Below are positions 1 through 39,569 of a stretch of 39,569 bases of DNA, one piece after another (within the stretch, counting starts at the first letter, position 1; each line of letters starts with the position of its first letter). The stretch lies in assembly GCA_937942105.1 (NCBI GenBank), contig CALDFS010000022.1:1-39569 (forward strand), in the 5' to 3' direction. The DNA is from an uncultured Ruminococcus sp. (lineage in GTDB: Bacteria; Bacillota; Clostridia; Oscillospirales; Ruminococcaceae). Below the pieces are notes generated by a model that did no database searches, was not told where the DNA came from, and saw nothing but the letters and a program-made list of their open reading frames with translations. A program made the position numbers and the translations under genes.

Positions 1-258
1 CCTTCTATACGAGATGGTAGGGCCTGCCTGCTCAAAATGGGCGATCAGAATGTCCGGAAGTATTCCGATCTTGCCGCTTAGGTAGCTTGGTTTGGTGGAT
101 ATAAGCTCCCAAGATATGTTGGGCAGTCCCTTCGCCATAACGTAAACTATGAGGAATACAGCCAAAGCACAGGTAACAGCGGCTGAAGCAATCGTCAAGG
201 AGCGCATGATAACGTTGTATGCTTTTCTTTTCATTTGAAAGGCTCGTGATTTATCCAT
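1..258 (-). CDS. pstA: phosphate ABC transporter permease PstA, N-terminal part (gene runs off the window start)
   Basis: Minus-strand ATG at 258 overlaps the pstC stop (ATGA) and the frame stays open to position 1. The translation MDKSRAFQMKRKAYNVIMRSLTIASAAVTCALAVFLIVYVMAKGLPNISWELISTKP... has a PstA-like TM1 plus loop. It lies after pstS-pstC. The last ~12 codons at the window edge (AHFEQAGPTISYRR) are unexpectedly hydrophilic. Confidence 0.7.
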   Translation of the reverse strand, partial: MDKSRAFQMKRKAYNVIMRSLTIASAAVTCALAVFLIVYVMAKGLPNISWELISTKPSYLSGKIGILPDILIAHFEQAGPTISYRR

Positions 259-1142
259 CATTTTTTATCCCTCTTCAAGAAGAAATTCAGCGCCGCGTTT
301 ATAAGCATTATGAACAGGAACAGCACGAGTGCTATCGAGAACAGCGCCTGCCTTTGCAGGCTTCCCTCCGCCGAATATGACATTTCGCTTGCAACTGCCG
401 TTGTCAGAAATCTTACGCTTTCAAACAGCGATGGCATATTTGATGAAGCGTTTCCCGAAACCATAATTACTGCCATTGCTTCGCCTATGGCTCTTCCTAC
501 TCCTAAAACAACCGCCGCCGCTATGCCGCTTTTGGCTGCCGGAACAGAAACGCGGAAGTATGTTTCTATGTGCGTAGCGCCAAGAGCAAGCGAAGCGTCC
601 TCATATTCCTTGGGAACAGCCTCCAACGCCGTCAGCGACACTTTTATTATTGAAGGAAGAATCATAATGGCAAGCACTATTATCGCCGCAAGAAGTCCCG
701 AGCCATCGGGAATATTGAATAGCCTTCTTATACCCGGAACAAGCACCATCATTCCCACAAGACCGTAAACCACTGATGGGATTCCGGCAAGCAGACTGAC
801 GCTTACGGATATCACCGATTTAATTTTAGGACTTGCCAGCTTAGCAAGATAAACCGAGCTTAAAAACCCTATCGGCACGCCTATGACTATAGCTCCGGCT
901 GTTCCGTATACGCTTGTTAATATAAAGTGAAATATTCCGAACTGTTGGTTTTCACCGGTAGATACCCATTTTCTGCCCAGAATGAAGTTGGCAATGCCTA
1001 TTTCCCTGATAGCCGGTATTCCGGCGATAATCAGGTAAACTGTTATCACCAGAACACAGCCAACGGTTATCAGACCGAGCAGAAGGAATATCCCCTGAAT
1101 TATGTACTCCGCCCACCGCGCGGCTTTTTGCTTAGCGCTCAT
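258..1142 (-). CDS. pstC: phosphate ABC transporter permease PstC
   Basis: 294-aa polytopic membrane ORF with an ABC-permease EAA-type loop (LEAVPKEYEDASLALGATHIETYFRVSVPAAKSG). It sits between pstS and pstA. Confidence 0.9.
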   Translation of the reverse strand: MSAKQKAARWAEYIIQGIFLLLGLITVGCVLVITVYLIIAGIPAIREIGIANFILGRKWVSTGENQQFGIFHFILTSVYGTAGAIVIGVPIGFLSSVYLAKLASPKIKSVISVSVSLLAGIPSVVYGLVGMMVLVPGIRRLFNIPDGSGLLAAIIVLAIMILPSIIKVSLTALEAVPKEYEDASLALGATHIETYFRVSVPAAKSGIAAAVVLGVGRAIGEAMAVIMVSGNASSNMPSLFESVRFLTTAVASEMSYSAEGSLQRQALFSIALVLFLFIMLINAALNFFLKRDKK

Positions 1143-1167
1143 ATCGGCAGCATCCTTTCAGAACCGT

Positions 1168-1974
1168 TTATTCTGCTGCGGGTACGGCGCCCGCCTTTGA
1201 TATGATATCGTTTGCATCCGTTGAGGTTATGAAGTCGAAGAACTTTTGTGCGGTCTTAGAAAGCTCGACGTCCTTTTTGGTGACAAGAACAAAGGGTCTT
1301 TGAACCTTGTAGGTTCCGTCTTTTACGCTTGTCTCAGAAGGCATAACACCGTCTACCGAAATCGCCTTTACAGTGTCCTTGACAGAGGCAAGGGAGGCAT
1401 AACCTATAGCATCGGGGTTGGAAGCAACTGTTGCTATAACGTCTCCGGTGGAGGTAAGCTCCTGACGGTATTTGCATTCGCCGTCGGTGCCGGTTATCGA
1501 TTCAAAGCCGTCACGCGTGCCGCTTCCTGCTTCTCTGCCTATAAGAACGATTTGGGCATCCTTGCCGCCAACCTCTTTCCAGTTTGTTATTTCGCCCTTA
1601 TAGATTGCGGCGATTGTCTCTAATGACAAATCCGCAACCGCGTTTTCGGGATTTACGATTACTGCGATTCCGTCCAGGGCAAGGATTGTTTCCTCAAGAC
1701 CCTTTTCCTTTTCCTCTGCCTTAAGGCTTCGTGATGAAAGACCGATGTCGCATCTGCCCTCGGAAACCGCCGTTATACCCGAGCCGGAGCCGGTTGGGTT
1801 GTAGGTAAATGTAACGCCTGAGTTTTCACGCTCAAAGGCCTCGCCCAAAGCGCCTATTACCTTTTCCATCGAGGTTGAGCCGTCGGTTGAAACGCTCTTT
1901 GAGTCGCTTCCGCAGGCGGTAAGAAGTCCCATAATGAGTATTGCCGATAAAACAATAGATAAAAACTTTTTCAT
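1168..1974 (-). CDS. pstS: phosphate-binding lipoprotein PstS
   Basis: 268 aa with a lipoprotein signal (LLTAC/GS) and PstS-type motifs (TGSGSG, GREAGSGTRD). An AAGGAG RBS lies upstream of the ATG. Confidence 0.9.
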   Translation of the reverse strand: MKKFLSIVLSAILIMGLLTACGSDSKSVSTDGSTSMEKVIGALGEAFERENSGVTFTYNPTGSGSGITAVSEGRCDIGLSSRSLKAEEKEKGLEETILALDGIAVIVNPENAVADLSLETIAAIYKGEITNWKEVGGKDAQIVLIGREAGSGTRDGFESITGTDGECKYRQELTSTGDVIATVASNPDAIGYASLASVKDTVKAISVDGVMPSETSVKDGTYKVQRPFVLVTKKDVELSKTAQKFFDFITSTDANDIISKAGAVPAAE

Positions 1975-2042
1975 AAAAATATCTCCTTTTCAAGTTTACA
2001 TTCGGATTTATTTATCCTACGGCTTCAATGATAACCGTTCAA

Positions 2043-2082
2043 TGTAAAATGGAAAAGGATTGTTATGTAAAATCGATGTAAA
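2043..2082 (-). promoter_or_regulatory. candidate PhoP (Pho box) repeats upstream of pstS
   Basis: TGTAAA (TTTACA on the pstS strand) occurs at 2043-2048, 2066-2071 and 2077-2082, spaced 23 and 11 bp apart. A degenerate copy lies near 2055. The repeats are 70-110 bp upstream of the pstS start, with an A/T-rich -10-like GATAAAT downstream. Confidence 0.5.
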
Positions 2083-2383
2083 AAACTGCATACCCATGCC
2101 TCAAAAAGCAAGGGGAATGTGTATTATAAAGAAAATGAATCCGTCAATGTCAAATAAGTCAAATGGTCTATAGGCTTTTGCTTTCATGCTCCTTGACCTG
2201 AATGTTCAAAACTTCAAGAAATATGAGCGCAATAATTATTTAATGCGATATTTCACCATTTAAGGTTGCATATGATAACATTTTCTGCATTACGTGCAGA
2301 AAAATGTGAGCATATTTTAGGAAATACGCGCCTTTTGAATACAAACGTGCAGATTTTGTTATGCTAATGCGAAGAAAGTGTTA

Positions 2384-2412
2384 TTGCATACCTAACAAAC
2401 CGGTGTTATACT
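2384..2412 (+). promoter_or_regulatory. sigma-A type promoter candidate for the AraC-family gene
   Basis: TTGCAT (2384-2389), a 17-nt spacer, then TATACT (2407-2412), about 40 nt upstream of the start codon. Confidence 0.5.
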
Positions 2413-2449
2413 GTAGATAGAATTTGTTTATTGTATAGGAGATGATGAA

Positions 2450-3277
2450 TTGAAGATTGGTGCAATCGGTTATAATCATACACATGATGCGGATTATTAT
2501 CAGGATCGTCCGCAGGGAACAGGTTGTTGGCTTTTTCTGCACATTAGAACACCTTCCATATTCAGGCTCGGCGGCAAGGAATACCGTGTTAAAAAGGGAA
2601 GTGCGGTTTTGATTTCTCCGTATACTTCATGCTACTATCGGGGTACAGACGGCGGCTATGCTGATGACTGGATATTTATTAATATGACCGACGAAGAGCT
2701 TGATGGTCTTTTAGCTATGGGAATAGTTGCTGATAAGCCGGTGTATTTGGGCGTATCGCACGATATTTCTTCAATTGTACACAGAATAACCTTTGAACAT
2801 TTTTCCGCAGAACCATTCCATAGCGAAATAGAAAATAAGTATTTGGATGTTCTGTTTCTAAAGTTTGCACGTGTATTTTGCATTGATTATTCAGGAAATT
2901 TAGATATGGTCAATGAAAAAAATTCAGCAATGGTTGATTTAAGAGCTTCGATATACAGCGACCCCACTGCCTTTGACAGTGTGAAATCTATAGCCGAAAA
3001 TATGCATATGAGCTGTTCGGGTCTTCAGCACCTATATAAAAGGCTGTTTGGCGTAAACATATCGTCAGATATAATTAATTCAAGGCTTGCCCGTGCAAAG
3101 GATCTGCTGTCTTCAACCGGTCTGACTGTTGATAGGGTGGCAGAGCGCTGCGGATATTCCTGCACCTACAGCTTTCTGCGTCAGTTCAAGGAAAAATGCG
3201 GTTGCACGCCAACACAGTTCAGAAATAAGGCCTTGCCTGACTCGGAGCAGTGGAGCAGAATTAACAAGATTAAGTAG
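2450..3277 (+). CDS. AraC family transcriptional regulator
   Basis: TTG start 7 nt after AGGAGA. N-terminal cupin-like sensor domain and a C-terminal double HTH (SIAENMHMSCSGLQHLYKRLFG...VAERCGYSCTYSFLRQFKEKCGCTPTQFR). Confidence 0.85.
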   Translation: MKIGAIGYNHTHDADYYQDRPQGTGCWLFLHIRTPSIFRLGGKEYRVKKGSAVLISPYTSCYYRGTDGGYADDWIFINMTDEELDGLLAMGIVADKPVYLGVSHDISSIVHRITFEHFSAEPFHSEIENKYLDVLFLKFARVFCIDYSGNLDMVNEKNSAMVDLRASIYSDPTAFDSVKSIAENMHMSCSGLQHLYKRLFGVNISSDIINSRLARAKDLLSSTGLTVDRVAERCGYSCTYSFLRQFKEKCGCTPTQFRNKALPDSEQWSRINKIK

Positions 3278-3318
3278 TACCTTTCGTTTTGGAACATGAT
3301 TTTTTGAAGGAACAGATT

Positions 3319-4878
3319 ATGAATAAGCTGACAATTACTATTGCTGCCGTTATATGTGCAGCTGTGATGCTTGCATCATGCGCGGAAAAGATCGACTATA
3401 ACGCCGGTGAGCTTGTGCTGCCGAGCTTAAGTGAGGAAGAGATTATGAACAGTATTGACCTTGGCTTGGAAATAAGCAGAAAGAATATGGTTAAAAGCCT
3501 TAAACCGTCGGGGGATTCAAACCCGATATCACCTAACGTCTTCTGTGCCGACCCTACAGTTGTTGAATACAACGGCAGGCTGTATGTCTATGGCACAAAC
3601 GATCATCAGCAGTATGAGGAGGTCGGCAGCGACGGTAAAAACAGCTATGAAAAGATAAAATCGCTGGTAGTATTTTCAACCGACGATATGGTAAACTGGG
3701 TGTATCACGGAAGGATTGAGGTCGGCGAAATAGCTCCGTGGATATATACGTCGTGGGCACCGTCAATAACCGCCCGCGTGGAGGAAGACGGTTTAACCCA
3801 CTTCTACCTCTATTTCTCCAACAGCGGCTCAGGAGTTGGCGTGATAACCTCTACGGATCCTGTTTCCGGATGGACCGATCCGCTTGGCAAGCCGCTGATA
3901 TCAAGCGCAACCGAGGGTCTTGGCGACTGCCCGAATCCCTTTGACCCCGGAGTGTGCATTGACGACAACGGCATCGGCTGGCTTTCATTCGGCGCCGGAA
4001 TAGCTGCCGACGGAAGCGAGTATATGACCAAAGCCACAAGAATAGTAAGACTTGGCAGCGATATGATATCTTTGGACAGTGAAATAGCTCAGATCCCAAC
4101 ATACTATGCCTTTGAAGCAAGCGAGCTTAACTATATAAACGGCGAGTATGTTTATACATACAATACAAGCTGGGCGGAACGCACAGAATGGGAAGAAGAA
4201 ACCGATCCTCCCGCTGCCTGCTCGATGGCTTATATGACAACAACAACCCCGCTCGACCCGCAAAGCTGGGAGTATAGGGGACATTACTTTCTGAATCCGG
4301 GTGAAAGCGGAATGGATTATTCCAACAACCACACCCACATTCATAAGTATAAGGGTCAGTGGTATATTATTTATCACTCGCTTGTCTTGCAGGAAAGATC
4401 AGAAACGCGCGGCGGATTCAGAAGTATGCAGATAGATACTCTTGACGTGAACGAGAAAAAGACGAAGATAGCCCTTCGCGGAGGCACGCGGGAGGGCGTA
4501 GATGGTATTAAAAACCTGAATCCCTTTGTTGCTCACAGCGGAACCGAGATGTACAACGCTGCTGGAATATGGTATGAATATGCTGATAACGGCAGCCTTT
4601 GCTCTGCAGCCGTAAGTGAAAATGCTTGGATATGTCTTAAAAACGTTGATTTCAGCGATTCTGCAAAGCGGTTTCTTGCTAAAGTCAAGGGCAGGGGAAG
4701 GCTTCAGGTCTGCATCGACTCCAATAAAGCCGGTGAAATAATAGCAGCAGCTGAGTTTGACAGCTCTGAATTTGGTGTTATAGCAGCTGATATCTCGCGG
4801 GACGTATCAGGAATTCATGACGTTTATATTCAGTTTTCCGATACCGGCATGATATTGGAAAGCTGGCAGGTTGAATAA
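3319..4878 (+). CDS. glycoside hydrolase family 43 lipoprotein (arabinofuranosidase/xylosidase-like) with C-terminal CBM6-like module
   Basis: ATG at 3319 follows GAAGGA (the ORF track begins at an upstream TTG). Lipobox MLASC/AE. GH43-like N-terminal blade (FCADPTVVEYNGRLYVYGTND, WAPS). The C-terminal ~130 aa resemble a CBM6-type beta-sandwich (HDVYIQFSD...WQVE). Confidence 0.85.
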   Translation: MNKLTITIAAVICAAVMLASCAEKIDYNAGELVLPSLSEEEIMNSIDLGLEISRKNMVKSLKPSGDSNPISPNVFCADPTVVEYNGRLYVYGTNDHQQYEEVGSDGKNSYEKIKSLVVFSTDDMVNWVYHGRIEVGEIAPWIYTSWAPSITARVEEDGLTHFYLYFSNSGSGVGVITSTDPVSGWTDPLGKPLISSATEGLGDCPNPFDPGVCIDDNGIGWLSFGAGIAADGSEYMTKATRIVRLGSDMISLDSEIAQIPTYYAFEASELNYINGEYVYTYNTSWAERTEWEEETDPPAACSMAYMTTTTPLDPQSWEYRGHYFLNPGESGMDYSNNHTHIHKYKGQWYIIYHSLVLQERSETRGGFRSMQIDTLDVNEKKTKIALRGGTREGVDGIKNLNPFVAHSGTEMYNAAGIWYEYADNGSLCSAAVSENAWICLKNVDFSDSAKRFLAKVKGRGRLQVCIDSNKAGEIIAAAEFDSSEFGVIAADISRDVSGIHDVYIQFSDTGMILESWQVE

Positions 4879-4891
4879 AATAGCAATTTTA

Positions 4892-4930
4892 AAAGCGGAC
4901 AGCTTCACATAATAAAAAGCCGTCCGCTTT
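4892..4930. terminator. bidirectional hairpin terminator between the GH43 gene and atpC
   Basis: AAAGCGGAC (4892-4900) pairs with GTCCGCTTT (4922-4930). The minus-strand reading is followed by TTTTAAAATT. It lies between convergent genes. Confidence 0.6.
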
Positions 4931-4941
4931 GGTATATATAA

Positions 4942-5351
4942 TTATACTCCGCTTGTTCTTTTAACCTTAAGCCTGTTGAGCGCCCTCGAAAGATTACCCC
5001 TTGCGAGCCGCAATTCCAGAACGCTTCGCTTCTGCAAAAGCTCTTCCTTGGCTTCCTCTGCCTCGCGGAGCGCTCTGTTGGCATCAATCTCCTCCGGTCT
5101 TTCGGCGGAATCTACCAAGACAAGCACCTCGTTGTTTTCGACCTTTAAAAGTCCCTCGGAAACAGCGGCGTATTGGTTTTCTTCGCCGGGAATCCTGAAG
5201 CTAAGCTTTCCGGGTACTATCGCAGAAATGATATTAGAATGATTCGCCAGGATTCCGAAAAGCCCATTAGTAGTTGGAACGTTCAGCGATTCGCATGGTC
5301 CTTCATAAAAAACGTGATCCGCAGCAAGGATTCGTATATTGAATTGCTTCA

Positions 5352-5352
<1 letters not shown>
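4942..5352 (-). CDS. atpC: F1 ATP synthase subunit epsilon
   Basis: 136 aa, with an N-terminal beta-sandwich (ILAADHVFYEGPCESLNVPTTNGLFGILANH) and a C-terminal helical hairpin. It is the last gene of the atp operon and overlaps the atpD stop. Confidence 0.9.
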
Positions 5353-7665
<2,313 letters not shown>

Positions 7666-7693
7666 GCACCATCGCCTCCCGAAAAGAAAAGTG

Positions 7694-9388
7694 TCAGTTA
7701 TTCATAAAAATATCGAGATATTTTTTTGAGCAGTCAATTATCCTTGCTTTGTATTCATCTCCAAGCCTGCCGGTCTTCTCAATGTCCTCACAGATGTCAG
7801 AAATTTCATTCGAGCAGAAATCAAGAAGTCCAAGTGAAAACTCATGTATGCGCTTTGCAGGAACATCCTGCATGATATGCGCCATCGCGGTCACAAGCAG
7901 TATGACTTGCTCATATTGTTTATATGGATGATACTGATCCTGCTTCAAAAGAGCCATAAGCCCTTCGCCGTATGAAAGCTGGCGCTTTGTCGCGTCGTCA
8001 AGATCGCTCGAAAACTGGGTGAATACCTCCATTTCGCGGAACTGTGCAAGCTCAAGGCGAATAGCACCGGCAGCCGTTTTCATGGCTTTGGTCTGAGCGT
8101 CACCGCCCACGCGTGATACCGAAAGACCTATGTTCACCGCAGGTCGCTGACCTGCAAAGAACAGATCGCTTTCAAGGAATATCTGACCGTCGGTAATAGA
8201 AATTATATTTGTCGGGATATATGCCGAAACGTCGCCTGCCTGTGTTTCAACTATGGGCAGGGCGGTCATGCTTCCGCCGCCAAGCCGCTCGCACAGATGA
8301 GCGGAACGCTCCAAAAGCCTTGAATGAAGATAGAATACGTCGCCGGGATACGCTTCACGCCCCGGAGAGCGTTCCAAAAGCAGGCTTAACGCCCTGTATG
8401 CAACGGCGTGCTTTGACAGATCGTCATACACTATAAGCACGTCCGAACCGTTTTCCATAAAGTATTCGCCTATTGCACATCCTACATAGGGCGCAATGTA
8501 TTGCATAGGCGCAGGCTCACTTGCAGTTGCGCTGACAACCACGGAGTAGTCCATGGCACCGCTTTTCCTAAGCGTTTCAACAAGCTGAGCGACAGATGAA
8601 GCCTTTTGTCCTATTGCAACATATATGCAGATTACATTTTTGTTTTTCTGATTAAGAATAGCGTCAAGCGCGATTGCTGTTTTGCCGGTCTGCCTGTCGC
8701 CTATAATAAGCTCTCTCTGCCCTCTGCCTATCGGGAACATTGAATCTATAGTAAGAATACCTGTTTCAAGCGGCTTGTTTACCGGCTGACGGTCAATTAT
8801 GCCGGGGGCAGGGGATTCTATCTGACGGTATCCGCTTTCGGCAATTTTTCCTTTGCCGTCTATAGGATTTCCCAAAGCGTCAACAACCCTGCCTATAAAG
8901 CCATCGCCGACGGGAACGCCTGCGGTTTTTCCGGTGCACTTTACCGGGCTTCCTTCACATATCTCGGAATCGTCGCCAAATACAACGCATCCAACCTCGT
9001 TGCGTCTGAGCTCCTGAACCATTCCTCTGATTCCGCCGGAAAATATAACAATTTCACCGTATGCGGCTCCGTCAAGCCCGGAAACGTTCACAATACCGTC
9101 GCCGACTGAAAGAACCGTTCCGTCGCTGATTCCGCCATCATTCGGATTCCATTCATCGACCGCCTTTCGCATAAGCGGGATGATATCGCCCTCGGCAGCA
9201 GGGATATCTCTTAAAACATTTTTAAGCTCGTTCAAACGTTCATCAATAATATTATTGTCAGGCTTTTCGGGATTCCAATTATCCACAGTATACGACATCT
9301 GTGAAACAATATCTCCGTCTTTAACAGGCTGAGCCGACATATTTTCCTTAAGTCTGCGCAGCATTTCCTTCATATCAAGATTGTCCAT
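7694..9388 (-). CDS. atpA: F1 ATP synthase subunit alpha with ~70-aa N-terminal extension
   Basis: Walker A GDRQTGKT and full alpha similarity from [17 protein letters not shown] onward. The ORF is open upstream to a TTG at 9409. I prefer the ATG at 9388, which lies 8 nt after AAAGGATGG. The canonical core begins about 68 residues later than in textbook alpha subunits. Confidence 0.93.
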
Positions 9389-9420
9389 ACAAATCGCCAT
9401 CCTTTTCAAAAAGCCAGCGG

Positions 9421-9858
9421 TCAGCTCTTTGTCTGCAAAACCTTTTCAGCCATCTGCGCCGCAAGCTCAATGATTTCCTGCTTGGATTCCTCCAAGACCT
9501 TTTCTTTCTGACGCTGTGCAGCGGCTTTAGCGTCGGAAATGATTTTTTCCTTCTGCTTTTCGGCGTCTTTTAGCCTTGCTTCAGCTGTCAACTGTGCCTG
9601 CTCAAAAGCTTTAGCCTTGATGTCAGCGGCTTCCTTTTCTGCGTCTTCAAGACGCTTTTCGTATTCAAGTTTTAATGCTTCGGCCTCGTTAAGCTTTGAT
9701 TTAGCGTCCTCAGCCTGCTTGGCAATGTCCTCAGCCCGCTTATCCATAAAGCTTTTAACAGGCTTGTAGAGCAGAAGATATAATCCCAAAGAAAGAACAG
9801 CGAAGTTAAACAGATGCAAAAGTATCTGCTGCCAGTCTATATTCAATGGTAGATTCAT
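9421..9858 (-). CDS. atpF: Fo ATP synthase subunit b
   Basis: 145 aa with one N-terminal TM helix ([20 protein letters not shown]) followed by a long charged coiled coil rich in A/E/K. It lies between atpE and atpA. Confidence 0.85.
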
Positions 9859-9921
9859 GCTAAGTGTCCATTCCTTTCATACAATCTTATTATTTGTGAT
9901 GTTATTAAGCCGAAAGCCTTG

Positions 9922-10287
9922 TTACAGCACAAAGATAATAAGAATTGCAACGATAAGGGCGTAGATAATAGCTGTTTCAATGAATACAAGTCCAAGCATA
10001 AGGCTTGTCCTCAATGCACCCTGAGCTTCCGGCTGTCTTGATATACCGTCATTTGTTTTGGAGATTGTTATTCCCATGCTTATTGCGCCAGCTGCTGCGG
10101 CAAGGCCTACGCACATAGCGGCGGCAATGGCCTTGGACGAAGTTGAACCGTCATTTTTCTGCTCCTCGGCTGCGGCTGATACATTGGCATCATCAGAGCT
10201 GTTTGCGGCGAATATTGGCACCGATATGGCAATAACCAGGACAATAGCGAACAATATCGCAAAAATTCTTTTAGTGAGTGTTTTCAT
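9922..10287 (-). CDS. atpE: Fo ATP synthase subunit c with N-terminal signal-like extension
   Basis: The C-terminal 65 aa form a c-subunit hairpin (loop GISRQPE; carboxylate in LVFIETAIIYALIV). The N-terminal ~57 aa are an extra hydrophobic segment plus a hydrophilic linker. An AGGAA RBS precedes the ATG at 10287. Confidence 0.85.
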   Translation of the reverse strand: MKTLTKRIFAILFAIVLVIAISVPIFAANSSDDANVSAAAEEQKNDGSTSSKAIAAAMCVGLAAAAGAISMGITISKTNDGISRQPEAQGALRTSLMLGLVFIETAIIYALIVAILIIFVL

Positions 10288-10310
10288 AATTGACCATTCC
10301 TTTCTTTTTG

Positions 10311-11153
10311 TCAGGCAGAAGCTGATTCGGATATTTTGTTTTTTATCTTTTTCGGATGAGGCTCGCTGACCTCTCCGTAAAACAGTGCGGTAAGCATTAT
10401 CAGAACATATGTCTGAATAAGCGCGTGAAGCAGGGTGAACAGAACTCCCACCGCTATCGGAAGTACAAAGCTCAGCCCAAGGTAGTAATATACTAGTTCT
10501 GTTACCAGCAGCCCCGAAAGCAGAGCGCCGAAAAGTCTGAAGCTCATGGATATCGGAAGCGAAAAGTCTTTAAGGGTATTTCCTGCGCCGCGCAGACCGT
10601 TTGAAGCTATTCCGCCCGAAAGTATAATCAGGTAGGAAAGAGCGCCCATTGCAATGGCGCCGTTTATATCGGAAAGGGGAGCAGGCATTGCAATTGAACG
10701 CCCTTCGGTTGTGACTGCCTGAATGCCGATAAGCTCAAACACCGTTCCGACAAAGATATATGTTCCCGCGCTGAATATATATGCACTCAGAAATTTGTTT
10801 CTGTGAGGGCTGTTTGACTTTGCAATGCCATCAAATAGCCCCACCAATGATTCAAGCGCAAGCTGAAATTTTCCGGGAACCGTCTTAAATCTTGGTATTG
10901 CAAAAATCCTTATAGCTGCCGCTGATATAAGAAGTATCGCCGTAACCGTGAAGGCTGATACCACTGCCGGGTTAACGTTCATGATTCCGAAAAGGCTTAC
11001 TTTGTTGGATTCATGCAAAACCGCGTCCTTCATGACCTCCTTGATGGACTCCTTCTCGCCGGAACCCGGACCTATCAGAATCGCCGAGACCAGCAGAGCA
11101 ATAATAACTGCTGCCCATATTATGATTACGACTGTGCGTTTTTTGCTTTTCAT
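10311..11153 (-). CDS. atpB: Fo ATP synthase subunit a
   Basis: 280-aa polytopic protein with the essential Arg motif SFRLFGALLSG. GGAAAGGAG RBS. First gene of the operon. Confidence 0.85.
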   Translation of the reverse strand: MKSKKRTVVIIIWAAVIIALLVSAILIGPGSGEKESIKEVMKDAVLHESNKVSLFGIMNVNPAVVSAFTVTAILLISAAAIRIFAIPRFKTVPGKFQLALESLVGLFDGIAKSNSPHRNKFLSAYIFSAGTYIFVGTVFELIGIQAVTTEGRSIAMPAPLSDINGAIAMGALSYLIILSGGIASNGLRGAGNTLKDFSLPISMSFRLFGALLSGLLVTELVYYYLGLSFVLPIAVGVLFTLLHALIQTYVLIMLTALFYGEVSEPHPKKIKNKISESASA

Positions 11154-11260
11154 TGATCTGCTCCTTTCCGCCGCCGTATAAATCGATGATCGACATAGCC
11201 GATTAAAAGCATAGCCCGGAGCAGAATGTCTGCTTACCGGGCGTCTTTGTCCTATAGAAT

Positions 11261-11288
11261 ATTATAACCCTTTCTCTAAAAAAATCAA
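11261..11288 (-). promoter_or_regulatory. sigma-A type promoter candidate for the atp operon
   Basis: On the minus strand: TTGATT (11288-11283), a 16-nt spacer, then TATAAT (11266-11261). It sits about 110 nt upstream of atpB. The leader contains the hairpin at 11218-11244. Confidence 0.55.
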
Positions 11289-11404
11289 GGGGCTGAAGCG
11301 CATATTGGTAAAACAAAGCCTTAAAAATAAAATTTTGAAATAAAATTATACAAAATGCTGAAAAAACCGTCGGAAATTTTATCTAAAAGATTAAACACAA
11401 GTTC

Positions 11405-11433
11405 TTGACATTCTCTTAAATGTGATGTACCAT
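11405..11433 (+). promoter_or_regulatory. promoter candidate for the purine permease gene
   Basis: Perfect TTGACA (11405-11410), a 17-nt spacer, then a weak -10 TACCAT (11428-11433). Confidence 0.4.
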
Positions 11434-11516
11434 ATGTATGTAATGCTCTTGTAAATGATTTTCAACAGCATTGTAAAGCGCGGATTCATCCGCAAAAACT
11501 GAAAGGATTGATAACT

Positions 11517-12950
11517 ATGGAAAAAGTTTTCAAGCTCAAGCAAAACGGCACCACTGTTAGAACCGAAATCCTTGCAGGCTTAACGACGTTTATGACAATG
11601 GCTTACATCATTATCTTAAACCCGAACCTGCTCACCGGCTTTGGCTCAAGCGGTACACCCGCCCTTTGGAACGGCATCTTCCTTGCAACCTGCTTAGCTT
11701 CCGGCATCGGAACTATATGCATGGCATTTTTGGCAAATAAACCATTCGCAATGGCCCCCGGCATGGGTCTTAACAGCTTCTTCGCGGTAGTAGTTGCAAA
11801 TATTGCAGCAATCGCAGGATGCAGCTATGACAATGCTTTTCAGGCAGCCTTGTGCATTATCCTTGTTGAAGGTATTGTCTTCCTCTTCCTTTCTATATTC
11901 AAGGTAAGAGAAAAGATTGTTCAGGCAATTCCTTTCGGAGTAAGAACCGCAATCGCTCCTGCTATCGGTCTTATGCTCCTTAACATAGGCTTCGGCTCCA
12001 ACATCGGTATTTACGATGCCAACGGCGCCTGCTACTATGTTTTCAAGGACTTCTTCGGTGCTCTCACTCCTTCCGTACTTAAGAACAACATGGCAGGCGA
12101 CACTGCTTATACCCAGATGGTTCTGGTAGTAGTAACCATATTCCTTGGCTTGTTCGCAATGATTATCCTTAAGCATTTCAAGATCAAGGCTAATGTTCTT
12201 CTTGGTATGCTCTTCGCATCGGTCATCTACTGGATAGGACAGGCTGCCTTCCTGCATGAGAATCCTTTTGCAGCTCTTTCGGGTGCTTCCTTCGTTCCTG
12301 CTTTCGGCGATATGGCTTCTACAACCCTGTTCAAGTTTGATTTCGCGACATTCTTCTCAATCGGCTGGTTCACTGCCATCACACTTATCATCACCTTCTG
12401 CATGATCGATATGTTCGATACCATCGGAACCCTTGTAGGCACCGCTTCCAAGGCCGGTATGATTGATAAGGATGGCAATATGCCCAACATGAGAGAGGCT
12501 CTTCTTTCCGACGCTATCGGTACCGTTGCAGGTTCCGTAACCGGTACTTCCACCGTTACCACCTTCATCGAGTCCGCTTCCGGCGTTGAAGCAGGCGGCA
12601 GAACAGGTCTTACCGCTCTTACAACTGGTATCCTCTTCGTTCTGTGCATATTTATTGCTCCGCTTACCAAGCTTATTCCCGGTGCAGCTACCTCCGCAGC
12701 TCTTATCTATGTCGGAATACTCATGCTCTCCGGTCTTAAGAATCTTGACTTTGATGACTTCTCCCAGCTCGCCCCTGCGGCTATCATGCTCATAGGTATG
12801 CCTATAACCGGCTCTATCGGACATGCTTTGGGCTTGGGTCTTATCACCTACACCGTAATCAAGCTCTGCACCGGCAAGGCTAAGGATGTTTCCGTTCTTA
12901 CAATCGTAATTTCGCTTATCTTCCTTATCAAGTTCTTTGTTGTAGCATAA
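11517..12950 (+). CDS. NCS2 family purine permease (adenine/guanine/hypoxanthine, AzgA/PbuG-like)
   Basis: ATG at 11517 after AAAGGA. The N-terminus MEKVFKLKQNGTTVRTEILAGLTTFMTMAYIIILNP is characteristic of AzgA-type permeases. The protein has about 13 TM segments. Confidence 0.9.
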   Translation: MEKVFKLKQNGTTVRTEILAGLTTFMTMAYIIILNPNLLTGFGSSGTPALWNGIFLATCLASGIGTICMAFLANKPFAMAPGMGLNSFFAVVVANIAAIAGCSYDNAFQAALCIILVEGIVFLFLSIFKVREKIVQAIPFGVRTAIAPAIGLMLLNIGFGSNIGIYDANGACYYVFKDFFGALTPSVLKNNMAGDTAYTQMVLVVVTIFLGLFAMIILKHFKIKANVLLGMLFASVIYWIGQAAFLHENPFAALSGASFVPAFGDMASTTLFKFDFATFFSIGWFTAITLIITFCMIDMFDTIGTLVGTASKAGMIDKDGNMPNMREALLSDAIGTVAGSVTGTSTVTTFIESASGVEAGGRTGLTALTTGILFVLCIFIAPLTKLIPGAATSAALIYVGILMLSGLKNLDFDDFSQLAPAAIMLIGMPITGSIGHALGLGLITYTVIKLCTGKAKDVSVLTIVISLIFLIKFFVVA

Positions 12951-12975
12951 GCTCGATTTTGTAAAATCAAAAAGC

Positions 12976-13015
12976 AAATACCGGCTGGATGCATTTCCAA
13001 CCGGTATTTTTCTGT
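12976..13015. terminator. bidirectional rho-independent terminator
   Basis: AAATACCGGCTGG (12976-12988) pairs with CCAACCGGTATTT (12998-13010) with one mismatch. T-runs follow on both strands. It lies between convergent genes. Confidence 0.7.
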
Positions 13016-13024
13016 CTGCTAAAT

Positions 13025-13429
13025 TCAGTGATGACAGTTTCCGCCGCAGCCGTGCTTGTCTTCGCCGCAGGAGCTGCCGCAGCTATGTTCATGCGAGTGA
13101 TGATTGCAGGAAACATTTGGATTGTAGTCAAGCTTGCCCGAAAGCAAAGCCTTTACAGCATCATCTGCGCCGCCTGATATGCCGCCGTAAAGATCAATTC
13201 CTGCCTGACTAAGCGCATTCTGCGCTCCTGCGCCAATTCCTCCGCATATAACTGCGTCAACATTGAGTCCCACTAAAAATCCCGCCAGAGCGCCGTGACC
13301 GCTTCCGACAGAGCTTACAATTTGAGAGTCTTTTATATTTCCGCCCTCAACATCATAGACCTTAAACTGCTCGGTGTGACCGAAATGCTGAAAAATATTT
13401 CCGTTTTCATAGGTTACTGCTATTCTCAT
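13025..13429 (-). CDS. NifB/NifX-family (dinitrogenase FeMo-cofactor biosynthesis-like) protein with Cys/His-rich tail
   Basis: MRIAVTYENGNIFQHFGHTEQFKVYDV...VICGGIGAGAQNAL matches the NifX/NifB C-terminal-type fold family. The tail is SCNHHSHEHSCGSSCGEDKHGCGGNCHH. Confidence 0.8.
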   Translation of the reverse strand: MRIAVTYENGNIFQHFGHTEQFKVYDVEGGNIKDSQIVSSVGSGHGALAGFLVGLNVDAVICGGIGAGAQNALSQAGIDLYGGISGGADDAVKALLSGKLDYNPNVSCNHHSHEHSCGSSCGEDKHGCGGNCHH

Positions 13430-13524
13430 TCTGGTTTTGTCCTTTCAAAAGATTATACTTATATTATACTATATTTCCCTTCAAAAATCTATACCGAAAA
13501 ATAATTTTTATTCCGCCGTAATGG

Positions 13525-13553
13525 TTGCATACCGCGCCGACTTCTGCTATAAT
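13525..13553 (+). promoter_or_regulatory. sigma-A type promoter candidate for ispDF
   Basis: TTGCAT (13525-13530), a 17-nt spacer, then a perfect TATAAT (13548-13553), about 40 nt upstream of the ATG. Confidence 0.6.
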
Positions 13554-13591
13554 GCATACATACAAAAAATATCAGGATGTGATAAGCTACA

Positions 13592-14755
13592 ATGAATATA
13601 GATTCCTACATGGCAAAAACTAAAAGCGCCGAGCTTATTCTTGCCTGCGGCGGCAGAAGCGTTCGTATGGGGCAAAATAAGCTTTTGATGGATATATCAG
13701 GCAAGCCATGCATTCTGCGCACCTGCGAGGCATTTGATTCCTGCGGATATATTAAAAGAATTATAATTGCCGCTCCGCCTGAGCTTCATGATGTTTACCG
13801 CAAAACTCTTGAAACAATAAAAACCCCTATAGCTTTCGTCGGCGGGGGAGATACCCGCCAGCAATCGATAATGAACGCCGTAAAACAAGCGAAAGAGGAT
13901 ATAATAGTTATACACGACGGAGCAAGACCGCTTGTGTCTTCGTTGGTTATAGAAAAGTCGGTTGATGATGCTTTTAGCTTCGGCAGCTCAATAGTCTGCG
14001 TTCCTTCTAAGGACACTATAAGGCTTGACGATGGCGAAAGCTCCTATTCTCCGCCAAGATGCAGCGCTTATATAGTTCAGACGCCCCAGAGCTTCGCACG
14101 CAAGCTCTATCTTAAAGCCTGTGAAACAGCTGAAGGCGATTATACCGATGATGCTCAGCTCTTGGATGCTATCGGAATCAAGCCTCATATAACTATAGGC
14201 GAATATTCAAACATAAAAATAACTACTGCGGAGGATATTGATATGGCGCGCTCTCTTATCGGCGGTAAGTCTGCCGTTTGCACGCCGCGAATAGGTCACG
14301 GTTATGATGTTCATAGGCTGGTCGATGGCAGAGCACTCGTATTAGGCGGCGTGAACATCCCATACGAAAAGGGTCTTTTGGGACATTCCGATGCCGATGT
14401 TCTTACCCACGCCCTGATGGACGCTCTTTTAGGAGCAGCTGCACTCGGCGATATAGGCAAGCTCTTCCCGGACAGTGACGATAAATACACAGGCGCTGAC
14501 AGCATAGAGCTTCTTAAGAAAGTTGTAAAGCTGCTTGACGAAAACGGTTACACAATAGTGAATACTGATGTGACGGTTATAGCGCAGTCGCCTAAGCTCT
14601 CTTCGTATATAGACGATATGAGAGCGCGGCTCAGTCAGGCCATGAACATCTCAATGAATTCGGTATCTGTAAAGGCAACCACAGAAGAACGCCTTGGCTT
14701 CACCGGCTCGGGCGAAGGAATTGCAGCCCATGCTGTAGCCATGATTTACGGATAA
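13592..14755 (+). CDS. ispDF: bifunctional MEP cytidylyltransferase / MEcPP synthase (IspD-IspF fusion)
   Basis: N-terminal IspD motifs ([20 protein letters not shown]). The C-terminal half is IspF ([34 protein letters not shown]). Confidence 0.92.
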
Positions 14756-14853
14756 AGGGGAGCACTTGCATCCCATATAATGGAGCACCTATGACCTGCA
14801 TTTCATATAATGTATTGTAATATTATAATTATTATTTGAGGTGCAAGCTTAAA

Positions 14854-15075
14854 ATGAAATACACACTTATTGCGGTTTCCTCGATAACCTATGCCATGAA
14901 AGCAAAAAGACTTCTGAACGGCATGGGCTATTACTGCGAAATTGAAAAAACTCCGAAAAATTTATCCTCCGGCTGCGGATATTCCATTCGTGTTAAGGAC
15001 AGTTCCGAGGTCATAACAGGATTACTCAAAAACAACGGAATTGAATATAAGGCTCTCATGTCGGTCAACAGGTGA
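14854..15075 (+). CDS. DUF3343-like small protein (putative S/Se carrier)
   Basis: ATG at 14854, 10 nt after GAGGTG. YTLIAVSSITYAMKAKRLLNGMGYYCEIEKTPKNLSSGCGYSIRV matches the DUF3343 pattern with the conserved SSGCG cysteine. It lies immediately upstream of a class V desulfurase. Confidence 0.7.
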   Translation: MKYTLIAVSSITYAMKAKRLLNGMGYYCEIEKTPKNLSSGCGYSIRVKDSSEVITGLLKNNGIEYKALMSVNR

Positions 15076-15082
15076 CAGTGCC

Positions 15083-16219
15083 ATGAGAACAGTTTATTTT
15101 GATAACGCCGCAACGTCATATCCCAAGCCGCCATCGGTAAGGACAGCCGTTTCGGAGGCTGTGGATAAATACGGCGGCAATCCGGGGCGGGGCGGACACA
15201 GCTATTCCATAAACGCCGCAAAAATAGTCTTTGATACAAGAAGCAATGCTGCTAAGATGTTCGGCGCAAGTGTTGAAAACGTAGTGTTCACGCTTAACTG
15301 CACCCATGCTTTGAATTACGCCATAAAAGGCGTGCTTAAGCCCGGAGACAGGATGGTCATATCATCCATGGAGCATAATTCCGTTGCCAGACCTTCCTAT
15401 GCGCTCTCAAAAAGAGGAGTAAGAGTAGACGTTGCGACCATTGGCAGAACCGATGAGGAAACGCTGAAATCCTTCTCTTCGCTGATATCAAGCTCAACCA
15501 AATGCGTCGTCTGCACAGCTGCAAGCAATGTTACCGGAAGGGTAATGCCAATACGTGAGATAGCTGCGCTCTGCCGCAAAAGGGGAGTATGCTTTATTGT
15601 AGACGCGGCACAGGCGGCAGGAATAATTCCTATATCCTTGGCAGACGGCATGAATTTCATCTGCACAGCCGGTCATAAGGGGCTTTACGGCACGACAGGA
15701 ACAGGTCTTCTGATTTCAGACGGCAAGTTCACACCGTCAACCATAATAGAGGGCGGAACCGGCGCCACCTCGGCGGAGCTTAGCCAGACCGGCTTTATGC
15801 CGGAGCTTTTAGAGAGCGGAACCGTTAACACGGTTGGAATAGCTTCGCTGAACGCAGGCATGAAGTTTGTTAGGCAGACAGGTCTTGAAAGCATATATAA
15901 TCATGAGGATGCTCTGTGTGAGCTTCTTTTAGAACGGATATCGCCGATAGATGAAGTGACTGTCTACCGCCGTGGGGACAGATTTGTTCCTATAGTTTCG
16001 TTTAACATAGATGGAATACCGTCTGACGCTCTTGCCTCAGCGCTTTCTGATAAGGGCTATGCTCTTCGCGGAGGGCTTCACTGCGCCCCGCTTGCTCATA
16101 AAACATTGCGAACCCTTCCTGATGGAACGGTAAGATTTTCACCTTCTGTTTTCAATTCCGAGAAGGATGTTAAAGAACTTGCGGAATTAATAAAAAAATT
16201 TGCAAAACATGGTCTGTAG
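15083..16219 (+). CDS. aminotransferase class V / cysteine desulfurase family protein
   Basis: ATG at 15083 after AGGTGA. N-terminus YFDNAATSYPKP, PLP lysine in TAGHKGLYG, and a catalytic-Cys motif RGGLHCAPLAH near the C-terminus. Confidence 0.88.
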   Translation: MRTVYFDNAATSYPKPPSVRTAVSEAVDKYGGNPGRGGHSYSINAAKIVFDTRSNAAKMFGASVENVVFTLNCTHALNYAIKGVLKPGDRMVISSMEHNSVARPSYALSKRGVRVDVATIGRTDEETLKSFSSLISSSTKCVVCTAASNVTGRVMPIREIAALCRKRGVCFIVDAAQAAGIIPISLADGMNFICTAGHKGLYGTTGTGLLISDGKFTPSTIIEGGTGATSAELSQTGFMPELLESGTVNTVGIASLNAGMKFVRQTGLESIYNHEDALCELLLERISPIDEVTVYRRGDRFVPIVSFNIDGIPSDALASALSDKGYALRGGLHCAPLAHKTLRTLPDGTVRFSPSVFNSEKDVKELAELIKKFAKHGL

Positions 16220-16409
16220 CTATTGTATTTTTGAATAATAGCTGTTAAAATATAATGTGGAACGAATGTAGGGGCAGCACCATATAAATGAATTGCTGAC
16301 GCTAAGCACCTTGGTGTTGCCTTAATCGCTGATTGCCTGCATATGAATCCGTTAGTCTTCGTGAACAATCATGCAGTCGGCTTCGCAAAACGCTCAGTCG
16401 GAAGGGGAA

Positions 16410-17315
16410 ATGAATTTGGAATACATAAGCATTTTTTTATCAAGAATATTAAGCATACTCGGCTCTATCAACTGGCGTGATATAGTTGATATGCTTCTTC
16501 TGACCTATTTCCTGTATAAAGGAATCAAGCTTGTGAGGGAAACGAAGGCGCAGCAGCTTATTACCGGTATTGCAATAGTGCTGGCAGTATACTTTATTTC
16601 AAACGCCATGAAGCTCAAAGTTATGTCATACCTTCTTGAAAACTTTTTGCAGGTCGGAATCATTGCAATAGTAATAGTATTCCAGCCCGAGCTGAGAAGG
16701 CTTCTTGAAAAGGTCGGACGGACAAATGTTAAATCCCTGAACGTTTTCAGCGATGCAAGATCTGAAAACCTTGCTCAGAACTGGGCGAGGACGATTGACG
16801 TAATAGGTGAGGCTGTAAGCCAGCTTTCCGAAACGGCGACCGGCGCCCTTATAGTTATCGAGCGCAAAATCCATCTTGGCGAGCAGATAGATACGGGTAC
16901 GGTTTTGGACTGCTTGCCAAGCGTAGCAAGCTTCGGAACGATATTCTTCCCAAAAACTCCTCTGCATGACGGTGCAGTTATAATAAGAGACGCGCGCATC
17001 ATAGCCGCAGGATGCTTCTTGCCCACTCCTCAGAAGGAGGAAAGAATCAACAAGCTTTTAGGTTCAAGACATCGCGCAGCAATAGGTATGAGCGAAAATT
17101 CGGACGCTATAATAATCGTAGTTTCTGAAGAGACTGGTACCATCTCAATCGCAGAAAACGGCGAGCTTACACGCGGCTACACCAAGGACAGGCTAATTAA
17201 GTACCTAAAATCCCAGATAATCCCTGAAAAGCCCCAGAATGAAAACGGATTCCTTGCAAGGCTGAAACAAAGAAAGGAGAATAACAATGCCGGAAAAATT
17301 GAAGAAAAGAAATAG
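16410..17315 (+). CDS. cdaA: diadenylate cyclase CdaA
   Basis: Three N-terminal TM helices followed by a DAC domain (TPLHDGAVII, GSRHRAAIGMSE, VVSEETGTISIA). The start is uncertain: ATG 16410, TTG 16416, or the upstream ATG at 16371 used by the ORF track. Confidence 0.9.
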   Translation: MNLEYISIFLSRILSILGSINWRDIVDMLLLTYFLYKGIKLVRETKAQQLITGIAIVLAVYFISNAMKLKVMSYLLENFLQVGIIAIVIVFQPELRRLLEKVGRTNVKSLNVFSDARSENLAQNWARTIDVIGEAVSQLSETATGALIVIERKIHLGEQIDTGTVLDCLPSVASFGTIFFPKTPLHDGAVIIRDARIIAAGCFLPTPQKEERINKLLGSRHRAAIGMSENSDAIIIVVSEETGTISIAENGELTRGYTKDRLIKYLKSQIIPEKPQNENGFLARLKQRKENNNAGKIEEKK

Positions 17316-18606
17316 TTCTGTCAACAGAAGCAGCATCATTACTTTTGCCGTGTCGGCTGTTCTTGCGGTTTTAATATGGCTTGTCCTTTCTTTAACAGCT
17401 TTTCCTGAGATGACGCTGTCGCTGAAAGATGTTCCTATAGACTATTCTATTGCCAACAGCTATGCCGATAACTCCGGGCTGTCTATAATGAGCCGTTCGA
17501 ATGAAACGGCCAACGTCAGAATCAAGGGTCTGCGCTATCAGATAGGTGAGTATACTAACGAAGATATTCATATAGGGCTGAACGTTGACTCTGTAAGAGC
17601 AGCGGGAAAATATGACGTCGCCCTGGTTGTCACCAGCGTTAACGGTGACGAAATTGAGGTCGAGATTGAGCCGAAGACGGTAAACGTCGAGTTCGACAAA
17701 ATGACTTCTAAGATTTTTTCGGTTGAAGACGGCACCTTGACAGCGGACATTTCCAACCTTACCGCCGCTGAAGGATATATGATAGACCCAAGCGAAATAA
17801 CCATAGAGCCGTCGGTAGTCGAGCTTTACGGTCCTCAGGATTATATTGAGCAGATAACTTCCTGTTCGGTATCAACCAACAATGCTTACACCGCCATGAA
17901 AACCATCAATACCGATAAGACCTCACTTACGGTATATAACGGCACCAACGTTATGACTACCGACAGAATAGTGTCGGATGAAACAAAATTCACTCTCAAT
18001 GTTCCGGTGTACATGACCAAGGAACTGCCGCTTTCGATAGACATCATTCCATACTTTGAAAGCTTCGACCTTTCATCGCTGGCAGGAGCTGCCCGCATCG
18101 AGCCGGAGAGCATCATCGTCAAGAGTATGGACGACAGGATAAAGAATCTTGAAAAGCTGACCTTGGAGGGCAGCATAAGCCTGAAGGACATCACCATAGG
18201 CACGGTTATTCCCTGGAAGATAACCGATAAATCCTACTACACCAACATCTCGGGCATAGATCAGGCACTTGTAAGCTTCGACCTTGAGGGATATGCCACC
18301 AAGAAGTTCAAGATTAACAACTCGCAGATTAACGTTATTAATATCGAGCCGGGCTATCAGGTATCGGTTGAGACAGGCAGGCTGCAAAACGTCACCATCG
18401 TTGGTCCGGCGGATGTGCTTGAACAGATAGAGACATCGGACATAGCGGCTCAGATTGACTACATGGAAAACACCTTCACCGATGGCTTTAATATCCGCGA
18501 GGTTACGATATATGTCCCGCAGTATGATAATTGCTGGGCATACGGCTCCTACCCGGTAACGCTGAACGTTTCAAAGGTTGCCGATGATGTCAACGTGAAC
18601 GAATAG
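17287..18606 (+). CDS. cdaR: CdaR/YbbR-domain regulator of CdaA
   Basis: AAAGGAG RBS and a 29-nt overlap with the cdaA end. N-terminal TM anchor followed by repeated YbbR-like beta-rich modules. The pairing with cdaA is the conserved arrangement. Confidence 0.85.
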   Translation: MPEKLKKRNSSVNRSSIITFAVSAVLAVLIWLVLSLTAFPEMTLSLKDVPIDYSIANSYADNSGLSIMSRSNETANVRIKGLRYQIGEYTNEDIHIGLNVDSVRAAGKYDVALVVTSVNGDEIEVEIEPKTVNVEFDKMTSKIFSVEDGTLTADISNLTAAEGYMIDPSEITIEPSVVELYGPQDYIEQITSCSVSTNNAYTAMKTINTDKTSLTVYNGTNVMTTDRIVSDETKFTLNVPVYMTKELPLSIDIIPYFESFDLSSLAGAARIEPESIIVKSMDDRIKNLEKLTLEGSISLKDITIGTVIPWKITDKSYYTNISGIDQALVSFDLEGYATKKFKINNSQINVINIEPGYQVSVETGRLQNVTIVGPADVLEQIETSDIAAQIDYMENTFTDGFNIREVTIYVPQYDNCWAYGSYPVTLNVSKVADDVNVNE

Positions 18607-18622
18607 ATTTTTGTGTTAATGT

Positions 18623-18652
18623 GCAGGGTCTGAAAAATGACCCTGCTTTTGT
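18623..18652 (+). terminator. rho-independent terminator after cdaR
   Basis: GCAGGGTC (18623-18630), loop, GACCCTGC (18639-18646), then TTTTGT. Confidence 0.75.
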
Positions 18653-18663
18653 ATGGAGACAAT

Positions 18664-20253
18664 ATGCCAATAATTATTATGAATATCCGCTCTGAGGTCG
18701 GAGAAAAAAGCGAAGCAATAATCGCAAAAGCCTGTAAGGCTATCTCACTTGACACAAAGGATATAATCAGCGCTCAGATACATAAATCCTCGCTTGATGC
18801 CAGAAAGAGAAACGATATCCACCTTATTAACTCGGTTATGCTCTGCCTTTCATCGAAAAAGCTGGAGATAAAGCTATCTGAAAGCCGGAAAAACGTAAAA
18901 TACTTTGAAGAGCCGGAGCTAAAGCCTGAAATATCCAACATAAAGCGCGATGGCAGGGTTGTTATAGCCGGCTTCGGTCCAGCCGGAATGTTTTGCGCAC
19001 TTGTTCTTTCTGAATACGGTTATAAGCCGATAGTGCTGGAAAGAGGAGCGGATGTCGACGCCCGCGTGAAGGCTGTTAATGACTTTTGGTCTGGCGGAAG
19101 GCTTGACCCCCACACCAATGTTCAGTTCGGCGAGGGCGGCGCGGGGACGTTCTCTGACGGCAAGCTGACTACAAGAATAGGCGACCCGCTTGCAAGATAT
19201 GTCATAAGGCGTTTTGCCGACTTTGGCGCGCCGGATGAGATACTTTTCAAGGCAAAGCCGCACATAGGAACGGATAAGCTCCGCGGAATAGTAAAGGCTA
19301 TCCGTCAGAAGATAATAGAAAACGGCGGAGAAGTAAGGTTCCTGACTTCTGTTGAGGATATAATCGTTTCACAGGGCAGGGCAGAAAGCGTTTTATGTGC
19401 AGACGACAGCATACCGTCAAGCGCTGTAGTAATGGCGATAGGTCACTCCGCACGTGATACCTTTGAGATGCTTCTTTCCCGTGGGGCGCTGTTACAGCCA
19501 AAGCCTTTTTCAGTCGGTGCAAGAATAGAGCACACTCAGGAAAGTGTCAACAGAAGTCTTTACGGTGAATATGCTGATGATCCAAACCTGCCTATAGGTG
19601 AATATCAGCTATCTCATAGACGACAAGATGGACGTGCAGCCTATACCTTCTGCATGTGCCCCGGCGGAAGCGTTGTTGCCGCAGCCAGCGAGGAAGAGGG
19701 AATAGTGACAAACGGCATGAGCGAATACGCAAGAGACGGCAAAAACGCCAATTCCGCATTAGTTGTTTCAGTCACGCCGGAAGATTTCGGAAACCACGCC
19801 TTGGATGGCGTTGACTTTGCAAGAAGCCTTGAAAGACGTGCATACCAGATGACAGGCAGCTACAAAGCACCGTCATCAACCGTATCAGACTTTGTGGACG
19901 AGCTTACAAAAAAATCCTGCGTTGCACCCACGTACCGCCCGGGCGTTGAGGGATGCGACCTGAACAAGCTCTTCCCACAGTTTGTAAGCGATATGATGAA
20001 GGAAGGCATAAGAAGGTTTTCCCAGGAAATGAACTGCTTCGGCGACGGCGGTGCCATCCTTACCGCTCCCGAAACAAGAACCTCCTCTCCGGTGAGAATA
20101 CTAAGGACAGGTGATTTCAATGCCGTAGGAATTGACAATCTCTACCCCTGCGGTGAGGGTGCGGGCTATGCCGGCGGTATTGTATCTGCCGCTGTGGACG
20201 GAGTTAAGACCGCTCTTAAAATAATGGAGTCCTTCGCCCCGCCGGAGAATTGA
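18664..20253 (+). CDS. FAD-dependent oxidoreductase of the COG2509 type (function unknown)
   Basis: ATG at 18664 lies downstream of the terminator (the ORF-track start at 18637 is inside the hairpin). Dinucleotide-binding VIAGFGPAGMFCALVL and a C-terminal PCGEGAGYAGGIVSAAVDG. Confidence 0.8.
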   Translation: MPIIIMNIRSEVGEKSEAIIAKACKAISLDTKDIISAQIHKSSLDARKRNDIHLINSVMLCLSSKKLEIKLSESRKNVKYFEEPELKPEISNIKRDGRVVIAGFGPAGMFCALVLSEYGYKPIVLERGADVDARVKAVNDFWSGGRLDPHTNVQFGEGGAGTFSDGKLTTRIGDPLARYVIRRFADFGAPDEILFKAKPHIGTDKLRGIVKAIRQKIIENGGEVRFLTSVEDIIVSQGRAESVLCADDSIPSSAVVMAIGHSARDTFEMLLSRGALLQPKPFSVGARIEHTQESVNRSLYGEYADDPNLPIGEYQLSHRRQDGRAAYTFCMCPGGSVVAAASEEEGIVTNGMSEYARDGKNANSALVVSVTPEDFGNHALDGVDFARSLERRAYQMTGSYKAPSSTVSDFVDELTKKSCVAPTYRPGVEGCDLNKLFPQFVSDMMKEGIRRFSQEMNCFGDGGAILTAPETRTSSPVRILRTGDFNAVGIDNLYPCGEGAGYAGGIVSAAVDGVKTALKIMESFAPPEN

Positions 20254-20266
20254 TAGAATATAACTG

Positions 20267-20310
20267 AAATGGGTACAGAGGAGCAATGCTCATCCGCCCA
20301 TTTTTGTTTT
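20267..20310 (+). terminator. possible terminator after the FAD protein gene
   Basis: AAATGGG (20267-20273) pairs with CCCATTT (20297-20303). There is an inner GAGC/GCTC stem and the hairpin is followed by TTTTTGTTTT. The loop is large, so confidence is modest. Confidence 0.45.
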
Positions 20311-20405
20311 GTAGGTTCATATTATTTCGATATTTTTTCCAACCTTTTATATCGTGCGGTGTCTATATGTATGAAAGCGCTTTTGAACCGCAAGGAGATA
20401 AACCC

Positions 20406-22061
20406 ATGACTGAAAACAATGCTCAAAAACTGATAGAGAAATATGTAAAGCCAATATACGGCTTCTGCCTGAAACGCTGCAAAACCCCTGAGGATGCCGA
20501 GGATTTGGCTCAGGATATTGCTCTGAAAGCATACAGAACTCTGATTCACCGTGATGATATTGACGATTCTGATAAGTTCATATGGACAATCGCGCACAAC
20601 GCTTTAAGCAACTACTATCGTGATTTCAACCGCAGCGCCTTTGGAACGGTCAATATAGACGAGCTTTCGGAAACTTTGGCAAGCTCAGAGAATCACCCCA
20701 TAGAATCGCTTATAGAAGCCGAAGCCGCAGCTAAGCTAAAAAGCGAGATAGCTTATCTTTCAAAGCTGCAAAGACGAATAGTTATAGCTTATTACTTTGA
20801 AGGAAAGCGGCTTGAGGATATTGCACGGAAGCTGAACATTCCGTCAGGAACTGTCAAATGGCATTTGTTTGAAGCCAGAAAAGACTTGAAAAGAGGTATG
20901 GAGAAAATGAGAAACACAAGCGATTTAAAATTCAATCCCATAAAATTCCTTTACGTTGGCACAAGCGGCTGCCCCGGTGCTAAGGGCGCTGACCAGAACT
21001 TCTTCAGAAGCAGACTCGCACAGAATATAGCCTACTCCGTCTGGAAGGAAGCAAAGACCGTAAACGAAATTGCCGAGGATCTGGGAGTTTCACCGGTATA
21101 TATTGAGGAGGAAGCGGAGTATCTCGCCGAGTACGGCTATCTGAAGGAATGTAAAGGCAAGTACCTTTGCAATATTATTATCGAAGAGCCTACAGAGGAA
21201 CTCATCAGGCTCCGCGATGATACCTATACAAAGGCTGCAAAGCTTATAGCAAACGAGCTTTATGACGAGCTTGCCTCCAGCGATATTCTTAACGACCCTA
21301 ACATCTGGGGCGGAGTCACCGGTAAAATGAGCTTTACCGAGGACACGCCAAGGAACAAAAATTATCTTCTCTGGTCGCTGATACCTTATATCGCCGCAAA
21401 CAGCGGCAAGGAGCTTTATAAAGAGGACATCCGCTTTGAGGACGTCGCAACCGTCCGCCCTGATGGCGGCAACACCATATGCACAGCGACGGTCGACAAC
21501 GAAAGCGTAAAAGGCAAGTGCGATAGCGATTGGTGCGGCATATGCTGGAACGAATCCGACAACCTTACTGTCTGGCAGTTAGATACCCGTTGGTCACGGC
21601 ACAGGGTGAACGATAGCTATCATTCCGATTCAATGCGAGTTATCTCACTTCTGAAAAGCGAATACGAGGGTGCTGTACTTAGCCCGGATGAATATGCATT
21701 CCTTTCTCAAATGGGACTCATTAATGTTCTTAAGGATGGCGGAAACATCAAAACCGCATACCGCTGTATCTGGCTTGAGGGCGTAGATATCGAGAATAGG
21801 CTTTTGGAAGTGGGCGCAAAGATTAAGCGCAAGCACGCCGCAGAGCTTCAGAAGCTCAATGATGACCTCGAAGCCGCCTTCTTAAAGGACACGCCCAAGC
21901 ACCTTGTAAAGATGCGCAAGTACGGTTTGCAGCATATCTTTTATTCAAACAGCATTTTTGTAAGAAGCTGCCTTTCTGAGCTTCTGTCAAGCGGAAAGAT
22001 TATAGCTCCAAAGGAAGAGGAGAAGATTTCCTTAACTACTGTTGTTATAAACCGCAAATAG
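20406..22061 (+). CDS. sigma-70 family (ECF-like) RNA polymerase sigma factor with ~380-aa C-terminal extension
   Basis: ATG at 20406 after AAGGAG. Region 2 (EDAEDLAQDIALKAYRTL...FIWTIAHNALSNYYRD) and region 4 (LSKLQRRIVIAYYFEGKRLEDIARKLNIPSGTVKWHLFEARKDLKRG) lie within the first ~168 aa. The remaining ~380 aa have no function I can assign. Confidence 0.8.
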   Translation: MTENNAQKLIEKYVKPIYGFCLKRCKTPEDAEDLAQDIALKAYRTLIHRDDIDDSDKFIWTIAHNALSNYYRDFNRSAFGTVNIDELSETLASSENHPIESLIEAEAAAKLKSEIAYLSKLQRRIVIAYYFEGKRLEDIARKLNIPSGTVKWHLFEARKDLKRGMEKMRNTSDLKFNPIKFLYVGTSGCPGAKGADQNFFRSRLAQNIAYSVWKEAKTVNEIAEDLGVSPVYIEEEAEYLAEYGYLKECKGKYLCNIIIEEPTEELIRLRDDTYTKAAKLIANELYDELASSDILNDPNIWGGVTGKMSFTEDTPRNKNYLLWSLIPYIAANSGKELYKEDIRFEDVATVRPDGGNTICTATVDNESVKGKCDSDWCGICWNESDNLTVWQLDTRWSRHRVNDSYHSDSMRVISLLKSEYEGAVLSPDEYAFLSQMGLINVLKDGGNIKTAYRCIWLEGVDIENRLLEVGAKIKRKHAAELQKLNDDLEAAFLKDTPKHLVKMRKYGLQHIFYSNSIFVRSCLSELLSSGKIIAPKEEEKISLTTVVINRK

Positions 22062-22076
22062 TATCACATATTATAT

Positions 22077-22115
22077 CCGGCTCATGCAAAAATTAAGCAT
22101 GAGTCGGATTTTTTG
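22077..22115 (+). terminator. rho-independent terminator after the sigma factor gene
   Basis: CCGGCTCATGC (22077-22087), loop, GCATGAGTCGG (22097-22107), then ATTTTTTG. Confidence 0.8.
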
Positions 22116-22150
22116 TTAAAAAAATATAAATTTTTGCTCTACCCCCTTGA

Positions 22151-22179
22151 CTTACAGACTTATTTGTGTCAAACTATAA
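22151..22179 (+). promoter_or_regulatory. promoter candidate for the MarR-esterase pair
   Basis: Perfect TATAAT at 22174-22179. The TTACAG at 22151-22156 gives a 17-nt spacer. The better -35 match, TTGACT at 22146-22151, would require a 22-nt spacer. Confidence 0.35.
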
Positions 22180-22217
22180 TTAGCATTTAAATTAGACAAG
22201 GAAAGGAATTAATAAGG

Positions 22218-22658
22218 ATGCCAGAATTAAAAAAATTACATAAAGCGCTGATATTCAGCTCTGCCGCGCATAGAAAAGTCTGTCGAAGTGAATTCCAGAA
22301 GCTCAATCTTTCATATGGGCAGCCGAAGGTTTTGGAAGCATTGTCTGAAAAGGAAGGCTATCTGCAAAAGGACCTGGCCGCAAGATGCCATGTTGAGCCT
22401 GCTACTATGACAATAATTCTCACCAATATGGAGAAAAGGGGATATATCCGCAGGGAAACTGCCCATGTTTCGGGCGGAAAACGCGCCTATGCGGTCTATC
22501 TTACAGATGCCGGAAGAGAAGCTGCCGCTCTGGTTGAAAATATTGTGTGCGATGTTGAACAAATCGGTTTGAACGGCTTTTCGGAAGAGGAGAAAACTCA
22601 GTTTATGGATTATCTCAATAGGCTTGGAAATAACCTTACGACAACATTAATAAAATAG
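22218..22658 (+). CDS. MarR family transcriptional regulator
   Basis: 146 aa with a winged HTH (GYLQKDLAARCHVEPATMTIILTNMEKRGYIRRE...DGRAYAVYLT pattern). Confidence 0.85.
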   Translation: MPELKKLHKALIFSSAAHRKVCRSEFQKLNLSYGQPKVLEALSEKEGYLQKDLAARCHVEPATMTIILTNMEKRGYIRRETAHVSGGKRAYAVYLTDAGREAAALVENIVCDVEQIGLNGFSEEEKTQFMDYLNRLGNNLTTTLIK

Positions 22659-23642
<984 letters not shown>

Positions 23643-23669
23643 TTTTTAATATCATAATATGATAATTAT

Positions 23670-23710
23670 CGGTGCAAAGCCAACCACCAAGGCTCTGCAC
23701 CGATTTTTAT
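23670..23710. terminator. bidirectional terminator between the esterase and P-type ATPase genes
   Basis: CGGTGCAAAGCC (23670-23681) pairs with GGCTCTGCACCG (23691-23702) with one mismatch, then ATTTTTAT. It lies between convergent genes. Confidence 0.65.
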
Positions 23711-23730
23711 ATCAGCTCATGTGCGAGTGT

Positions 23731-26283
23731 CTATTCTTTTGACTTGTTTCTCCTTAATATCAGCATAAGCAAGCCCGAAACTATCGGAACTGCTGCGGCG
23801 AAAATCAGCGACCATGCCATTTCGGCAGGGTTCAGCGGCACAGTCTCCATAACAACGGATGCCTGAGGAAGGTATATGCACACAGCCGTAACTGCGGCGG
23901 AAGCAATTACAGCAAGCAGAAGCCATAAATTCTTAAATGGGTTCATTCTGAATATCGAAACATATTCGCTTCTGCATTCAAAGACGTGTATAAGCTGGCT
24001 TGCTATAAGTGTTACCAAAGCGCAGGTGCGGGCAACAGCAAGCTCTGTTCCTATGTACATCAGAGAATAGGCAAAGCACCCCAATGTGCATATTCCGATA
24101 AGTATTCCGCGGATTATTATTTTGTGCAGCAACCCTCCGCTGAAAAAGTCGCCCGAGAATCTCTGTGGCTTCATTTCCATGACCGCCTTTTCCGTCTTTT
24201 CCATGCCTAAGGCTATCGCCGGCAGACCGTCTGTAACAAGGTTCACAAGAAGTATCTGGGTAGGCAGAAGTATCACCGGCATACCAAGGATGATGGATAG
24301 AAACATAACCATAACCTCGCCGATGTTGCAGGATATGAGATACCGCACGAACTTGCGGATGTTTGAATAGACTGTCCTGCCCTGTCTGACGGCTTCGCAA
24401 AGGGTGGAAAAGTCGTCATCAAGAAGGATGATGTCCGCCGCCTGTTTGCAGGCATCCGTTCCCGATTTGCCCATTGCAACGCCTATGTTTGCTTCCTTGA
24501 CGGCAGGAGCATCGTTGACACCGTCTCCGGTCATAGCTACAATGTTGCCCTTGCGCTTGAACGCCGATACAATTCTCAGCTTATCCTTGGGGTCCACGCG
24601 GGAGAATACGCTTACTCTTGATATAACAGCGTCAAGCTCCTTGTCGGAAAGCCTGTCAAGCTCGTCTTTTGAAAGGCTTATTCCGCCCATGCGAAGTATG
24701 CCTATCTCCTTTGCAATGGCTTCAGCTGTGAGCTTGTGGTCACCGGTTATCATGACTGTTTTGATTCCTGCACGCCTGAGTTCCGAAACGGAGCGCTTTG
24801 CTTCCTTGCGCGGGGCATCTATCATCCCCATAAGCCCTATAAATACCTTGCTGTCGTTGCCGCGTGATAACGAAAACGCCATAACCCTGAGTGCCTTGGA
24901 GGCATAGCCCTCGGCGATATCCATAAGATTTCTTTTGTCCTGCAACGACAGCGGCAGAACCCCACTTTCGGTCATGATATATCTGCATTGACCTATAATA
25001 ACATCAGGTGCGCCCTTCGTATATACGGCTTCTCCCTTTGTCGACACAACAGATACACTCATCTGCTTGGTTTCGCTCTCAAATGGAATCTCACTTATTC
25101 TGCGGTATTTATCCCTTATATCGGATACGCTCATACCTGCCTTTTCCGAAGCTATCAGCATTGCCGCTTCGGTAGGGTCGCCGTCAGAGCGGCATTCTGA
25201 GTTTTCTATGGTTATATTTGCGTTGTTGCACAGCACTCCGCATATCAGAAGCTCACTCAGAGCCTCAGATTTTTTATTTGGGGATACCGTTCCGGTAATG
25301 CTCTGACCGGAACCGCTTACGGTGTATTCGCATCCGTCAGCATAAAGTCGTGTTACCGTCATTTTGTTTTCTGTCAGAGTCCCGGTTTTGTCGGTGCAGA
25401 TGACCGTTGTGCAGCCCAGCGTTTCAACCGAGTGAAGCTTGTGAACAAGCGCATTCTTTTTTAGCATTCTACGAACAGCCAGCGCAAGCGCGATTGTGAC
25501 GGTTGCAGGAAGCCCCTCCGGTATAGCGGCGATTGCTATCGTTATACCGGTCATGAGAATATCAAAAACAGGCTCGCCCCTGATGATTCCCGCAAGAGCA
25601 ACCACAAAACATACGCTAAGGCAGATTATGCAGAGCGATTTTCCCAGCGAGGAAAGCTTCTTCTGCAATGGCGTCTCATCCTTGCCGGCTTCGTCTATCA
25701 AAGCTGACATCTGACCCATCTTGGTGTTCATTCCCGTCTGAGTGCACTTTACCATTGCGTTGCCGCGCGTGACGGATGTACCCATAAAAACGCTTCCGCT
25801 TTTCTTTCTTACGGCTTCCGATTCACCTGTGAGGATGGCTTCGTCGCACCAAAGACCGTTTTCGGATATTACGCTGCCGTCGCAGGGAATCCTGTCTCCG
25901 GCTTCTATGACAATGATATCATCCGGCACAAGCAGGGAAGCGTCTATGCTCTTTTTAACGCCGTTTCTTATGACGCGCGCCGTTGGAGATGTTAGCTTTT
26001 CAAGGGATTCCATCGTCTTTTCGGTTCTGTATTCCTGAATAAATCCTAAAACAGCGTCAAGCAGAACTATAATGATAATAGTAACAGCGTCATAGATTTC
26101 GCCCATCGCCGCCGAAATAATGGTTGCGCCGAGCAGTATAAGAACCATGATGTCCTTGAACTGGTCAAAGAATATTTTTACAGCGCTCTGCTTTTTGCTT
26201 ACTGTAAGAATGTTTTTGCCATAGTCCTTAAGGCGGTCGTTTGCCTCCGCCTCGGTAAGTCCTTTTCCCGGATATTCCTGCAT
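23731..26283 (-). CDS. calcium-type (P2A, SERCA/YloB-like) cation-translocating P-type ATPase
   Basis: TGES, DKTGTLT, PEGLPA in TM4, MITGDH and TGDGVNDAP motifs. The preferred ATG at 26283 follows AGGGAG; the ORF track extends to 26316. Confidence 0.93.
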   Translation of the reverse strand: MQEYPGKGLTEAEANDRLKDYGKNILTVSKKQSAVKIFFDQFKDIMVLILLGATIISAAMGEIYDAVTIIIIVLLDAVLGFIQEYRTEKTMESLEKLTSPTARVIRNGVKKSIDASLLVPDDIIVIEAGDRIPCDGSVISENGLWCDEAILTGESEAVRKKSGSVFMGTSVTRGNAMVKCTQTGMNTKMGQMSALIDEAGKDETPLQKKLSSLGKSLCIICLSVCFVVALAGIIRGEPVFDILMTGITIAIAAIPEGLPATVTIALALAVRRMLKKNALVHKLHSVETLGCTTVICTDKTGTLTENKMTVTRLYADGCEYTVSGSGQSITGTVSPNKKSEALSELLICGVLCNNANITIENSECRSDGDPTEAAMLIASEKAGMSVSDIRDKYRRISEIPFESETKQMSVSVVSTKGEAVYTKGAPDVIIGQCRYIMTESGVLPLSLQDKRNLMDIAEGYASKALRVMAFSLSRGNDSKVFIGLMGMIDAPRKEAKRSVSELRRAGIKTVMITGDHKLTAEAIAKEIGILRMGGISLSKDELDRLSDKELDAVISRVSVFSRVDPKDKLRIVSAFKRKGNIVAMTGDGVNDAPAVKEANIGVAMGKSGTDACKQAADIILLDDDFSTLCEAVRQGRTVYSNIRKFVRYLISCNIGEVMVMFLSIILGMPVILLPTQILLVNLVTDGLPAIALGMEKTEKAVMEMKPQRFSGDFFSGGLLHKIIIRGILIGICTLGCFAYSLMYIGTELAVARTCALVTLIASQLIHVFECRSEYVSIFRMNPFKNLWLLLAVIASAAVTAVCIYLPQASVVMETVPLNPAEMAWSLIFAAAVPIVSGLLMLILRRNKSKE

Positions 26284-26420
26284 AATAAATCTCCCTTTCA
26301 GCCGATAAAACAGCATTTTATCGGTATATTCATCCTATAACAGCTTGACCTTTGCCTCTAAGATGAATGTATGAAGGGGAGTGATTATTTATTCCTGATA
26401 CAGTCTTTATGATTTTCGAA

Positions 26421-26457
26421 AGAAAAATTGCCGCAAAATCATGATTTGTGATTTTGC
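26421..26457 (-). terminator. rho-independent terminator after the prs-like gene
   Basis: A 9-bp perfect stem, GCAAAATCA (26433-26441) with TGATTTTGC (26449-26457). On the minus strand it is followed by GGCAATTTTTCT. Confidence 0.6.
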
Positions 26458-26528
26458 AGCAATTCCATTTTGATTAACCGGCAGAAAAGGATTACAGCAT
26501 CAGCAGATGGGTATATCGCCGACAGCTA

Positions 26529-27686
26529 TCAATTTCTGCTTGCGTGGTGAGCATTCAAAAGTGCCCTGATTTTTTCGTGAGGGTCAAGAATTTCACTTAC
26601 CGACATATCGTGGTTCAGCGCGGCTACAAAGTAGGAAACATACTTCGAGCAGTCAACAATATGGAACCATTCCTTGCTCTTAAGCTCTTCGGGAACATAG
26701 GAAAGGTTGGTACCGAAAACGCCGTCTATGATTCCTGCCGCATACGCCTTATCGAACTTTTCAAAGCCGGTAGTAAATAATCCGTATGTAGCGTAAGCGA
26801 TGATTTTTCTTGCGTTGCGCTTTTTAAGCTCATAGGCAATATCGAGCATCGATTCGCCGGAGGAAATAAGGTCATCGGCAATGAAAATGTCCATTCCGGA
26901 AACGTCGTTGCCAAGATACTCATGGGCAACTATCGGGTTTCTGCCGTTGACAACGGTCGAATAGTCGCGCCTCTTATAGAACATTCCAAGGTCTACTTCA
27001 AGGGCGGATGCATAGTACATATTTCTGCCCATAGCGCCCTCATCGGGAGATACTACCATGAAGTGTTCTTTGTCGATTTCAAGGTCGTCAAACGCCTTGA
27101 ACAGAGCCTTCAATACCTGATAAGAGGGGATTATATTGTCAAAGCCCATCAGCGGAACCGCATTCTGAACTCTGGGGTCATGAGCGTCAAAGGTTAGTAG
27201 GTTTGAAACTCCTATCGACTGAAGCTCCTGAAGCATCATTGCACAGTCCAACGATTCCCGGTAGTTTCTTCTGTGCTGACGTCCGCCGTAAAGCATAGGC
27301 ATAATGACATTTATGCGGTGTGCTTTTCCTCCTGCTGCCTGAATTATCCTTTTAAGATCCTGGTAGTGATCATCCGGCGACATATGGTTTTCGTGCCCGA
27401 ATAGGGGATACGTGCAGGAATAGTTGCCGGTGTCGCAGACTATGAACAAATCATAGCCGCGGACGGTTCTGGAAATCAGAGCCTTAGCGTCACCCGACTG
27501 GAATCTGGGGCAGCTGCATGGAATCAAGAAGGTATCAACGTCCTGCCCGGACTGCTTAGCCCATGTTACAAGGTAATCGTTGATCCTTTCTCCGAGCTCC
27601 TTAGCGCCATCCATAGCTATGATTCCAAGTGGTGCAACGCTGAGTGCAGGATTAAATACCTGTGCGGTTTGTTTCAGCTTTGACAT
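26529..27686 (-). CDS. ribose-phosphate pyrophosphokinase family protein (long, divergent form)
   Basis: 385 aa. The PRPP-binding loop is IFIADDLISSGESMLDIA, with DAHDPRVQNA in place of the canonical DLHAxQIQGFF. GGAGGA RBS. There are insertions relative to ~315-aa class I Prs. Confidence 0.8.
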   Translation of the reverse strand: MSKLKQTAQVFNPALSVAPLGIIAMDGAKELGERINDYLVTWAKQSGQDVDTFLIPCSCPRFQSGDAKALISRTVRGYDLFIVCDTGNYSCTYPLFGHENHMSPDDHYQDLKRIIQAAGGKAHRINVIMPMLYGGRQHRRNYRESLDCAMMLQELQSIGVSNLLTFDAHDPRVQNAVPLMGFDNIIPSYQVLKALFKAFDDLEIDKEHFMVVSPDEGAMGRNMYYASALEVDLGMFYKRRDYSTVVNGRNPIVAHEYLGNDVSGMDIFIADDLISSGESMLDIAYELKKRNARKIIAYATYGLFTTGFEKFDKAYAAGIIDGVFGTNLSYVPEELKSKEWFHIVDCSKYVSYFVAALNHDMSVSEILDPHEKIRALLNAHHASRN

Positions 27687-27736
27687 TTTTTATCAATCCT
27701 CCAAATTAATTTTTTCAGATATTTAGATATTAGATA

Positions 27737-28993
27737 TTAGAGATGATCCGAGCGCTTTTTGCGCGCTCTGTGAACGTTAACAAATATCGTCGCCGCTATA
27801 AGACATATTAAGAATATCGGAACGAGCCACGGGTTTGAATTGCCGATTTTAAGCTGGTTCCACAGGCTTTGCATCTGAGCATTAGCCTCGTCTGAAAGAT
27901 TTACGAAAATCTCAGTGTTGTTGATAAGATAATCCTCCGAAGGGTATTGCAGTTCGTTATTGCGAACCTCCTCGTCCAAAAGCTCATATGCTGCCTGATT
28001 GGGAGTTGAGTAACCGGTGTACTCGCAGTTTGCAAGCGCAACCTCAGCCTCGCACAGGAAGTTTATATACATTTCTGCGGCTTCCTTGTTCTCTGCCGTC
28101 TTCGGGATGCATATAGCGTCCACAAACTGGTTTGTGCCCTCTTCCGGGATGCAGTAGGTAAGGTCGGGATTATCGTCCATCATAGTGACAGCGTCGCCGG
28201 CGTAATAGGGAGCTATCGCCGCAGAGCCGCCCTCCATCTTGTCAAAGATTTCATCCATGACATATCCCTGTACGACTTCCTTCTGCTCCTTCAAAAGAAG
28301 CATAGCCTGTTCAAGCTCCTTGGGGTTTTCGGTGTTCTGGGAATATCCCAGATAGGTCAAAGCCACGCCGAAAGCATCCCTTGGATTGTTGAACATAAGG
28401 ATGTTGTTTGCATACTTCTCGTCCCAGAGCGAAGCCCAGGAGGTTATTTCCTCGTCTACCATCGTCTGATTGTAGATGATAACCACCATTCCCCAAAGGT
28501 AGGGGACAGTATAAAGATTTTCCGGGTCATACTCGGGCGATATAAAGGATGGCATTATGTTTGCAATGTTGGGGATGTTATTGTAGTCCAGCTTTTGCAG
28601 CATATCCTCCTTTATCATCTTGGAAATCATATAGTCGCTCGGAACAACGATATCATACGCTGCACCGCCCGAAAGAAGCTTTGAGTACAAAGTTTCATTG
28701 CTGACAAACGTAGTGTAGTTGACCTTTACGCCGGTAAGCCGCTCGAAAGCTTTGTTGACGTCCAGCATTTCAGGCTCGGATATAGACATATATTCGCCCC
28801 AGTTGGCGACGTTTATGGTTATATTCTGTCCCTTGAACTTTGAATAATCGTAATCCGAAAGAAGCTCCGGGTCAAGGTTTGAATAAGAGCCGATAACGCT
28901 GTCGACGTCCTCCTCCTCGGTGCTGCCGCAGGCAGAGAACATCATGACAGCCATAAGTGCTGCAAGCATAAGGGCAAACAGTTTTTTCATCAT
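27737..28993 (-). CDS. potD: spermidine/putrescine ABC transporter substrate-binding lipoprotein PotD with C-terminal TM segment
   Basis: Lipobox MFSAC/GS and PotD-like body (NWGEYM, VPSDYMISKM, IPKTAENKEAAEMYINFL). The C-terminus has the hydrophobic helix WLVPIFLICLIAATIFVNV followed by HRARKKR. Confidence 0.88.
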   Translation of the reverse strand: MMKKLFALMLAALMAVMMFSACGSTEEEDVDSVIGSYSNLDPELLSDYDYSKFKGQNITINVANWGEYMSISEPEMLDVNKAFERLTGVKVNYTTFVSNETLYSKLLSGGAAYDIVVPSDYMISKMIKEDMLQKLDYNNIPNIANIMPSFISPEYDPENLYTVPYLWGMVVIIYNQTMVDEEITSWASLWDEKYANNILMFNNPRDAFGVALTYLGYSQNTENPKELEQAMLLLKEQKEVVQGYVMDEIFDKMEGGSAAIAPYYAGDAVTMMDDNPDLTYCIPEEGTNQFVDAICIPKTAENKEAAEMYINFLCEAEVALANCEYTGYSTPNQAAYELLDEEVRNNELQYPSEDYLINNTEIFVNLSDEANAQMQSLWNQLKIGNSNPWLVPIFLICLIAATIFVNVHRARKKRSDHL

Positions 28994-29820
28994 CTTGATC
29001 CCTCCTTGCTCATAGCAGCTCTTACAAGCGCTCTTTCGTGCCTCAGCTTCCTGTTTTCAATGACATTCTTGGTGACAAGTATCGTTGATATAACTACAAA
29101 GATTATCGCCGAAAGTGCGTTGATTTCGGGGGATATTTTCAGCCTTGTCATCGATTCGATGGTGATGGAAAGCGTCTGAACATCAACGCCGGTGGTGAAG
29201 TAGCTTACAACGAAGTCGTCAACAGAATAGGTCACAGCCATAAGAAAGCCTGAGAAGATACCCGGCATGATTTCCGGTATGACTACCTTGAAAAATGCCA
29301 TTTTCTGATTGCATCCCAGATCCAGTGCCGCTTCAACCAAGTTTGGGTTCATAGTCCTCAACTTGGGCAGGACGTTGTAGATTACGTATGGAACGTCAAA
29401 GGAAATATGCGCAAGAATCAGCGATACAAAGCCGAACTTAAAGCCGAAATAATCAACAAAGAATCTGAAAAGAAGCATCAGCGAAATACCCATGATGATT
29501 TCAGGATTGATTACAGGAATATATGTCGCTCCCATTATTACCGCGCGCGGAGCTTTTTTCATGCTGTGTATTCCAAGCGCCGCCATCGTTCCTAAGATAG
29601 TTGCAAGAACAGAAGCCGCCAGCGCAACTATAACCGTGTTCAGAAGTGAACGCAGAATTGCTTCGTTGTGGAAAAGCTTAATGTACCAATCGAAGGTAAA
29701 GCCAGTCCAGTTCGCGCGCGACTTTGAAACGTTGAACGAAAATACAATAAGCACGAGTATCGGAAGATACAGGAAGATGTACAGCGCGTACATATAGAGT
29801 TTTGAAGAAAGCTTTTTCAT
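28990..29820 (-). CDS. potC: spermidine/putrescine ABC transporter permease PotC
   Basis: Six-TM ABC permease with the EAA loop (VEAALDLGCNQKMAFFKVVIPEIMPG). It overlaps both potB and potD. Confidence 0.9.
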   Translation of the reverse strand: MKKLSSKLYMYALYIFLYLPILVLIVFSFNVSKSRANWTGFTFDWYIKLFHNEAILRSLLNTVIVALAASVLATILGTMAALGIHSMKKAPRAVIMGATYIPVINPEIIMGISLMLLFRFFVDYFGFKFGFVSLILAHISFDVPYVIYNVLPKLRTMNPNLVEAALDLGCNQKMAFFKVVIPEIMPGIFSGFLMAVTYSVDDFVVSYFTTGVDVQTLSITIESMTRLKISPEINALSAIIFVVISTILVTKNVIENRKLRHERALVRAAMSKEGSR

Positions 29821-30629
29821 AACATCGCGCCCTCCTCTTCACTTCCGAATTGGTTGAACAGGCTCATCATGAACAGTACTATTATCATAAGCACCAATGC
29901 CATTGCAGAGCCAAGGTGAGGATTATATGATGCGCCCAGGAACTGAGCCTCGATAAGGTCGCCGATAAGGTCGTTTGTTCCGCCGCCCAGCATCCTTGAA
30001 ATAACAAAGGTTGAAACACTGGGGATGAAAACAGCTATAATTCCGGTATTTATTCCGGGCATGGAAAGGGGAAGTATTACCCGCCTGACAAGGCTTAGCC
30101 TGCTCGAACCGAGATCCTGCGCCGCTTCGATAACGCTCTGATCGATTTTGACCATAACCGAATACAATGGAAGTATCATAAATGGAAGATAGTTATAAAC
30201 CATACCTAATATGACCGCTCCTGCATTGTTTATAAGGTTTAATGGACCTATTCCGAAAAGCCCCAAAAATCTGTTGATAAGTCCGTTTGGCTCCAAAAGG
30301 GTCATCCATGCATAGGTTCTGAGAATGAAGCTTATCCACATGGGAACCATTATAAGAACTATCAGCGATGATTGATTGAAGGATTTTGCCCTTGATATAA
30401 TGTAAGCAGCCGGAAAAGCCAGAATAAGGCAGATGACAGTTGCTATCATCGCAAAAATGATTGAGCGGAAAAGCACTGCCATATAGCTTGACATATCAAA
30501 CAGGTTTTGCAGGGTGAATCCGCCGTCGCCGTCGGTAAGTGCAAATACTACTACCAGTCCCAGCGGAACAACAGTGAAAATAAGTATCCATACAACGTAT
30601 GGTATTGCTAAAGCTTTGGAGGTTTTCAT
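29817..30629 (-). CDS. potB: spermidine/putrescine ABC transporter permease PotB
   Basis: Six-TM ABC permease with the EAA loop (IEAAQDLGSSRLSLVRRVILPLSMPG). It follows potA directly. Confidence 0.9.
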   Translation of the reverse strand: MKTSKALAIPYVVWILIFTVVPLGLVVVFALTDGDGGFTLQNLFDMSSYMAVLFRSIIFAMIATVICLILAFPAAYIISRAKSFNQSSLIVLIMVPMWISFILRTYAWMTLLEPNGLINRFLGLFGIGPLNLINNAGAVILGMVYNYLPFMILPLYSVMVKIDQSVIEAAQDLGSSRLSLVRRVILPLSMPGINTGIIAVFIPSVSTFVISRMLGGGTNDLIGDLIEAQFLGASYNPHLGSAMALVLMIIVLFMMSLFNQFGSEEEGAML

Positions 30630-31676
30630 TTATCTTACCTCCGATTTGTGCATAATGTGAATGTCCATAGGAGTGACATTCATTCCGATAATAGCTCCTA
30701 CCTCCTCACTTTGGGTGGAGTGTATTATCCATTTATATCCCAGCGCATCGACGCTGATTTCGTAATGAACGCCCTTAAAGATGCAGTTTTCTACAACTCC
30801 GACAATAGCGCCCTGATACTGAGGAACAACCTTGATATCCTCTGGTCTGATTACAACGTCAACCAGCTCGTCCTTGTCAAAGTTCTTATCTACGCAGGCA
30901 AATTCCTTGCCGGCAAACTCCACTAAGAAGTCGCGCCGCATTATGCCATCGATTATGTTTGATTCACCTATAAAGTCGGCGACAAAGGCGTTTATAGGCT
31001 CATTGTAAATGTCCTGAGGAGTGCCTATCTGCTGAATGCAGCCATCGCGCATTACGACTACTGTATCAGACATGGTAAGCGCTTCCTCCTGATCGTGTGT
31101 AACATAGATGAATGTGATTTCAAGCTCCTGCTGCATGCGCTTAAGCTCTATCTGCATTTCCTTGCGCAGCTTTAAGTCCAGCGCACCAAGCGGTTCGTCA
31201 AGAAGCAGTACCTTGGGGCGGTTTACAAGCGCCCTTGCTATTGCGATTCTTTGCTGCTGTCCGCCTGAAAGCGAATTGATTGAACGTTTCTCAAAGCCCT
31301 GCATATTAACGAGCTTGAGCATTTCGGAAACTCTCTGAGCAATCTCCTTTTCGGGGAGCTTTTTAATGCGAAGCCCGAAAGCAATATTGTCATAGATATT
31401 CAAATGGGGGAATAGTGCATACTTTTGGAAGACCGTATTTACCTCACGCTTGTGCGGGGGCAGATTGTTGATCTTCGTGCCGTTAAAAAATAGCTCACCG
31501 CTTGCCATTTCGGCAAAGCCACCAATGATTCGCAGGGTAGTGGTTTTTCCACATCCCGACGGGCCAAGAAGTGTTACGAACTGCTTGTCCATAATGTCAA
31601 GGCTGACACTTTTCAGAACCTGAACGCCGTCATACTCAACAACAGCATTTCGTAAGCTGATGATCGCATTTTTCAA
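30630..31676 (-). CDS. potA: spermidine/putrescine ABC transporter ATPase PotA
   Basis: Walker [10 protein letters not shown], signature LSGGQQQR, Walker B LLLDEP, and a C-terminal TOBE-like domain. TTG start. Confidence 0.93.
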
Positions 31677-31742
31677 TTACTTTCTTTGTCTCCTTATTTT
31701 TAACAATTTTTTGGCAGCATGATACCCCACAATGCCAAATTA

Positions 31743-31771
31743 ATTATATAGCAAAACATTCAGTATTACAA
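31743..31771 (-). promoter_or_regulatory. sigma-A type promoter candidate for potABCD
   Basis: On the minus strand: TTGTAA (31771-31766), a 17-nt spacer, then TATAAT (31748-31743). Confidence 0.55.
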
Positions 31772-31851
31772 GCATAATTTTAAATTTTGTTATTCCGACA
31801 AAAAAACCATCTTCTTCGGCAATTCTTTTTTTATAATCAACAAATTTAGCA

Positions 31852-31880
31852 TTGAATTTTACGGAATAATGATGTATAAT
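31852..31880 (+). promoter_or_regulatory. sigma-A type promoter candidate for murD
   Basis: TTGAAT (31852-31857), a 17-nt spacer, then TATAAT (31875-31880), about 60 nt upstream of the murD ATG. Confidence 0.6.
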
Positions 31881-31940
31881 ATAGGATGAAATATTGTGAA
31901 TAACCGTATATAAATATTTTCAGACGAAAGGCTTGATTTT

Positions 31941-33332
31941 ATGAATAAGACCGAAAGATTTTTCAACTCCCTGAAAAGCTCACGCGTTGCCCTAATTGGA
32001 ACAGGGGTAAGCCATACCGAGCTTATAAAGCTGTTTTTGTCCAAGGGGATAGATGTTACCGTTCTTGACAGAAAAACTAAGGAGCAGTTTGACCCAGAGC
32101 TGTATAGCTATTTGGAGGAAAAAGGCGCGCACTTTGTTTTGGGAGACGGCTATCTTGATTCCTTAACCGATTATGATGTTGTTTACCGCACTCCGGGTAT
32201 GTACTATAACAACCCTAAGCTTGCCGAAGCGCGCGCCGCAGGCGTTATAATAACTAGCGAGATGGAATCCTTCTTCGAGCTGTGCCCCTGCAAAATATAT
32301 GCCGTTACCGGCTCTGACGGCAAGACCACCACTACAACTGTCATATCAGAATTTCTAAAAGCAGAAGGCTTTAAGGTCTGGCTGGGCGGAAATATCGGGA
32401 AAGCGCTTTTGCCGAGAATAGAAAGTATATCCGAATCGGATGTAGCTGTTGTAGAGCTTTCAAGCTTTCAGCTTATTTCTATTAGAGAATCGCCCGACGT
32501 TGCGGTTATAACCAATATTGCCCCCAACCATCTTGATGTTCACGGCAGCATGGAGGAATATATTGCTGCAAAGTGCAATATTTTGGATCACCAGAACGCC
32601 TTTTCAAGAACCGTCCTGAATGAAGACAATGCGCTTACCATAGGTCTTGCCGACCATGTAAGGGGAAAGCTCGTCAGCTTCTCGCGCCTGCATCCCGTAA
32701 AGGTAGGAGCATACCTTGATGATGACAGATATCTTTGCTACAGCGACGGCAGAAGAAGCATTAAAATAATTTCCGCAGACAAGATAAAAATTCCCGGCGA
32801 GCATAACATAGAAAACTACCTTGCGGCGATATCTGCCGTGTGGGGTGAGGTCTCGGTGGACTCCATATGCAAAGTTGCAAGAAACTTCGGCGGCGTTGAG
32901 CACAGAATCGAATTTGTAAGAGAGCTTGGCGGCGTTAAGTATTATAACGATTCTATAGCTTCCAGCCCCACAAGGGTTATAGCGGGGCTTAAATCCTTCG
33001 GCAGAAAAATCATTATTATTGCCGGCGGATATGACAAGAAAATACCGTTTGAGCCTTTGGCGGAGCCTGTAAACAAGTATGTAAAGGTCCTGATACTGAT
33101 GGGTCTGACAGCTGATAAAATCGAAAAGGCAGTAACGGAAACACCTTATTACGACCCTGACAATATAAAAATCCTTCATGCGGAAAGCATGGAGGAAGCC
33201 GTAAAGCTTGCTCATGATAACGCGGCTTCCGGCGATATAGTTTCGCTTTCGCCGGCGTGTGCTTCGTTTGACATGTATCCTAACTTTGAAGCAAGAGGAA
33301 AGCATTACAAAGCAATCGTCAACGCTCTTTGA
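31941..33332 (+). CDS. murD: UDP-N-acetylmuramoyl-L-alanine--D-glutamate ligase
   Basis: N-terminal Rossmann fold (VALIGTGVSH), Mur ligase P-loop TGSDGKTTTT, and full-length MurD architecture. Confidence 0.93.
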   Translation: MNKTERFFNSLKSSRVALIGTGVSHTELIKLFLSKGIDVTVLDRKTKEQFDPELYSYLEEKGAHFVLGDGYLDSLTDYDVVYRTPGMYYNNPKLAEARAAGVIITSEMESFFELCPCKIYAVTGSDGKTTTTTVISEFLKAEGFKVWLGGNIGKALLPRIESISESDVAVVELSSFQLISIRESPDVAVITNIAPNHLDVHGSMEEYIAAKCNILDHQNAFSRTVLNEDNALTIGLADHVRGKLVSFSRLHPVKVGAYLDDDRYLCYSDGRRSIKIISADKIKIPGEHNIENYLAAISAVWGEVSVDSICKVARNFGGVEHRIEFVRELGGVKYYNDSIASSPTRVIAGLKSFGRKIIIIAGGYDKKIPFEPLAEPVNKYVKVLILMGLTADKIEKAVTETPYYDPDNIKILHAESMEEAVKLAHDNAASGDIVSLSPACASFDMYPNFEARGKHYKAIVNAL

Positions 33333-33345
33333 TTAAAAATAAAAG

Positions 33346-34110
33346 ATGATTAAAAGAATAGAAAACATTGAAAACACTGCGATAGAACTTAGAAAGTCGC
33401 ATTATTCAAGAGTCATACTTTCGCATATTCAGACATACGGAACGGAATATGACTTTTGCGAGCTTTATGAGCTTCGACAGAAGGGCAGACGTGCGGCAGT
33501 GTTTGTGTCTTTCAACGGCTCGCTTACAGCAGATATACTTGAAGGAGCTTCACTGGGTGGAGTCTCACTCAGGGAGACTGCGGAGTTCGTCCGCTTCAAG
33601 TCACCGTATACAGTCGAGCTTCCGGAGGATATGACAGGTAAAACAGGTATATCGGGCTATCAGCGCTCAAAAAGGTATTTTTACGAGATAACGCCGTGGA
33701 AATCAGCTGACGGAATCGAAATAGACCCAGACGCTGAAACCGTATATGCAACGGCTTTTTCAGGAAATGAATCAAACTACGGTCTTTGGCTGACGGATAC
33801 GGTGCGCCGAAAAAACAAGGATCTTTTAAGGCTGTATAGCTATAAAAGCTCGGTTTTAACGCTAAAATTCCGCTCCGGCGGTATGGCATATATCGCGGAT
33901 GTCGCCACTCCCGAAGAGGACAGGGGAAAGGGCTACGCAAGGGCACTTTTAGGCGGCGTTGCCAAGCTTATGGCAGACGACGGCTATACCTCGTATCTCG
34001 CGGCGAATGATTTGACCAGGGGCTATTATGATTCGCTCGGATATAAGCTTATTGGGTCAGATAACATTTATAAAATTAAGGACAGTATAAACTATGAACA
34101 AATTCTTTAA
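33346..34110 (+). CDS. GNAT family N-acetyltransferase (C-terminal GNAT core, N-terminal domain unknown)
   Basis: The C-terminal IADVATPEEDRGKGYARALLGGVAKLM...YDSLGYKLIG fits GNAT motif A (R-x-x-G-x-G/A). There is no clear RBS. Confidence 0.65.
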   Translation: MIKRIENIENTAIELRKSHYSRVILSHIQTYGTEYDFCELYELRQKGRRAAVFVSFNGSLTADILEGASLGGVSLRETAEFVRFKSPYTVELPEDMTGKTGISGYQRSKRYFYEITPWKSADGIEIDPDAETVYATAFSGNESNYGLWLTDTVRRKNKDLLRLYSYKSSVLTLKFRSGGMAYIADVATPEEDRGKGYARALLGGVAKLMADDGYTSYLAANDLTRGYYDSLGYKLIGSDNIYKIKDSINYEQIL

Positions 34111-35347
34111 TATCGATACAAAGCTTCTTGAACTGGCAAAAAAAGCCGAAGAGGAATGTAAGGAAGTCTTCGCAAGAATAGACGATATCGCCGAGTACAA
34201 CGGCGTTAAGGTTCTGTCGGCGTTCACTAAGAACAATGTCGGCGAAACCGCCCTTCATGGCACTACGGGATATGGCTATAACGATCTTGGCAGAGAGCTT
34301 TTGGATAAGGTATACGCTTCCGCTCTCGGCGGTGAGGATGCCCTTGTAAGGCACAGCTTTGTAAACGGCACTCACACCCTTTCGGTCGCACTTTTCGGTG
34401 TGCTTCGTCCTGGAGATAAACTGCTGATGTGCTGCGGTGCTCCATATGACACTCTTGAAGAGATTATCGGCAAAAGGGGAGAGCCAGGCAACGGCTCGCT
34501 GAAGGATTTCGGAGTGCTGTATGAGGAAGTTGAGCTTCTGCCAAACGGCATGCCCGACCTTGAAAGGATAACCGAGCGCGTAAAAGACGCAAAGGTCGCA
34601 TACATACAGCGCTCACGCGGGTACTCAACCCGTCCTTCCTATACCGTTGACGATATTGAGAAGATGGTGAAGGCAATAAAGACCGGAAACCCCAACGCCG
34701 TCATAATGGTTGACAATTGCTACGGCGAATTTGTTGAAAAGCGGGAGCCGCTCGATGTCGGAGCGGATTTGATAATGGGCTCGCTGATAAAAAATCCCGG
34801 CGGCGGAATCGCTTCAACAGGCGGATATATTGCAGGGCGGGCAGACCTTATAGAGCTTTGCGCCAACAGACTTACCTGCGTTGGAATGGGCAAGGAAATA
34901 GGCGCAACCCTCCACCAGAATCGCGAGATGTTCCTAGGCTTCTTCTTAGCTCCGCAGACGGTTGCGAACGCCGTTAAAACTTCTGAATTCGCGTGCGCGC
35001 TGCTCAACATGCTTGGCTATGAATCTCTGCCCAAGCCCGGTGAGCCGAGGGCTGATATAATAGCATCCATAAAATTCGGCAGCGAAGCTCCGCTTACATC
35101 GTTTATAAGAGGAGTTCAGAAGGGCGCGCCGATTGACAGCTACGTAACCCCTGAGGCATGGGATATGCCGGGCTATGAAAGTCAGGTAATAATGGCGGCA
35201 GGCGCTTCCATTGAGTTCTCGGCAGATGCCCCGATAAGAGAGCCATATGCAGGCTGGCTTCAGGGTGGAATAACCTATCCCACCGGAAAAATGGGCGTTC
35301 TGATAGCCGTTCAAAACATGATTGATGAAGGAATACTTAAGCTATAA
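34094..35347 (+). CDS. methionine gamma-lyase family / YnbB-like (aluminium-resistance family) PLP-dependent protein
   Basis: 417 aa with AAGGA RBS. N-terminal pattern (ELAKKAEEECKEVFARIDDIAEYNGVKVLSAF...HGTTGYGYNDLGRE) and GSLIKNPGGG (PLP-lysine region) are typical of the COG4100 family. Confidence 0.8.
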   Translation: MNKFFNIDTKLLELAKKAEEECKEVFARIDDIAEYNGVKVLSAFTKNNVGETALHGTTGYGYNDLGRELLDKVYASALGGEDALVRHSFVNGTHTLSVALFGVLRPGDKLLMCCGAPYDTLEEIIGKRGEPGNGSLKDFGVLYEEVELLPNGMPDLERITERVKDAKVAYIQRSRGYSTRPSYTVDDIEKMVKAIKTGNPNAVIMVDNCYGEFVEKREPLDVGADLIMGSLIKNPGGGIASTGGYIAGRADLIELCANRLTCVGMGKEIGATLHQNREMFLGFFLAPQTVANAVKTSEFACALLNMLGYESLPKPGEPRADIIASIKFGSEAPLTSFIRGVQKGAPIDSYVTPEAWDMPGYESQVIMAAGASIEFSADAPIREPYAGWLQGGITYPTGKMGVLIAVQNMIDEGILKL

Positions 35348-35371
35348 ATAATTTTTGAAAGGATGAGCAAC

Positions 35372-36331
35372 ATGGCGGAAAAATATTCAGTTTCGATGAA
35401 AAAGCTTATAGACGAGCTAAAATTAAAGGTAGTCTATACCCCGCGTGAACCGGAAAATATAATGATATCCAATAATGATATCAACCGTCCGGGATTGCAG
35501 CTGACCGGATTTTACGCTTATTTCAACGTTGAAAAAATTCAGATATGCGGGAACGCAGAGTTTGCATATTTGCAGGGTCTTTCCGATGAGGCAAGAAAGG
35601 AAGCTATATTCACTCTGTTTTCATATAGATTCCCTGCGCTGATCATCACAAGGGATCATCAGGCTTTTCCCGATATGATAGAGGCTGCAAAAAAATACGA
35701 GATACCGATTCTTGCAACTTCTCTTGACACCTCTGAGCTTATGGCGCAGAGCATAGCCTTCCTGAATCTAAACTTAGCTCAGAGAATTACCCGCCATGGC
35801 GTTCTTATTGAGATTTACGGCGAGGGCGTTCTGATAGTTGGCGAAAGCGGAGTAGGTAAGTCTGAAACTGCAATAGAGCTTGTAAAGCGCGGACACCGCC
35901 TTGTCGCTGACGATGCTGTTGAAATCAAGAAGGTTTCGGCTATTTCCCTTGTCGGTTCTTCTCCCGATAACATCCGCCACTTTATAGAACTTCGCGGCAT
36001 AGGCATAGTCAACGCAAGAAGACTTTTCGGTATGGGCGCTGTTAAGATGACCGAAAAAATCGACCTTGTTGTTAAGCTGGAACCCTGGGACCCCGACAGG
36101 GTCTACGACAGAATGGGCGTTGACAATGAATATACATCGATTCTCGGCGTAAACGTCCCCAGCATGACGATTCCTGTTAAGCCGGGACGAAATTTAGCTG
36201 TCATCTTAGAGGTTGCGGCGATGAACAACCGCCAGAAGAAGATGGGCTATAACGCTGCGCAGGAGCTTCTTTCTAAGCTCGGTCTTGAAATGGAAGGCAG
36301 CGAGAAGTTCCAGAACTGGACAGATTTCTGA
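35372..36331 (+). CDS. hprK: HPr kinase/phosphorylase
   Basis: Walker A GESGVGKSE, LVADDAVEI and ELRGIGIVN signature. ATG at 35372, 8 nt after AAAGGA. Confidence 0.92.
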   Translation: MAEKYSVSMKKLIDELKLKVVYTPREPENIMISNNDINRPGLQLTGFYAYFNVEKIQICGNAEFAYLQGLSDEARKEAIFTLFSYRFPALIITRDHQAFPDMIEAAKKYEIPILATSLDTSELMAQSIAFLNLNLAQRITRHGVLIEIYGEGVLIVGESGVGKSETAIELVKRGHRLVADDAVEIKKVSAISLVGSSPDNIRHFIELRGIGIVNARRLFGMGAVKMTEKIDLVVKLEPWDPDRVYDRMGVDNEYTSILGVNVPSMTIPVKPGRNLAVILEVAAMNNRQKKMGYNAAQELLSKLGLEMEGSEKFQNWTDF

Positions 36332-36349
36332 TTAAAGGAGTGCAGCGCC

Positions 36350-37078
36350 TTGTTTATAGAAGCAGATCTTCACACCCACACAGTGGCATCGACCCATGCT
36401 TATTCGACAATAACCGAAAACTGCCGTGCGGCGGCTGATAAGGGACTTAAAGCAATCGCAATGACCGATCACTACCTTGACATGCCGGACGCTCCGCACA
36501 TCTGGCACTTCAACAATTTAAGGGTACTTCCCAGAACCATTTTTGGGGTAGCCGTTCTTAAAGGCGCGGAGGTTAATATAATAAATTATGACGGTGAGCT
36601 GGATATCTCCGAAAGCGATATATCCAAGCTTGAATGGGTAGTAGCATCATATCATAAATACATGTTCAAGGAGCTTTCGACCGACCCGAAGGTCGTCACA
36701 GATGGCTATTTGAAGCTATGCCATAACCCATATGTGGACGTTATAGGACATCCCACCACTGACTACTTTCCGTTTGAGTATGAGCGAGCGATTAAGGCAT
36801 TTAAGGAATACGACAAGCTCGTTGAGGTGAACGAAAGCTCGATAAAGCTTAAAAAAGGCTCGGCAAAAAACGTTGTTCCGATTCTTGAAATGTGCAAGAA
36901 GTATGAAGTTCCGATAGTGGTAAATACCGACGCACACTTCTGGAACGCAATAGGTGAGGCTCCTGTTTCGGAACAGATTTTACGGGATATCGATTTTCCA
37001 CGAAGACTGGTTGCCAACGCCGACTGGGAATACATAAGGGCAAGAATAAATAAAAAGCGTCCCGAATTAAAGCTTTGA
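36350..37078 (+). CDS. PHP-domain phosphatase (YcdX/histidinol-phosphatase-like)
   Basis: TTG start 9 nt after AAGGAG. N-terminal ADLHTHT metal-binding motif, then MTDH, GHP and NTDAH histidine motifs of the PHP fold. Confidence 0.8.
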   Translation: MFIEADLHTHTVASTHAYSTITENCRAAADKGLKAIAMTDHYLDMPDAPHIWHFNNLRVLPRTIFGVAVLKGAEVNIINYDGELDISESDISKLEWVVASYHKYMFKELSTDPKVVTDGYLKLCHNPYVDVIGHPTTDYFPFEYERAIKAFKEYDKLVEVNESSIKLKKGSAKNVVPILEMCKKYEVPIVVNTDAHFWNAIGEAPVSEQILRDIDFPRRLVANADWEYIRARINKKRPELKL

Positions 37079-37089
37079 AAGGTTTTGCT

Positions 37090-38007
37090 ATGACTTATTC
37101 CGAGAAACTTATTGATTTTGAAAAAACTGCGCAGAGCTTAGACGTAAGAACGAAACGAAACGAGCCTATGAGTGCTCATACAACCTTTAAGGTCGGCGGG
37201 GGCTGTGATATTATGGCTTTTCCGAACAGTATAGAATCTGTGCGAAGGCTTATACTGTGTGCAAATGCCTCGGGGCTTGATTATTATATTCTCGGCAACG
37301 GCTCGAACGTTCTGTTTTCAGATAATGGCTTCCGTGGAGCTATAATTACGCTCGGTCCGGACTTCTCTGATATCACTGTTGAAGGCGATATCATTACCGC
37401 ATCTGCGGGGACAGCGCTTAAAAAGGTCTGCCTGAAGGCCTTGGAATCAGGACTTACCGGGCTTGAATTTGCATACGGCATCCCCGGAACGGTCGGCGGG
37501 GCGATATATATGAATGCCGGCGCTTACGGCGGCGAGATGAAGGGTGTTGTTGTCAAGGTCACCTGCGTCAATAGGCGCGGCGAAATTGTGACGCACTGCG
37601 CTGATGAGCTTAACCTTGCATATCGTTCGAGCAGATTCACGAATTCGGATGAGGTTATACTGTCGGCGGATTTCAAGCTTCAAAGCGGAGATCCATCATT
37701 GATAAAAGCCAGGATGGATGAGCTTATGGAAAGAAGGAAATCCCGCCAGCCGCTGGAATATCCAAGCGCAGGCTCAACATTTAAACGTCCGGAGGGGACG
37801 TTTGCGGGTCTTGTTATAGAGCAGAGCGGTCTGAAGGGCTACACTGTGGGCGGGGCGCAAATCTCAGAAAAGCATGCGAATTTCGTAATAAATAAAGGCG
37901 GTGCAACCGCTGACGACATAATCAGACTTATATCAGACGTTAAAAAAACAGTAAAGGAAAAAACAGGCTTTGAGCTTGAATGCGAAATAAGAATAATCGG
38001 CAATTGA
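37090..38007 (+). CDS. murB: UDP-N-acetylenolpyruvoylglucosamine reductase
   Basis: FAD-binding FKVGGGCD, GNGSNVLF, catalytic AGSTFKRP, and a C-terminal HANFVIN motif. Confidence 0.92.
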   Translation: MTYSEKLIDFEKTAQSLDVRTKRNEPMSAHTTFKVGGGCDIMAFPNSIESVRRLILCANASGLDYYILGNGSNVLFSDNGFRGAIITLGPDFSDITVEGDIITASAGTALKKVCLKALESGLTGLEFAYGIPGTVGGAIYMNAGAYGGEMKGVVVKVTCVNRRGEIVTHCADELNLAYRSSRFTNSDEVILSADFKLQSGDPSLIKARMDELMERRKSRQPLEYPSAGSTFKRPEGTFAGLVIEQSGLKGYTVGGAQISEKHANFVINKGGATADDIIRLISDVKKTVKEKTGFELECEIRIIGN

Positions 38008-38073
38008 TGCCTGTATTCTTTCACATTCATGGTATAGCAAACCGCTATTTGCATGAAAGGCGTGGTTTAAGTT

Positions 38074-38928
38074 ATGAAAATAGTTATTATAACGGGGCTT
38101 TCCGGCGCAGGAAAATCAAACGCGCTGAGGTATTTTGAAGACTGCGGCTACTATTGCATAGACAATATGCCGCCGGAGCTTTTGCAGAGCGTTGCACAGT
38201 TTATTGTCAACGCCGATAAGGTAGTAAGCAAAATTGCTGTTGCTATAGATATCCGTTCCGGCGAGCTGTATTCAAAGCTGAGCCAGAGCGTTATGTCGCT
38301 TCGCGCTTCTGAAGCAGATGTAAGAGTAATTTTTATTGATGCCGATGATGACGCCCTTGTAAAGCGCTATAAGGAGACAAGAAGACGGCATCCTTTGGAT
38401 GAGGAAGCTTCGGGAAGTCTGTATAAGGCTATAGAGCTGGAGCGTCGTGCAACACTCGGCGCTAAGGAGATAGCCGACTATTACATAGACACAACCCACA
38501 CCTCTACCTCGGATTTCAGGCAAAGGCTTACCGAGCTTTTCCATGATGAAGACGGTGAAATGATAATAAACGTCATTTCATTCGGGTTCAAATACGGCGT
38601 TCCCAAGGACGCAGACCTTGTTTTCGACGTAAGATGCCTGCCGAATCCTTTCTATGTGCCGGAACTCAAAAATAAAACAGGTCTTGACGACGATGTATAT
38701 AACTATGTAATGAACTGCAACGAAGCAAATGAAGTATTCGCAAAGCTTTCAGACCTTATTGAGTATCTTCTTCCGCTGTATGTTAAAGAGGGCAAAACAA
38801 GGCTTGTTATAGCATTTGGCTGCACGGGCGGAAAGCATCGCTCAGTAAGCTTTGCAAGAAGAATGTCCGAGCTTTTGGAAAGCAAAGGAGCGAATATTAG
38901 GGTTGAACATCGCCATATTAATCTATAA
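38074..38928 (+). CDS. rapZ: RNase adapter / nucleotide-binding protein RapZ (YvcJ)
   Basis: Walker A ITGLSGAGKS, C-terminal GCTGGKHRSV motif, and the conserved position after murB. Confidence 0.92.
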   Translation: MKIVIITGLSGAGKSNALRYFEDCGYYCIDNMPPELLQSVAQFIVNADKVVSKIAVAIDIRSGELYSKLSQSVMSLRASEADVRVIFIDADDDALVKRYKETRRRHPLDEEASGSLYKAIELERRATLGAKEIADYYIDTTHTSTSDFRQRLTELFHDEDGEMIINVISFGFKYGVPKDADLVFDVRCLPNPFYVPELKNKTGLDDDVYNYVMNCNEANEVFAKLSDLIEYLLPLYVKEGKTRLVIAFGCTGGKHRSVSFARRMSELLESKGANIRVEHRHINL

Positions 38929-38936
38929 AAGTTGAA

Positions 38937-38993
38937 ATGAAAATTAAAACTACACAAACATCAAAACAAAATGAAAATTAAAGCTACACAGAC
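38937..38993 (+). repeat. 23-bp direct repeat duplicating the whiA start region
   Basis: ATGAAAATTAAAACTACACAAAC (38937-38959) and ATGAAAATTAAAGCTACACAGAC (38971-38993) match at 21 of 23 positions and are offset by 34 bp. The first copy opens a 14-codon mini-ORF that ends at TAA 38979-38981. Confidence 0.85.
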
Positions 38994-39366
38994 TTTTTCA
39001 TATAAAGTAAAATCAGAATCGCGTGAGAGCATAACCGGGCGAAAGAAGTCTGATGCCTGTCTGATGGGATATCTGCTTGTATCGGAAGCTGACGCATCGG
39101 ATGGAATAAGATTCGTCACCGACAGCGATATCTGTTCTGAATTGTTCTCTCGCCTTGTCAGCCATGCAGCTGAAAATGAAGACGCTGCCGAGAAAACAGT
39201 TGTCCGTTCAAGAGGGCGCGCACCTCAGTATGCTATAACCATCGGAAATCATCGGGATATTTATAAGATATCACAAAGACTTGGCTTCAATGCACTTGAT
39301 AAAAATTCTCTGATGGCTTCAGCGGATAGAATATCCGAAAAGAATTACGGCGCATTTGCGGCAGGT
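38971..39366 (+). CDS. whiA: WhiA (sporulation/cell-division regulator), N-terminal ~132 aa only; similarity ends abruptly
   Basis: [29 protein letters not shown]...[19 protein letters not shown]...[19 protein letters not shown]...[10 protein letters not shown] aligns with the first LAGLIDADG-like domain of WhiA (MSFxxxVKxEL...CCxxAEL...LRGAFLAGGS). The frame stays open to the window end, but after ~39366 it reads as low-complexity nonsense. Confidence 0.75.
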
Positions 39367-39569
39367 GTAGCCCCGCTCCTCGGCGGAGATGCCGGTGGTG
39401 GTGTCCACATGGTCGATGGAGACGGTGAAGGCCGTCTCATGGTTGTCCGTGTTCTGCTGAACCATCTGGGGCAAACCCAGCTTTTTCACATAGTACTCGG
39501 ACATGGGCATACAGATCAGGCCCTTGCCGTGGGTGGCCATGAAGTTGACGTTCTCCGTGGTGGCAAACT
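39364..39569 (-). pseudogene. ribB: internal fragment of 3,4-dihydroxy-2-butanone-4-phosphate synthase (RibB/RibBA)
   Basis: The minus-strand frame reads [68 protein letters not shown], a RibB core. The N-terminus lies beyond the window and the C-terminal part is replaced by unrelated residues ([14 protein letters not shown], then stop) after the junction. Confidence 0.8.

Follow-up and report, generated by a model that had tools for sequence, protein, structure and literature searches.

The DNA analysed here (the window) is a contig of 39,569 nt from an uncultured Ruminococcus sp. Seven neighbouring open reading frames on its minus strand encode subunits a, c, b, alpha, gamma, beta and epsilon of an F-type ATP synthase; coordinates and family profiles both agree with the initial annotation, which had listed seven consecutive minus-strand atp genes. 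The Fo part consists of atpB (10311..11153; subunit a, 280 aa; PF00119, 61.6 bits), with the conserved Arg at residue 206 within an RLFG motif, atpE (9922..10287; subunit c, 121 aa; PF00137 over residues 54-117), in which the ion-binding Glu is present (IETA), and atpF (9421..9858; stalk subunit b, 145 aa; PF00430, 78.9 bits). Subunit c also has an N-terminal extension of ~50 residues that resembles a signal peptide. The F1 genes that follow are atpA (7694..9388; alpha; TIGR00962, 735 bits, residues 75-564 matching profile positions 6-497), atpG (6748..7665; gamma, 305 aa; TIGR01146, 253 bits, the match ending at residue 289), atpD (5352..6755; beta, 467 aa; TIGR01039, 795 bits; Walker A GGAGVGKT and DELSDED intact) and atpC (4942..5352; epsilon, 136 aa with two domains, PF02823 and PF00401; TIGR01216, 96 bits). 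A candidate operon promoter (TTGATT-16-TATAAT; 11261..11288, minus strand; 10/12 matches) lies ~110 nt upstream of atpB; it comes from a consensus scan alone, and the term implies no functional role.

In alpha, an 89-residue N-terminal extension precedes the canonical core, whose Walker A motif reads GDRQTGKT. The protein is 564 aa long when translated from the ATG at 9388, the start chosen by public gene callers and the form found in public collections, and 571 aa when translated from the TTG at 9409. Pfam scores above the gathering threshold were obtained for ATP-synt_A (a), ATP-synt_C (c), ATP-synt_B (b), ATP-synt_ab_N/ab/ab_C (alpha), ATP-synt (gamma) and ATP-synt_DE_N/DE (epsilon), and NCBIfam scores exceeded the curated cut-offs for alpha (735 versus 484 bits), beta (795 versus 463), gamma (253 versus 194) and epsilon (96 versus 67). 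F-type identity is thus assigned through NCBIfam for alpha, beta, gamma and epsilon and through Pfam for the Fo subunits a, c and b. Gamma runs on for 15 residues past its canonical end (nt 6751-6795, minus strand), and translation bears out the extra charged tail that had been described there. A basic gamma tail is found in the whole clade, with its greatest length where the delta C-domain is missing.

The operon holds no gene for delta. Intergenic gaps measure 23 nt between a and c and 63 nt between c and b; from the b stop codon (9421-9423) to alpha the distance is 11 nt with the TTG start or 32 nt with the ATG start, so the 11-32 nt given earlier holds and depends on the start codon. With such spacing, another gene cannot fit between b and alpha. 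The OSCP profile (PF00213) matched none of the seven operon proteins at E<=0.01, nor the 89-residue alpha extension by itself at E<=10. A six-frame search of the full 39.6-kb window for delta, in which the queries were E. coli delta, the delta part of the fused protein P0043 and an HMM built from the delta C-domains that relatives carry in fused form, gave no match below E=1, and no ORF for b' or atpI was found in or near the operon. The original statement that delta, b' and atpI ORFs are missing is therefore upheld by empty Pfam and six-frame searches of the window and by gaps that are too short. What we did find is a delta-derived trace, namely two ~12-residue remnants of delta's last helix inside the alpha extension. 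An assembly error or frameshift masking delta was ruled out, given the 11-32 nt b-alpha gap and the same layout on independent assemblies. Independent contigs in JGI, ENA and Logan human-gut assemblies carry the identical operon, which argues against an assembly artefact, and the cluster of 71 members that includes the 564-aa alpha is represented on >200 contigs. On a 115-kb contig, an alpha of 564 aa and at least 90% identity accompanies a protein with the locus tag CUS_4079. We take the CUS_ prefix to be that of Ruminococcus albus 8, and if this is right, the enzyme is present in a cultured strain.

The delta-less gene order is not peculiar to the window genome. It is common to all 80 related Clostridia loci, in which b abuts or overlaps alpha. 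The closest homologues of the window's alpha N-terminus carry PF00213 and PF02874 together. In six relatives examined directly (loci L043, L012, L015, L053, L019 and L009), OSCP positions ~100-172 of 172 lie directly upstream of the alpha beta-barrel. Residues 17-564 of the natural fusion at L043 give a single colinear alignment with chain I of PDB 9JC1, which is annotated as a delta-alpha fusion. In P0043 a nearly entire delta (OSCP positions 26-166) is fused to alpha, which makes this protein an apparent intermediate. Altogether, 68 loci carry the delta C-domain in cis on alpha, while in 11 (the window and 10 relatives) the globular delta domain is gone as well; OSCP positions ~100-172 were not found on the alpha N-terminus of the window or of L001, L002, L003 and L004. 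No extra conserved ORF lies in or beside the operon across the 11 loci without the delta C-domain.

What remains on these alphas is a module of ~42 residues that joins delta's last helix to alpha's N-terminal helix in a helix-linker-helix arrangement. In the window it occurs twice. Repeat 1 (alpha residues 1-46; 9251..9388, minus strand) combines a remnant of delta's last helix with a copy of the alpha N-helix, and repeat 2 (residues 47-89; 9122..9250, minus strand) such a remnant with the canonical alpha N-terminal helix. The two repeats align with a Smith-Waterman score of 70, compared with 21.5±4.2 for shuffled sequences (0 of 2000 shuffles reach 70; z ≈ 11), and are identical at 14/39 aa and 57/117 nt. 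The alpha extension of L001 is duplicated too (score 91 versus 22±4.6), several 564-aa alpha variants within the same cluster at >=90% identity keep the duplication, and the alpha fragment P0176 has a similar one, its repeats resembling single-module, Lachnospiraceae-labelled sequences. Repeat 2 is colinear with the delta-C/alpha-N junction of the OSCP-fused relatives and with the E. coli delta C-terminus plus alpha N-terminus. The 11 loci without a delta C-domain all conserve the sequence of the module, and each of the fused relatives has a recognisable equivalent. These alignments indicate that the alpha extension descended from a delta-alpha gene fusion and that the module was duplicated in tandem within the window's extension. 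We rejected the idea that the extension is a degenerate delta C-domain: the C-domain HMM of the relatives and Pfam OSCP both miss it, and the match between the repeats is strong. An AF2 monomer model (alpha 1-182, 13-sequence alignment) places helices at residues 46-60 and 69-79; confidence within the extension is mostly low (pLDDT ~30-50 for residues 1-44), and the second helix of repeat 1 is not predicted. Searching the 89-residue extension with phmmer against 1.84 billion representatives returned five matches in all (two fragments of the same lineage, P0176, and two spurious hits to a TPR protein and a low-complexity protein), a count that is no estimate of prevalence because the representatives are clustered at 50% identity and N-terminal variants are hidden.

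Subunit b has changed as well. Aligned with E. coli b and with relatives, the window b ends before the C-terminal delta-binding helix: the alignment stops where 'DEAANSDIVDKLVAEL' of E. coli b, or the 'AYDxFL' helix of the relatives, would start, and at most positions 139/159, 129/147 and 142/164 of the NCBIfam b profiles are reached. The motif of this C-terminal helix is present at 68 of 68 loci with a fused delta C-domain and at 0 of 11 loci without one; these are counts of loci, not of independent events, and a neighbour-joining tree suggests 'only about three separate losses'. The comparison thus indicates that b lost its delta-binding helix in exactly those lineages whose alpha lost the delta C-domain. 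F1 binding in E. coli depends on the very C-terminal end of b. A b without this F1-binding part would require a new, putative interface, which weighs against direct attachment to alpha.

Strong purifying selection acts on each of the seven genes. Between the window and L001 (MGYG-HGUT-01649), dN/dS is 0.01-0.12 across the seven genes at dS values of 0.58-1.03, with 0.07 for a, 0.12 for c, 0.06 for b, 0.05 for the alpha core, 0.03 for beta and 0.01 for epsilon. At 0.26 versus 0.05, the alpha extension evolves faster than the alpha core, which points to moderate constraint.

Several known systems resemble this locus in part. Canonical F1Fo (atpIBEFHAGDC; E. coli, Bacillus PS3 6N2Y) shares with it the subunit order and the catalytic and ion-binding motifs, whereas the window has no delta and no atpI, an alpha N-terminus that is 60-70 residues longer, a b C-terminus ~15-20 residues shorter and a gamma C-terminus extended by 15 residues. 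The closest counterpart is the deltaΔN-alpha fusion engineered in Bacillus PS3 by Ueno et al. 2025 (PMC12229609; PDB 9JC1), which is active with canonical b2 binding, can take on as many as three stalks and a subunits, and raises H+/ATP from 3.0 to 5.8; the same authors pointed to Acidaminococcus fermentans for natural fusions of this type. Both enzymes have neither a delta N-domain nor a separate atpH in the operon, and both carry a stalk-binding element on each alpha N-terminus, in the window a predicted one, with the window's extension homologous to the delta-C/alpha-N junction of the fusions. In contrast to the PS3 fusion, the window has no globular delta C-domain (a four-stranded sheet plus helices, the b2 binder in PS3) and its b has no matching C-terminal helix, while delta's last helix survives in two copies. 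Several stalks and a subunits have been demonstrated for the engineered PS3 enzyme only. In the literature, the remark in Ueno et al. 2025 was all we found on delta-less or delta-alpha-fused Clostridial enzymes, and we found nothing on a variant without the delta C-domain. The N-ATPase (Dibrova et al. 2010, PMC2881411) is likewise encoded by an F-type operon without an atpH gene, yet it has the order atpDCQRBEFAG, AtpQ and AtpR, and a long b with part of delta, unlike the canonical order and short 145-aa b seen here. It was rejected as an identity for the locus, since the gene order is wrong and the alt_F1F0 models score below their cut-offs (599 versus 750, 580 versus 752 and 49 versus 225). 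In the Chloroflexus F1Fo (PMC12002316), the alpha N-helix packs directly on b and a modified delta N-domain alters the stalk number; that enzyme has a full, separate and dimerising delta, whereas the window has none. The mycobacterial b-delta fusion (NCBIfam NF009961) resembles the window lineage in that delta merged with an adjoining stator subunit, but its partner is b, with delta kept whole, instead of alpha; the window b matches NF009961 weakly (24 bits versus a cut-off of 328), and this candidate was discarded. So were the Mycoplasma type 2/3 F1-like ATPases (MSC_0618/0619/0622), which have no Fo a, c or b: the scores stay below the cut-offs (317 versus 520 and 434 versus 570), and Fo genes are present in the window.

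We consider it likely that this human-gut Ruminococcus has a functional F-type ATP synthase/ATPase which dispensed with delta/OSCP in two evolutionary steps. The first step is common to a large set of anaerobic Clostridia: the delta gene was joined to the 5' end of atpA and the delta N-terminal domain was lost, leaving every alpha with its own delta C-terminal domain, the one that binds b. In a sub-lineage that includes the window, the globular delta C-domain was then lost, with delta's last helix and the alpha N-helix kept; at the same point, b gave up the C-terminal helix with which it ordinarily docks on delta. Later, the remaining ~42-residue module was duplicated in tandem in the window lineage. 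Because the half of delta that is fused in the relatives is gone here, the stalk is probably attached directly to the duplicated alpha tail. Most likely, judging from the sequence comparisons, the b dimer is bound by the alpha N-terminal modules themselves: the b2 coiled coil would be held on F1 by direct helix-helix packing, an extension of the contact between the alpha N-helix and b in canonical enzymes. The initial annotation had named two options, an atpH encoded elsewhere or a stalk attached differently with the alpha extension as the candidate, and we favour the second in view of the fusion origin, the co-loss of the b helix and purifying selection.

Other explanations fit parts of these observations. 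The extension might be a leftover linker, with the anchor provided by a non-homologous subunit encoded outside the operon or by b contacts on other F1 surfaces; the weaker constraint on the extension relative to the core (dN/dS 0.26) and its poor prediction by AF2 would be in keeping with this. We nevertheless regard it as unlikely, as the module is conserved at 11 of 11 loci and recognisable in every fused relative, was duplicated and retained in the window lineage (with a similar duplication in P0176), and is accompanied by no extra conserved ORF within or beside the operon at the 11 loci. A stand-alone atpH elsewhere in the genome, whose product assembles in trans into a canonical architecture, appears more doubtful still. 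It would draw on the 39.6-kb size of the contig examined and on the conservation of the alpha N-terminal helix, the site for delta's N-domain, but the window b is without the helix for delta's C-domain, the six frames of the window hold no OSCP-like sequence and a separate operon atpH is missing at 80 of 80 loci. As 68 of these 80 carry the delta C-domain in cis on alpha, we argue that alpha took over the function of delta in this clade; delta is probably missing from the remainder of the genome, too.

The least probable alternative, in our estimate, treats the operon as an auxiliary or decaying paralogue, with the load carried by a V/A-type ATPase or by another, complete F-type operon, and gives the missing delta no functional meaning. 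Many gut Clostridia do have V/A-type ATPases, and the genome is sampled here by a single contig. Against decay stand the dN/dS values of 0.01-0.12 in seven genes (dS 0.58-1.03), the intact state of every ORF and catalytic motif, and the recurrence of the same architecture, which is seen in several variants of the >=90% cluster and on independent contigs numbering in the hundreds. Moreover, the alpha and b changes are coordinated, unlike random decay.

If the b dimer is indeed bound directly to the alpha modules, no subunit would occupy the three-fold axis of the head, which would leave the three alphas as equivalent sites. With three such sites, a complex could recruit additional peripheral stalks, each accompanied by an a subunit of its own, and may thus hold more than one. 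We put forward only tentatively the fuller proposal of an enzyme without any OSCP/delta domain whose stalks sit directly on repeated alpha modules, with b2 stalks and a subunits in two or three copies and a raised ion-to-ATP ratio as an adaptation of gut fermenters to very low ion-motive force.

To our knowledge, delta/OSCP counts as universal among F-type ATP synthases and as essential for their coupling. The limit of one peripheral stalk and one proton-conducting a subunit per enzyme is likewise attributed to it. The window and the 10 related loci present a conserved, selected operon in which the OSCP fold is gone entirely and b has co-adapted. The 68 sister loci represent the intermediate state, which was recently engineered and, in that engineered form, found to double H+/ATP. 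Should the multi-stalk, delta-free reading prove true, nature would have arrived in this enzyme at the end-point of the design engineered by Ueno et al. If our explanation is true, it would define a minimal stator attachment of F-type enzymes, offer a natural test of how stalk and a-subunit numbers determine the bioenergetic gear ratio, and bear on energy conservation by abundant gut fermenters when the ion-motive force is low.

All seven consecutive atp genes that the initial annotation had read on the minus strand were recovered as ORFs, encoding a (10311-11153), c (9922-10287), b (9421-9858), alpha (7694-9409), gamma (6748-7665), beta (5352-6755) and epsilon (4942-5352). Each product scored above the Pfam gathering threshold for its own family, and alpha, beta, gamma and epsilon additionally passed the NCBIfam equivalog cut-offs. 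The reported 11-32 nt between the b stop and alpha corresponds to two possible starts, TTG 9409 (11 nt) and ATG 9388 (32 nt), the latter being used in public gene calls and giving a 564-aa alpha. The delta subunit is indeed missing from the operon: none of its proteins matched OSCP in Pfam, the alpha extension alone gave no OSCP match at E≤10, and the best delta match in six frames of the 39.6-kb window, queried with E. coli delta, the delta portion of one related fusion and an HMM built on the relatives' delta C-domains, was no better than E=1. Since the identical operon recurs on independent human-gut assemblies, an assembly artefact is ruled out, and the delta-less operon is confirmed.

Between the window and the related locus L001 (dS 0.58-1.03), dN/dS was 0.07 for a, 0.12 for c, 0.06 for b, 0.08 for whole alpha (core, 0.05; extension, 0.26), 0.016 for gamma, 0.029 for beta and 0.010 for epsilon. 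The genes also preserve the Walker A motifs, DELSDED in beta, the Arg of subunit a and the Glu of subunit c. Low dN/dS and intact catalytic and ion-binding motifs argue against a decaying paralogue; judged by its sequence, the operon is a selected, working gene set.

To place the alpha extension, we considered its alignment to known families. Residue 75 of the 571-aa alpha aligned to position 6 of the NCBIfam atpA profile; therefore, the canonical N-terminal helix is present, with ~65-70 extra residues before it. Using the first 189 alpha residues as a query retrieved alpha fragments with precomputed Pfam assignments to both PF02874 and PF00213, some of them named 'F0F1 ATP synthase subunit delta', and sequence inspection found their delta C-terminal domain continuous with alpha. 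One 317-aa fragment (P0043) carries OSCP positions 26-166 of 172, almost the entire delta, fused to alpha and looks like an intermediate; another (P0045) retains positions 82-172. A Pfam scan of genome loci placed OSCP positions ~100-172 of 172 directly upstream of the alpha beta-barrel in six relatives and detected no OSCP signal in alpha of the window, L001, L002, L003 or L004. The two fragments and the other classes make up a gradient that runs from full delta-alpha via deltaΔN-alpha, which lacks the delta N-domain, to alpha without the delta C-domain.

A scan seeded on the alpha N-terminal region, with one genome per species, yielded 599 pattern-matching stretches, 520 of which encode a relative of the query. 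The best 80 of these 520 loci were kept. All share the order a-c-b-alpha-gamma-beta-epsilon, b directly adjoins or overlaps alpha, and delta has no gene of its own; their labels include Oscillospiraceae, Ruminococcus, Christensenellales, Lachnospiraceae, Anaeromassilibacillus, Hominicoprocola and others. The canonical enzyme has ~27 residues ahead of the alpha core; the 68 carriers of a delta C-domain fusion have ~101-158, and 11 loci without this domain (the window, L001, L002, L003-L006, L008, L011, L033 and L047) have 47-96. L001, labelled 'uncultured Ruminococcus sp.', is 80% identical to the window over the extension, and the alpha cluster (at least 90%) is linked to locus tag CUS_4079, whose prefix we take to be that of Ruminococcus albus 8.

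Alignment across all classes revealed one conserved module just ahead of the alpha core in every class, comprising the last delta helix ((E/G)(R/K)L.QLK..L), a short linker and the alpha N-helix (GD(I/V)IPLM..AV..W.P). The module is colinear with the C-terminus of E. coli delta followed by the N-terminus of E. coli alpha. The 11 short-extension proteins start just before the last delta helix. The window and L001 each carry two tandem copies of the module (window repeat 1, nt 9251-9388; repeat 2, nt 9122-9250), with Smith-Waterman scores between copies of 70 versus 21.5±4.2 (2000 shuffles) and 91 versus 22±4.6 (shuffles), respectively. The duplication is old, since protein identity between the copies is 36% and DNA identity 49%, and both copies are kept in four other 564-aa variants of the same cluster. 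An AF2 monomer model of the extension had low confidence. A 139-aa alpha fragment (P0176) has a similar tandem repeat of the last delta helix plus alpha N-helix; its repeats resemble single-module, Lachnospiraceae-labelled sequences. If recurrent, such duplication would point to an advantage of having two modules after loss of the delta C-domain.

The b subunit varies in parallel. Window b matched the NCBIfam b profiles up to ~18-22 positions short of their ends. When b from 79 loci was aligned with E. coli b, a C-terminal helix motif, (A/S/R)(Y/F)(D/E)xF(L/V), was found in 68/68 loci with a fused delta C-domain (including one regex miss, L027 'RYDSFL'), aligning with E. coli 'DEAANSDIVDKLVAEL', the end of the delta-binding domain of b (PMC6131620). 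Among loci without the delta C-domain, b ends just before this helix in 11/11 and the motif occurs in 0/11, with a mean b length of 150 aa versus 165 aa in fusion carriers. The association (Fisher's exact p ~1e-12) counts loci despite shared ancestry, not independent events; nine of the 11 fall in a single clade of an NJ tree built on the alpha core, and L011 and L033 fall outside it, so perhaps only about three losses occurred independently. The initial annotation had left two explanations, an atpH encoded elsewhere or a stalk attached differently, with the alpha extension as the candidate. A canonical delta acting in trans is argued against, most strongly by the removal of the b-delta interface from both partners. 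Attachment through the extension is supported and can now be stated more precisely, given its delta-alpha fusion origin, the co-truncation of b and selection.

The extra charged tail noted on gamma comprises 15 residues past the canonical C-terminus (6751-6795, minus strand). Throughout the clade without the delta N-domain (L001-L080), gamma carries a basic tail after the canonical ...SGA(K/R)AQ end; it measures 4-13 residues in loci with a fused delta C-domain and is longest, ~15-16 residues, basic then acidic, in those without. A canonical gamma C-terminus normally stops below the crown, the site of the delta N-domain; speculatively, the tail may protrude through this vacated top of the F1 head.

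Several side observations concern other genes. Window c has 121 aa (typically 70-90), with a signal-peptide-like hydrophobic segment (MKTLTKRIFAILFAIVLVIAISVPIFA) and an acidic low-complexity stretch within the first ~50 residues, ahead of the Pfam domain (residues 54-117); c ORFs are similarly long in all 80 kept loci (105-172 aa for most). In Oscillibacter/Hominicoprocola-labelled loci, there is, ~240 nt upstream of atpB, a second PF00137 gene whose N-terminal extension is long (L025 4299-4808, L063 4196-4795, L044 4411-4782; also L026, L030, L035 and L058); it may be a second c paralogue of the same operon. Window a (280 aa) has ~60 residues, including one hydrophobic helix, ahead of the A-chain domain, which begins at residue 71, and there is no atpI upstream of its gene. 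Convergent with atpC, a 529-aa ORF with a lipoprotein-like N-terminus (3289-4878, plus strand; no Pfam match on record in public gene calls) adjoins an AraC-type regulator (2450-3277). A 134-aa protein (13025-13429, minus strand) has a Nitro_FeMo-Co (PF02579) domain and a Cys/His-rich C-terminal tail (…CNHHSHEHSCGSSCGEDKHGCGGNCHH).

The natural delta-alpha fusions have an engineered counterpart in Bacillus PS3, where the delta N-domain was deleted and the C-domain fused to alpha (Ueno et al. 2025, PMC12229609). That enzyme is active, binds b2 in the canonical way and has as many as three stalks and a subunits, with H+/ATP up from 3.0 to 5.8; its authors argue that the delta N-domain, by occupying the three-fold axis, limits the enzyme to one stalk, and mention natural fusions in Acidaminococcus fermentans and two other UniProt entries (PMC12229609). 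In our alignment, the natural fusion at locus L043 is colinear with the PS3 construct (PDB 9JC1 chain I). In Chloroflexus F1Fo, an enzyme with two stalks and two a subunits, one alpha N-helix packs directly on b (PMC12002316); N-ATPases have no atpH, and their long b includes a part of delta (PMC2881411).

Our comparisons show that the delta N-domain was lost, then the C-domain, with b co-truncated, the residual module duplicated and selection maintained. We consider it likely that this is a delta-less enzyme whose stalk is held by alpha N-terminal modules: the b2 coiled coil would dock directly on these helices, and duplication would enlarge the helical platform, compensating for the lost globular domain. 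With the symmetry axis free of any subunit, the three alphas would present equivalent sites, which would make two or three stalks possible, although we regard multiple stalks as doubtful. No description of a variant without the delta C-domain was found in the literature searched. The OSCP fold is missing from the window enzyme, its b is truncated and its alpha bears the helical module in two copies; it is a new, more reduced variant of the recently recognised delta-alpha-fusion class of F-type ATP synthases.
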